Shown: one piece after another, positions 1-40,606 of the stretch
Layout: every line of letters begins with the position of its first letter
Position numbering within the stretch: position 1 is the stretch's first letter
Source: Escherichia phage T7
Sequence record: LR745708
Reading direction: 5' to 3' (one strand)
Length of the DNA: 40,606 bases
Notes under the pieces: model-generated
Database searches by the model: none
What the model was told of the DNA's origin: nothing
What the model saw: only the letters and a program-made list of their open reading frames with translations
Made by a program: the position numbers and the translations under genes

Positions 1-21950: not shown

Positions 21951-22874
21951 ATGGCTGAATCTAATGCAGACGTATATGCATCTTTTGGCGTGAACTCCGC
22001 TGTGATGTCTGGTGGTTCCGTTGAGGAACATGAGCAGAACATGCTGGCTCTTGATGTTGCTGCCCGTGATGGCGATGATGCAATCGAGTTAGCGTCAGAC
22101 GAAGTGGAAACAGAACGTGACCTGTATGACAACTCTGACCCGTTCGGTCAAGAGGATGACGAAGGCCGCATTCAGGTTCGTATCGGTGATGGCTCTGAGC
22201 CGACCGATGTGGACACTGGAGAAGAAGGCGTTGAGGGCACCGAAGGTTCCGAAGAGTTTACCCCACTGGGCGAGACTCCAGAAGAACTGGTAGCTGCCTC
22301 TGAGCAACTTGGTGAGCACGAAGAGGGCTTCCAAGAGATGATTAACATTGCTGCTGAGCGTGGCATGAGTGTCGAGACCATTGAGGCTATCCAGCGTGAG
22401 TACGAGGAGAACGAAGAGTTGTCCGCCGAGTCCTACGCTAAGCTGGCTGAAATTGGCTACACGAAGGCTTTCATTGACTCGTATATCCGTGGTCAAGAAG
22501 CTCTGGTGGAGCAGTACGTAAACAGTGTCATTGAGTACGCTGGTGGTCGTGAACGTTTTGATGCACTGTATAACCACCTTGAGACGCACAACCCTGAGGC
22601 TGCACAGTCGCTGGATAATGCGTTGACCAATCGTGACTTAGCGACCGTTAAGGCTATCATCAACTTGGCTGGTGAGTCTCGCGCTAAGGCGTTCGGTCGT
22701 AAGCCAACTCGTAGTGTGACTAATCGTGCTATTCCGGCTAAACCTCAGGCTACCAAGCGTGAAGGCTTTGCGGACCGTAGCGAGATGATTAAAGCTATGA
22801 GTGACCCTCGGTATCGCACAGATGCCAACTATCGTCGTCAAGTCGAACAGAAAGTAATCGATTCGAACTTCTGA
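21951..22874 (+). CDS. 9: Gene 9 capsid assembly (scaffolding) protein
   Basis: 307-aa acidic ORF MAESNADVYASFGVNSAVMSGG... Confidence 0.95.
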   Translation: MAESNADVYASFGVNSAVMSGGSVEEHEQNMLALDVAARDGDDAIELASDEVETERDLYDNSDPFGQEDDEGRIQVRIGDGSEPTDVDTGEEGVEGTEGSEEFTPLGETPEELVAASEQLGEHEEGFQEMINIAAERGMSVETIEAIQREYEENEELSAESYAKLAEIGYTKAFIDSYIRGQEALVEQYVNSVIEYAGGRERFDALYNHLETHNPEAAQSLDNALTNRDLATVKAIINLAGESRAKAFGRKPTRSVTNRAIPAKPQATKREGFADRSEMIKAMSDPRYRTDANYRRQVEQKVIDSNF

Positions 22875-22887
22875 TAGACTTCGAAAT

Positions 22888-22910
22888 TAATACGACTCAC
22901 TATAGGGAGA
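22888..22910 (+). promoter_or_regulatory. T7 promoter phi10 (strong late promoter)
   Basis: taatacgactcactatagggaga followed by the gene 10 leader and RBS aagaaggagatatacatATG. Confidence 0.95.
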
Positions 22911-22967
22911 CCACAACGGTTTCCCTCTAGAAATAATTTTGTTTAACTTTAAGAAGGAGATATACAT

Positions 22968-24005
22968 ATGGCTAGCATGACTGGTGGACAGCAAATGGGT
23001 ACTAACCAAGGTAAAGGTGTAGTTGCTGCTGGAGATAAACTGGCGTTGTTCTTGAAGGTATTTGGCGGTGAAGTCCTGACTGCGTTCGCTCGTACCTCCG
23101 TGACCACTTCTCGCCACATGGTACGTTCCATCTCCAGCGGTAAATCCGCTCAGTTCCCTGTTCTGGGTCGCACTCAGGCAGCGTATCTGGCTCCGGGCGA
23201 GAACCTCGACGATAAACGTAAGGACATCAAACACACCGAGAAGGTAATCACCATTGACGGTCTCCTGACGGCTGACGTTCTGATTTATGATATTGAGGAC
23301 GCGATGAACCACTACGACGTTCGCTCTGAGTATACCTCTCAGTTGGGTGAATCTCTGGCGATGGCTGCGGATGGTGCGGTTCTGGCTGAGATTGCCGGTC
23401 TGTGTAACGTGGAAAGCAAATATAATGAGAACATCGAGGGCTTAGGTACTGCTACCGTAATTGAGACCACTCAGAACAAGGCCGCACTTACCGACCAAGT
23501 TGCGCTGGGTAAGGAGATTATTGCGGCTCTGACTAAGGCTCGTGCGGCTCTGACCAAGAACTATGTTCCGGCTGCTGACCGTGTGTTCTACTGTGACCCA
23601 GATAGCTACTCTGCGATTCTGGCAGCACTGATGCCGAACGCAGCAAACTACGCTGCTCTGATTGACCCTGAGAAGGGTTCTATCCGCAACGTTATGGGCT
23701 TTGAGGTTGTAGAAGTTCCGCACCTCACCGCTGGTGGTGCTGGTACCGCTCGTGAGGGCACTACTGGTCAGAAGCACGTCTTCCCTGCCAATAAAGGTGA
23801 GGGTAATGTCAAGGTTGCTAAGGACAACGTTATCGGCCTGTTCATGCACCGCTCTGCGGTAGGTACTGTTAAGCTGCGTGACTTGGCTCTGGAGCGCGCT
23901 CGCCGTGCTAACTTCCAAGCGGACCAGATTATCGCTAAGTACGCAATGGGCCACGGTGGTCTTCGCCCAGAAGCTGCTGGTGCAGTGGTTTTCAAAGTGG
24001 AGTAA
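22968..24005 (+). CDS. 10A: Gene 10A major capsid protein
   Basis: 345 aa beginning MASMTGGQQMG... Confidence 0.98.
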   Translation: MASMTGGQQMGTNQGKGVVAAGDKLALFLKVFGGEVLTAFARTSVTTSRHMVRSISSGKSAQFPVLGRTQAAYLAPGENLDDKRKDIKHTEKVITIDGLLTADVLIYDIEDAMNHYDVRSEYTSQLGESLAMAADGAVLAEIAGLCNVESKYNENIEGLGTATVIETTQNKAALTDQVALGKEIIAALTKARAALTKNYVPAADRVFYCDPDSYSAILAALMPNAANYAALIDPEKGSIRNVMGFEVVEVPHLTAGGAGTAREGTTGQKHVFPANKGEGNVKVAKDNVIGLFMHRSAVGTVKLRDLALERARRANFQADQIIAKYAMGHGGLRPEAAGAVVFKVE

Positions 24006-24160
24006 TGCTGGGGGTGGCCTCAACGGTCGCTGCTAGTCCCGAAGAGGCGAGTGTTACTTCAACAGAAGAAACCTTAACGCCAGCACAGGAGGCCGCACGC
24101 ACCCGCGCTGCTAACAAAGCCCGAAAGGAAGCTGAGTTGGCTGCTGCCACCGCTGAGTAA
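22968..24160 (+). CDS. 10B: Gene 10B minor capsid protein (-1 frameshift extension of 10A)
   Basis: Shifting to the -1 frame at the GGTTTTC region (~23988-23993) gives ...FQSGVMLGVASTVAASPEEASVTSTEETLTPAQEAARTRAANKARKEAELAAATAE, ending at TAA 24158-24160. Confidence 0.8.
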
Positions 24161-24163
24161 TAA

Positions 24164-24212
24164 CTAGCATAACCCCTTGGGGCCTCTAAACGGGTCTTGA
24201 GGGGTTTTTTGC
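24164..24212 (+). terminator. Tphi, terminator for T7 RNA polymerase
   Basis: ctagcataaccccttggggcctctaaacgggtcttgaggggttttttg. Confidence 0.95.
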
Positions 24213-24228
24213 TGAAAGGAGGAACTAT

Positions 24229-24819
24229 ATGCGCTCATACGATATGAACGTTGAGACTGCCGCTGAGTTATCAGCTGTGAACGACATTCTGGCGTCTATC
24301 GGTGAACCTCCGGTATCAACGCTGGAAGGTGACGCTAACGCAGATGCAGCGAACGCTCGGCGTATTCTCAACAAGATTAACCGACAGATTCAATCTCGTG
24401 GATGGACGTTCAACATTGAGGAAGGCATAACGCTACTACCTGATGTTTACTCCAACCTGATTGTATACAGTGACGACTATTTATCCCTAATGTCTACTTC
24501 CGGTCAATCCATCTACGTTAACCGAGGTGGCTATGTGTATGACCGAACGAGTCAATCAGACCGCTTTGACTCTGGTATTACTGTGAACATTATTCGTCTC
24601 CGCGACTACGATGAGATGCCTGAGTGCTTCCGTTACTGGATTGTCACCAAGGCTTCCCGTCAGTTCAACAACCGATTCTTTGGGGCACCGGAAGTAGAGG
24701 GTGTACTCCAAGAAGAGGAAGATGAGGCTAGACGTCTCTGCATGGAGTATGAGATGGACTACGGTGGGTACAATATGCTGGATGGAGATGCGTTCACTTC
24801 TGGTCTACTGACTCGCTAA
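24229..24819 (+). CDS. 11: Gene 11 tail tubular protein A
   Basis: 196-aa ORF after GGAGG; T7 position. Confidence 0.9.
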
Positions 24820-24842
24820 CATTAATAAATAAGGAGGCTCTA

Positions 24843-27227
24843 ATGGCACTCATTAGCCAATCAATCAAGAACTTGAGGGGTGGTATCAGCCAACAGCCTG
24901 ACATCCTTCGTTATCCAGACCAAGGGTCACGCCAAGTTAACGGTTGGTCTTCGGAGACCGAGGGCCTCCAAAAGCGTCCACCTCTTGTTTTCTTAAATAC
25001 ACTTGGAGACAACGGTGCGTTAGGTCAAGCTCCGTACATCCACCTGATTAACCGAGATGAGCACGAACAGTATTACGCTGTGTTCACTGGTAGCGGAATC
25101 CGAGTGTTCGACCTTTCTGGTAACGAGAAGCAAGTTAGGTATCCTAACGGTTCCAACTACATCAAGACCGCTAATCCACGTAACGACCTGCGAATGGTTA
25201 CTGTAGCAGACTATACGTTCATCGTTAACCGTAACGTTGTTGCACAGAAGAACACAAAGTCTGTCAACTTACCGAATTACAACCCTAATCAAGACGGATT
25301 GATTAACGTTCGTGGTGGTCAGTATGGTAGGGAACTAATTGTACACATTAACGGTAAAGACGTTGCGAAGTATAAGATACCAGATGGTAGTCAACCTGAA
25401 CACGTAAACAATACGGATGCCCAATGGTTAGCTGAAGAGTTAGCCAAGCAGATGCGCACTAACTTGTCTGATTGGACTGTAAATGTAGGGCAAGGGTTCA
25501 TCCATGTGACCGCACCTAGTGGTCAACAGATTGACTCCTTCACGACTAAAGATGGCTACGCAGACCAGTTGATTAACCCTGTGACCCACTACGCTCAGTC
25601 GTTCTCTAAGCTGCCACCTAATGCTCCTAACGGCTACATGGTGAAAATCGTAGGGGACGCCTCTAAGTCTGCCGACCAGTATTACGTTCGGTATGACGCT
25701 GAGCGGAAAGTTTGGACTGAGACTTTAGGTTGGAACACTGAGGACCAAGTTCTATGGGAAACCATGCCACACGCTCTTGTGCGAGCCGCTGACGGTAATT
25801 TCGACTTCAAGTGGCTTGAGTGGTCTCCTAAGTCTTGTGGTGACGTTGACACCAACCCTTGGCCTTCTTTTGTTGGTTCAAGTATTAACGATGTGTTCTT
25901 CTTCCGTAACCGCTTAGGATTCCTTAGTGGGGAGAACATCATATTGAGTCGTACAGCCAAATACTTCAACTTCTACCCTGCGTCCATTGCGAACCTTAGT
26001 GATGACGACCCTATAGACGTAGCTGTGAGTACCAACCGAATAGCAATCCTTAAGTACGCCGTTCCGTTCTCAGAAGAGTTACTCATCTGGTCCGATGAAG
26101 CACAATTCGTCCTGACTGCCTCGGGTACTCTCACATCTAAGTCGGTTGAGTTGAACCTAACGACCCAGTTTGACGTACAGGACCGAGCGAGACCTTTTGG
26201 GATTGGGCGTAATGTCTACTTTGCTAGTCCGAGGTCCAGCTTCACGTCCATCCACAGGTACTACGCTGTGCAGGATGTCAGTTCCGTTAAGAATGCTGAG
26301 GACATTACATCACACGTTCCTAACTACATCCCTAATGGTGTGTTCAGTATTTGCGGAAGTGGTACGGAAAACTTCTGTTCGGTACTATCTCACGGGGACC
26401 CTAGTAAAATCTTCATGTACAAATTCCTGTACCTGAACGAAGAGTTAAGGCAACAGTCGTGGTCTCATTGGGACTTTGGGGAAAACGTACAGGTTCTAGC
26501 TTGTCAGAGTATCAGCTCAGATATGTATGTGATTCTTCGCAATGAGTTCAATACGTTCCTAGCTAGAATCTCTTTCACTAAGAACGCCATTGACTTACAG
26601 GGAGAACCCTATCGTGCCTTTATGGACATGAAGATTCGATACACGATTCCTAGTGGAACATACAACGATGACACATTCACTACCTCTATTCATATTCCAA
26701 CAATTTATGGTGCAAACTTCGGGAGGGGCAAAATCACTGTATTGGAGCCTGATGGTAAGATAACCGTGTTTGAGCAACCTACGGCTGGGTGGAATAGCGA
26801 CCCTTGGCTGAGACTCAGCGGTAACTTGGAGGGACGCATGGTGTACATTGGGTTCAACATTAACTTCGTATATGAGTTCTCTAAGTTCCTCATCAAGCAG
26901 ACTGCCGACGACGGGTCTACCTCCACGGAAGACATTGGGCGCTTACAGTTACGCCGAGCGTGGGTTAACTACGAGAACTCTGGTACGTTTGACATTTATG
27001 TTGAGAACCAATCGTCTAACTGGAAGTACACAATGGCTGGTGCCCGATTAGGCTCTAACACTCTGAGGGCTGGGAGACTGAACTTAGGGACCGGACAATA
27101 TCGATTCCCTGTGGTTGGTAACGCCAAGTTCAACACTGTATACATCTTGTCAGATGAGACTACCCCTCTGAACATCATTGGGTGTGGCTGGGAAGGTAAC
27201 TACTTACGGAGAAGTTCCGGTATTTAA
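24843..27227 (+). CDS. 12: Gene 12 tail tubular protein B
   Basis: 794-aa ORF MALISQSIKNLRGGISQQPD... Confidence 0.95.
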   Translation: MALISQSIKNLRGGISQQPDILRYPDQGSRQVNGWSSETEGLQKRPPLVFLNTLGDNGALGQAPYIHLINRDEHEQYYAVFTGSGIRVFDLSGNEKQVRYPNGSNYIKTANPRNDLRMVTVADYTFIVNRNVVAQKNTKSVNLPNYNPNQDGLINVRGGQYGRELIVHINGKDVAKYKIPDGSQPEHVNNTDAQWLAEELAKQMRTNLSDWTVNVGQGFIHVTAPSGQQIDSFTTKDGYADQLINPVTHYAQSFSKLPPNAPNGYMVKIVGDASKSADQYYVRYDAERKVWTETLGWNTEDQVLWETMPHALVRAADGNFDFKWLEWSPKSCGDVDTNPWPSFVGSSINDVFFFRNRLGFLSGENIILSRTAKYFNFYPASIANLSDDDPIDVAVSTNRIAILKYAVPFSEELLIWSDEAQFVLTASGTLTSKSVELNLTTQFDVQDRARPFGIGRNVYFASPRSSFTSIHRYYAVQDVSSVKNAEDITSHVPNYIPNGVFSICGSGTENFCSVLSHGDPSKIFMYKFLYLNEELRQQSWSHWDFGENVQVLACQSISSDMYVILRNEFNTFLARISFTKNAIDLQGEPYRAFMDMKIRYTIPSGTYNDDTFTTSIHIPTIYGANFGRGKITVLEPDGKITVFEQPTAGWNSDPWLRLSGNLEGRMVYIGFNINFVYEFSKFLIKQTADDGSTSTEDIGRLQLRRAWVNYENSGTFDIYVENQSSNWKYTMAGARLGSNTLRAGRLNLGTGQYRFPVVGNAKFNTVYILSDETTPLNIIGCGWEGNYLRRSSGI

Positions 27228-27257
27228 TTAAATATTCTCCCTGTGGTGGCTCGAAAT

Positions 27258-27280
27258 TAATACGACTCACTATAGGGAGA
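27258..27280 (+). promoter_or_regulatory. T7 promoter phi13
   Basis: taatacgactcactatagggaga. Confidence 0.9.
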
Positions 27281-27307
27281 ACAATACGACTACGGGAGGG
27301 TTTTCTT

Positions 27308-27724
27308 ATGATGACTATAAGACCTACTAAAAGTACAGACTTTGAGGTATTCACTCCGGCTCACCATGACATTCTTGAAGCTAAGGCTGCTGGTATTGAG
27401 CCGAGTTTCCCTGATGCTTCCGAGTGTGTCACGTTGAGCCTCTATGGGTTCCCTCTAGCTATCGGTGGTAACTGCGGGGACCAGTGCTGGTTCGTTACGA
27501 GCGACCAAGTGTGGCGACTTAGTGGAAAGGCTAAGCGAAAGTTCCGTAAGTTAATCATGGAGTATCGCGATAAGATGCTTGAGAAGTATGATACTCTTTG
27601 GAATTACGTATGGGTAGGCAATACGTCCCACATTCGTTTCCTCAAGACTATCGGTGCGGTATTCCATGAAGAGTACACACGAGATGGTCAATTTCAGTTA
27701 TTTACAATCACGAAAGGAGGATAA
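27308..27724 (+). CDS. 13: Gene 13 internal virion protein A
   Basis: 138-aa ORF; T7 position. Confidence 0.85.
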   Translation: MMTIRPTKSTDFEVFTPAHHDILEAKAAGIEPSFPDASECVTLSLYGFPLAIGGNCGDQCWFVTSDQVWRLSGKAKRKFRKLIMEYRDKMLEKYDTLWNYVWVGNTSHIRFLKTIGAVFHEEYTRDGQFQLFTITKGG

Positions 27725-27728
27725 CCAT

Positions 27729-28319
27729 ATGTGTTGGGCAGCCGCAATACCTATCGCTATATCTGGCGCTCAGGCTATCAGTGGTCAGAACGCTCAGGCC
27801 AAAATGATTGCCGCTCAGACCGCTGCTGGTCGTCGTCAAGCTATGGAAATCATGAGGCAGACGAACATCCAGAATGCTGACCTATCGTTGCAAGCTCGAA
27901 GTAAACTTGAGGAAGCGTCCGCCGAGTTGACCTCACAGAACATGCAGAAGGTCCAAGCTATTGGGTCTATCCGAGCGGCTATCGGAGAGAGTATGCTTGA
28001 AGGTTCCTCAATGGACCGCATTAAGCGAGTCACAGAAGGACAGTTCATTCGGGAAGCCAATATGGTAACTGAGAACTATCGCCGTGACTACCAAGCAATC
28101 TTCGCACAGCAACTTGGTGGTACTCAAAGTGCTGCAAGTCAGATTGACGAAATCTATAAGAGCGAACAGAAACAGAAGAGTAAGCTACAGATGGTTCTGG
28201 ACCCACTGGCTATCATGGGGTCTTCCGCTGCGAGTGCTTACGCATCCGGTGCGTTCGACTCTAAGTCCACAACTAAGGCACCTATTGTTGCCGCTAAAGG
28301 AACCAAGACGGGGAGGTAA
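27729..28319 (+). CDS. 14: Gene 14 internal virion protein B
   Basis: ATG at 27729 after GGAGG; 196 aa MCWAAAIPIAISGAQ...; ORF-track start 27654 is an upstream extension. Confidence 0.85.
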   Translation: MCWAAAIPIAISGAQAISGQNAQAKMIAAQTAAGRRQAMEIMRQTNIQNADLSLQARSKLEEASAELTSQNMQKVQAIGSIRAAIGESMLEGSSMDRIKRVTEGQFIREANMVTENYRRDYQAIFAQQLGGTQSAASQIDEIYKSEQKQKSKLQMVLDPLAIMGSSAASAYASGAFDSKSTTKAPIVAAKGTKTGR

Positions 28320-28325
28320 TGAGCT

Positions 28326-30569
28326 ATGAGTAAAATTGAATCTGCCCTTCAAGCGGCACAACCGGGACTCTCTCGGTTACGTGGTGGTGCTGGAGGTATG
28401 GGCTATCGTGCAGCAACCACTCAGGCCGAACAGCCAAGGTCAAGCCTATTGGACACCATTGGTCGGTTCGCTAAGGCTGGTGCCGATATGTATACCGCTA
28501 AGGAACAACGAGCACGAGACCTAGCTGATGAACGCTCTAACGAGATTATCCGTAAGCTGACCCCTGAGCAACGTCGAGAAGCTCTCAACAACGGGACCCT
28601 TCTGTATCAGGATGACCCATACGCTATGGAAGCACTCCGAGTCAAGACTGGTCGTAACGCTGCGTATCTTGTGGACGATGACGTTATGCAGAAGATAAAA
28701 GAGGGTGTCTTCCGTACTCGCGAAGAGATGGAAGAGTATCGCCATAGTCGCCTTCAAGAGGGCGCTAAGGTATACGCTGAGCAGTTCGGCATCGACCCTG
28801 AGGACGTTGATTATCAGCGTGGTTTCAACGGGGACATTACCGAGCGTAACATCTCGCTGTATGGTGCGCATGATAACTTCTTGAGCCAGCAAGCTCAGAA
28901 GGGCGCTATCATGAACAGCCGAGTGGAACTCAACGGTGTCCTTCAAGACCCTGATATGCTGCGTCGTCCAGACTCTGCTGACTTCTTTGAGAAGTATATC
29001 GACAACGGTCTGGTTACTGGCGCAATCCCATCTGATGCTCAAGCCACACAGCTTATAAGCCAAGCGTTCAGTGACGCTTCTAGCCGTGCTGGTGGTGCTG
29101 ACTTCCTGATGCGAGTCGGTGACAAGAAGGTAACACTTAACGGAGCCACTACGACTTACCGAGAGTTGATTGGTGAGGAACAGTGGAACGCTCTCATGGT
29201 CACAGCACAACGTTCTCAGTTTGAGACTGACGCGAAGCTGAACGAGCAGTATCGCTTGAAGATTAACTCTGCGCTGAACCAAGAGGACCCAAGGACAGCT
29301 TGGGAGATGCTTCAAGGTATCAAGGCTGAACTAGATAAGGTCCAACCTGATGAGCAGATGACACCACAACGTGAGTGGCTAATCTCCGCACAGGAACAAG
29401 TTCAGAATCAGATGAACGCATGGACGAAAGCTCAGGCCAAGGCTCTGGACGATTCCATGAAGTCAATGAACAAACTTGACGTAATCGACAAGCAATTCCA
29501 GAAGCGAATCAACGGTGAGTGGGTCTCAACGGATTTTAAGGATATGCCAGTCAACGAGAACACTGGTGAGTTCAAGCATAGCGATATGGTTAACTACGCC
29601 AATAAGAAGCTCGCTGAGATTGACAGTATGGACATTCCAGACGGTGCCAAGGATGCTATGAAGTTGAAGTACCTTCAAGCGGACTCTAAGGACGGAGCAT
29701 TCCGTACAGCCATCGGAACCATGGTCACTGACGCTGGTCAAGAGTGGTCTGCCGCTGTGATTAACGGTAAGTTACCAGAACGAACCCCAGCTATGGATGC
29801 TCTGCGCAGAATCCGCAATGCTGACCCTCAGTTGATTGCTGCGCTATACCCAGACCAAGCTGAGCTATTCCTGACGATGGACATGATGGACAAGCAGGGT
29901 ATTGACCCTCAGGTTATTCTTGATGCCGACCGACTGACTGTTAAGCGGTCCAAAGAGCAACGCTTTGAGGATGATAAAGCATTCGAGTCTGCACTGAATG
30001 CATCTAAGGCTCCTGAGATTGCCCGTATGCCAGCGTCACTGCGCGAATCTGCACGTAAGATTTATGACTCCGTTAAGTATCGCTCGGGGAACGAAAGCAT
30101 GGCTATGGAGCAGATGACCAAGTTCCTTAAGGAATCTACCTACACGTTCACTGGTGATGATGTTGACGGTGATACCGTTGGTGTGATTCCTAAGAATATG
30201 ATGCAGGTTAACTCTGACCCGAAATCATGGGAGCAAGGTCGGGATATTCTGGAGGAAGCACGTAAGGGAATCATTGCGAGCAACCCTTGGATAACCAATA
30301 AGCAACTGACCATGTATTCTCAAGGTGACTCCATTTACCTTATGGACACCACAGGTCAAGTCAGAGTCCGATACGACAAAGAGTTACTCTCGAAGGTCTG
30401 GAGTGAGAACCAGAAGAAACTCGAAGAGAAAGCTCGTGAGAAGGCTCTGGCTGATGTGAACAAGCGAGCACCTATAGTTGCCGCTACGAAGGCCCGTGAA
30501 GCTGCTGCTAAACGAGTCCGAGAGAAACGTAAACAGACTCCTAAGTTCATCTACGGACGTAAGGAGTAA
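28326..30569 (+). CDS. 15: Gene 15 internal virion protein C
   Basis: 747-aa ORF. Confidence 0.9.
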   Translation: MSKIESALQAAQPGLSRLRGGAGGMGYRAATTQAEQPRSSLLDTIGRFAKAGADMYTAKEQRARDLADERSNEIIRKLTPEQRREALNNGTLLYQDDPYAMEALRVKTGRNAAYLVDDDVMQKIKEGVFRTREEMEEYRHSRLQEGAKVYAEQFGIDPEDVDYQRGFNGDITERNISLYGAHDNFLSQQAQKGAIMNSRVELNGVLQDPDMLRRPDSADFFEKYIDNGLVTGAIPSDAQATQLISQAFSDASSRAGGADFLMRVGDKKVTLNGATTTYRELIGEEQWNALMVTAQRSQFETDAKLNEQYRLKINSALNQEDPRTAWEMLQGIKAELDKVQPDEQMTPQREWLISAQEQVQNQMNAWTKAQAKALDDSMKSMNKLDVIDKQFQKRINGEWVSTDFKDMPVNENTGEFKHSDMVNYANKKLAEIDSMDIPDGAKDAMKLKYLQADSKDGAFRTAIGTMVTDAGQEWSAAVINGKLPERTPAMDALRRIRNADPQLIAALYPDQAELFLTMDMMDKQGIDPQVILDADRLTVKRSKEQRFEDDKAFESALNASKAPEIARMPASLRESARKIYDSVKYRSGNESMAMEQMTKFLKESTYTFTGDDVDGDTVGVIPKNMMQVNSDPKSWEQGRDILEEARKGIIASNPWITNKQLTMYSQGDSIYLMDTTGQVRVRYDKELLSKVWSENQKKLEEKAREKALADVNKRAPIVAATKAREAAAKRVREKRKQTPKFIYGRKE

Positions 30570-30595
30570 CTAAAGGCTACATAAGGAGGCCCTAA

Positions 30596-33500
30596 ATGGA
30601 TAAGTACGATAAGAACGTACCAAGTGATTATGATGGTCTGTTCCAAAAGGCTGCTGATGCCAACGGGGTCTCTTATGACCTTTTACGTAAAGTCGCTTGG
30701 ACAGAATCACGATTTGTGCCTACAGCAAAATCTAAGACTGGACCATTAGGCATGATGCAATTTACCAAGGCAACCGCTAAGGCCCTCGGTCTGCGAGTTA
30801 CCGATGGTCCAGACGACGACCGACTGAACCCTGAGTTAGCTATTAATGCTGCCGCTAAGCAACTTGCAGGTCTGGTAGGGAAGTTTGATGGCGATGAACT
30901 CAAAGCTGCCCTTGCGTACAACCAAGGCGAGGGACGCTTGGGTAATCCACAACTTGAGGCGTACTCTAAGGGAGACTTCGCATCAATCTCTGAGGAGGGA
31001 CGTAACTACATGCGTAACCTTCTGGATGTTGCTAAGTCACCTATGGCTGGACAGTTGGAAACTTTTGGTGGCATAACCCCAAAGGGTAAAGGCATTCCGG
31101 CTGAGGTAGGATTGGCTGGAATTGGTCACAAGCAGAAAGTAACACAGGAACTTCCTGAGTCCACAAGTTTTGACGTTAAGGGTATCGAACAGGAGGCTAC
31201 GGCGAAACCATTCGCCAAGGACTTTTGGGAGACCCACGGAGAAACACTTGACGAGTACAACAGTCGTTCAACCTTCTTCGGATTCAAAAATGCTGCCGAA
31301 GCTGAACTCTCCAACTCAGTCGCTGGGATGGCTTTCCGTGCTGGTCGTCTCGATAATGGTTTTGATGTGTTTAAAGACACCATTACGCCGACTCGCTGGA
31401 ACTCTCACATCTGGACTCCAGAGGAGTTAGAGAAGATTCGAACAGAGGTTAAGAACCCTGCGTACATCAACGTTGTAACTGGTGGTTCCCCTGAGAACCT
31501 CGATGACCTCATTAAATTGGCTAACGAGAACTTTGAGAATGACTCCCGCGCTGCCGAGGCTGGCCTAGGTGCCAAACTGAGTGCTGGTATTATTGGTGCT
31601 GGTGTGGACCCGCTTAGCTATGTTCCTATGGTCGGTGTCACTGGTAAGGGCTTTAAGTTAATCAATAAGGCTCTTGTAGTTGGTGCCGAAAGTGCTGCTC
31701 TGAACGTTGCATCCGAAGGTCTCCGTACCTCCGTAGCTGGTGGTGACGCAGACTATGCGGGTGCTGCCTTAGGTGGCTTTGTGTTTGGCGCAGGCATGTC
31801 TGCAATCAGTGACGCTGTAGCTGCTGGACTGAAACGCAGTAAACCAGAAGCTGAGTTCGACAATGAGTTCATCGGTCCTATGATGCGATTGGAAGCCCGT
31901 GAGACAGCACGAAACGCCAACTCTGCGGACCTCTCTCGGATGAACACTGAGAACATGAAGTTTGAAGGTGAACATAATGGTGTCCCTTATGAGGACTTAC
32001 CAACAGAGAGAGGTGCCGTGGTGTTACATGATGGCTCCGTTCTAAGTGCAAGCAACCCAATCAACCCTAAGACTCTAAAAGAGTTCTCCGAGGTTGACCC
32101 TGAGAAGGCTGCGCGAGGAATCAAACTGGCTGGGTTCACCGAGATTGGCTTGAAGACCTTGGGGTCTGACGATGCTGACATCCGTAGAGTGGCTATCGAC
32201 CTCGTTCGCTCTCCTACTGGTATGCAGTCTGGTGCCTCAGGTAAGTTCGGTGCAACAGCTTCTGACATCCATGAGAGACTTCATGGTACTGACCAGCGTA
32301 CTTATAATGACTTGTACAAAGCAATGTCTGACGCTATGAAAGACCCTGAGTTCTCTACTGGCGGCGCTAAGATGTCCCGTGAAGAAACTCGATACACTAT
32401 CTACCGTAGAGCGGCACTAGCTATTGAGCGTCCAGAACTACAGAAGGCACTCACTCCGTCTGAGAGAATCGTTATGGACATCATTAAGCGTCACTTTGAC
32501 ACCAAGCGTGAACTTATGGAAAACCCAGCAATATTCGGTAACACAAAGGCTGTGAGTATCTTCCCTGAGAGTCGCCACAAAGGTACTTACGTTCCTCACG
32601 TATATGACCGTCATGCCAAGGCGCTGATGATTCAACGCTACGGTGCCGAAGGTTTGCAGGAAGGGATTGCCCGCTCATGGATGAACAGCTACGTCTCCAG
32701 ACCTGAGGTCAAGGCCAGAGTCGATGAGATGCTTAAGGAATTACACGGGGTGAAGGAAGTAACACCAGAGATGGTAGAGAAGTACGCTATGGATAAGGCT
32801 TATGGTATCTCCCACTCAGACCAGTTCACCAACAGTTCCATAATAGAAGAGAACATTGAGGGCTTAGTAGGTATCGAGAATAACTCATTCCTTGAGGCAC
32901 GTAACTTGTTTGATTCGGACCTATCCATCACTATGCCAGACGGACAGCAATTCTCAGTGAATGACCTAAGGGACTTCGATATGTTCCGCATCATGCCAGC
33001 GTATGACCGCCGTGTCAATGGTGACATCGCCATCATGGGGTCTACTGGTAAAACCACTAAGGAACTTAAGGATGAGATTTTGGCTCTCAAAGCGAAAGCT
33101 GAGGGAGACGGTAAGAAGACTGGCGAGGTACATGCTTTAATGGATACCGTTAAGATTCTTACTGGTCGTGCTAGACGCAATCAGGACACTGTGTGGGAAA
33201 CCTCACTGCGTGCCATCAATGACCTAGGGTTCTTCGCTAAGAACGCCTACATGGGTGCTCAGAACATTACGGAGATTGCTGGGATGATTGTCACTGGTAA
33301 CGTTCGTGCTCTAGGGCATGGTATCCCAATTCTGCGTGATACACTCTACAAGTCTAAACCAGTTTCAGCTAAGGAACTCAAGGAACTCCATGCGTCTCTG
33401 TTCGGGAAGGAGGTGGACCAGTTGATTCGGCCTAAACGTGCTGACATTGTGCAGCGCCTAAGGGAAGCAACTGATACCGGACCTGCCGTGGCGAACATCG

Positions 33501-34552
33501 TAGGGACCTTGAAGTATTCAACACAGGAACTGGCTGCTCGCTCTCCGTGGACTAAGCTACTGAACGGAACCACTAACTACCTTCTGGATGCTGCGCGTCA
33601 AGGTATGCTTGGGGATGTTATTAGTGCCACCCTAACAGGTAAGACTACCCGCTGGGAGAAAGAAGGCTTCCTTCGTGGTGCCTCCGTAACTCCTGAGCAG
33701 ATGGCTGGCATCAAGTCTCTCATCAAGGAACATATGGTACGCGGTGAGGACGGGAAGTTTACCGTTAAGGACAAGCAAGCGTTCTCTATGGACCCACGGG
33801 CTATGGACTTATGGAGACTGGCTGACAAGGTAGCTGATGAGGCAATGCTGCGTCCACATAAGGTGTCCTTACAGGATTCCCATGCGTTCGGAGCACTAGG
33901 TAAGATGGTTATGCAGTTTAAGTCTTTCACTATCAAGTCCCTTAACTCTAAGTTCCTGCGAACCTTCTATGATGGATACAAGAACAACCGAGCGATTGAC
34001 GCTGCGCTGAGCATCATCACCTCTATGGGTCTCGCTGGTGGTTTCTATGCTATGGCTGCACACGTCAAAGCATACGCTCTGCCTAAGGAGAAACGTAAGG
34101 AGTACTTGGAGCGTGCACTGGACCCAACCATGATTGCCCACGCTGCGTTATCTCGTAGTTCTCAATTGGGTGCTCCTTTGGCTATGGTTGACCTAGTTGG
34201 TGGTGTTTTAGGGTTCGAGTCCTCCAAGATGGCTCGCTCTACGATTCTACCTAAGGACACCGTGAAGGAACGTGACCCAAACAAACCGTACACCTCTAGA
34301 GAGGTAATGGGCGCTATGGGTTCAAACCTTCTGGAACAGATGCCTTCGGCTGGCTTTGTGGCTAACGTAGGGGCTACCTTAATGAATGCTGCTGGCGTGG
34401 TCAACTCACCTAATAAAGCAACCGAGCAGGACTTCATGACTGGTCTTATGAACTCCACAAAAGAGTTAGTACCGAACGACCCATTGACTCAACAGCTTGT
34501 GTTGAAGATTTATGAGGCGAACGGTGTTAACTTGAGGGAGCGTAGGAAATAA
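30596..34552 (+). CDS. 16: Gene 16 internal virion protein D (N-terminal lytic transglycosylase domain)
   Basis: 1318-aa ORF; N-terminus has an SLT-like motif (...VAWTESRF...GPLGMMQF...). Confidence 0.95.
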   Translation: MDKYDKNVPSDYDGLFQKAADANGVSYDLLRKVAWTESRFVPTAKSKTGPLGMMQFTKATAKALGLRVTDGPDDDRLNPELAINAAAKQLAGLVGKFDGDELKAALAYNQGEGRLGNPQLEAYSKGDFASISEEGRNYMRNLLDVAKSPMAGQLETFGGITPKGKGIPAEVGLAGIGHKQKVTQELPESTSFDVKGIEQEATAKPFAKDFWETHGETLDEYNSRSTFFGFKNAAEAELSNSVAGMAFRAGRLDNGFDVFKDTITPTRWNSHIWTPEELEKIRTEVKNPAYINVVTGGSPENLDDLIKLANENFENDSRAAEAGLGAKLSAGIIGAGVDPLSYVPMVGVTGKGFKLINKALVVGAESAALNVASEGLRTSVAGGDADYAGAALGGFVFGAGMSAISDAVAAGLKRSKPEAEFDNEFIGPMMRLEARETARNANSADLSRMNTENMKFEGEHNGVPYEDLPTERGAVVLHDGSVLSASNPINPKTLKEFSEVDPEKAARGIKLAGFTEIGLKTLGSDDADIRRVAIDLVRSPTGMQSGASGKFGATASDIHERLHGTDQRTYNDLYKAMSDAMKDPEFSTGGAKMSREETRYTIYRRAALAIERPELQKALTPSERIVMDIIKRHFDTKRELMENPAIFGNTKAVSIFPESRHKGTYVPHVYDRHAKALMIQRYGAEGLQEGIARSWMNSYVSRPEVKARVDEMLKELHGVKEVTPEMVEKYAMDKAYGISHSDQFTNSSIIEENIEGLVGIENNSFLEARNLFDSDLSITMPDGQQFSVNDLRDFDMFRIMPAYDRRVNGDIAIMGSTGKTTKELKDEILALKAKAEGDGKKTGEVHALMDTVKILTGRARRNQDTVWETSLRAINDLGFFAKNAYMGAQNITEIAGMIVTGNVRALGHGIPILRDTLYKSKPVSAKELKELHASLFGKEVDQLIRPKRADIVQRLREATDTGPAVANIVGTLKYSTQELAARSPWTKLLNGTTNYLLDAARQGMLGDVISATLTGKTTRWEKEGFLRGASVTPEQMAGIKSLIKEHMVRGEDGKFTVKDKQAFSMDPRAMDLWRLADKVADEAMLRPHKVSLQDSHAFGALGKMVMQFKSFTIKSLNSKFLRTFYDGYKNNRAIDAALSIITSMGLAGGFYAMAAHVKAYALPKEKRKEYLERALDPTMIAHAALSRSSQLGAPLAMVDLVGGVLGFESSKMARSTILPKDTVKERDPNKPYTSREVMGAMGSNLLEQMPSAGFVANVGATLMNAAGVVNSPNKATEQDFMTGLMNSTKELVPNDPLTQQLVLKIYEANGVNLRERRK

Positions 34553-34572
34553 TACGACTCACTATAGGGAGA
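34550..34572 (+). promoter_or_regulatory. T7 promoter phi17
   Basis: taatacgactcactatagggaga overlapping the gene 16 stop. Confidence 0.9.
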
Positions 34573-34624
34573 GGCGAAATAATCTTCTCCCTGTAGTCTC
34601 TTAGATTTACTTTAAGGAGGTCAA

Positions 34625-36682
34625 ATGGCTAACGTAATTAAAACCGTTTTGACTTACCAGTTAGATGGCTCCAATCGTGATTTTAATATCCCGTTTGAGT
34701 ATCTAGCCCGTAAGTTCGTAGTGGTAACTCTTATTGGTGTAGACCGAAAGGTCCTTACGATTAATACAGACTATCGCTTTGCTACACGTACTACTATCTC
34801 TCTGACAAAGGCTTGGGGTCCAGCCGATGGCTACACGACCATCGAGTTACGTCGAGTAACCTCCACTACCGACCGATTGGTTGACTTTACGGATGGTTCA
34901 ATCCTCCGCGCGTATGACCTTAACGTCGCTCAGATTCAAACGATGCACGTAGCGGAAGAGGCCCGTGACCTCACTACGGATACTATCGGTGTCAATAACG
35001 ATGGTCACTTGGATGCTCGTGGTCGTCGAATTGTGAACCTAGCGAACGCCGTGGATGACCGCGATGCTGTTCCGTTTGGTCAACTAAAGACCATGAACCA
35101 GAACTCATGGCAAGCACGTAATGAAGCCTTACAGTTCCGTAATGAGGCTGAGACTTTCAGAAACCAAGCGGAGGGCTTTAAGAACGAGTCCAGTACCAAC
35201 GCTACGAACACAAAGCAGTGGCGCGATGAGACCAAGGGTTTCCGAGACGAAGCCAAGCGGTTCAAGAATACGGCTGGTCAATACGCTACATCTGCTGGGA
35301 ACTCTGCTTCCGCTGCGCATCAATCTGAGGTAAACGCTGAGAACTCTGCCACAGCATCCGCTAACTCTGCTCATTTGGCAGAACAGCAAGCAGACCGTGC
35401 GGAACGTGAGGCAGACAAGCTGGAAAATTACAATGGATTGGCTGGTGCAATTGATAAGGTAGATGGAACCAATGTGTACTGGAAAGGAAATATTCACGCT
35501 AACGGGCGCCTTTACATGACCACAAACGGTTTTGACTGTGGCCAGTATCAACAGTTCTTTGGTGGTGTCACTAATCGTTACTCTGTCATGGAGTGGGGAG
35601 ATGAGAACGGATGGCTGATGTATGTTCAACGTAGAGAGTGGACAACAGCGATAGGCGGTAACATCCAGTTAGTAGTAAACGGACAGATCATCACCCAAGG
35701 TGGAGCCATGACCGGTCAGCTAAAATTGCAGAATGGGCATGTTCTTCAATTAGAGTCCGCATCCGACAAGGCGCACTATATTCTATCTAAAGATGGTAAC
35801 AGGAATAACTGGTACATTGGTAGAGGGTCAGATAACAACAATGACTGTACCTTCCACTCCTATGTACATGGTACGACCTTAACACTCAAGCAGGACTATG
35901 CAGTAGTTAACAAACACTTCCACGTAGGTCAGGCCGTTGTGGCCACTGATGGTAATATTCAAGGTACTAAGTGGGGAGGTAAATGGCTGGATGCTTACCT
36001 ACGTGACAGCTTCGTTGCGAAGAACGAATACAGCCTGTGGGACATCAAGTTTCGCCCGGCTGCGCTCGACCCGCGCGGCATGACGCTGGTTGCCGGCGCG
36101 TTTTGGGCAGACATCTATCTGCTAGGCGTCAACCACCTGACCGATGGCACCAGCAAATACAACGTGACAATTGCAGATGGTAGTGCATCACCTAAGAAAT
36201 CTACCAAGTTCGGTGGAGACGGCAGCGCGGCCTACAGTGACGGAGCTTGGTACAACTTCGCTGAGGTCATGACTCATCACGGTAAGCGCCTGCCTAACTA
36301 CAACGAATTCCAGGCGCTGGCTTTCGGCACGACCGAGGCTACGTCCAGCGGCGGCACCGACGTGCCCACCACCGGCGTGAACGGCACGGGCGCAACGAGT
36401 GCGTGGAACATCTTCACGTCCAAGTGGGGCGTTGTGCAGGCGTCCGGTTGCTTGTGGACGTGGGGTAACGAGTTCGGCGGCGTGAATGGCGCATCCGAAT
36501 ACACGGCCAACACTGGCGGCAGAGGATCGGTGTACGCCCAGCCCGCTGCTGCGCTATTCGGCGGCGCCTGGAACGGCACGTCGCTCTCGGGTTCTCGCGC
36601 TGCGCTCTGGTACAGCGGGCCGTCGTTCTCGTTCGCGTTCTTCGGGGCGCGCGGCGTCTGTGACCACCTGATTCTTGAGTAG
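34625..36682 (+). CDS. 17: Chimeric tail-fibre protein: T7 gp17 residues 1-466 fused to a heterologous ~219-aa C-terminal receptor-binding domain (Mtd-like C-type-lectin fold with DGR variable region)
   Basis: 685-aa ORF against 553 aa for native gp17 as I recall. Translation is T7 gp17 up to ...GGKWLDAYLRDSFVAK (codon 466, nt 36020-36022), then diverges into GC-rich sequence NEYSLWDIKFRPAALDPRGMTLVAGAFWADIYLLG...GARGVCDHLILE. Confidence 0.9.
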   Translation: MANVIKTVLTYQLDGSNRDFNIPFEYLARKFVVVTLIGVDRKVLTINTDYRFATRTTISLTKAWGPADGYTTIELRRVTSTTDRLVDFTDGSILRAYDLNVAQIQTMHVAEEARDLTTDTIGVNNDGHLDARGRRIVNLANAVDDRDAVPFGQLKTMNQNSWQARNEALQFRNEAETFRNQAEGFKNESSTNATNTKQWRDETKGFRDEAKRFKNTAGQYATSAGNSASAAHQSEVNAENSATASANSAHLAEQQADRAEREADKLENYNGLAGAIDKVDGTNVYWKGNIHANGRLYMTTNGFDCGQYQQFFGGVTNRYSVMEWGDENGWLMYVQRREWTTAIGGNIQLVVNGQIITQGGAMTGQLKLQNGHVLQLESASDKAHYILSKDGNRNNWYIGRGSDNNNDCTFHSYVHGTTLTLKQDYAVVNKHFHVGQAVVATDGNIQGTKWGGKWLDAYLRDSFVAKNEYSLWDIKFRPAALDPRGMTLVAGAFWADIYLLGVNHLTDGTSKYNVTIADGSASPKKSTKFGGDGSAAYSDGAWYNFAEVMTHHGKRLPNYNEFQALAFGTTEATSSGGTDVPTTGVNGTGATSAWNIFTSKWGVVQASGCLWTWGNEFGGVNGASEYTANTGGRGSVYAQPAAALFGGAWNGTSLSGSRAALWYSGPSFSFAFFGARGVCDHLILE
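36023..36682 (+). other. Heterologous graft within gene 17 (GC-rich; Mtd-like domain)
   Basis: Abrupt rise in G+C and change of codon usage relative to flanking T7 sequence; the encoded C-terminus ...AALFGGAWNGTSLSGSRAALWYSGPSFSFAFFGARGVCDHLILE resembles, from memory, the BPP-1 Mtd variable-region end. Confidence 0.65.
36544..36680 (+). other. Putative DGR variable region (VR) with IMH-like 3' end
   Basis: ~135-bp stretch that is strongly adenine-poor, with many NNC codons (gcc, aac, ggc, ctc, tac, agc, ttc x4), ending in a GC-only run (ggggcgcgcggcg) and tctgtgaccacctgattcttgag. Confidence 0.6.
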
Positions 36683-36701
36683 CGGGGCCGAAAGGCCCCG
36701 C
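36682..36701 (+). promoter_or_regulatory. GC-rich hairpin with GAAA loop straddling the gene 17 stop (DGR target-recognition hairpin/cruciform-like)
   Basis: gcggggcc-GAAA-ggccccgc: a perfect 8-bp stem with a 4-nt GAAA loop, directly readable. Confidence 0.7.
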
Positions 36702-36723
36702 CAAGGCAACCGTACTCGAACCA

Positions 36724-36760
36724 CTAGCCCGCTCTTATCGGGCGGCTAGGGGTTTTTTGT
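36724..36760 (+). terminator. Putative terminator-like element (imperfect hairpin + G4T6)
   Basis: ctagcccgctcttatcgggcggctag forms an imperfect stem, followed by gggttttttg, which mimics the tail of Tphi (gaggggttttttg). Confidence 0.4.
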
Positions 36761-36784
36761 GATTTACTTTAAGGAGGTCAAATG
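36761..36784 (+). promoter_or_regulatory. Duplicated gene 17 ribosome-binding site driving trxA
   Basis: gatttactttaaggaggtcaaATG at 36761-36784 is identical to 34604-34627, the native gene 17 RBS and start. Confidence 0.9.
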
Positions 36785-37111
36785 AGCGATAAAATCATTC
36801 ACCTGACCGATGACTCTTTTGATACCGACGTGCTGAAAGCTGATGGTGCAATTCTGGTTGATTTCTGGGCAGAGTGGTGCGGCCCTTGCAAAATGATCGC
36901 TCCAATCCTGGACGAAATTGCGGACGAATATCAGGGTAAGCTGACTGTGGCCAAACTGAACATTGACCAGAACCCTGGCACCGCACCGAAATACGGTATC
37001 CGTGGCATCCCAACTCTGCTGCTGTTCAAAAACGGTGAAGTGGCAGCAACCAAAGTAGGCGCTCTGTCTAAAGGCCAACTGAAAGAGTTCCTGGACGCCA
37101 ACCTGGCTTAA
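36782..37111 (+). CDS. trxA: Thioredoxin 1 (E. coli TrxA, identical protein), inserted into the phage genome
   Basis: 109-aa product [109 protein letters not shown] with the CGPC active site; not a T7 gene. Confidence 0.97.
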
Positions 37112-37172
37112 TGATTGGTAAATCACAAGGAAAGACGTGTAGTCCACGGATGGACTCTCAAGGAGGTACAAG

Positions 37173-37376
37173 GTGCTATCATTAGACTTTAACAACGAAT
37201 TGATTAAGGCTGCTCCAATTGTTGGGACGGGTGTAGCAGATGTTAGTGCTCGACTGTTCTTTGGGTTAAGCCTTAACGAATGGTTCTACGTTGCTGCTAT
37301 CGCCTACACAGTGGTTCAGATTGGTGCCAAGGTAGTCGATAAGATGATTGACTGGAAGAAAGCCAATAAGGAGTGA
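37173..37376 (+). CDS. 17.5: Gene 17.5 holin
   Basis: GTG at 37173 after AGGAGG; 67 aa with a hydrophobic core, MLSLDFNNELIKAAPIVGTGVADVSARLFFGL... Confidence 0.85.
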   Translation: MLSLDFNNELIKAAPIVGTGVADVSARLFFGLSLNEWFYVAAIAYTVVQIGAKVVDKMIDWKKANKE

Positions 37377-37381
37377 TATGT

Positions 37382-37651
37382 ATGGAAAAGGATAAGAGCC
37401 TTATTACATTCTTAGAGATGTTGGACACTGCGATGGCTCAGCGTATGCTTGCGGACCTTTCGGACCATGAGCGTCGCTCTCCGCAACTCTATAATGCTAT
37501 TAACAAACTGTTAGACCGCCACAAGTTCCAGATTGGTAAGTTGCAGCCGGATGTTCACATCTTAGGTGGCCTTGCTGGTGCTCTTGAAGAGTACAAAGAG
37601 AAAGTCGGTGATAACGGTCTTACGGATGATGATATTTACACATTACAGTGA
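37382..37651 (+). CDS. 18: Gene 18 terminase small subunit
   Basis: ATG at 37382; 89 aa MEKDKSLITFLEMLDTAMAQRM...; ORF-track start 37373 is an upstream extension. Confidence 0.85.
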   Translation: MEKDKSLITFLEMLDTAMAQRMLADLSDHERRSPQLYNAINKLLDRHKFQIGKLQPDVHILGGLAGALEEYKEKVGDNGLTDDDIYTLQ

Positions 37652-37692
37652 TATACTCAAGGCCACTACAGATAGTGGTCTTTATGGATGTC
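37652..37692 (+). promoter_or_regulatory. RNase III processing site R18.5
   Basis: tatactcaaggccactacagatagtggtctttatggatg hairpin motif. Confidence 0.5.
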
Positions 37693-37745
37693 ATTGTCTA
37701 TACGAGATGCTCCTACGTGAAATCTGAAAGTTAACGGGAGGCATT

Positions 37746-38177
37746 ATGCTAGAATTTTTACGTAAGCTAATCCCTTGGGTTCTCGCTGGGATGCTATTCG
37801 GGTTAGGATGGCATCTAGGGTCAGACTCAATGGACGCTAAATGGAAACAGGAGGTACACAATGAGTACGTTAAGAGAGTTGAGGCTGCGAAGAGCACTCA
37901 AAGAGCAATCGATGCGGTATCTGCTAAGTATCAAGAAGACCTTGCCGCGCTGGAAGGGAGCACTGATAGGATTATTTCTGATTTGCGTAGCGACAATAAG
38001 CGGTTGCGCGTCAGAGTCAAAACTACCGGAACCTCCGATGGTCAGTGTGGATTCGAGCCTGATGGTCGAGCCGAACTTGACGACCGAGATGCTAAACGTA
38101 TTCTCGCAGTGACCCAGAAGGGTGACGCATGGATTCGTGCGTTACAGGATACTATTCGTGAACTGCAACGTAAGTAG
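37746..38177 (+). CDS. 18.5: Gene 18.5 spanin (Rz-like, inner-membrane component)
   Basis: 143 aa with an N-terminal transmembrane segment (LIPWVLAGMLFGLGWHLG). Confidence 0.85.
   Translation: MLEFLRKLIPWVLAGMLFGLGWHLGSDSMDAKWKQEVHNEYVKRVEAAKSTQRAIDAVSAKYQEDLAALEGSTDRIISDLRSDNKRLRVRVKTTGTSDGQCGFEPDGRAELDDRDAKRILAVTQKGDAWIRALQDTIRELQRK
37861..38112 (+). CDS. 18.7: Gene 18.7 spanin (Rz1-like), embedded in 18.5 in another frame
   Basis: 83-aa ORF nested inside 18.5; contains a lipobox-like LICVATISGCAS. Confidence 0.7.
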   Translation: MSTLRELRLRRALKEQSMRYLLSIKKTLPRWKGALIGLFLICVATISGCASESKLPEPPMVSVDSSLMVEPNLTTEMLNVFSQ

Positions 38178-38198
38178 GAAATCAAGTAAGGAGGCAAT

Positions 38199-39959
38199 GT
38201 GTCTACTCAATCCAATCGTAATGCGCTCGTAGTGGCGCAACTGAAAGGAGACTTCGTGGCGTTCCTATTCGTCTTATGGAAGGCGCTAAACCTACCGGTG
38301 CCCACTAAGTGTCAGATTGACATGGCTAAGGTGCTGGCGAATGGAGACAACAAGAAGTTCATCTTACAGGCTTTCCGTGGTATCGGTAAGTCGTTCATCA
38401 CATGTGCGTTCGTTGTGTGGTCCTTATGGAGAGACCCTCAGTTGAAGATACTTATCGTATCAGCCTCTAAGGAGCGTGCAGACGCTAACTCCATCTTTAT
38501 TAAGAACATCATTGACCTGCTGCCATTCCTATCTGAGTTAAAGCCAAGACCCGGACAGCGTGACTCGGTAATCAGCTTTGATGTAGGCCCAGCCAATCCT
38601 GACCACTCTCCTAGTGTGAAATCAGTAGGTATCACTGGTCAGTTAACTGGTAGCCGTGCTGACATTATCATTGCGGATGACGTTGAGATTCCGTCTAACA
38701 GCGCAACTATGGGTGCCCGTGAGAAGCTATGGACTCTGGTTCAGGAGTTCGCTGCGTTACTTAAACCGCTGCCTTCCTCTCGCGTTATCTACCTTGGTAC
38801 ACCTCAGACAGAGATGACTCTCTATAAGGAACTTGAGGATAACCGTGGGTACACAACCATTATCTGGCCTGCTCTGTACCCAAGGACACGTGAAGAGAAC
38901 CTCTATTACTCACAGCGTCTTGCTCCTATGTTACGCGCTGAGTACGATGAGAACCCTGAGGCACTTGCTGGGACTCCAACAGACCCAGTGCGCTTTGACC
39001 GTGATGACCTGCGCGAGCGTGAGTTGGAATACGGTAAGGCTGGCTTTACGCTACAGTTCATGCTTAACCCTAACCTTAGTGATGCCGAGAAGTACCCGCT
39101 GAGGCTTCGTGACGCTATCGTAGCGGCCTTAGACTTAGAGAAGGCCCCAATGCATTACCAGTGGCTTCCGAACCGTCAGAACATCATTGAGGACCTTCCT
39201 AACGTTGGCCTTAAGGGTGATGACCTGCATACGTACCACGATTGTTCCAACAACTCAGGTCAGTACCAACAGAAGATTCTGGTCATTGACCCTAGTGGTC
39301 GCGGTAAGGACGAAACAGGTTACGCTGTGCTGTACACACTGAACGGTTACATCTACCTTATGGAAGCTGGAGGTTTCCGTGATGGCTACTCCGATAAGAC
39401 CCTTGAGTTACTCGCTAAGAAGGCAAAGCAATGGGGAGTCCAGACGGTTGTCTACGAGAGTAACTTCGGTGACGGTATGTTCGGTAAGGTATTCAGTCCT
39501 ATCCTTCTTAAACACCACAACTGTGCGATGGAAGAGATTCGTGCCCGTGGTATGAAAGAGATGCGTATTTGCGATACCCTTGAGCCAGTCATGCAGACTC
39601 ACCGCCTTGTAATTCGTGATGAGGTCATTAGGGCCGACTACCAGTCCGCTCGTGACGTAGACGGTAAGCATGACGTTAAGTACTCGTTGTTCTACCAGAT
39701 GACCCGTATCACTCGTGAGAAAGGCGCTCTGGCTCATGATGACCGATTGGATGCCCTTGCGTTAGGCATTGAGTATCTCCGTGAGTCCATGCAGTTGGAT
39801 TCCGTTAAGGTCGAGGGTGAAGTACTTGCTGACTTCCTTGAGGAACACATGATGCGTCCTACGGTTGCTGCTACGCATATCATTGAGATGTCTGTGGGAG
39901 GAGTTGATGTGTACTCTGAGGACGATGAGGGTTACGGTACGTCTTTCATTGAGTGGTGA
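38199..39959 (+). CDS. 19: Gene 19 terminase large subunit
   Basis: GTG at 38199 after AGGAGG; 586 aa [19 protein letters not shown]... Confidence 0.95.
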
Positions 39960-40040
39960 TTTATGCATTAGGACTGCATAGGGATGCACTATAGACCACG
40001 GATGGTCAGTTCTTTAAGTTACTGAAAAGACACGATAAAT

Positions 40041-40063
40041 TAATACGACTCACTATAGGGAGA
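40041..40063 (+). promoter_or_regulatory. T7 promoter phiOR
   Basis: taatacgactcactatagggaga. Confidence 0.9.
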
Positions 40064-40217
40064 GGAGGGACGAAAGGTTACTATATAGATACTGAATGAA
40101 TACTTATAGAGTGCATAAAGTATGCATAATGGTGTACCTAGAGTGACCTCTAAGAATGGTGATTATATTGTATTAGTATCACCTTAACTTAAGGACCAAC
40201 ATAAAGGGAGGAGACTC

Positions 40218-40367
40218 ATGTTCCGCTTATTGTTGAACCTACTGCGGCATAGAGTCACCTACCGATTTCTTGTGGTACTTTGTGCTGCCCTTGGGTACGC
40301 ATCTCTTACTGGAGACCTCAGTTCACTGGAGTCTGTCGTTTGCTCTATACTCACTTGTAGCGATTAG
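40218..40367 (+). CDS. 19.5: Gene 19.5
   Basis: ATG at 40218 after GGGAGGAG; 49 aa MFRLLLNLLRHRVTYRFLVVLCAALG... Confidence 0.7.
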   Translation: MFRLLLNLLRHRVTYRFLVVLCAALGYASLTGDLSSLESVVCSILTCSD

Positions 40368-40439
40368 GGTCTTCCTGACCGACTGATGGCTCACCGAGGG
40401 ATTCAGCGGTATGATTGCATCACACCACTTCATCCCTAT

Positions 40440-40606
40440 AGAGTCAAGTCCTAAGGTATACCCATAAAGAGCCTCTAATGGTCTATCCTAAGGTCTATAC
40501 CTAAAGATAGGCCATCCTATCAGTGTCACCTAAAGAGGGTCTTAGAGAGGGCCTATGGAGTTCCTATAGGGTCCTTTAAAATATACCATAAAAATCTGAG
40601 TGACTA
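40440..40606. repeat. Right-end short CCTAAAG-like repeat region, ending immediately before the right terminal repeat
   Basis: cctaaggt..., acctaaagataggcc, cacctaaagaggg repeats; window ends ...aaatctgagtgacta, the sequence I recall directly preceding the terminal repeat. Confidence 0.6.

Follow-up and report, generated by a model that had tools for sequence, protein, structure and literature searches.

How does a T7 genome come to carry a tail-fibre gene of 685 codons, and what does the unfamiliar end of that fibre bring with it? The window, by which is meant the whole 40,606-nucleotide stretch of record LR745708, listed as Escherichia phage T7, contains gene 17 as an open reading frame of 685 aa, compared with 553 aa in the wild type (V01146, 34624..36285). 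A preliminary description, made from the letters of the sequence, had remarked on this excess length, placed a switch after codon 466 to about 219 unrelated residues, and likened the C-terminus to the end of the variable region of Mtd, the receptor-binding protein of Bordetella phage BPP-1, which is diversified by a diversity-generating retroelement (DGR). Each of these points was borne out, as set out below, with feature coordinates collected in the table.

Alignment with V01146 showed T7 identity up to base 36022, picking up again at 37114, with V01146 36022-36284 deleted. Bases 34625-36022 were identical to T7 gene 17, the final T7 codon being K466 (...DSFVAK). In a sequence search of the PDB, residues 1-468 matched the T7 gp17 structure 7boz (E = 0) and residues 368-468 matched 4a0t, while the Pfam family PF20744 covered residues 371-464 (E = 1.7e-40). 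Residues 163-370 we take to be the fibre shaft, from established knowledge of gp17. Matches to gp17 structures ended at residue 468, and the native tip domain (gp17 467-553), responsible for recognition of the E. coli surface, was absent. The fusion is in frame and its junction falls at a domain boundary; GC content shifts abruptly at 36023, being 0.479 over the gp17 part and 0.618 over the part that follows.

That part (bases 36023-36682) encodes 219 aa and a stop codon, and its residues, 467-685 of the chimera, were 100% identical to residues 163-381 of BPP-1 Mtd, so that chance resemblance of the tip to Mtd is not an issue. No Pfam family was found over residues 467-685; the Mtd part was found instead by the PDB sequence search, in which residues 466-685 matched Mtd-P1 rather than the native gp17 tip (1yu0, E = 1.9e-145; best matches 1yu0 and 2iou). 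Both halves of the fusion are thus 100% identical to solved structures. The Mtd part presumably has the C-type-lectin fold, an assignment taken over from the literature on 1YU0. The C-terminus of the open reading frame is the true Mtd C-terminus, and a tblastn search of the window with Mtd residues 1-162 gave no match. Compared directly with BPP-1, the 660 nt of DNA differ at 25 sites, each a synonymous G/C-to-A/T change, and one pair of these removes a NotI site present in native mtd; the identity of 94.3% returned by a search of phage records is too low, a piece of the BPP-1 TR having been averaged in.

Coordinates of features at the chimeric gene 17 locus, and of the strain-identifying variant in gene 12 (positions in the window).
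Feature	Position	Strand	Remarks
Strain-identifying SNV, gp12 K12R	24877 (G)	+	V01146 24876 A>G
T7 promoter phi17	34550..34574	+	Exact T7 promoter consensus; V01146 annotates phi17 at the homologous site
Chimeric gene 17	34625..36682	+	685 codons, TAG stop; protein exactly CAA6800711.1
gp17 residues 1-162, N-terminal tail-attachment domain	34625..35110	+	PF03906 Phage_T7_tail, E = 4e-74; as in T7
gp17 residues 163-370, presumed fibre shaft	35111..35734	+	Identical to T7; within the 7boz match
gp17 residues 371-466, trimerisation ('pyramid') domain and short connector	35735..36022	+	PF20744, 4a0t
Mtd residues 163-170 (NEYSLWDI), eight linker codons	36023..36046	+	24-nt gap in alignment with LR745707
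Mtd residues 171-381, receptor-binding domain with VR-encoded face (variant P1)	36047..36679	+	100% identity to BPP-1
DGR variable region VR1	36544..36677	+	Exact 134-bp copy of BPP-1 reference VR1
(GC)14 element	36643..36656	+	Sequence CGGGGCGCGCGGCG
21-bp IMH (initiation of mutagenic homing), VR version	36657..36677	+	Five positions differ from the IMH* of TR
Hairpin/cruciform, 8-bp GC stem, GAAA loop	36682..36701	.	Same as BPP-1
Last BPP-1-derived bases	36702..36712	+	BPP-1 identity stops at 36712, +35 after VR
Designed stem-loop and T-run, 48 bp, terminator-like	36713..36760	+	In Figure S7 g-block; absent from LR745707
Second gene-17 ribosome-binding region, before trxA	36761..36781	+	24-bp exact direct repeat of 34604-34627
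Recoded E. coli trxA (thioredoxin), positive-selection marker	36782..37111	+	Pfam Thioredoxin, E = 8.4e-35

The chimera is a laboratory construct published in 2020, neither natural nor new. The window is almost certainly the genome of phAG_3, a T7 derivative engineered by marker-selected homologous recombination that carries a DGR target only, on a non-infective fibre (Grigonyte et al. 2020, Viruses 12:193, PMC7077284; project PRJEB35760, fibre protein CAA6800711.1). The combination of gp17 1-466 with Mtd 163-381 matches the phAG_3 row (row 3) of Table S4 of that paper, where the fragment is given as Mtd 163-382, and Table S6 gives phAG_3 a single SNV, gp12 K12R, which is found here. Window positions 36023-36757 aligned with the printed mtd g-block over 736 positions, with one substitution and single-base gaps; because such gaps would be frameshifts, they are best read as drop-outs of printed text. 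The substitution, a synonymous T at base 36400, sets the window apart from the printed g-block and, like the ribosome-binding site before trxA, counts against the identification; in substance nothing separates the window from phAG_3, of which the junction, g-block, trxA and gp12 K12R are all shared. The trxA gene matches the trxA g-block and is only 84.1% identical at the DNA level to native trxA in 5426/5426 E. coli genomes; as a marker it allows recombinants to grow on E. coli delta-trxA (Grigonyte et al. 2020, PMC7077284). Elsewhere, sequence identity to laboratory T7 is 99.99%. That the construct is synthetic is shown by its recoding, by its trxA marker and by its agreement with a g-block and design table in print.

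The last 87 codons of gp17 (467-553, the receptor-binding tip) were swapped for a synthetic, partly recoded fragment encoding Mtd 163-381, after which come 35 bp of native BPP-1 sequence, the 48-bp stem-loop, the copy of the gene-17 ribosome-binding site and recoded trxA. The fusion retains the tail-attachment, shaft and trimerisation domains, and the variable-region face of Mtd-P1 replaces the LPS-binding tip. The earlier suspicion of a synthetic host-range architecture therefore stands, on the recoding, trxA and the g-block, although the architecture it thought unusual had already been published as phAG_3. As a published construct with a negative functional result it matters little as a discovery, but the sequence should carry a synthetic flag, lest it be taken for natural mosaicism between coliphage and Bordetella phage, and the chimera serves as a clean positive control in that an engineered swap of a receptor-binding domain was detectable from raw sequence.

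Besides coding sequence, the insert holds the elements of a DGR target. VR1 lies at the extreme Mtd C-terminus, ending 5 nt short of the end of the open reading frame, and the variable codons, of which Mtd has twelve (PMC3567102), correspond to chimera residues 648, 650-652, 654, 661, 663, 664, 668, 670, 672 and 673. Compared with the BPP-1 TR, VR1 differs upstream of the IMH at 17 positions, all 17 of them adenines in the TR, and at five further IMH/IMH* positions. The (GC)14 element and 21-bp IMH are those defined by Guo et al. 2011 (PMC3240598), who found that efficient retrohoming requires the hairpin (loop consensus GRNA) and mapped the 3′ requirement within 35 bp, later 24 bp, downstream of VR. 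Here the hairpin starts on the G of the TAG stop codon, and the element folds at -12.2 kcal/mol (z = -4.2). The cis elements VR1, (GC)14, IMH and hairpin are therefore all kept, as published requirements for a target would have it.

Whether this layout was intended is a separate matter. The insert may be a deliberate minimal DGR recipient site in a lytic T7 chassis, cut at +35, a reading of the sequence arrangement to which we would give an even chance; the layout would then probably be meant to receive mutagenic homing supplied in trans. Evidence from a sister construct suggests as much: LR745709, which has a Yep-phi tip, keeps past its own stop codon 43 bp from 3 bp before (GC)14, and the hairpin to +35, and the Gibson primer junction of that construct sits exactly there. 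That it should keep just the DGR cis elements after its stop codon suggests a deliberate DGR-recipient design. The competing view, that IMH and hairpin simply came along when the 3′ end of mtd was copied, is a serious one, if somewhat on the improbable side. It draws on the silence of Grigonyte et al. 2020, in whose paper and supplement DGR, IMH, homing and hairpin are nowhere mentioned, and on the sole aim stated there, expansion of host range by means of the Mtd domain. Carry-over does not readily explain why BPP-1 sequence ends at +35 after VR, the first 3′ boundary of Guo et al. 2011, nor why the Yep-phi construct, with no need of Mtd coding sequence, keeps (GC)14, IMH and hairpin to that same point. 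The same layout, moreover, served Guo et al. in retargeting the DGR to a heterologous gene (PMC3240598).

In the VR-KanS construct of that study (Guo et al. 2011, PMC3240598) the target gene lies directly upstream of the BPP-1 IMH and hairpin, with the DGR in trans; the T7-Mtd insert, and the Yep-phi sister especially, share its logic, a likeness confined to sequence layout. In Bordetella, with a donor plasmid, VR-KanS has been demonstrated to function, whereas the T7 constructs are known by their layout. If deliberate recipient design is the right reading, supply of avd-TR-brt from a plasmid could allow the T7 fibre tip to be hypermutated in vivo, and the arrangement of IMH and hairpin would represent an early, unreported attempt at a DGR-addressable T7 host range, an aim since pursued by other routes. 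One of these, DGRec on lambda GpJ (bioRxiv 10.1101/2025.03.24.644984), likewise uses the BPP-1 RT and Avd to diversify the receptor-binding protein of a coliphage so that host range can evolve, but does so by recombineering, with explicitly no need of an IMH, and mutates the phage's own domain without importing the Mtd scaffold.

Presence of the full target site (VR, (GC)14, IMH and hairpin) might also be taken to indicate a lytic coliphage whose own functional DGR mutates the tip of its fibre, but this is very improbable and is refuted for the present genome, which has no TR, avd or brt. With TR as query, the window gave a match to VR alone, and a repeat finder gave no second copy; tblastn with Brt and Avd returned from the window only short chance segments (best E = 0.38 and 1.2, respectively). 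VR1 was unchanged relative to the BPP-1 reference in consensus assemblies. Since TR is not in the genome, the pattern of differences at TR adenines was inherited rather than generated here. The genome is thus a DGR target without the trans-acting TR, Avd and Brt, and is unable to diversify itself; a helper plasmid with avd-TR-brt would make a version in trans possible. Of the DGR-type variable domain that the preliminary description had seen in a T7 fibre, domain and variable region are accordingly present, and the genome holds a target with no DGR.

Phages commonly swap tail-fibre tips, and an in-frame junction at a domain boundary is what might be seen if horizontal exchange had given a T7-like coliphage the Mtd-type receptor-binding domain of a BPP-1-like phage. 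A natural recombinant of this kind has nevertheless a negligible probability: its backbone would hardly be 99.99% laboratory T7, its protein would hardly reproduce Mtd down to hypervariable VR1 while the DNA had undergone 25 synonymous GC-lowering changes with loss of NotI, and recoded E. coli trxA would not be expected to follow the insert. The match to the printed g-block refutes it. An artefact of assembly or contamination, joining reads of T7 and BPP-1, is just as far from credible, having the abrupt GC shift at 36023 as its sole point and against it a fusion in frame at the designed codon, a left junction common to sister constructs, two read assemblies agreeing base for base (the independent Logan assembly of run ERR3804821 has the same open reading frame and is identical over 5 kb), and plaque PCR in which 100% of screened plaques were scored as mutants (Grigonyte et al. 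2020).

On E. coli, no Mtd fusion was infective by itself; wild-type fibre given in trans restored infection, and phAG_3 was propagated with wild-type gp17 so supplied (Grigonyte et al. 2020, PMC7077284); that paper makes no mention of tests on Bordetella. Non-infectivity probably reflects the missing E. coli-recognising tip, together with the new domain's known ligand, Bordetella pertactin, not being on E. coli, and misassembly of the hybrid trimer may be a further cause. The only chimera reported to infect E. coli was phPM (Grigonyte et al. 2020, PMC7077284), which is LR745709.1, the T7-Yep-phi gp17 construct. It has the same backbone, junction after gp17 466 and trxA, and keeps (GC)14, IMH and hairpin, but the donor of its tip was a related T7-like Yersinia phage, and its DGR cis elements lie past the stop codon, not inside the open reading frame.

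The T7-Mtd sister, LR745707.1, which carries the phAG_4 SNVs, is 99.9% identical overall and shares the backbone, left junction, recoded mtd, IMH, hairpin and trxA. Its Mtd part starts from K171 and is eight codons shorter (677 aa); it also differs in being without the 48-bp stem-loop, in having other background SNVs, and in having C at the homologue of base 36400. Annotation of LR745707 and LR745709 reads 'Chimaeric tail fibre created from fusion of...'. In BPP-1 itself (NC_005357; 1YU0, 2IOU), the Mtd/DGR system has the same residues 163-381, VR1, (GC)14, IMH and hairpin; unlike BPP-1, the present genome is without Mtd 1-162, TR, avd and brt, has 25 synonymous recodings, and belongs to a lytic coliphage whose fibre is unrelated.

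Expression of the chimeric gene is driven by phi17, with trxA reached through read-through. The 48-bp element between the two genes (36713..36760) folds at -11.3 kcal/mol (z = -4.0), although a terminator and promoter scan of 36500-37300 called nothing, this stem-loop included. Searches for its source gave no match in phage records, E. coli genomes, PLSDB plasmids or GTDB genomes (exact pattern), and it bears just a loose likeness to the 3′ end of T7 Tphi. The ribosome-binding site of trxA is that of gene 17, whereas the plasmid table states B0034.

The gene 17 ORF (34625..36682, + strand, in the ORF list of the window) encodes 685 aa, compared with 553 aa in wild-type T7 (V01146, 34624..36285), as stated in the preliminary description. 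The switch it had placed after codon 466 was located at exactly that position: the T7 match ends at window 36022, so that the breakpoint lies directly after gp17 codon 466 (...DSFVAK). In the whole-genome comparison with V01146, T7 1–36021 corresponded to window 1–36022 at 99.992% identity, the gp17 part included, and T7 36285–39777 to window 37114–40606 at 100%. The stretch between, 36023–37113, is without T7 counterpart and stands in place of T7 36022–36284. T7 sequence restarts at the final base of the former gene 17 stop codon, followed by genes 17.5, 18, 18.5 and 19 in normal order. GC content is 0.479 in the gp17 part versus 0.618 in the new part.

The C-terminus, ascribed beforehand to Mtd of Bordetella phage BPP-1, does derive from that protein: in direct comparison with NC_005357, residues 467–685 were Mtd 163–381 at 100% protein identity, with an intact copy of the variable region VR1 (see table). 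In a DNA search of phage records, 36023–36780 matched BPP-1, BMP-1, BIP-1 and vB_BbrP_003 over mtd and the variable region, and also two ‘Escherichia phage T7’ records, LR745707 and LR745709. Among solved structures, residues 1–468 corresponded to T7 gp17 (7boz and others) and 466–685 to Mtd, best to the P1 variant (1yu0, 2iou; E = 1.9e-145); Pfam recognised the gp17 N-terminal domain at 1–162 and the trimerisation domain at 371–464, and no family in the Mtd part. The mtd part differs from BPP-1 at 25/660 nt, all synonymous and each G/C to A/T, one pair of changes (CGC to AGA) removing the sole NotI site in that stretch of mtd. Because protein identity reaches into the hypervariable region and synonymous recoding is systematic, the insert carries the hallmark of a synthetic gene fragment modelled on the reference sequence of BPP-1. 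At window 36400 there is a T (AGT, Ser) where the g-block described below, native BPP-1 and LR745707 have C; this synonymous, window-specific change is also present in an independent Logan assembly, and is absent from the published SNV table, the reference for which is wild-type T7.

LR745707 is annotated with a ‘Chimaeric tail fibre’ fusing T7 gp17 amino acids 1–466 to BPP1 Mtd, and LR745709 with a chimaeric tail fibre containing part of that of Yep-phi. The constructs come from Grigonyte et al. 2020 (Viruses 12:193, PMC7077284; project PRJEB35760), who tested CRISPR selection against selection by the trxA/cmk markers as ways of engineering T7, and obtained eight tail-fibre mutants by trxA selection. 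Four agreeing lines identify the window as their phAG_3. Table S4 gives phAG_3 as gp17 1–466 plus Mtd 163–382; its only SNV in Table S6, 24876 A>G (K>R), is exactly that carried at window 24877 (gp12 K12R), LR745707 having the phAG_4 SNVs instead. Figure S7 prints the mtd g-block, which contains the recoded bases, the hairpin and a 48-bp element. It aligned to window 36023–36757 with a single substitution and gaps of one base at five places; as the gaps would be frameshifts in the g-block, they must reflect bases lost from the PDF text. Lastly, the 685-aa protein is deposited exactly as CAA6800711.1/UniRef100_A0A679KM36, and the independent Logan assembly of run ERR3804821 equals the window over 5058 bp covering the entire locus. 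The window is thus identical, in all that could be tested, to a published engineered phage. Its closest relatives are the sister constructs, and its donor parts T7 gp17 and BPP-1 Mtd.

Features of the insert and its flanks in window coordinates
Feature	Position	Remarks
VR1	36544-36677	exact 134-bp copy of BPP-1 VR1
(GC)14	36643-36656	DGR target element
IMH, 21 bp	36657-36677	DGR target element
Hairpin, 8-bp stem / GAAA loop	36682-36701	-12.2 kcal/mol, z = -4.2
BPP-1-derived sequence past VR, 35 bp	to 36712	identity to BPP-1
Stem-loop + T-run, 48 bp	36713-36760	between BPP-1 hairpin and trxA RBS
Second gene 17 ribosome-binding region	36761-36784	24-bp exact direct repeat of 34604-34627
trxA (E. 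coli thioredoxin)	36782-37111	ORF, thioredoxin match

The 48-bp stem-loop element is missing from LR745707, and searches of GTDB genomes and of phage, plasmid and E. coli collections gave no match to it; at the 3′ end (AGGGGTTTTTTG) it is similar to T7 Tphi, and trxA expression must rely on read-through past it. The 24-bp repeat is the gene 17 RBS and start copied upstream of trxA, where the paper's plasmid table gives RBS B0034. Were the two copies to recombine, the chimeric gene would be lost and trxA would take its position, a predicted product similar to the paper's phAG_7. With only 84.1% DNA identity to native trxA across all 5426 E. coli genomes, the marker has been recoded, presumably to prevent recombination with host sequences.

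The window has everything in cis that a target for a diversity-generating retroelement (DGR) needs according to Guo et al. 2011 (PMC3240598), homology to the template repeat (TR) included. As regards intent rather than function, deliberate design of a DGR recipient is somewhat more likely than passive carry-over of IMH and hairpin. Carry-over is favoured by the silence of PMC7077284 and its supplement on DGR, IMH, homing and hairpin, but the BPP-1 part stops at +35 after VR, the 3′ limit first reported for a DGR target (+24 after fine mapping; Guo et al. 2011, PMC3240598). More telling against it, LR745709 keeps the cis elements despite having no Mtd coding sequence: right after its own stop (LR745709.1, piece 2782–2854) come the BPP-1 (GC)14, IMH, mtd stop and hairpin, the retained sequence being 43 bp from 3 bp upstream of (GC)14 together with the hairpin out to +35. 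The Gibson primer junction of the Yep-phi construct sits exactly there (PMC7077284 supplement), and the arrangement is that with which Guo et al. 2011 retargeted the DGR to a heterologous gene (PMC3240598). In concept, the construct lies between classical T7 fibre swaps and that retargeting; it is older than the recombineering-based use of a DGR to diversify lambda GpJ, which works without IMH. T7 endonuclease I, which cuts the hairpin/cruciform in supercoiled DNA (Guo et al. 2011, PMC3240598), is encoded by gene 3 of the same genome that holds the hairpin.

The fusion retains the gp17 tail-attachment and trimerisation parts and has, in place of the gp17 tip domain, the receptor-binding domain of the P1 variant of Mtd. 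Phage-borne trxA allowed selection of the recombinants on E. coli delta-trxA; all Mtd fusions were non-infective on E. coli and propagated only with plasmid-supplied wild-type gp17, the Yep-phi fusion being the sole infective one (PMC7077284). Bordetella pertactin is the ligand of wild-type (P1) Mtd, according to the Mtd-P1 literature. Receptor mismatch would be the most economical explanation of non-infectivity: the tip engaging the E. coli surface is gone from the fibre, and its replacement would be directed at pertactin, which E. coli is not known to make. The hybrid trimer may also fail to assemble, which would add to the effect.

A self-contained DGR-bearing T7 is excluded, TR, avd and brt being absent from the window (tblastn best E of 0.38 or worse, chance hits); the TR query matched VR only, VR has no repeat copy elsewhere in the window, and VR1 is unmutated, from which the phage is, as far as its genome can tell, incapable of diversifying its own fibre. 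An assembly artefact is excluded, since two assemblies agree, the junction lies in frame where it was designed, and sister constructs share its left side. Recoding, the trxA marker and the g-block match exclude a natural recombinant and vindicate the synthetic host-range architecture proposed in the preliminary description, the observation and interpretation of which both stand.

Relative to V01146, the window has an extra A at 1896, common to AY264774, and T for C at 24158 in the gene 10B extension, common to LR745707; both are laboratory T7 stock background, unrelated to the engineering. The window ends at T7 39777, the right-hand 160-bp terminal repeat (compare window 1–160) being missing, which is the usual terminal-repeat collapse of short-read assemblies. 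In LR745707.1 (piece 1126–3159, with phAG_4 SNVs), gp17 K466 is fused to Mtd K171, giving 677 aa; since Table S4 lists Mtd 170–382 for phAG_4 and 171–382 for phAG_1 (PMC7077284), these entries are either off by one or have their labels swapped.

Follow-up and report, generated by a model that had tools for sequence, protein, structure and literature searches.

A copy of the BPP-1 variable repeat at the end of a chimeric tail fibre gene in a phage T7 genome

Why should the last codons of a tail fibre gene in a T7 genome be so poor in adenine? The question is raised by the 3' end of a 685-codon open reading frame in the window, that is, the whole stretch of 40,606 nucleotides analysed here (Escherichia phage T7, record LR745708). 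The initial annotation of this stretch had described it as depleted of adenines and rich in codons of the form NNC, and had interpreted this pattern as the mutational footprint of a DGR variable region, produced by adenine-specific mutagenic retrohoming. The reading frame is a chimera, and the stretch in question lies at its end:

34625..36022, + strand: part of T7 gene 17, encoding gp17 residues 1-466 (alignment with T7 V01146), with the N-terminal tail-attachment domain, the shaft, and the gp37-like trimerisation region
36023..36682, + strand: synthetic segment encoding residues 163-381 of BPP-1 Mtd plus the stop codon, fused in frame (tblastn, nucleotide alignment, and g-block)
36544-36680, + strand: adenine-poor stretch, at the 3' end of the open reading frame 34625..36682

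Adenine content and codon usage at the end of the gene

The adenine depletion is confirmed by direct counting. The stretch 36544-36680 contains 10 adenines in 137 nt (7.3%), in comparison with 27.1% in the whole window, and is ranked 23rd lowest among the 40,470 sliding segments of 137 nt, with 22 of the 40,470 being equally poor or poorer. The adenine-poorest of these segments all overlap 36544-36680, and the minimum is found at the same spot. The earlier estimate of about 8 adenines in about 105 nt was close, although the first 105 nt in fact contain 6, while the 134 nt from 36544 to 36677, which correspond to the variable repeat (VR) described below, contain 9 (6.7%).

The depletion also holds against the local background, given that the part of the Mtd segment located 5' of the VR has 21.7% adenine, while the T7 DNA has 28.1%, and the native BPP-1 mtd gene, 5' of its own VR, has 19.7%. 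The binomial probability of nine or fewer adenines in 134 nt is 2e-6 when the background is taken from the Mtd segment, and 2e-5 when it is taken from the native mtd. In the template repeat (TR) of BPP-1, the copy of the same 134 bp contains 25 adenines (18.7%).

The codon pattern is a less reliable guide. The 11 NNC codons named at the outset (gcc, aac, ggc, ctc, ctc, tac, agc, and four ttc) are all present, and all in frame. Codons ending in C account for 20 of the 45 codons in 36544-36680 (44%), however, against 45% over the 173 codons of the Mtd segment just 5' of it; the T7 part of the frame has 26%. The NNC richness is the usual codon usage of GC-rich Bordetella-phage DNA and is not specific to the VR, which means that, as a sign of the footprint, the codons themselves are real, but their frequency is undistinctive.

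Identity with VR1 of BPP-1 and comparison with the template repeat

A blastn search of positions 36000-36790 against phage genomes recovered the Bordetella phages BPP-1, BMP-1, BIP-1, and vB_BbrP_003, together with two records named "Escherichia phage T7". The BPP-1 match (AY029185.2) spans the mtd gene as well as two annotated features, "variable region 1" and "template repeat". As the annotated 134-bp VR1 is present as an exact string at 36544-36677, the VR begins at position 36544, precisely where the initial annotation had started the stretch. Phage vB_BbrP_003 also has an identical VR. The agreement with BPP-1 continues for a further 35 bases beyond the VR, past the hairpin, as far as 36712, and thus includes the stop codon and the inverted repeat with its GAAA loop. 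The elements of the target site are as follows:

36544..36677, + strand: variable repeat VR1 of the BPP-1 DGR, 134 bp, Mtd-P1 reference allele (exact string match with AY029185.2 3443-3576)
36566..36641, + strand: diversified core of the VR, with 17 substitutions at TR positions 23-98, and 10 AAC-derived codons plus one ATC-derived codon
36643..36677, + strand: IMH, the cis element by which the VR is recognised as the recipient, made up of 14 nt of G and C only (36643-36656) and then a 21-bp element (36657-36677), with exact boundaries inferred from the sequence
36682..36701, + strand: predicted hairpin or cruciform of the DGR target, with 8-bp stems, GCGGGGCC and GGCCCCGC, and a GAAA loop, at +5 to +24 after the VR

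The position-by-position comparison of the VR with the TR of BPP-1 reveals 22 differences in total. In TR positions 1-112, which include 23 adenines, all 17 of the differences (17/17) fall on adenines of the TR (hypergeometric P = 1.9e-15), and the 10 AAC codons and one ATC codon of the TR are represented in the VR by GCC, AAC, GGC, CTC, CTC, TAC, AGC, and four TTC. The other five differences are found at TR positions 120-128 (C>A, T>C, A>T, C>G, and C>A), four of them at positions that are not adenines. These five are the same in BPP-1, BMP-1, BIP-1, and vB_BbrP_003 and, being common to all the natural alleles, they represent the fixed distinction between IMH and IMH*, rather than products of mutagenesis. 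The natural alleles otherwise differ from the TR at the same adenine positions (9/9 in BMP-1 and 10/11 in BIP-1).

The alignment with the BPP-1 TR that had been proposed as a check on the footprint reading thus places every mismatch of the mutable part on a TR adenine, as expected of a DGR target compared with its cognate TR, which in this case is external to the window. Mismatches away from adenines, which had been named in advance as evidence against this reading, do exist, but the four found are all located in the IMH, and are invariant among the alleles. The stretch 36544-36677 is an exact copy of BPP-1 VR1, that is, of the Mtd-P1 allele, and is a DGR target site. The reading of the stretch as a DGR variable-region footprint is upheld by the exact copy and by the 17/17 adenine pattern, with the mutagenesis belonging to BPP-1, elsewhere than in this genome. 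The suggestion that the encoded residues are those of a selected VR variant survives in part, in that the sequence is a product of mutagenic retrohoming, but it is the reference Mtd-P1 allele, and is neither new nor selected here.

The elements that act in cis on the recipient side have been retained together with the VR. According to Guo et al. 2011 (PMC3240598), a DGR recipient needs an IMH with (GC)14 and 21-bp elements, as well as homology with the TR, and the 24 bp downstream from the VR are also required, including inverted repeats of 8 bp on either side of a GRNA loop. The window has the G/C-rich 14-mer, followed by a 21-bp element that is distinct from IMH*, and it is this element, at 36657-36677, that bears the five fixed differences. 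The prediction of DNA folding returns the stem-loop GCGGGGCC-GAAA-GGCCCCGC at 36682-36701, which agrees with the stem length of 8 bp and the GRNA loop required in the approximately 24 bp downstream from the VR. The recognition elements that were sufficient in the targets transplanted by Guo et al. 2011, in which the IMH and hairpin were placed behind a heterologous gene, are thus also found in the window. In those experiments, avd, TR, and brt came from a donor plasmid, whereas there is no donor in either this genome or the published experiment from which it appears to derive.

The chimeric gene and its T7 backbone

The upstream part of the window, 1-36022, is 99.99% identical to T7 V01146 1-36021, with two substitutions and one inserted base, while the downstream part, 37114-40606, is 100% identical to T7 36285-39777. 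Between the two, a 1,091-bp insert (36023-37113) substitutes for T7 36022-36284, and outside this insert, the window is plain T7. The T7 nucleotides 36022-36284 encode the gp17 tip (residues 467-553), which has been replaced in the window. The chimeric protein matches the Pfam families Phage_T7_tail (residues 1-162) and gp37_trimer (residues 371-464), and thus retains from gp17 its N-terminal domain and gp37-like trimerisation region, but not its receptor-binding tip. The extent of the T7 part, residues 1-466, is also given in the annotation of LR745707.1 and in Table S4 of Grigonyte et al. 2020.

In the Mtd part, a tblastn search with Mtd 163-382 found 100% amino-acid identity over 219 residues (Mtd 163-381), and, of the solved structures, Mtd-P1 (PDB 1yu0) matches best (phmmer E = 2e-147). 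The segment is identified by this identity as Mtd (major tropism determinant), a receptor-binding protein with the C-type-lectin fold, with only the C-terminal 219 residues present, and Mtd 1-162 missing. The nucleotide sequence has 25 mismatches, between 36052 and 36523, with mtd nt 487-1146 of AY029185.2, all of them synonymous, and all of them changes from G/C to A/T. In comparison with the native BPP-1 gene, then, the window encodes the same residues 163-381, but has them fused to gp17 in place of Mtd 1-162, and is recoded upstream of the VR.

The remainder of the insert, beyond the end of the BPP-1 sequence, contains three further elements:

36713..36760, + strand: synthetic 48-bp terminator-like element, with an interrupted hairpin followed by GGGGTTTTTTGT, which folds as a hairpin plus T-run
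36771-36777, + strand: consensus Shine-Dalgarno sequence, AAGGAGG, located 5' of trxA
36782..37111, + strand: recoded E. coli trxA selection marker (Pfam Thioredoxin, E = 8e-35)

The 48-bp element is an insertion relative to LR745707.1 and is also absent from BPP-1. No match to it was found by blastn in the phage and plasmid collections, and the end of the mtd g-block printed in the supplement of Grigonyte et al. 2020 is its sole known source. It was not flagged by a scan for consensus terminators, due to the interruption of its stem. The best PDB match of the trxA product is a TrxA/Thioredoxin chain, with all 109 residues aligned, followed by entries for E. coli-type Thioredoxin 1. The DNA, in turn, is only 86.1% identical to the trxA of all 5,426 complete E. 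coli genomes, which indicates that the gene has been recoded, given that the protein matches E. coli Trx1.

This arrangement is already known, as the whole of it has been published. Grigonyte et al. 2020 (Viruses 12:193, PMC7077284) used homologous recombination to fuse the tail fibre of T7 with those of BPP-1 and Yep-phi, selecting for a trxA marker on a trxA-deleted host. All the T7/BPP-1 chimeras were reportedly non-infective, and wild-type gp17 was needed in trans; no DGR functions were supplied (PMC7077284). Design 3 of Table S4, phAG_3, joins gp17 1-466 to Mtd 163-382 (mtd nt 489-1146), which is consistent with the junction of the window at mtd nt 487. The only SNV given for phAG_3 in Table S6, T7 24876 A>G, is found at window position 24877. 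On the basis of the design coordinates and this one SNV, the window appears to match phage phAG_3.

In the synthetic mtd g-block printed in the supplement (PMC7077284), the VR is followed by TAG, the hairpin, and, at the very end, the terminator-like tail. At a few single bases, the machine-read text of this block disagrees with the window (GAACCCTAGCC versus GAACCACTAGCC, for example), which may represent losses during extraction from the PDF.

No record identical to the window is present in the phage collection searched, where the closest is LR745707.1, a member of the phAG series (PRJEB35760), which covers 99% of it in two pieces. This record is annotated as a chimaera of the T7 tail fibre (gp17 1-466) and the BPP1 tail fibre (Mtd), and has trxA in the same place as in the window. 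It shares the T7 backbone, the idea of the gp17 1-466/Mtd fusion, the recoded trxA, and the VR with the window, but differs from it by 24 bp at the junction, where the window has eight more Mtd codons and starts Mtd at residue 163. As the tail-fibre CDS of LR745707.1 is eight codons shorter, its Mtd part would start at approximately residue 171. It also lacks the 48-bp terminator-like element that follows the hairpin in the window.

Missing DGR machinery and the origin of the repeat

The components that act in trans were each searched for in the window. The blastn search with the BPP-1 TR and its flanks had a single match in the window, the VR itself (36544-36662), with no second copy. In the tblastn searches, the best hit of the reverse transcriptase Brt had E = 0.38 over 39 aa, and that of Avd (bbp7) had E = 1.2 over 15 aa, both at chance level. 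As the TR, the reverse transcriptase, and Avd were all tested for, and none was found, the locus, represented by a single consensus sequence, lies outside the class of complete DGRs and, in their absence, retrohoming would be impossible here. While the copy of VR1 in the window is unchanged from that of BPP-1, then, it is detached from the DGR of its native setting, with no TR, avd, or brt. The VR is an orphan DGR target, with no active diversification system, and its footprint is static and inherited, given that the parts needed in trans (TR RNA, Avd, and bRT) are absent.

Other histories could be proposed for a stretch of this kind. One is that GC-rich Bordetella-phage DNA, by virtue of its base composition and codon usage, would show the pattern simply by being set beside the AT-richer T7, with no mutagenic history. 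The entire Mtd segment is indeed poorer in adenine than T7 (21.7% vs. 28.1%), and the NNC codons are as frequent just upstream (45%) as in the VR (44%), against 26% in the T7 part, so that this account is accepted for the NNC statistic. It is rejected for the adenine depletion, since the 6.7% of the VR is far below both the recoded (21.7%) and the native (19.7%) backgrounds (P ~2e-6 and ~2e-5, respectively), the same 134 bp in the TR retains its 25 adenines (18.7%), and the missing adenines match those of the TR one for one (P = 1.9e-15). As an explanation of the stretch, it is very improbable. The swapping of tail-fibre tips among phages is common in nature, and this, together with the in-frame fusion at a domain boundary, would be compatible with a natural recombinant, in which a T7-like phage gained a DGR-diversified receptor-binding domain by horizontal transfer. 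The flanks, however, are 99.99-100% identical to laboratory T7, the 25 purely synonymous G/C-to-A/T changes in Mtd are clustered as in a synthesis-optimised block, and the fusion is followed by an E. coli trxA that has been recoded and provided with a consensus RBS. A natural origin is excluded by the recoding of both Mtd and trxA, and by the match of the design, junction, and SNV with the published construct, and its probability is vanishingly small.

It might also be supposed that the phage has an active DGR, and that the VR is a variant newly selected while the chimeric T7 was being propagated. All the target elements are indeed intact (VR, IMH, and the hairpin located at +5 to +24), and the BPP-1 DGR can function in E. 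coli when reconstituted (PMC12875486). The window nevertheless has no TR, Avd, or Brt, its VR is the reference BPP-1 allele, as in the ordered g-block, and Grigonyte et al. 2020 provided no DGR functions for their T7/BPP-1 chimeras, all of which were reported as non-infective. An active system is excluded because its parts are missing and the VR is identical to the reference allele, which makes this reading extremely improbable.

The identity of the sequence, the way in which it differs from the TR, the lack of the trans components, the marks of synthesis, and the agreement with the published design are all direct observations, and the stretch 36544-36677 is almost certainly a copy of BPP-1 VR1, carried with its inherited footprint in the laboratory-made gp17 1-466/Mtd 163-381 gene of an engineered T7. 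The history of this copy began in the BPP-1 lineage, where adenine-specific mutagenic retrohoming converted the AAC and ATC codons of the TR to GCC, GGC, CTC, CTC, TAC, AGC, and four TTC. The outcome in that lineage was the pertactin-binding Mtd-P1 allele, selected for binding, the sequence of which was then ordered as a synthetic g-block. Recombination brought this block into T7, where it took over from the gp17 tip domain, with the recoded trxA providing the selection on a trxA-deleted host. On its arrival in T7, the VR kept its cis features (the homology with the TR, the IMH, and the GAAA hairpin), and lost the parts that act in trans (TR RNA, Avd, and bRT).

With the machinery provided, the VR would presumably still function as a recipient. 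As the recipient site is complete, with the VR, the IMH, and the hairpin, the T7 genome could be diversified by a DGR supplied in trans. It is possible, but doubtful, that the provision of the BPP-1 avd-TR-brt in trans, in E. coli, would yield a self-diversifying library of T7 receptor-binding proteins, with 12 variable Mtd codons. If this were true, the construct would be usable as a recipient for DGR mutagenesis supplied in trans. This diversification is an engineering possibility rather than a natural novelty, and is limited by the reported non-infectivity of all the T7/Mtd chimeras.

As a discovery, a published synthetic construct that contains a textbook DGR variable region carries little weight. 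It does serve as a positive control, the start of the repeat having been placed to the exact base from the letters of the sequence. It also demonstrates that the footprint of a DGR is possible in a genome that has no DGR. The adenine depletion and the NNC codons reveal the history of a VR, and not a working system, and the recognition of an active DGR requires the TR, the reverse transcriptase, and Avd.

Substitutions in the T7 backbone and the genome ends

Compared with the reference sequence V01146, the T7 backbone of the window carries an additional A at window 1896, in the gene 0.6 region. This base is probably the single-nucleotide correction already known for the T7 sequence as first determined; T7 records of later date have a length of 39,938 bp. 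The A→G substitution at window 24877 (T7 nt 24876), in gene 12, identifies the window as phAG_3, the design 3 phage of Grigonyte et al. 2020 (PMC7077284), given that Table S6 of that paper lists a K→R change at T7 nt 24876 of gene 12 among the SNVs of this phage. The C→T substitution at window 24158 (T7 V01146 nt 24157) converts CAA, the final sense codon in gene 10B, to TAA, creating a stop one codon ahead of the normal one (24160-24162). It is not among the phAG_3 SNVs of Table S6 (Grigonyte et al. 2020, PMC7077284), and is therefore probably a trait of the authors' wild-type T7 stock.

The right end of the window, at 40606, corresponds to T7 nt 39777. The 160-bp terminal repeat is represented by its left copy only (window 1-160), and the right-hand copy was most likely lost when the two direct repeats were collapsed into one during assembly.

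The terminator-like element and the trxA marker

Two features of the inserted cassette are located downstream from the hairpin of the diversity-generating retroelement (DGR):

36713-36760, terminator-like element of 48 bp, TACTCGAACCACTAGCCCGCTCTTATCGGGCGGCTAGGGGTTTTTTGT, between the DGR hairpin and trxA
36782-37111, trxA marker, synonymously recoded, as determined by nucleotide and protein comparison

The terminator-like element is absent from LR745707.1, the sibling engineered T7 record, and found no match in either the phage collection or the plasmid collection. In every one of the 5,426 complete E. coli genomes, trxA shares 86.1% nucleotide identity with the marker, whose protein nevertheless matches E. 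coli thioredoxin 1. Presumably, the recoding was meant to keep the marker from recombining with the host, or else to facilitate synthesis. The ribosome-binding site (RBS) upstream of trxA (window 36768-36781), read directly as TTTAAGGAGGTCAA-ATG, does not look like part B0034 when it is set against the sequence that we take this part to have, AAAGAGGAGAAA. The RBS given in Table S2 of the source paper is B0034 (Grigonyte et al. 2020, PMC7077284).

Recoding of the Mtd segment and the natural BIP-1 allele

The nucleotide alignment of the native BPP-1 mtd with window 36052-36523 revealed 25 synonymous changes, from G/C to A/T, which are most crowded at 36169-36295 and include CGC→AGA at 36521/36523. 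None of the 25 lies inside the variable repeat, the IMH, or the hairpin, and these changes fit a lowering of the GC content for g-block synthesis.

In the natural VR1 allele of the Bordetella phage BIP-1, comparison with the BPP-1 template repeat (TR) recovered one non-adenine difference, G→C at TR position 88 (position 909 of the BIP-1 sequence, L006), which adjoins a mutated AAC codon. The change is a rare case of a natural DGR allele being substituted at a position other than an adenine.

Follow-up and report, generated by a model that had tools for sequence, protein, structure and literature searches.

A target-recognition module of the BPP-1 DGR at the 3' end of the chimeric tail fibre gene of a laboratory-built T7 phage

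The DNA analyzed here, referred to as the window, is a stretch of 40,606 nucleotides deposited as Escherichia phage T7 (LR745708), in which gene 17 is chimeric. Its product joins residues 1–466 of T7 gp17 to residues 163–381 of BPP-1 Mtd, and a sister record of the window annotates the equivalent product as a chimaeric tail fibre. Mtd 163–381 matches the window with 100% identity at 36023–36679, placing the junction at residue 467 of the chimera (tblastn). The following features were identified in this region, with the basis for each in brackets:

34625–36682, plus strand: chimeric gene 17, 685 aa, with the TAG stop codon at 36680–36682 (ORF listing)
36023–36712, plus strand: BPP-1-derived graft, from a synthetic g-block (alignment to AY029185.2)
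36524–36712, plus strand: 189-bp unrecoded block, 100% identical to native BPP-1 (exact-match extension and alignment)
36544–36677, plus strand: 134-bp variable repeat VR1 (no difference from VR1 as annotated in AY029185.2, the BPP-1 reference allele)
36643–36656, plus strand: (GC)14 element of the IMH, CGGGGCGCGCGGCG (coordinates and VR/TR identity)
36657–36677, plus strand: 21-bp IMH element, TCTGTGACCACCTGATTCTTG, the last part of the VR (VR/TR comparison; definition of PMC3240598)
36678–36681, plus strand: 4-nt spacer AGTA, from the end of the VR to the hairpin (sequence)
36682–36701, plus strand: hairpin/cruciform element (folds, uniqueness in the window, no variation among four natural BPP-1-type phages)
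36713–36760, plus strand: synthetic T7 RNA polymerase terminator of Temme et al. (sequence identified in PMC9256728)
36782–37111, plus strand: E. coli trxA selection marker, downstream of the graft (ORF; equivalent annotated in LR745707 and LR745709)

The T7 reference V01146 matches the window up to position 36022 with three point differences, and the replacement of 36023–37113 is the only other change. One of the three is the phAG_3-specific 24876 A>G, and the junction at Mtd residue 163 is that of the phAG_3 design (Grigonyte et al., 2020, Viruses 12:193, PMC7077284). On the evidence of the fusion junction and this diagnostic SNP, the window is the engineered phage T7 phAG_3 of that study. 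The supplement of that paper prints an mtd g-block whose last parts are IMH, hairpin and terminator, exactly the tail seen in the window; the design of the trxA marker is described in the same paper (PMC7077284).

The other phages of this study (PRJEB35760; LR745707 and LR745709) share with the window the T7 backbone, the fusion point after gp17 residues 1–466, trxA and the cassette of IMH and hairpin. Unlike the window, LR745707 contains Mtd from K171 and is without the 48-nt terminator, whereas LR745709 carries the Yep-phi C-terminus with the cassette only. Among the differences on the side of the window are a C>T at 36400, which is silent, and a C>A at 36723. The latter change affects the terminator, on the same g-block and outside the DGR target, and the altered terminator is predicted to fold as RNA at -20.8 kcal/mol, versus -27.9 kcal/mol for the canonical sequence. 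LR745709 has no Mtd coding sequence; its cassette, consisting of CTT, (GC)14, IMH, hairpin and 11 nt, directly follows the TAA stop codon of the Yep-phi fibre gene (gp17) and was joined there by a purpose-made Gibson primer (PMC7077284). The T7-Mtd chimeras were all non-infective (PMC7077284).

In the graft, mtd codons 163–381 and their stop are followed by native BPP-1 downstream DNA of 30 nt; the graft has a G+C content of 0.63–0.68 versus approximately 0.46 in its flanks. Compared to native BPP-1 (AY029185.2), it contains 25 differences in the range 36052–36523, all of which (25/25) are silent, and these recodings destroy a NotI site at 36521/36523. Every one of them lies upstream of 36524, so that the recoding ends just short of the block identical to BPP-1. 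This 189-bp block, which was aligned with BPP-1, vB_BbrP_003, BMP-1 and BIP-1, holds the VR, the IMH, the spacer and the hairpin, plus 11 nt extending to where the avd start codon is located. Identity to BPP-1 thus runs from 20 bp upstream of the VR to 35 bp downstream of it. An earlier note on this DNA had suggested that the graft was designed or inherited as a DGR target, and the native sequence across this entire interval bears out the inheritance.

The VR differs from the BPP-1 TR at 22 positions, and upstream of the IMH all differences (17/17) sit at TR adenines, as in a BPP-1-type target. The (GC)14 element, to which 3' cDNA integration has been mapped in BPP-1 (Guo et al., 2011, PMC3240598), is identical to both the VR and the TR copies of BPP-1, again as in a target site. 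The 21-bp IMH element marks the recipient copy (definition in PMC3240598). It has five mismatches to the IMH* of the TR, at VR positions 120, 124, 126, 127 and 128, and the window bears these five VR-type bases exactly as the BPP-1 VR does; after it come the final two sense codons and the stop, reading ..GAG TAG. What the earlier note had called IMH-like is in fact an exact IMH, inside the 189-bp block. The GC-only run described there is present as well, but it is 14 nt long, the proposed start at 36650 is internal to it, and the quoted 13-nt string lacks the leading C.

By itself the GC run is statistically unremarkable, because the graft has 63–68% G+C: GC-only runs of at least 14 nt occur in 70% of composition-preserving block shuffles. 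As its signal is not significant for the local composition, the argument rests on the BPP-1 identity, and it is the base-for-base match across 189 bp that makes the run non-chance. The natural relatives BMP-1, BIP-1 and vB_BbrP_003 show variation in the VR, at TR-adenine positions, but none in (GC)14, IMH, spacer or hairpin.

The hairpin consists of the stem GCGGGGCC (36682–36689), the loop GAAA (36690–36693) and the stem GGCCCCGC (36694–36701). It had been placed immediately after the stop codon; the note was right about the perfect 8-bp GC stem with its GAAA loop, but the element overlaps the TAG by one base, the first base of the stem being the G of the stop codon, which straddles the boundary of spacer and stem. 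The predicted stable stem-loop was confirmed by folding 36682–36701, both as DNA (-11.4 kcal/mol, z = -4.68, with 0/200 shuffles equally stable) and as RNA (-19.1 kcal/mol, z = -4.66). It is the sole perfect 8-bp stem with a 3–6 nt loop in the 40.6-kb window, and none of 200 block shuffles produced a 4-nt loop on an 8-bp stem made of G and C alone.

Hairpins of BPP-1-type targets have a GC-rich stem of 7–10 bp and a 4-nt loop 5'-GRNA on the sense strand, and lie 4 bp from the VR; the requirement for target sequence in BPP-1 extends no further than +24, equivalent to position 36701 of the window (PMC3240598). In the window an all-GC stem of 8 bp carries a GAAA loop, which fits 5'-GRNA; the stem-loop, which begins at 36682 behind a VR whose last base is 36677, stops at 36701, exactly +24. 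The TR flank has no hairpin. Cruciform extrusion has been observed in supercoiled DNA only (PMC3240598), whereas T7 DNA is linear, which counts against a working target in this genome. For a DGR reconstituted in E. coli, efficient editing likewise depends on the stem-loop (PMC12875486). The proposal that the locus carries the DGR cis elements, an IMH with a downstream hairpin of 4-nt loop, holds for every BPP-1 requirement of PMC3240598. Since BPP-1 identity runs from VR -20 bp to VR +35 bp, comparison with the BPP-1 IMH and hairpin gives a match at all positions of proven importance (Guo et al., 2011, PMC3240598).

We searched the window for the remaining parts of a DGR. A second copy of the template repeat was not found in the window, as the BPP-1 TR matches the VR alone (36544–36662, 85.7%; sensitive blastn), and a repeat search of the window yielded no VR-sized direct repeat. 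Comparison of BPP-1 Brt and Avd with the window gave only chance matches (E ≥ 0.38, tblastn). Of a complete (autonomous) DGR, the window thus lacks the TR, Brt/Avd and adenine-specific diversification. BPP-1, the g-block and LR745707 all have the same VR as the window, and a different one occurs only in the natural phages BMP-1 and BIP-1; because of this identity, there is no sign of past diversification in the lineage. Without TR, avd and brt, the element is an orphan target, which, judging from its sequence, could be diversified only by a BPP-1 DGR acting in trans.

The feature is real, already characterized in BPP-1, and man-made here. It is almost certainly the cis-acting target-recognition module of the BPP-1 DGR, copied unchanged into a laboratory-built T7 on the synthetic mtd g-block (phAG_3). 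In order, the module comprises the VR, the IMH ((GC)14 and the 21-bp recipient-specific element), the 4-nt spacer and the 8-bp GC stem with its GAAA loop. Its mechanism is established in BPP-1 and would presumably be the same in the window. In BPP-1, Brt and Avd reverse-transcribe the TR RNA into adenine-mutagenized cDNA; the IMH marks the VR as the recipient, with the 3' integration point within (GC)14; the downstream hairpin/cruciform, whose GRNA loop is restricted as to both its size and its sequence, lifts homing efficiency approximately 1000-fold; and 5' integration is completed via upstream VR/TR homology. Hairpin formation and retrohoming have been demonstrated with this same sequence, both in Bordetella and on plasmids (PMC3240598), and in E. 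coli (PMC12875486). In the T7 genome the module is expected to stay inert in the absence of a trans-supplied BPP-1 DGR.

Other origins and functions of the element were considered. A natural recombinant between T7 and a Bordetella phage, with a working DGR, would account for BPP-1 sequence within a T7 genome and for nothing more, and its probability is negligible: the graft has 25 silent recodings with a NotI site removed, it is followed by the synthetic Temme T7 terminator and then E. coli trxA, it matches a published g-block together with the phAG_3 SNP, and no TR, avd or brt was found in the window. Virtually no weight can be given either to a chance GC-rich palindrome and GC run in a GC-rich insert. 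The shuffles readily reproduce the GC run, but never the all-GC stem with its 4-nt loop, and chance is excluded by the exact 189-bp BPP-1 identity together with the invariance across natural relatives. These two readings were rejected, the former on the engineered features and the latter on the BPP-1 identity.

A role of the hairpin as RNA, either as transcription terminator or as a 3' mRNA-stabilizing stem-loop for chimeric gene 17, is suggested by its very stable GNRA-type tetraloop structure (-19.1 kcal/mol) right at the stop codon, but is highly improbable. Intrinsic and T7 class I terminators combine a stable stem-loop with an immediate U-run, which is absent here (the next bases are CAAGGCAACCG). 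An intrinsic terminator scan did not call the hairpin, and its one terminator-like site lies inside an ORF, at background frequency; a sigma-70 promoter scan found no promoter-like sites. In an Rfam scan of 36300–37200 nothing matched at the hairpin, and the sole match was a sub-threshold TrxA 5' UTR thermometer at the trxA start (24.7 bits versus a gathering score of 58). At 12 nt downstream of the hairpin the designers provided a T7 terminator for the purpose, and the demonstrated role of the hairpin in BPP-1 is DNA target recognition (PMC3240598). Somewhat less improbable, though still unlikely, is that IMH and hairpin are passive passengers, copied along with the mtd 3' end and some short downstream DNA and never a DGR target. 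The constructs are described as protein-domain fusions testing trxA selection only, and the text of Grigonyte et al. (2020) makes no mention of the IMH, the hairpin, the terminator or DGR targeting (PMC7077284); furthermore, the IMH encodes the last Mtd residues and is therefore unavoidable in any Mtd C-terminal fusion. Against this stand the presence of CTT, (GC)14, IMH, hairpin and 11 nt in LR745709, by way of a dedicated primer and in a phage without Mtd coding sequence, and the recoding of the g-block, which ends exactly before the VR block.

Retention of the BPP-1 target module was thus most probably deliberate, to give a trans-supplied DGR a landing pad; we infer this intent, also put forward in the earlier note, from the synthetic g-block, the recoding confined to positions upstream of 36524 and the LR745709 cassette. 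With regard to design, the recoding stops before the identical block, and the cassette in LR745709 stands bare behind an unrelated Yep-phi gene. A further step can be offered only tentatively: the cassette may be an undocumented, deliberate DGR landing pad through which phAG_3 and its sisters could be diversified at the tail-fibre tip by an avd-TR-brt plasmid in E. coli. DGR reconstitution in E. coli prefers targets that are co-directional with the replication fork. Gene 17 is presumably co-directional with the rightward T7 fork (taking the position of the T7 origin from general knowledge), and the orientation would for this reason be favorable for diversification. If the landing pad is real, retrohoming of the natural type, mutagenic and dependent on the IMH, would take place in the genome of a virulent coliphage within a lytic cycle of less than 20 minutes.

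The practical value of these observations is in annotation, as the element marks out the window as engineered. In the deposited T7 chimeras there are DGR target signals that look functional, along with a synthetic T7 terminator, none of which the publication describes, and these phages, the infective Yep-phi one included, could be ready-made recipients for BPP-1 DGR systems reconstituted in E. coli.

Few DGR cis elements are as well characterized as the BPP-1 IMH and hairpin, and the copy in the window is a verbatim transplant that is biologically nothing new. From VR -20 to +35 it is base-for-base the same as the BPP-1 DGR target site (Doulatov et al., 2004; Guo et al., 2011, PMC3240598); in BPP-1, however, avd-TR-brt starts at the next base, where the window has the synthetic T7 terminator and trxA instead. 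A cassette of (GC)14, IMH and stem-loop placed behind a gene turns that gene into a DGR recipient (PMC3240598, PMC12875486), and the heterologous targets built in this way, the aph3'Ia reporter (Guo et al., 2011) and the kanR pTarget in E. coli (PMC12875486), follow the same principle as the window. In those systems a matched TR was supplied and editing was shown, whereas the window has no donor. DGRec, which combines the BPP-1 RT with recombineering (bioRxiv 10.1101/2025.03.24.644984), likewise aims to diversify the receptor-binding protein of a coliphage using parts of the BPP-1 DGR, but unlike the window it does not need the IMH and hairpin, and it was applied to lambda GpJ and not to T7.

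The chimeric gene 17 of the window, a fusion of T7 gp17 with part of Mtd from Bordetella phage BPP-1, ends in the canonical BPP-1 DGR target module, an already known element carried here by a published synthetic phage. The features of this region, including the variable repeat (VR) and the element for initiation of mutagenic homing (IMH), are listed below.

Features of the gene 17 region in the window
34625–36682, + strand: chimeric gene 17 ORF, 685 aa (ORF listing)
36524–36712: 189-bp native block with VR1, stop codon, hairpin and 11 more bases
36544–36677: annotated 134-bp VR1 (AY029185.2 annotation)
36643–36656: GC-only 14-mer CGGGGCGCGCGGCG (exact coordinates)
36657–36677: 21-bp IMH element TCTGTGACCACCTGATTCTTG
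36680–36682: TAG stop codon
36682–36689: 5' hairpin stem GCGGGGCC
36690–36693: hairpin loop GAAA
36694–36701: 3' hairpin stem GGCCCCGC
30 nt after the Mtd graft: native BPP-1 downstream DNA
36713–36760: synthetic T7 terminator (Temme et al.), 48 nt (sequence identified in PMC9256728)
36782–37111: E. coli trxA, with a ribosome-binding site (ORF; annotation in sister records)

Within window 35800–37200, the reading frame closes with ...GGG GCG CGC GGC GTC TGT GAC CAC CTG ATT CTT GAG TAG, followed by CGGGGCCGAAAGGCCCCGC. An earlier note had placed a GC run and hairpin at 36650–36701; the bases are present, but 36650 lies inside the GC run and not at its edge. The perfect 8-bp GC stem with a GAAA loop also stands, but does not start immediately after the stop codon, as its first base is the G of TAG.

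A blastn search with 35990–36790 against phage records matched the Bordetella phages BPP-1, BMP-1, BIP-1 and vB_BbrP_003, as well as two engineered T7 records, LR745707 and LR745709. By alignment and exact-match extension, all 189 bp of 36524–36712 are identical to BPP-1 AY029185.2, and the last 11 bases of this block reach the avd (bbp7) start position in BPP-1. The VR differs from the BPP-1 template repeat (TR) at 22 positions: 17 lie upstream of the IMH, all 17 at TR adenines, and the remaining five fall in the 21-bp element (VR positions 120, 124, 126, 127, and 128). The published IMH comprises a 14-bp GC-only sequence, (GC)14, that is the same as in the TR, and a 21-bp sequence with five mismatches to the TR that determines which way information is transferred (PMC3240598); the 14-mer and 21-bp element of the window fit this definition exactly. 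BMP-1 and BIP-1 depart from BPP-1 in the VR at adenine-templated positions, and none of these phages varies in (GC)14, IMH, spacer, hairpin or the 11 nt after it. In the alignment of these natural relatives, the TR flank is without a hairpin. The observation is confirmed, and the reading of the GC run and hairpin as DGR cis elements is supported.

Experiments in BPP-1 identified 8-bp inverted repeats that form a hairpin or cruciform, 4 bp from the VR, of which the stem structure and GC-richness matter and the stem sequence is irrelevant; stem disruption lowers tropism switching >1000-fold, and the target requirement ends at +24, with nothing further downstream needed (Guo et al., 2011, PMC3240598). 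In the window the last VR base is 36677 and the hairpin occupies 36682–36701, so +24 is exactly the final stem base. Because the element is the wild-type sequence, the comparison with BPP-1 proposed earlier shows agreement in every one of these required features. In E. coli, GC14, IMH and stem-loop behind a target gene permit editing by a rebuilt BPP-1 DGR, and deletion of the stem-loop impairs editing severely, but not fully (PMC12875486).

The hairpin 20-mer folds perfectly as DNA (−11.4 kcal/mol, z = −4.68; 0/200 shuffles as stable), in agreement with the stable stem-loop predicted for 36682–36701. It is the sole perfect 8-bp stem with a 3–6 nt loop in the whole window, and 200 block shuffles gave no all-GC 8-bp stem with a 4-nt loop. 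GC-only runs of at least 14 nt occurred in 70% of shuffles, because the local G+C is 0.63–0.68, and the GC run by itself is not improbable. At the level of sequence, we regard identity to the known BPP-1 element as the decisive argument against chance; a chance palindrome or GC run is excluded by the shuffle test, the 189-bp identity and the invariance across natural relatives. Folded as RNA the hairpin reaches −19.1 kcal/mol, but a function as RNA-level terminator or stabiliser is unlikely: no U-run follows it, the terminator scan passed over it, Rfam gave no match at the hairpin, and a dedicated terminator stands downstream.

The T7 promoter family is present in the window, which is collinear with T7 V01146 over 1–36022 with only three differences and over 37114–40606 with none; fibre swap, terminator and trxA together account for the whole size difference from T7. 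Gene 17 runs to codon 466 and continues with Mtd residues 163–381 (protein identity 100%). Relative to native mtd the graft has 25 differences, all silent and all within 36052–36523; most exchange G/C for A/T at third codon positions, with a cluster at 36169–36295. Changes at 36521 and 36523 destroy a NotI site (GCGGCCGC>GCGGCAGA), and none of the 25 falls in the VR-IMH-hairpin block. The annotation of LR745707 gives a chimaeric tail fibre of T7 gp17 1–466 and BPP-1 Mtd, and that of LR745709 the equivalent T7 fusion with Yep-phi gp17.

A silent C>T at 36400 (AGC>AGT, Ser), outside the VR, sets the graft apart from the printed g-block, LR745707 and native BPP-1, and is absent from the SNVs given in the source paper. 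At 36765–36811 Rfam gave a match to the TrxA 5' UTR thermometer below threshold (24.7 bits vs gathering score 58, E = 0.15), which probably reflects no more than the start of trxA and its engineered RBS. The window end, 40606, equals T7 39777; the right-hand 160-bp terminal repeat is missing and the left copy (1–160) present, probably through assembly collapse.

Both sister records stem from Grigonyte et al. (2020, Viruses 12:193, PMC7077284; project PRJEB35760), where phAG_3 is described as gp17 1–466 plus Mtd 163–382 (Table S4) with a single SNV, 24876 A>G (Table S6), and the printed mtd g-block ends ...GATTCTTGAGTAGCGGGGCCGAAAGGCC(C)CGCCAAGGCAACCG, then the terminator (supplement). Both the Mtd-163 junction and the A>G at T7 24876 (window 24877, gene 12, K>R) occur in the window; judged by this junction, the SNV and the g-block tail, the window is phAG_3 or an equivalent isolate. 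The silent recoding, the loss of the NotI site, the synthetic terminator, the trxA marker, and the agreement with both the g-block and the phAG_3 SNP rule out a natural T7 recombinant. None of the T7-Mtd chimeras was infective, and propagation needed wild-type gp17 in trans (PMC7077284).

Two further departures of the window from V01146 are an extra A at 1896 and a T at 24158; LR745707 shares the 24158 base, which suggests a lab-stock difference. LR745707 joins gp17 K466 straight to Mtd K171 (locus position about 2530), and its SNVs 742, 1897–1900 and 19560 match phAG_4, whose start Table S4 puts at Mtd 170, one residue off the deposited record (PMC7077284). The 48-nt terminator (36713–36760) sits between chimeric gene 17 and trxA/17.5/18/19, and no T7 promoter of the window's repeat families was found between the gene-17 promoter (34553–34577) and 40044–40068. 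A C>A at 36723 opens a terminator stem pair (RNA −20.8 vs −27.9 kcal/mol for canonical), and LR745707 lacks exactly the 48 terminator nt. Selection for continued expression of trxA and the packaging genes may have favoured such weakening or loss.

In the window, blastn of the TR matched the VR only, and tblastn of Avd (accessory protein) and Brt (DGR reverse transcriptase) yielded chance matches only (E at least 0.38). The window, LR745707, the g-block and BPP-1 all share one VR sequence, and therefore no diversification has taken place in this lineage. Being without TR, Avd and Brt, and with its VR undiversified, the element is an orphan DGR recipient site. With the machinery supplied, Brt/Avd would convert TR RNA into adenine-mutagenised cDNA, the 3' end of information transfer would map within (GC)14, the 21-bp IMH would mark the window copy as recipient, and the hairpin would promote homing. 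This target mechanism is established elsewhere for the identical sequence; for T7 we infer it.

In the current view, the cDNA anneals when the sense strand is single-stranded as lagging-strand template, and the stem-loop makes this open state last longer; targets co-directional with replication have an advantage of 7.6- to 24.6-fold in adenine-mutation rate and of up to 44-fold in repair frequency. With the primary origin of T7 at about 15% of the genome and gene 17 transcribed rightward, the site would be co-directional with the rightward fork, an orientation that appears favourable. The short lytic cycle, host shut-off, and degradation of plasmid and host DNA might count against function in T7, as might its linear topology, because cleavage of the same cruciform by T7 endonuclease I in vitro needed supercoiling, having been obtained on supercoiled plasmids (Guo et al., PMC3240598). 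T7 endonuclease I is encoded by the window's own T7 gene 3 (about 10258–10707).

Since IMH, hairpin, terminator and DGR targeting find no mention in the paper or supplement of Grigonyte et al. (2020), we infer the design intent. The g-block recoding ends 20 bp before the VR and leaves the whole VR-IMH-hairpin block native, thus preserving homology to the BPP-1 TR. LR745709 is without Mtd coding sequence and reads CTTCGGGGCGCGCGGCGTCTGTGACCACCTGATTCTTGAGTAGCGGGGCCGAAAGGCCCCGCCAAGGCAACCG directly after its own TAA stop; the joint that the pAG_32 Gibson primers TCTTAGTTCGAACTAACTTCGGGGCGCGCGGCG and complement create, 3 nt ahead of (GC)14, is exactly this one (PMC7077284 supplement). Because recoding stops before the VR and the cassette (IMH and hairpin) recurs in LR745709 without Mtd, it was likely designed as a DGR target, a cloning leftover being a minority possibility. 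The suggestion that the graft was designed or inherited as such a target agrees with the native block and the reuse of the cassette. The one mildly new point concerns the deposited phages: they contain a complete DGR landing pad and a T7 terminator, neither of which the publication describes, and could potentially serve as recipients for BPP-1 DGR systems of the kind that now work in E. coli. The LR745709 joint treats the 73-bp IMH and hairpin segment as a portable module, and Guo et al. used IMH and hairpin likewise in their heterologous targets (PMC3240598).

What the first reader, a model, noticed from the sequence alone, without database searches (positions are those of the whole stretch)
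36023..36760. Compositional island marks the foreign segment
G+C in this ~0.74-kb stretch is visibly much higher than in the flanking T7 sequence, with long runs such as ggggcgcgcggcg and cagcggcggcaccgacgtgcccaccaccggcgtgaacggcacgggcgc. The boundary is sharp at codon 467 of gene 17, consistent with a high-GC donor such as a Bordetella phage. The first ~200 bp of the graft looks less GC-rich than the rest, so the graft itself may be composite or partly recoded.
Basis: seen in the sequence. Interest (0 to 1): 0.5.

Follow-up and report, generated by a model that had tools for sequence, protein, structure and literature searches.

The report
Synthetic Bordetella-phage graft in engineered T7
The GC-rich island is real, but it is a man-made, already published insert: a synthetic piece of the Bordetella phage BPP-1 receptor-binding gene (mtd) fused to the T7 tail-fibre gene, followed by a synthetic terminator and a trxA selection marker.

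Summary
Region 36023-36760 is 61.9% G+C against 48.6% for the window (z = 5.9), and it is the richest 738-bp stretch anywhere. The left edge lies exactly at codon 467 of T7 gene 17.

The island is one synthetic DNA fragment (a "g-block") with three parts:
- **36023-36682:** codons 163-381 plus the stop of BPP-1 mtd. The protein is 100% identical to Mtd.
- **36683-36712:** the native BPP-1 hairpin and spacer downstream of mtd.
- **36713-36760:** the synthetic T7 terminator of Temme et al.

A duplicated gene-17 ribosome-binding site and a recoded E. coli trxA follow the island.

The window is phage "phAG_3" of Grigonyte et al. 2020 (Viruses 12:193). It has that phage's junction, its Gibson primer, its g-block and its diagnostic SNV (T7 24876 A>G).

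There are 25 differences from native mtd, all synonymous and all G/C to A/T. Eighteen of them cluster in 36169-36295, which lowers that block from 61.7% to 51.7% G+C. The dip is therefore at graft bases 109-288, not in the first 200 bp.

The DGR target elements (VR1, IMH, hairpin) are left native, but no TR, avd or brt is present. The authors reported all Mtd fusions non-infective on E. coli.

Verdict: already known and engineered, so of low interest.

The parts
34625..36022 (+). T7 gene 17 codons 1-466 (tail-attachment domain, shaft and pyramid domain); the native tip domain is removed
   Evidence: Window 1-36022 is 99.99% identical to T7 V01146. Pfam finds Phage_T7_tail at residues 1-162 and gp37_trimer at 371-464. 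PDB 7boz gp17 residues 1-468 match.
35933..36022 (+). Homology arm HR1 of the recombination plasmid (pAG25)
   Evidence: The ends of the HR1 sequence in the supplement of PMC7077284 are located at 35933 and 36022.
36023..36682 (+). BPP-1 mtd codons 163-381 plus TAG stop, fused in frame. It covers the last 8 residues of the beta-sandwich domain and the C-type-lectin-fold receptor-binding domain.
   Evidence: tblastn gives Mtd 163-381 at 100% identity. PDB 1yu0 Mtd-P1 residues 162-381 match at E = 1.9e-145. The design matches 'phAG_3: gp17 1-466 + Mtd 163-382' in Table S4. The Gibson primer GTGACAGCTTCGTTGCGAAGAACGAATACAGCCTGTGGGA lies at 36003-36042.
36131..36310 (+). Recoded low-GC patch inside the graft (18 synonymous G/C->A/T third-position changes at 36169-36295)
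   Evidence: G+C is 0.517 here against 0.617 in native mtd, and GC3 is 0.60 against 0.90. The same changes appear in the published g-block and in LR745707.
36544..36677 (+). DGR variable repeat VR1 in its native sequence. A 14-nt G/C-only run lies at 36643-36656. The last 21 nt (36657-36677) contain the 5 non-adenine TR/VR differences, which I read as the IMH.
   Evidence: 134 of 134 bases are identical to the VR1 annotated in AY029185.2. TR and VR differ at 22 positions: 17 at TR adenines and 5 in the last 21 nt. The element names and lengths are from my own knowledge of the BPP-1 DGR literature.
36682..36701 (+). Native BPP-1 hairpin/cruciform element (8-bp GC stem, GAAA loop), a cis element needed for DGR retrohoming
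   Evidence: The MFE is -20.1 kcal/mol with z = -3.4. It is identical to BPP-1. Its role is described in PMC3240598.
36702..36712 (+). Native BPP-1 spacer CAAGGCAACCG; this is the end of BPP-1-derived DNA
   Evidence: The blastn match of the BPP-1 locus ends at 36712 (alignment).
36713..36760 (+). Synthetic T7 RNA polymerase terminator (Temme et al.), carrying one substitution (C>A at 36723) in the 5' stem arm
   Evidence: It matches the 48-nt 'T7 terminator from Temme et al.' quoted in two papers at 47 of 48 bases. The fold is -20.8 kcal/mol against -27.9 for the canonical sequence. It forms the tail of the mtd g-block. There is no match in the phage or plasmid collections.
36761..36784 (+). 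Exact 24-bp copy of the gene-17 ribosome-binding site plus ATG, which drives trxA
   Evidence: Direct repeat D1, 34604-34627 = 36761-36784, is 100% identical.
36782..37111 (+). Recoded E. coli trxA (thioredoxin), the positive-selection marker
   Evidence: The protein is 100% identical to E. coli TrxA. DNA identity is only 86.1% to all 5426 E. coli genomes. Pfam finds Thioredoxin. The paper describes trxA selection on a delta-trxA host.
37115..37204 (+). Homology arm HR2; T7 sequence resumes (T7 36285 onward)
   Evidence: Window 37114-40606 is 100% identical to T7 36285-39777. The HR2 ends were located.

Best explanation
The island is the footprint of deliberate genome engineering. The window is the assembled genome of T7 mutant 'phAG_3' (Grigonyte et al. 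2020, Viruses 12:193; project PRJEB35760).

A commercially synthesised DNA fragment was placed between two ~90-bp T7 homology arms. It carries the 3' 660 nt of Bordetella phage BPP-1 mtd, the native 30 nt downstream of mtd, and a synthetic T7 terminator. It was recombined into T7 together with a recoded trxA marker, replacing gene 17 codons 467-553. Recombinants were selected on E. coli delta-trxA.

The high G+C is simply the donor's composition: BPP-1 mtd is 66% G+C with GC3 of 0.86. The internal dip comes from 24 designed synonymous G/C->A/T changes. I infer these were made to ease DNA synthesis or lower G+C. They are not E. coli codon optimisation, because one change is CGC>AGA, which I know as a rare E. 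coli codon. The changes stop 21 nt before VR1, so VR1, the IMH and the hairpin stay native.

The encoded 685-aa protein joins the T7 fibre (tail attachment, shaft, pyramid domain) to the Mtd receptor-binding domain in place of the T7 tip domain. The stated aim was to expand T7's host range. Retargeting to the Bordetella receptor pertactin is my inference. The authors reported that all Mtd fusions are non-infective on E. coli and must be propagated with wild-type gp17 supplied in trans.

The identity, boundaries, recoding and construct are shown. The purpose of the recoding and the reason for non-function are inferred; the likely reason is loss of the E. coli-binding tip and/or a misfolded trimer.
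For: - **Composition:**
- **Donor identity:** (BPP-1 and relatives 92-96% identical; the engineered T7 record LR745707 99.8%; Mtd 163-381, 100% at the protein level; PDB 1yu0 and 7boz).
- **Recoding:** (25 of 25 differences synonymous and G/C->A/T).
- **Match to the published construct:** Table S4 design and the Table S6 SNV 24876 A>G, with that SNV found at window 24877. The pAG_25 and trxA Gibson primers lie at 36003-36042 and 36741-36786. The g-block in Figure S7 aligns to 36023-36760 with only machine-reading dropouts and two differences.
- **Synthetic terminator:**
- **Recoded trxA:**
- **Phenotype and method:**
- **Only a DGR target is present:**
Against: Nothing substantial. The exact record for this genome was not in the phage collection searched; the nearest is LR745707 at 99.3% over 34000-38000. 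The assignment to phAG_3 therefore rests on the design, the primers, the g-block and one SNV, not on an identical accession. The supplement says the RBS is 'B0034', whereas the window has a copy of the gene-17 RBS. Two bases (36400 and 36723) differ from the published or canonical sequences.
Confidence: 0.97

Rival explanations
1. Natural horizontal transfer: a T7-like phage acquired a Bordetella-phage receptor-binding module by recombination in nature.
For: Tail-fibre tips are common natural mosaic points. The junction is in frame and lies at a domain boundary.
Against: The graft is followed by a 48-nt synthetic terminator known only from synthetic-biology papers, with no match in 50,697 phage or 72,556 plasmid records. 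It is also followed by a trxA recoded to 86% identity with every E. coli genome. The junction equals a published Gibson primer. The rest of the genome is laboratory T7, differing at only 3 positions.
Confidence: 0.01
2. Assembly or contamination artefact: Bordetella-phage reads were mis-joined to T7 in the assembly.
For: The genome is a short-read SPAdes assembly, and its right terminal repeat is collapsed.
Against: The fusion is in frame and gives one 685-aa ORF. Both junctions match the designed primers and homology arms exactly. A sister construct, LR745707, shows the same recoded graft.
Confidence: 0.01
3. The GC dip inside the graft reflects a second donor (a composite graft), or only the native composition of mtd, and not recoding.
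For: The native mtd block is slightly less GC-rich than its neighbours: 0.617 against 0.648 and 0.677.
Against: All 219 codons encode exactly Mtd 163-381. The drop from 0.617 to 0.517 is fully accounted for by 18 synonymous third-position G/C->A/T changes. The same changes are printed in the published synthetic g-block.
Confidence: 0.01

Closest known systems
T7 mutant phAG_3 (gp17 1-466 :: Mtd 163-382, trxA), Grigonyte et al. 2020, Viruses 12:193 (PMC7077284), project PRJEB35760
   Same: The junction, graft extent, g-block sequence, terminator tail, trxA cassette, homology arms and the single reported SNV (24876 A>G) all match.
   Different: 36400 is T where the g-block has C. 36723 is A where the canonical terminator has C; the printed g-block is unreadable at that base. 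The supplement names RBS B0034, but the sequence has the gene-17 RBS.
GenBank LR745707.1 (engineered T7 with a gp17 1-466 + BPP-1 Mtd chimaeric fibre and trxA)
   Same: It has the same recoded graft, hairpin, RBS copy and trxA, and is 99.3% identical over 34000-38000.
   Different: Its junction is 8 codons later (K466|K171). It lacks the 48-bp terminator by design, as the pAG_23 primers show. It carries different SNVs elsewhere.
Bordetella phage BPP-1 mtd / DGR tropism-switching cassette (AY029185.2)
   Same: The protein sequence over Mtd 163-381 is identical. VR1, the last 21 nt of VR1 (read as the IMH) and the downstream hairpin are identical at the DNA level.
   Different: There are 25 synonymous changes upstream of VR1. 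The N-terminal 162 residues of Mtd are absent. TR, avd (bbp7) and brt are absent, so no diversification can occur in cis.
Natural and engineered T7-family tail-fibre tip swaps (for example T7 with the Yep-phi gp17 C-terminus, LR745709)
   Same: The exchange point after gp17 residue 466 and the trxA marker strategy are the same.
   Different: The Yep-phi tip is a homologue of the T7 tip and gave an infective phage. Mtd is an unrelated fold from an unrelated phage and gave non-infective particles.

Membership tests
Published construct phAG_3 (Grigonyte et al. 2020) | gp17 codons 1-466 fused to Mtd codons 163-382 (including the stop) | tested here: met
   The ORF 34625-36682 is 685 aa. Mtd 163-381 maps to 36023-36679 at 100% identity, matching Table S4.
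Published construct phAG_3 (Grigonyte et al. 2020) | Insert equals the mtd g-block, joined with the pAG_25 Gibson primers and followed by full-length trxA between HR1 and HR2 | tested here: met
   The primers and arms were located exactly. The g-block alignment shows only machine-reading dropouts plus differences at 36400 and 36723.
Published construct phAG_3 (Grigonyte et al. 2020) | Diagnostic SNV at T7 24876, A>G | tested here: met
   Window 24877 is G where T7 24876 is A, as in Table S6.
Diversity-generating retroelement (DGR) | Variable repeat at the 3' end of a target gene, with the IMH and a downstream GC-stem/GRNA-loop hairpin | tested here: met
   VR1 is 134/134 identical at 36544-36677, and the hairpin lies at 36682-36701. 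The requirements are set out in PMC3240598.
Diversity-generating retroelement (DGR) | Template repeat (TR) near the VR | tested here: not met
   The TR sequence is absent from the window. The only TR-like match is VR1 itself at 83.6%.
Diversity-generating retroelement (DGR) | Reverse transcriptase (Brt) and accessory protein Avd | tested here: not met
   tblastn of Brt and Avd against the window finds nothing better than E = 0.38. The window therefore carries a DGR target, not a DGR.
Mtd receptor-binding domain (C-type lectin fold) | Sequence identity to the structurally solved Mtd C-terminal domain | tested here: met
   Residues 466-685 match 1yu0_A residues 162-381 at E = 1.9e-145. The best match is the P1 variant, which I know as pertactin-binding. 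No structure of the chimera was predicted.
T7 gp17 tail fibre | N-terminal tail-attachment domain and pyramid (trimerisation) domain | tested here: met
   PF03906 covers residues 1-162 and PF20744 covers 371-464.
T7 gp17 tail fibre | C-terminal tip domain (residues ~467-553) that recognises E. coli | tested here: not met
   Matches to gp17 structures stop at residue 468. T7 36022-36284 is replaced.
Natural genomic island (horizontal transfer) | Foreign DNA of natural origin without laboratory parts | tested here: not met
   A synthetic terminator, recoded trxA, recoded mtd and primer-exact junctions are present.

The most novel reading that the evidence does not exclude
The single C>A change at 36723, in the stem of the synthetic T7 terminator, may be an adaptive escape mutation and not a synthesis error. 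The terminator lies between the phi17 promoter and trxA plus genes 17.5-19. No further T7 promoter core was found before window 40041, near the right end of the genome. A fully efficient terminator would therefore starve the selection marker and the packaging and lysis genes. Selection on delta-trxA cells could then favour a weakened stem (-27.9 to -20.8 kcal/mol). A second reading also remains open. Because VR1, the IMH and the hairpin are kept native, this T7 could be diversified if avd-TR-brt were supplied in trans.
Probability: 0.25. Interest if true: 0.15.

Novelty: already known. Interest (0 to 1): 0.07.

Why it matters
It matters mainly as a quality-control result. The scan correctly flagged a foreign segment from composition alone, and the segment proves to be a published laboratory graft, not a natural mosaic. 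Such records should be excluded from, or labelled in, any survey of natural horizontal transfer or natural DGR targets in T7-like phages. The construct is a documented negative result: the Mtd domain did not work on a T7 fibre when tested on E. coli. It is also an example of a DGR target site transplanted without its retroelement.

Tried and rejected
- **Terminator searches.** I searched the 48-63-bp terminator region against the plasmid and phage collections and found no match. It was identified only by a literal sequence search of papers.
- **Terminator scan.** The simple terminator scan did not flag 36713-36760. The likely reasons are the stem mismatch and the internal bulge. The fold calculation does show the hairpin.
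- **Missing terminator in LR745707.** I considered that its absence was a selected deletion. I rejected this because the pAG_23 reverse primer joins CAAGGCAACCG directly to the RBS by design.
- **Design base at 36723.** I tried to decide from the supplement whether A at 36723 was in the design. The machine-read text has lost a base exactly there. Most of its other dropouts are in homopolymer runs, which would favour CCCC, but one is not, so the question stays open.
- **Frame error.** My first codon-position calculation used the wrong frame. I repeated it correctly.
- **Other DGR parts.** I looked for other DGR components in the window and found none.

Full report
**Observation**

The stretch 36023-36760 is 61.9% G+C in a window of 48.6%. 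All 738-bp windows that do not overlap it have mean 48.5% and sd 2.3%, with a maximum of 55.7%, so the island is 5.9 sd out and is the richest stretch in the window (profile). The immediate flanks are 47.3% and 47.2%.

In the correct reading frame, third-position G+C rises from 0.481 in gene 17 codons 1-466 to 0.753 in codons 467-685. The 21 long forward ORFs of the window average 0.515, with a maximum of 0.572. My first codon-position table was out of frame and should be ignored.

Identity to T7 (V01146) runs to base 36022 and resumes at 37114. The right boundary, 36760, is exactly the last base of a synthetic fragment.

Bases 36023-36130 are 62% G+C. The dip is 36131-36310 at 51.7%, and 36311-36682 is 66.7%.

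**What the island is**

A single ORF, 34625-36682, encodes 685 aa. Residues 1-468 match T7 gp17 structures (7boz). Residues 466-685 match the Bordetella phage BPP-1 major tropism determinant Mtd-P1 (1yu0, residues 162-381, E = 1.9e-145). Pfam finds the T7 fibre N-terminal domain and the pyramid/trimerisation domain (371-464), but nothing of the T7 tip.

At the DNA level the island matches BPP-1 and its relatives at 92-96%. At the protein level it is 100% identical to Mtd 163-381.

Against native mtd there are 25 nucleotide differences. All are synonymous and all are G/C to A/T. Eighteen are packed into 36169-36295. These take that block from a native 61.7% down to 51.7% G+C, and its GC3 from 0.90 to 0.60. 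The last change (CGC>AGA at 36521/36523) also removes a CCGCGG site that the native sequence has there.

No change falls inside VR1 (36544-36677), which is 134/134 identical to the VR1 annotated in BPP-1. The next 21 nt (36657-36677) hold the five non-adenine differences between TR and VR. From my own knowledge of the BPP-1 DGR I read that stretch as the IMH.

Three further elements follow the stop codon:
- **36682-36701:** the native BPP-1 hairpin (8-bp GC stem, GAAA loop; -20.1 kcal/mol).
- **36702-36712:** an 11-nt native spacer, where BPP-1 homology ends.
- **36713-36760:** a 48-nt element that matches at 47 of 48 bases the sequence quoted as the "T7 terminator from Temme et al." in two synthetic-biology papers.

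After the island come an exact 24-bp copy of the gene-17 ribosome-binding site plus ATG and a trxA gene. That trxA encodes E. coli thioredoxin exactly but is only 86.1% identical in DNA to all 5426 complete E. coli genomes, so it is recoded.

**Provenance**

The phage collection holds sister constructs annotated as [quoted passage not shown] with trxA (LR745707), and a Yep-phi version (LR745709). These belong to Grigonyte et al. 2020 (PMC7077284). That paper made T7 tail-fibre fusions by homologous recombination with trxA selection on E. coli delta-trxA and sequenced four of them.

The evidence tying the window to phAG_3 is as follows:
- Table S4 lists phAG_3 as gp17 1-466 + Mtd 163-382, made from plasmid pAG25. 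That is the junction seen here.
- The pAG_25 Gibson primer lies at 36003-36042, the trxA g-block primer at 36741-36786, and the homology arms at 35933-36022 and 37115-37204.
- The mtd g-block printed in Figure S7 aligns to 36023-36760. The differences are machine-reading dropouts plus two bases, 36400 and 36723.
- The only SNV the paper reports for phAG_3 (T7 24876 A>G) is present at window 24877.

I conclude that the window is the phAG_3 genome. The exact accession was not in the collection searched, so the match rests on design features and not on an identical record.

**How it works**

This is a designed domain swap. From the literature as I know it, T7 gp17 ends in a tip domain (about residues 465-553) that recognises E. 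coli, and Mtd residues 171-381 form the C-type-lectin-fold domain whose VR-encoded residues bind pertactin. The paper also thanks M. van Raaij for help with the fusion design.

The fusion keeps the T7 parts needed to attach to the tail and to trimerise, and presents the Mtd binding domain in place of the tip. The high G+C is the donor's own composition. The dip is designed recoding. I infer it was done to make the fragment synthesisable or less GC-rich, since the changes include the rare codon AGA and so are not E. coli codon optimisation.

Keeping VR1, the IMH region and the hairpin native preserves everything that Guo et al. 2011 found necessary in cis for DGR retrohoming (PMC3240598). The window nevertheless has no TR, avd or brt, so it is a DGR target without a DGR.

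The authors report that all Mtd fusions were non-infective on E. coli and grew only with wild-type gp17 supplied in trans.

**Rivals**

- **Natural horizontal transfer** is excluded by the synthetic terminator, the recoded trxA and mtd, and the primer-exact junctions.
- **An assembly artefact** is excluded by the in-frame fusion, the designed junctions and the sister record.
- **A second donor inside the coding graft** is excluded by the 100% Mtd protein identity and by the dip being fully explained by synonymous changes.

**Comparison, novelty and verdict**

The feature is a member of a published set of constructs, so it is already known. It resembles natural tail-fibre mosaicism only superficially. 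It is not a DGR, because three of the defining parts were tested and are absent.

Interest is low. The remaining curiosities are the stem substitution in the terminator, one silent SNV in the graft, and some labelling inconsistencies between the paper and the database records.

Noticed in passing
window 36723 (within 36713-36760): The synthetic T7 terminator differs from the canonical Temme et al. sequence by C>A in the 5' stem arm. This creates a mismatch and weakens the predicted hairpin from -27.9 to -20.8 kcal/mol. It lies upstream of trxA and genes 17.5-19, with no further T7 promoter core found before window 40041. It could be a selected weakening or a synthesis error.
   Followed up: partly
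window 36400: A synonymous C>T change (AGC>AGT, Mtd Ser288) relative to both the published g-block and LR745707. It is not listed among the paper's SNVs for phAG_3.
   Followed up: partly
window 34604-34627 and 36761-36784: An exact 24-bp duplication of the gene-17 RBS plus ATG drives trxA, whereas the paper's plasmid table names RBS B0034. Recombination between the two copies would delete the chimaeric gene and leave gene 17 replaced by trxA, which is the phAG_7 layout.
   Followed up: partly
window 36782-37111: trxA is fully recoded: 86.1% DNA identity to every one of 5426 E. coli genomes, with 100% protein identity.
   Followed up: yes
window 40447-40606 (right end): The assembly ends at T7 position 39777. 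The 160-bp terminal repeat is present only at the left end, so the right copy was collapsed in assembly.
   Followed up: yes
L005 (LR745707.1) 36021 and 36686; SNVs at 742, 1897-1900, 19559: LR745707 has the architecture of pAG_23/phAG_1 (K466|K171 junction, no terminator). It carries the SNVs that the paper's Table S6 lists for phAG_4, whose primers specify an I170 junction and the terminator. This looks like a label mismatch between the paper and the record. It also has an unlisted A>G change at T7 34975 in gene 17.
   Followed up: partly
L003 (LR745709.1) 2501-2573: The functional T7/Yep-phi fusion carries 73 bp of BPP-1 sequence (the 3' end of VR1 with the IMH region, the stop and the hairpin) right after its gene 17 stop codon. 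This is the minimal element shown by Guo et al. 2011 to direct a DGR to a heterologous gene. It suggests an intention to diversify by DGR that is not discussed in the passages of the paper I read.
   Followed up: partly
window 1896 and 24158: A one-base insertion (A) and a C>T change relative to V01146. The 24158 change is shared with LR745707, so it is probably a difference of the laboratory stock or reference and not a new mutation.
   Followed up: partly

Follow-up and report, generated by a model that had tools for sequence, protein, structure and literature searches.

The window analysed here, which is the whole 40,606-nucleotide stretch of sequence record LR745708 (Escherichia phage T7), is, with a probability of about 0.97, the phAG_3 genome. 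This synthetic derivative of T7 carries, as the tip of its tail fibre gp17, the receptor-binding domain of Mtd (major tropism determinant) from the Bordetella phage BPP-1. We make this identification because the published design table, the published mtd g-block, a diagnostic single-nucleotide variant (SNV) and the trxA gene that follows the fusion gene all agree with it, and nothing was found that contradicts it. Both the design of this phage and its negative phenotype are already known, as Grigonyte et al. published the construct in 2020 (Viruses 12:193). The window is a synthetic laboratory genome and not natural biology; its fusion joins the T7 and Mtd sequences at a point that sequence comparisons place at a domain boundary of gp17.

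The fusion junction and the T7 backbone

The fusion lies in a 685-codon open reading frame at 34625..36682 on the plus strand, which also carries all other features described below. An alignment to T7 (V01146) is perfect through the AAG codon at 36020-36022, codon 466 of the frame, and the sequences are unrelated beyond it: the window reads ttc gtt gcg aag / aac gaa tac at 36011-36031, where T7 continues after the same AAG with TCC AAG GCG TGG. Because the T7 match ends precisely after this codon, the switch is exact; it keeps the reading frame and falls between two codons, just where the initial annotation had put it. The G+C content rises at this point from about 0.47 to 0.63-0.69. The junction (36020..36025) links the AAG of gp17 K466 to the AAC of Mtd N163, as is seen in the V01146 alignment, the sibling records and Table S4 of PMC7077284. 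It had been asked whether native gp17 might in fact continue past residue 466, and this is not the case, as residues 467-685 correspond to residues 163-381 of Mtd-P1.

Upstream of the junction, codons 1-466 of gene 17 (34625..36022) encode the tail-attachment region, the shaft, the pyramid and the linker to K466, and they are identical to V01146 and to the chain in PDB 7BOZ. A Pfam search of the chimera matches Phage_T7_tail at residues 1-162 (E = 4e-74) and the pyramid profile gp37_trimer, over its full length, at residues 371-464 (E = 1.7e-40), in agreement with the earlier proposal that these three regions of the fibre are kept.

All sequence outside 36023-37113 is T7. In a genome-wide alignment, window positions 1-36022 correspond to V01146 1-36021 with 3 differences, and positions 37114..40606, where T7 resumes with genes 17.5, 18, 18.5, 19 and onward, correspond to T7 36285-39777 at 100% identity. 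The insert between them is 1091 bases long and takes the place of T7 36022-36284, which encodes gp17 residues 467-553. Relative to V01146 the window has a T in place of C at 24158, near the end of gene 10B, and one additional A, at 1896 within the region of gene 0.6B. The gene 17 coordinates of other T7 records (e.g. AY264774, 39,938 bp) are likewise shifted by +1, and those records may therefore share the additional A as a variant. At the right end of the window (40447-40606) the 160-bp right terminal repeat is absent, with the window stopping at T7 39777 and containing the left copy only; the same laboratory's wild-type T7 record, LR745710, has a matching length of 39,778 bp. The missing repeat is probably a direct terminal repeat that was collapsed in short-read assembly.

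A junction of this kind could in principle be a chimera of T7 and BPP-1 reads produced during assembly or sequencing, given that the genomes were assembled from short reads according to PMC7077284 and that the missing right repeat shows the assembly to be imperfect. We consider this to be exceedingly improbable, as the junction joins whole codons without a frame shift, recurs in sibling records that are independent, and agrees with the design in Table S4. The methods of the same paper also state that PCR and Sanger sequencing were used to confirm the mutants.

Agreement with the published phAG_3

The source paper of phAG_3 (PMC7077284; project PRJEB35760) allows a direct comparison between the window and the published construct. 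In its Table S4, fusion 3, made with plasmid pAG25, consists of gp17 1-466 and Mtd 163-382 and is phAG_3. Just one SNV, T7 24876 A>G (K>R), is given for phAG_3 in its Table S6, and the table gives this change for no other phage. The window has a G at 24877, aligned to the A at T7 24876, and this diagnostic gene 12 change is therefore present. The paper describes the additional SNVs of its phages as lying in regions that the authors call non-essential. Furthermore, a comparison of window 36023-36760 with the mtd g-block printed in Fig. S7 shows one substitution and six single-base gaps. The gaps are attributed to machine reading of the PDF, because real gaps would break the reading frame. At 36400 the window has a T, in contrast to the C found in LR745707, in BPP-1 and in the g-block as published, which makes a synonymous serine change (AGC>AGT). 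This T is not among the SNVs of Table S6, a table that we infer to have been compiled by comparison with wild-type T7. Taken side by side, the window and the published phAG_3 share the gp17 1-466 plus Mtd design, the downstream trxA, the g-block including its 48-nt tail, and the 24876 A>G change, and they differ at the one synonymous base at 36400.

Two sibling records carry the same K466 junction. In LR745707.1, the closest record in public databases, the annotation describes a chimaeric tail fibre made of gp17 1-466 and BPP1 Mtd, followed by trxA. Going by which phages are reported as sequenced in PMC7077284, this record is probably phAG_4. It resembles the window in its junction, its recoded Mtd DNA, its hairpin and its trxA cassette, with 99.8% identity over the shared Mtd region, but its Mtd portion starts at K171, without the 8 codons (24 nt) that encode NEYSLWDI, and it is without the 48-nt spacer. 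The second record, LR745709.1, is phPM, in which gp17 1-466 is fused to residues 485-569 of Yep-phi gp17; it has the K466 junction and the trxA marker in common with the window. Directly after the stop codon of its Yep-phi chimera, LR745709.1 also contains a stretch of 73 nt (36281-36353) made up of the mtd 3' end and the BPP-1 hairpin, 100% identical to window 36640-36712, which appears to be left over from building the plasmid out of an mtd construct.

K466 as a domain boundary of gp17

As judged from sequence comparison, K466 is a real domain boundary, within 1-4 residues by every test, because the Pfam limits and the breaks in natural homology at 462/463 place it there independently. In native gp17, Pfam assigns gp37_trimer to residues 371-464 and the tip profile, gp37_C, to residues 466-542, both as full-length profile matches. 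The chimera, from which T7 36022-36284 is deleted, has no match to gp37_C, which bears out the claim that the LPS-binding tip has been replaced. A tblastn search with gp17 371-553 against 50,697 phage records gave the second estimate, as natural homologues cover either only 371-462 or only 463-552/553. The fibres of T4-like and FelixO1-like phages match gp17 only at 371-462 or shorter, and many T7-family phages, including BA14, FE44, BSP161, Carena and Yersinia T7-like phages, are matched only at 463-552/553. The initial annotation had located the start of the tip at about residue 465, and both sets of limits support a junction at this boundary. Published work describes a short alpha-helical linker that joins the tip to the pyramid or shaft (PMC11680406) and a beta-sandwich tip joined through a short loop (PMC8043750).

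The homology break seen among naturally exchanged T7-family tips (BA14, FE44, Yersinia T7-like) lies 3-4 residues from the engineered junction. The natural swaps nevertheless retain the tip fold (gp37_C), whereas the construct brings in a C-type-lectin fold from a phage of an unrelated genus (Rauchvirus). A single-sequence AlphaFold2 model of one chain of residues 371-685 has a pLDDT of 29.5 and a pTM of 0.17, values too low for the model to be informative.

The structure of gp17 was reportedly solved by van Raaij. In PMC7077284, van Raaij is thanked for help with the design of the tail-fibre fusions, and this, together with the Table S4 design and the annotation of LR745707, upholds the earlier suggestion that the swap was rational. 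It could be argued instead that the junction was chosen for cloning convenience and matches the domain boundary by chance; a structural rationale does not seem to be stated in the main text of PMC7077284, and on the Mtd side the start at residue 163 does not quite coincide with a domain boundary. Yet K466 is within 1-4 residues of two independent boundary estimates, and it is constant across all seven Mtd and Yep-phi fusions that the paper reports, while the Mtd start points vary among the constructs (171, 170, 163, 55, 52 and 47) and cluster near the Pfam limits of full-length Mtd (Mtd_N 5-41, mtd_2nd 66-169). With the credited help in fusion design added to this, a chance match is very improbable, and a junction placed by design at the domain boundary is the reading that we adopt.

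The Mtd tip and its DGR target

Residues 467-685 of the chimera match residues 163-381 of Mtd-P1, the pertactin-binding variant from BPP-1 (PDB 1YU0), with 100% identity; the structure of Mtd-P1 in complex with pertactin is also available (PDB 2IOU). The first eight of these residues, Mtd 163-170 (NEYSLWDI; 36023..36046), come from the end of the second domain of Mtd, which Pfam mtd_2nd places at Mtd 66-169, and serve as a connector. The C-type-lectin receptor-binding domain, Mtd-P1 residues 171-381, follows with its stop codon at 36047..36682, and its fold, which carries the variable residues, is present by virtue of the 100% protein identity to the solved structure 1YU0. Neither Mtd_N, for the N-terminal beta-prism, nor mtd_2nd is matched by Pfam in the chimera, with residues 163-170 being the only remnant of the second domain. 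The initial annotation had described the tip as the trimer-forming lectin domain of Mtd. The identity to 1YU0 and the trimeric nature of Mtd (PMC2408619) agree with this, but the fragment is more than the lectin domain, because its start at N163 precedes the end of mtd_2nd at residue 169 and the eight preceding residues are included.

Mtd works as a trimer. Within it, each protomer depends on the beta2-beta3 loop of an adjacent protomer to brace its binding site, and the trimer is needed for function because of this bracing. For Mtd-P1 and Bordetella pertactin the Kd is about 3 uM, and avidity on the phage brings this into the pM range (PMC2408619). In comparison with native BPP-1 Mtd (1YU0, 2IOU), the construct has the same lectin domain at the protein level and the same VR and hairpin at the DNA level, but it lacks Mtd_N, most of mtd_2nd, and the template repeat, avd and brt.

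The DNA of the mtd portion of the insert is 94.3% identical to BPP-1, and the differences are synonymous. The recoding is concentrated at 36169-36295, where third-position G/C is changed to A/T, and this accounts for a local dip in G+C to about 0.48-0.52 within an insert that is otherwise at 0.63-0.69. Further recoded sites are scattered through the fragment (e.g. 36052, 36091, 36109, 36394 and 36521-36523). Recoding of this sort is typical of a fragment adjusted for DNA synthesis.

The 3' end of the mtd sequence is free of such changes, as window 36544-36712 is base-identical to BPP-1 and contains a complete target of the diversity-generating retroelement (DGR), consisting of the variable region VR1, the homing sequence and the hairpin. 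VR1 of the BPP-1 DGR, including its GC-rich homing sequence at the 3' end, occupies 36544..36677 and is base-identical to VR1 in AY029185.2. The BPP-1 GC hairpin, GCGGGGCC GAAA GGCCCCGC, follows just after mtd at 36682..36701, is identical to its counterpart in BPP-1, and has a predicted 8-bp stem and a GAAA loop. The 30 bases 3' of the mtd stop codon are identical to BPP-1, and the homology ends at 36712, just upstream of the avd start. Because the genome, being T7 everywhere outside the insert, contains no template repeat (TR), no accessory gene (avd/bbp7) and no reverse transcriptase (RT; brt), the tip stays P1 as long as these components are not provided in trans. The construct is thus a designed hybrid, consisting of a gp17-family fibre without its tip domain and an incomplete DGR without TR, avd and RT.

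A spacer and a recoded trxA marker follow the fusion gene

The BPP-1 sequence is followed by a 48-nt synthetic spacer, TACTCGAACCACTAGCCCGCTCTTATCGGGCGGCTAGGGGTTTTTTGT (36713..36760). The mtd g-block printed in Fig. S7 includes this spacer, but neither LR745707 nor BPP-1 has it, and a search of the plasmid collection gave no match. Its predicted fold, a hairpin with a U-run after it, is terminator-like, although a simple terminator scan makes no call at this site. A terminator-like element between the chimeric gene 17 and trxA, upstream of the marker, is an odd design choice.

A ribosome-binding region with the motif AAGGAGG, read directly from the sequence and common to LR745707, lies at 36761..36781, and a 109-amino-acid open reading frame, annotated as trxA in the sibling records, extends over 36782..37111. 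It is followed by TAATGA, after which the T7 sequence begins again. The marker encodes thioredoxin while its DNA is only 86.1% identical to the trxA of all 5426 complete E. coli genomes, and it is therefore a recoded E. coli trxA. Its role is that of a positive-selection marker, a use of trxA that is described in PMC7077284.

This cassette also bears on whether the fusion could have arisen in nature, through recombination between a T7-like and a BPP-1-like phage. Tail-fibre tips are indeed exchanged between phages in nature, and natural modules break at nearly the same residue. Against such an origin stand the blocks of synonymous recoding in the mtd DNA, which match a published synthetic fragment, the recoded E. 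coli trxA that follows the fusion gene behind a ribosome-binding site of synthetic origin, and the remainder of the genome, which is laboratory T7 with 3 differences. A natural recombinant is accordingly so improbable as to be negligible, and we treat the window as the engineered phAG_3 in what follows.

Proposed construction and host-range outcome

In our reading, gene 17 codons 467-553, which encode the LPS-binding tip, were replaced through homologous recombination from a plasmid bearing a synthetic fragment. This fragment supplied Mtd-P1 163-381 followed by the recoded trxA, making recombinants selectable on E. coli lacking trxA, and K466 was chosen for structural reasons, as the end of the pyramid and linker and the first residue of the tip domain. 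In the resulting fibre, docking on the tail is meant to come from the native N-terminus (Phage_T7_tail, 1-162) and cohesion of the trimer from the shaft and pyramid. The Mtd lectin tip, which in its P1 form is specific for pertactin, is meant to present three binding sites built from 12 variable residues.

The initial annotation had predicted that such a phage would lose recognition of E. coli through the fibre tip, and the published phenotype fits this prediction: PMC7077284 reports that neither phAG_3 nor any other Mtd fusion infected E. coli, and that these phages grew only when wild-type gp17 was provided in trans. We infer that phAG_3 fails on E. coli at least in part since Mtd-P1 targets Bordetella pertactin, which is lacking there. 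The failure of all six Mtd designs is sufficiently explained in this way, because E. coli K-12 has no pertactin. The available portions of PMC7077284 report no assay on Bordetella or on pertactin-expressing cells, and a literature search found no later functional T7-Mtd chimera.

The Yep-phi tip joined at K466 is, in the account given by PMC7077284, the only functional fusion and yields an infective phage. The tip donated to phPM is homologous and belongs to the T7 family, and this phage infects E. coli, whereas the Mtd fusions carry an unrelated fold and are non-infective. K466 is therefore a sound graft point, at which a homologous tip is functional, but choosing the right boundary does not suffice if the donated domain differs in fold and in the receptor that it binds.

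It is unlikely, though conceivable, that the chimeric fibre folds, trimerises and mounts on the T7 tail, and that it fails on E. coli only through the absence of pertactin. If this were true, the phage would adsorb to cells that display pertactin, and its intact VR1, homing sequence and hairpin would allow the tip to be diversified by the BPP-1 TR, avd and brt provided in trans. The result would be a T7 with a self-diversifying host range.

Follow-up and report, generated by a model that had tools for sequence, protein, structure and literature searches.

A synthetic, synonymously recoded trxA gene as a positive-selection marker behind a chimeric tail-fiber gene in bacteriophage T7

The DNA polymerase of bacteriophage T7, gp5, requires thioredoxin as its processivity factor. 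Several papers from other groups have built selections for T7 around trxA, using the same protein and the same logic, namely that T7 depends on host thioredoxin. In the closest described system, that of Grigonyte et al. 2020 (Viruses 12:193; PMC7077284; project PRJEB35760), T7 gave no progeny on BW25113 with trxA deleted, its efficiency of plating falling by approximately 10^10-fold, and recombinants made up 100% of the 10-30 plaques screened for each construct. One mutant of that study, phAG_3, derives from donor plasmid pAG_25; its design joins gp17 residues 1-466 to Mtd from residue 163 (Table S4, PMC7077284), and 30 of 30 plaques were recombinant when it was selected on a trxA-deleted host carrying pAG_30 (PMC7077284). 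Natural phage thioredoxins, such as those of Burkholderia, Acinetobacter and Streptomyces phages, likewise place a thioredoxin-fold gene on a phage genome, but they share less than 60% protein identity with the TrxA described here and belong to their own phage lineages.

The DNA analyzed here, which we refer to as the window, is a T7 genome of 40,606 nucleotides (LR745708) that carries a trxA open reading frame (ORF) in its late region. With a probability of about 0.97, we conclude that this ORF is a chemically synthesized, recoded trxA that was recombined into T7 behind an engineered tail-fiber gene as a positive-selection marker, and that the window is phAG_3. The marker belongs to a published construct, follows a standard marker strategy and is already known; an earlier reading of the window from its letters alone (the sequence-only reading) had recognized phage-borne trxA as a known positive-selection marker for recombinant T7, and Grigonyte et al. 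2020 bear this out.

Anatomy and provenance of the insertion

The window corresponds to LR745710, the laboratory wild type of 39,778 bp, with a net gain of 828 bp in a block where a fusion of gp17(1-466) to Mtd(163-381) of Bordetella phage BPP-1 is followed by a synthetic T7 terminator, the gene 17 ribosome-binding site (RBS) in a second copy, and trxA. The features that bear on this block are as follows:

14354-16468, plus strand: gene 5, T7 DNA polymerase; coordinates from the LR745710 annotation, unchanged from the laboratory wild type
34550-34572, plus strand: promoter phi17, T7 class III, found by consensus scan with 0 mismatches; the nearest T7 promoter upstream of trxA
34625-36682, plus strand: chimeric tail-fiber gene, a 685-aa ORF; the edit that trxA served to select
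34625-36022, plus strand: T7 gp17 residues 1-466 of the chimera
36023-36679, plus strand: BPP-1 Mtd residues 163-381 of the chimera, followed by TAG; residue 381 is the end of Mtd
36544-36677, plus strand: variable region VR1 of BPP-1 mtd, the target of retroelement mutagenesis; identical to VR1 of AY029185
36682-36712, plus strand: BPP-1 sequence downstream of mtd, a GC-rich hairpin and 11 further nt
36713-36760, plus strand: synthetic T7 RNA polymerase terminator of 48 nt between chimeric gene 17 and trxA, with C>A at 36723
36761-36781, plus strand: GATTTACTTTAAGGAGGTCAA, the RBS region for trxA; it duplicates the native gene 17 leader, Shine-Dalgarno sequence included
36782-37111, plus strand: synthetic, synonymously recoded trxA, the selection marker; an ATG-to-TAA ORF of 109 codons (109 aa plus TAA)
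37112-37114, plus strand: second stop, TGA, at the position of the wild-type T7 gene 17 TAA stop

By comparison of translations, the product of the ORF is identical over 109 of 109 residues to the annotated E. coli TrxA (WP_001280776.1), and it is equally identical to residues 1-109 of thioredoxin chain 6n7w_I, which establishes the assignment to E. coli thioredoxin 1 proposed by the sequence-only reading. Its structure matches also include the thioredoxin chain of 1t7p and 1skr, and we take all three entries to be T7 DNA polymerase or replisome complexes. The redox-active motif WCGPC is present in the translation. At the nucleotide level, by contrast, native E. coli trxA encodes the same protein with only 86% of its nucleotides in common with the window copy: 46 of the 330 positions differ, in 45 of 109 codons, and every one of the 46 differences is synonymous. 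As had been suspected from the letters, most of the differences fall at wobble positions (third codon positions account for 43 of the 46), and one AGT>TCT (Ser) and one TTG>CTG (Leu) exchange contain the remaining three. The accompanying expectation of less than complete nucleotide identity to the E. coli gene held throughout the complete E. coli genomes, in which trxA was found in 5,426 of 5,426 and its identity to the window copy was always 85-86% (blastn). Gene 17 (34625-36682) precedes the insert and holin gene 17.5 (37173-37376) follows it, which is the late-region position given by the sequence-only reading. The flanks of the insert consist of synthetic and T7 DNA rather than the chromosomal surroundings of trxA, which lies between rhlB and rhoL.

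An antisense ORF of 143 aa at 36764-37195 overlaps the marker and was dismissed, as all T7 promoters found are on the plus strand and the sole sigma-70-like minus-strand site of the region is on the downstream side of this ORF, at 35571.

The match between the window and the published design can be followed directly along the DNA. The "HR1-trxA-HR2 g-block" printed in Figure S7 (PMC7077284) aligns to 36764-37205 with 0 substitutions and three single-base dropouts, which we take to be losses in the conversion of PDF to text since they would break the reading frame; the supplementary sequences were machine-read, so that identity to the ordered DNA holds only to within single-base dropouts. Two joints of the window, gp17/mtd and terminator/RBS/trxA, are reproduced by the Gibson primers for pAG_25, and the chimera junction reads ...DSFVAK/NEYSLWDI..., where NEYSLWDI begins at Mtd residue 163. 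To the left, positions 1-36022 match LR745710 at every base but two; to the right, native T7 sequence (the HR2 homology arm) resumes at 37114, one base after a mismatch at 37113, and agrees with LR745710 as far as the last nucleotide. The two exceptions on the left, which are the only differences outside the engineered block, are an A>G at 24877 (K12R in gp12) and a G>A at 34976 (A118T in gp17). For phAG_3, Table S6 (PMC7077284) lists a gp12 K-to-R A>G single-nucleotide variant (SNV) at 24876, and this gene 12 variant is present in the window at 24877. Junctions, primers and one SNV therefore carry the assignment to phAG_3: the gp17/Mtd junction, the terminator-RBS-trxA joint, the g-block trxA, the right homology arm and the gp12 variant all match, and no design difference between phAG_3 and the window was found.

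Three bases of the window are, or may be, missing from Table S6, namely 34976 (gp17 A118T), the silent C>T at 36400 and possibly the C>A at 36723. The G>A at 34976 separates the window from both LR745710 and LR745707; at 36400, in a Ser codon of mtd, the printed g-block, LR745707 and BPP-1 all have C where the window has T.

The identical 330-nt trxA occurs in three genomes annotated as engineered T7 (LR745706, LR745707 and LR745709), where it occupies the same position relative to gene 17.5 and is followed by T7 sequence identical to the window for at least 1,789 nt. These genomes differ from the window in what precedes the marker. LR745707, a gp17-Mtd chimera with trxA, is without 8 Mtd codons at the junction and without the 48-nt terminator; LR745709, a gp17-Yep-phi chimera with trxA, has another tail-fiber donor and another RBS before trxA, the third and different one of the set; and LR745706 has no gene 17, so that phi17 and the native gene 17 leader immediately precede its trxA. 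The junctions at 2300-2420 of LR745707 (Mtd from KFRP..., no terminator) fit the primers of pAG_23/phAG_1 and do not fit the design of phAG_4 (Mtd from residue 170, with terminator), which is the one that PMC7077284 states was sequenced. This discrepancy may come from a mislabeling on the part of either the paper or the record.

The terminal repeat of T7 is 160 bp long. In the window, no second copy of the first 40 nt occurs at the right end (1-60 and 40547-40606 compared), and the laboratory wild-type assembly measures 39,778 bp against 39,937 for T7 record V01146; the window and the laboratory wild-type assemblies seem to hold one copy of the terminal repeat only.

Recoding of trxA and natural alternatives

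Grigonyte et al. 2020 (PMC7077284) give neither a rationale nor a tool for the recoding, and the word "codon" occurs 0 times in their main text. Codon optimization, a point on which the sequence-only reading was silent, can be rejected as the reason: judged by a codon table compiled from 39 genes in the neighborhood of E. coli trxA, the recoding exchanged 22 codons for commoner synonyms and 23 for rarer ones. Codon quality is unchanged, with a geometric mean codon fraction of 0.394 in the native and 0.401 in the recoded gene. Removal of restriction sites was rejected as well, given that sites for EcoRI, XbaI, SpeI, PstI, NotI, BsaI and BbsI are absent from the native and recoded genes alike. 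Frequency-weighted random resampling of synonyms, on the other hand, is expected to change 55.6 codons (sd 4.6), which is close to the 45 observed.

The mtd fragment of the same construct provides a point of comparison. Over 36023-36682 it differs from BPP-1 (AY029185) at 25 positions, all of them G/C to A/T and all synonymous; 24 of these are at codon position 3 and the remaining one is in the same codon as one of them. Judged from this pattern, the fragment was apparently recoded silently to a lower GC content. Given the near-random direction of the changes in trxA together with the 25 silent GC-to-AT changes in mtd, we lean toward the view that the recoding of trxA is a by-product, that is, the default output of a DNA-design or vendor codon tool.

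We favor this explanation over a deliberate removal of homology to chromosomal trxA, whereby the marker would neither recombine with nor be supplied by the host copy. Such an intention would fit the unimproved codon quality and the spread of the changes along the gene, which leaves longest identical runs of only 32 and 26 nt relative to native trxA, but we consider it doubtful: the paper offers no rationale of the kind. The 45 changed codons lie close to the resampling figure, as is the behavior of common vendor tools, the silent alteration of mtd suggests routine synthesis adjustment, and the selection host is a Keio trxA deletion. In the Keio design, almost no trxA sequence remains in the deletion to recombine with.

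Where the sequence-only reading had pointed to a synthetic gene or a non-K-12 source, the synthetic half is supported by the g-block, and the natural, non-K-12 half fails on the alleles compared. Salmonella TrxA is 100% identical in protein to the window TrxA, and a natural ortholog therefore needed direct testing. The nucleotide identities of natural trxA alleles were as follows:

Salmonella trxA (two alleles): 92-93% to E. coli trxA, 84% to the window copy
Enterobacter trxA: 90% to E. coli trxA, 85% to the window copy
Buttiauxella trxA: 89% to E. coli trxA, 83% to the window copy

The natural alleles are thus close to one another, and the window trxA is about equally distant from each of them. 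Such equal distance is a signature of design and not of lineage. Consistent with this, no plasmid in PLSDB carries the window version of the gene, an exact 42-mer from it has no match in 185,579 species genomes (one genome per species) or in IMG/VR, and an exact 45-mer has none in the JGI metagenomes. Among records in phage collections, those at least 99% identical to TrxA are only engineered T7 genomes and three Salmonella-derived records. That a natural ortholog was cloned from another enterobacterium with an identical protein, for example Salmonella, is consequently very improbable: although an allele with only synonymous differences could in principle be natural, given the identical Salmonella protein, the Salmonella, Enterobacter and Buttiauxella alleles are all closer to E. 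coli trxA than to the window copy, the exact 42- and 45-mers are absent from the species-genome, viral and metagenome collections, and Grigonyte et al. 2020 give trxA as a g-block.

Capture of chromosomal trxA from an E. coli host by illegitimate or homologous recombination, which could appeal to the identity of the window protein to host TrxA and to the fact that phages sometimes carry thioredoxin genes (272 phage-collection records hold homologs, at less than 60% identity), has a negligible probability and is already refuted by the ceiling of about 86% DNA identity among 5,426 E. coli genomes, to which are added the synonymous nature of all 46 differences, flanks in which the synthetic terminator, the second copy of the gene 17 RBS and the extra TGA stop stand in place of rhlB or rhoL sequence, and the equality of the cassette with the printed synthetic fragment (the Grigonyte et al. 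2020 g-block).

With a synthetic origin of the gene, the window is to be treated as a laboratory construct, and its trxA, Bordetella mtd segment and synthetic terminator are not to be read as natural gene transfer. Divergence that is exclusively synonymous and equidistant from the natural alleles, in combination with standard synthetic parts, makes a clean signature of engineering, and screens of sequence databases for constructs could make use of a signature of this type. The trxA marker itself holds no new biology and its value is mainly one of bookkeeping; the C>A at 36723 of the terminator is the only loose end with any novelty.

Selection and expression of the marker

The window contains the features of a selection cassette: a complete trxA with an RBS, placed beside the edited locus and bounded by T7 homology arms (design in Tables S2 to S4). 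With respect to the phenotype, for which we rely on the published plating results, wild-type T7 would make no plaques on a trxA-deleted host because gp5 needs thioredoxin. A recombinant that acquires the cassette from the donor plasmid would make its own thioredoxin and grow, and every plaque should then be a recombinant.

By consensus scan, no T7 promoter lies between phi17 (34550-34572) and the next one downstream, at 40041. The trxA gene lacks its own promoter and would be translated from the gene 17 RBS copy; we infer that the transcripts carrying it are late ones made by T7 RNA polymerase, with starts at phi17 or at promoters located further upstream. Such transcripts would have to read through the synthetic T7 terminator before reaching trxA. 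This terminator, directly upstream of the marker, was overlooked by the sequence-only reading, so that the expression with the late genes which it proposed would depend on read-through. Genes 17.5 to 19 are also behind the synthetic terminator. Genes 18 and 19 of T7 are essential for DNA packaging. Since the phage was propagated with genes 17.5 to 19 in this position, we infer that the terminator must be leaky.

The terminator was designed in through the pAG_25 primers. Its sequence is given as a T7 terminator in PMC9256728 and PMC10632401, one of which attributes it to Temme et al., and the window version is identical to the published one except for a single base, the C>A at 36723, which lies at the base of the stem. 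The predicted hairpin has a folding energy of -20.8 kcal/mol in the window against -27.9 kcal/mol in the published version, such that the substitution removes approximately 7 kcal/mol of predicted stem stability. The identification came from a full-text search of the sequence string, as BLAST of the 48 nt against phage and plasmid collections returned no match. Within 36682-36760, a consensus terminator scan called neither of the two hairpins, and folding showed both.

The printed g-block is ambiguous at exactly base 36723. The C>A could be a design or synthesis variant that was already in the ordered DNA. A more speculative possibility, to which we give limited credence, is that the change was absent from the ordered DNA and arose as a mutation that was enriched during selection, which would make it an unreported adaptation of the phage to its own cassette. 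Enrichment is conceivable because a terminator of full strength would starve trxA and the essential genes 17.5 to 19 of transcript.

Downstream of the terminator, the ribosome-binding region of trxA forms part of a perfect direct repeat of 24 nt, in which 34604-34627 equals 36761-36784 (gene 17 leader plus ATG), and which brackets the whole of chimeric gene 17. If the two copies recombined, the chimera would be lost and the phage would be left with the arrangement of LR745706, where trxA stands in place of gene 17. Table S2 (PMC7077284) names the trxA RBS as BioBrick B0034; we reject this assignment, as the sequence is the native T7 gene 17 leader in the window, and the same leader also precedes trxA in the printed g-block and in the primers. 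At the other end of the marker, the g-block reads TAATGATTGG at the second stop.

The chimeric tail fiber and its orphan Mtd segment

The sequence-only reading also missed that the gene upstream of the marker is a gp17-Mtd chimera that is non-infective unless wild-type gp17 is provided in trans. In the study of Grigonyte et al. 2020, all of the Mtd chimeras were non-infective unless pAG_30 supplied wild-type gp17 in trans, and the Yep-phi chimera alone infected E. coli unaided (PMC7077284). Given this requirement of the Mtd chimera for gp17 in trans, a lack of plaques on a trxA-deleted host without pAG_30 would be uninformative about trxA.

Two features of a BPP-1-type retroelement target are found in the mtd segment, namely VR with its target-recognition sequence at the 3' end and a GC-rich hairpin downstream. 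The hairpin is formed by GCGGGGCC-GAAA-GGCCCCGC at 36682-36701, with GAAA as the loop of the predicted fold. Homology to BPP-1 stops at 36712, and in BPP-1 avd (bbp7) starts immediately after that point. No copy of the template repeat (TR) was found in the window; among the TR 20-mers tested, only the first matches, and it does so at VR itself, being common to TR and VR. A working retroelement can be rejected, as TR, avd and reverse transcriptase are absent and the window consists of wild-type T7 plus 828 bp only. On the evidence of these sequence features, the mtd segment is an orphan retroelement target, and the tip of the tail fiber would be diversifiable only if TR, avd and reverse transcriptase were supplied in trans.

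Follow-up and report, generated by a model that had tools for sequence, protein, structure and literature searches.

The genome of an engineered T7 phage (sequence record LR745708) carries one ribosome-binding site and start codon twice, once at each end of a chimeric tail-fibre gene. Here, we asked where the second copy came from, what it does in its new position, and whether the resulting direct repeat could delete the gene that it encloses. The whole 40,606-nt stretch was analysed and is referred to below as the window. An exact-match search of the whole window placed GATTTACTTTAAGGAGGTCAAATG on the + strand at 34604-34627 and 36761-36784. The earlier note had claimed an exact 24-bp duplication at these positions that forms a direct repeat around the tail-fibre ORF, and the recount bears this out. 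There are only two copies, they agree at 24 of 24 positions, and they flank the chimeric gene 17 in the same orientation, 2157 bp apart from start to start with a spacer of 2133 bp between them. The repeat is exactly 24 bp long, as the flanking bases (A versus T on the left, GCT versus AGC on the right) do not permit extension by a single base. No further site with up to 2 mismatches was found on either strand of the whole window, and 0 of 100 dinucleotide-preserving shuffles contained a match to the 24-mer. By our own estimate, about 3e-6 exact 24-mer pairs would be expected by chance in a sequence of 40.6 kb. Wild-type T7 (V01146) has the 24-mer as a single copy at 34603-34626, with the gene 17 CDS starting at 34624. 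Among exact direct repeats of at least 20 bp in the window, this is the only one that wild-type T7 lacks.

The region containing both copies is laid out as follows.

34547-34573, + strand: promoter phi17, a T7 class III promoter that drives gene 17 (promoter family match; V01146 annotation at T7 34566).
34604-34627, + strand: repeat copy 1, the native gene 17 leader (21 nt, with the SD sequence TAAGGAGGT) and ATG, identical to V01146 34603-34626.
34625-36022, + strand: T7 gene 17 codons 1-466, with the tail-attachment domain, shaft and trimerisation region, collinear with T7 up to 36021.
36023-36682, + strand: BPP-1 mtd codons ~163-381 and stop, partly recoded (96% identity to BPP-1 mtd).
36682-36712, + strand: native BPP-1 sequence downstream of mtd, ending in the BPP-1 alignment at the avd start position.
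36713-36760, + strand: synthetic T7 RNA polymerase terminator from the library of Temme et al., 48 nt, matching the published string with C>A at 36723.
36761-36784, + strand: repeat copy 2, gene 17 leader and ATG, the predicted trxA translation initiation region; its left edge coincides with the point where the primer 'trxA g-block forward' begins to anneal.
36782-37111, + strand: recoded E. coli trxA, the positive-selection marker, a 109-aa ORF whose protein is identical to E. coli TrxA.
37112-37172, + strand: second stop TGA (37112-37114, completing a TAA-TGA double stop), then wild-type T7 from 36286, leading into gene 17.5 at 37173.

This arrangement has a published source. Grigonyte et al. 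2020 (Viruses 12:193, PMC7077284) constructed fusions of the T7 tail fibre through homologous recombination and used trxA for positive selection on E. coli ΔtrxA. The window is their phage phAG_3, the product of plasmid pAG_25, because the fusion point, the exact pAG_25 junction primers and an A>G SNV at T7 24876 all agree. phAG_3 is included in their Table S4, and the SNV is assigned to it in Table S6 (PMC7077284). The equivalent position of the window, 24877, is G. The recoded trxA agrees as well, and no structural difference from phAG_3 was found. The published primers TCGGCTGGCTTTGTGGCTAACG and ACCTCCTTGAGAGTCCATCCGTGG were placed on the window at 34346-34367 and 37144-37167, respectively. 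Compared with V01146, window positions 1-36022 correspond to 1-36021, apart from two substitutions and an A inserted at 1897, and positions 37115-40606 correspond to 36286-39777. Outside the engineered block, which spans 36023-37114, the two genomes are therefore separated by three small differences.

Project PRJEB35760 contains three sibling genomes, LR745706.1, LR745707.1 (a T7-Mtd chimera) and LR745709.1 (a T7-Yep-phi chimera, phPM). LR745707.1 was the nearest record in the searched collection, with 99.2% identity over 99% of a 3.2-kb query (window 34400-37600). Both LR745707.1 and LR745709.1 carry the same recoded trxA marker. The extra A at 1897 and the C>T at 24158 (both relative to V01146) are also present in LR745706.1, and are therefore ancestral to the laboratory's T7 stock. 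The right 160-bp terminal repeat is missing from the assembly, having been collapsed; the full genome would be ~40,766 bp, ~102% of wild-type length.

The gene between the two copies encodes a 685-aa fusion (34625-36682), in which the junction at 36022/36023 links residues 1-466 of gp17 to the C-terminal portion of Mtd (163-382 in the published design), the receptor-binding protein of Bordetella phage BPP-1. In the gp17 part, Pfam recognizes Phage_T7_tail at residues 1-162 and gp37_trimer at residues 371-464. The junction primer of pAG_25, 'mtd g-block forward', corresponds exactly to window 36003-36042, and the annotation note of LR745707.1 likewise describes a gp17-Mtd fusion. The mtd fragment differs from BPP-1 by 25 substitutions, all upstream of the variable repeat VR1 (window 36023-36543). 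Twenty-three replace G/C by A/T, fall in register on third codon positions and cluster at 36169-36295, and the remaining two (36521 and 36523) alter the first and third bases of a single codon. Judged from the substitution pattern, this is consistent with partial recoding for the synthesis of a GC-rich block.

VR1 of the BPP-1 diversity-generating retroelement (DGR), at 36544-36677, is identical to reference BPP-1. It is followed at 36682-36701 by a hairpin with an 8-bp GC stem and a GAAA loop (RNA fold). The window thus has the features of a BPP-1-type DGR target, namely a 3' VR in the target gene and then a GC-rich GAAA-loop hairpin. The template repeat, avd and the reverse transcriptase are absent, as the window differs from T7 only at 36023-37114 and BPP-1 homology ends at 36712. 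The element is therefore a DGR target only, incapable of diversifying itself. In LR745709.1, the same 3' VR end and hairpin are grafted behind the Yep-phi stop codon (L002, about 2383-2455). These features suggest that the constructs were intended for diversification in trans, an aim that PMC7077284 does not state. All Mtd chimeras were non-infective and were propagated with wild-type gp17 supplied in trans (PMC7077284).

Between the BPP-1 segment and copy 2 lies the 48-nt terminator. In the part of PMC9256728 that quotes it as 'a T7 terminator from Temme et al.', the element agrees with the window at 47 of 48 positions. Native BPP-1 sequence was considered as another origin for these 48 nt, as the megablast alignment ran 10 nt into them, but was rejected because the aligned BPP-1 sequence continues into avd. 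No real match to the 48 nt was found in the plasmid collection. The single difference, C>A at 36723, introduces a mismatch close to the stem base, and the predicted hairpin energy falls in strength from -23.9 kcal/mol (design) to -17.9 kcal/mol (observed). Either a variant from synthesis or an adaptive weakening could account for it; the machine-read g-block in the supplement is ambiguous at that base. The element at 36713-36760 escaped a simple terminator scan, for which the A·G stem mismatch is the probable reason, and was recognized by RNA folding and by the string match to the literature. No T7 promoter was found in the window between 34573 and 40038, the next one being phiOR at 40038-40064. 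Transcription of trxA must therefore start from phi17 or from promoters upstream of it and read through 36713-36760. Holin gene 17.5, terminase genes 18 and 19, and gene 18.5 rely on the same read-through as trxA, with no promoter before phiOR.

How the gene 17 leader came to stand behind this terminator can be read from the published construction parts. The 'HR1-trxA-HR2 g-block' of Figure S7 runs from the end of gene 16 through phi17 and the gene 17 leader straight into ATG-trxA, followed by TAA-TGA and the gene 17 downstream region (PMC7077284). The g-block is an exact ORF swap of trxA for gene 17, which is how trxA acquired the leader of gene 17. Table S3 gives the primer 'trxA g-block forward' as GGCGGCTAGGGGTTTTTTGT continued by GATTTACTTTAAGGAGGTCAAATGAG (PMC7077284). 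It matches window 36741-36786 without a mismatch, indicating that the terminator-to-RBS junction is as designed. Its first 20 nt form the Gibson overlap with the terminator, and annealing begins with the first base of copy 2. The left edge of the repeat was thus set by primer design, and the right edge by the ATG that gene 17 and trxA have in common.

The route has four steps. A synthetic block was first designed with the gene 17 leader, ATG, trxA, TAA-TGA and the gene 17 downstream flank. For pAG_25, trxA was then amplified from this block with a primer annealing from 21 nt upstream of the ATG, and the product was joined by Gibson assembly behind the mtd fragment and the synthetic T7 terminator. 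Finally, recombination into T7 used arms of ~90 bp, one covering the last part of gene 17 codons 1-466 and the other in the gene 17 downstream region. The native gene 17 leader was kept through the recombination, and the leader is therefore present twice. We consider it highly probable (about 95%) that the second 24-mer is a construction remnant that acts as the RBS and start codon of the trxA marker.

The exact primer match bears directly on whether the repeat might have arisen without design. T7 is generally known to recombine readily at short homologies, and a duplication that occurred spontaneously or through phage-plasmid recombination during propagation might be imagined on that ground. 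However, the junction at 36741-36786 is identical to a published synthetic primer, and an independent sibling construct follows the same junction logic, leaving such an origin with hardly any probability. In that sibling, LR745707.1, the 24-mer also occurs twice, with 2085 bp between the copies, and is joined to ...GGCAACCG as in the pAG_23 primer. The same observations bear on the reading of the second copy as a short-read assembly artefact. The genome was assembled by SPAdes from Nextera reads, and its right terminal repeat was indeed collapsed, yet the reads exceed a 24-bp repeat in length, and such a repeat is incapable of producing a false 2-kb insertion. Moreover, the structure agrees with the design base for base, and LR745707.1 independently has this arrangement. 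An artefact is thus extremely improbable.

The construction-remnant reading also defines what kind of reuse took place. The earlier note had described the duplication as a design fingerprint in which a strong late RBS was reused. Reuse of the leader is established by the exact match to the published primer; a deliberate choice of a strong RBS is not, and inheritance through the ORF swap fits better. This preference rests on LR745709.1, which was made by a different route and has another RBS (…ACGATTAAGGAGGTAACCCATG) before the same trxA, without a repeat. The repeat was in effect already documented, since the 24-mer is printed in the primer list and g-block of PMC7077284, and it represents no new biology.

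The SD sequence of copy 2, UAAGGAGGU, forms 9 perfect pairs with the 16S rRNA 3' end ACCUCCUUA (duplex energy -12.8 kcal/mol), and the spacer between the SD and the ATG at 36782 is 3 nt (CAA), which is short but is the native gene 17 spacing. RNA folding leaves this SD unpaired in the centroid structure, and the trxA start codon region is predicted to pair with downstream codons. According to the proposed mechanism, phi17 transcripts that pass the terminator at 36713-36760 would carry copy 2, whose 9-nt SD, 3 nt before the AUG, would recruit ribosomes to trxA and thereby permit phage growth on the ΔtrxA host. Expression may be modest, considering the predicted pairing of the start region and the T7 terminator just upstream. 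The EOP of wild-type T7 on ΔtrxA is ~1e-10, and the insert was present in every screened plaque (PMC7077284), so trxA must be expressed. This is indirect evidence that copy 2 initiates translation in vivo.

Table S2 names a different element, listing 'RBS (B0034)' for plasmids pAG_23 to pAG_32 (PMC7077284). According to this entry, trxA would be translated from B0034 and the 24-mer would be irrelevant to its expression. The sequence refutes this reading, to which we assign next to no probability: the B0034 core AAAGAGGAGAAA occurs nowhere in the window, and the interval from the terminator to the trxA ATG holds the gene 17 leader only. Table S2 is therefore inaccurate on the RBS, since it is the gene 17 leader that appears in the published primers and in the g-block. 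We infer that copy 2 is the sole element that initiates trxA translation.

The marker itself is recoded by 46 synonymous nucleotide changes, so that at the nucleotide level it is 86.1% identical to each of the 5426 complete E. coli genomes searched; the ORF matches Pfam Thioredoxin at 8e-35. The longest run of identity between recoded and native E. coli trxA is 32 nt. Recoding would limit recombination of trxA with the host copy. The trxA selection method of Kiro et al. 2014, as cited in PMC7077284, likewise places on the phage a host factor gene that T7 DNA polymerase requires for processivity, and selects on a ΔtrxA host. The window differs from the method as cited there in that trxA is recoded and is driven by a duplicate of the gene 17 leader that follows a T7 terminator.

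With its origin and function assigned, the repeat can be considered as a site of deletion. The earlier note had predicted that recombination between the copies would give genomes lacking gene 17 but positive for trxA. We removed one repeat unit (2157 bp) in silico and obtained a genome of 38,449 nt. It is identical to LR745706.1 (phAG_7), in which trxA stands directly behind the gene 17 leader, except at position 24877, where the window has its private G. In phAG_7, gene 17 was replaced by trxA using a dedicated plasmid, pAG_29, and the phage was propagated with gp17 in trans (PMC7077284). As a mechanism the proposed deletion is sound, and its predicted product corresponds, but for one SNV, to an existing phage that can be propagated when the fibre is provided in trans. 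LR745706.1 was also considered as a spontaneous deletion derivative of the window phage and rejected, as it does not have the private SNV at 24877 and was made with its own plasmid.

This correspondence is the one point in favour of a designed excision, in which the repeats would have been placed deliberately as an excisable cassette to loop out gene 17, for the deletion product would have exactly the phAG_7 genotype. We regard this as very unlikely, because phAG_7 was built with pAG_29, the Yep-phi construct has a different RBS and no repeat, and the extent of the repeat is merely the annealing length of a primer. Excision is also unmentioned in PMC7077284.

Taking the repeat as a construction remnant, annealing-based T7 recombination or replication slippage could collapse its two 24-bp copies, with loss of the chimeric gene 17 and formation of a genome equal to phAG_7. 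Such deletion may occur at a measurable rate. The diagnostic junction would be CCCTGTAGTCTCTTA-GATTTACTTTAAGGAGGTCAAATG-AGCGATAAAATC, in which the leader region upstream of gene 17 is joined to trxA. In the authors' PCR screens of 10-30 plaques per construct, only the intended mutants were found (PMC7077284). A fibreless phenotype would not be new, since the Mtd chimeras are non-infective to begin with and depend on gp17 in trans for growth, and loss of the chimeric gene would therefore alter the phenotype little. Loss might even be favoured, because the chimera has retained its domains for tail attachment and trimerisation and could be a competitor of the functional fibre. We speculate that the chimeric fibre is dominant-negative under trans-complementation, that collapse of the repeat is selected so that phAG_3 stocks drift towards phAG_7-like genomes, and that C>A at 36723 is possibly adaptive, although we think this scenario doubtful. 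If it were true, the chimera, which is unable to bind E. coli, would be the competitor, and C>A at 36723 might restore the expression of trxA and of the terminase and lysis genes downstream.

The sibling record LR745707.1 shows peculiarities of its own. It encodes a 677-aa chimera in which Mtd starts with ...KFRPAA, and the record has no terminator before the RBS; this structure fits the design of pAG_23 and phAG_1. Its SNVs (742 T>C, changes around 1897-1904, and 19560 T>G) are those given to phAG_4 in Table S6. At gene 17 position 34974, it has an unlisted A>G relative to both the window and wild type (T118A by our own codon count). This looks like a labelling inconsistency together with an unreported mutation in the N-terminal region of the fibre.

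For phage engineers, the locus illustrates that a native leader, when reused, leaves the cargo enclosed by a short direct repeat. A further point is that deposited sequences may contradict parts lists, here in the naming of B0034 where the gene 17 leader is found. As the window is a published synthetic construct, its oddities are not to be taken as natural biology.

Deletion between short direct repeats has reportedly been studied in T7 itself, by Pierce, Kong and Masker in 1991 and by Kong and Masker in 1994, and is said to depend on repeat length. In those studies, the deletion frequency reportedly climbs steeply up to a repeat length of ~20 bp and is stimulated by double-strand breaks. The spacers are said to have been tens to hundreds of bp long and to have lain inside the ligase gene. 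The Masker substrates resemble the window in having short exact repeats around dispensable DNA; here, 2133 bp separate the two copies. The promoters of wild-type T7 provide a second comparison, as they constitute a dozen or more exact direct-repeat pairs of 23-30 bp, all of which the phage tolerates, and this tempers the concern about the engineered repeat. Two promoters share 26 bp at a distance of 1039 bp, for example, and another pair shares 30 bp at 4370 bp. Like the engineered repeat, these pairs are exact and have kilobase spacing, but they bracket essential genes, so that deletions between them are lost. The engineered 24-bp repeat, unlike the promoter repeats, encloses a gene that the phage can lose as long as gp17 is provided in trans.
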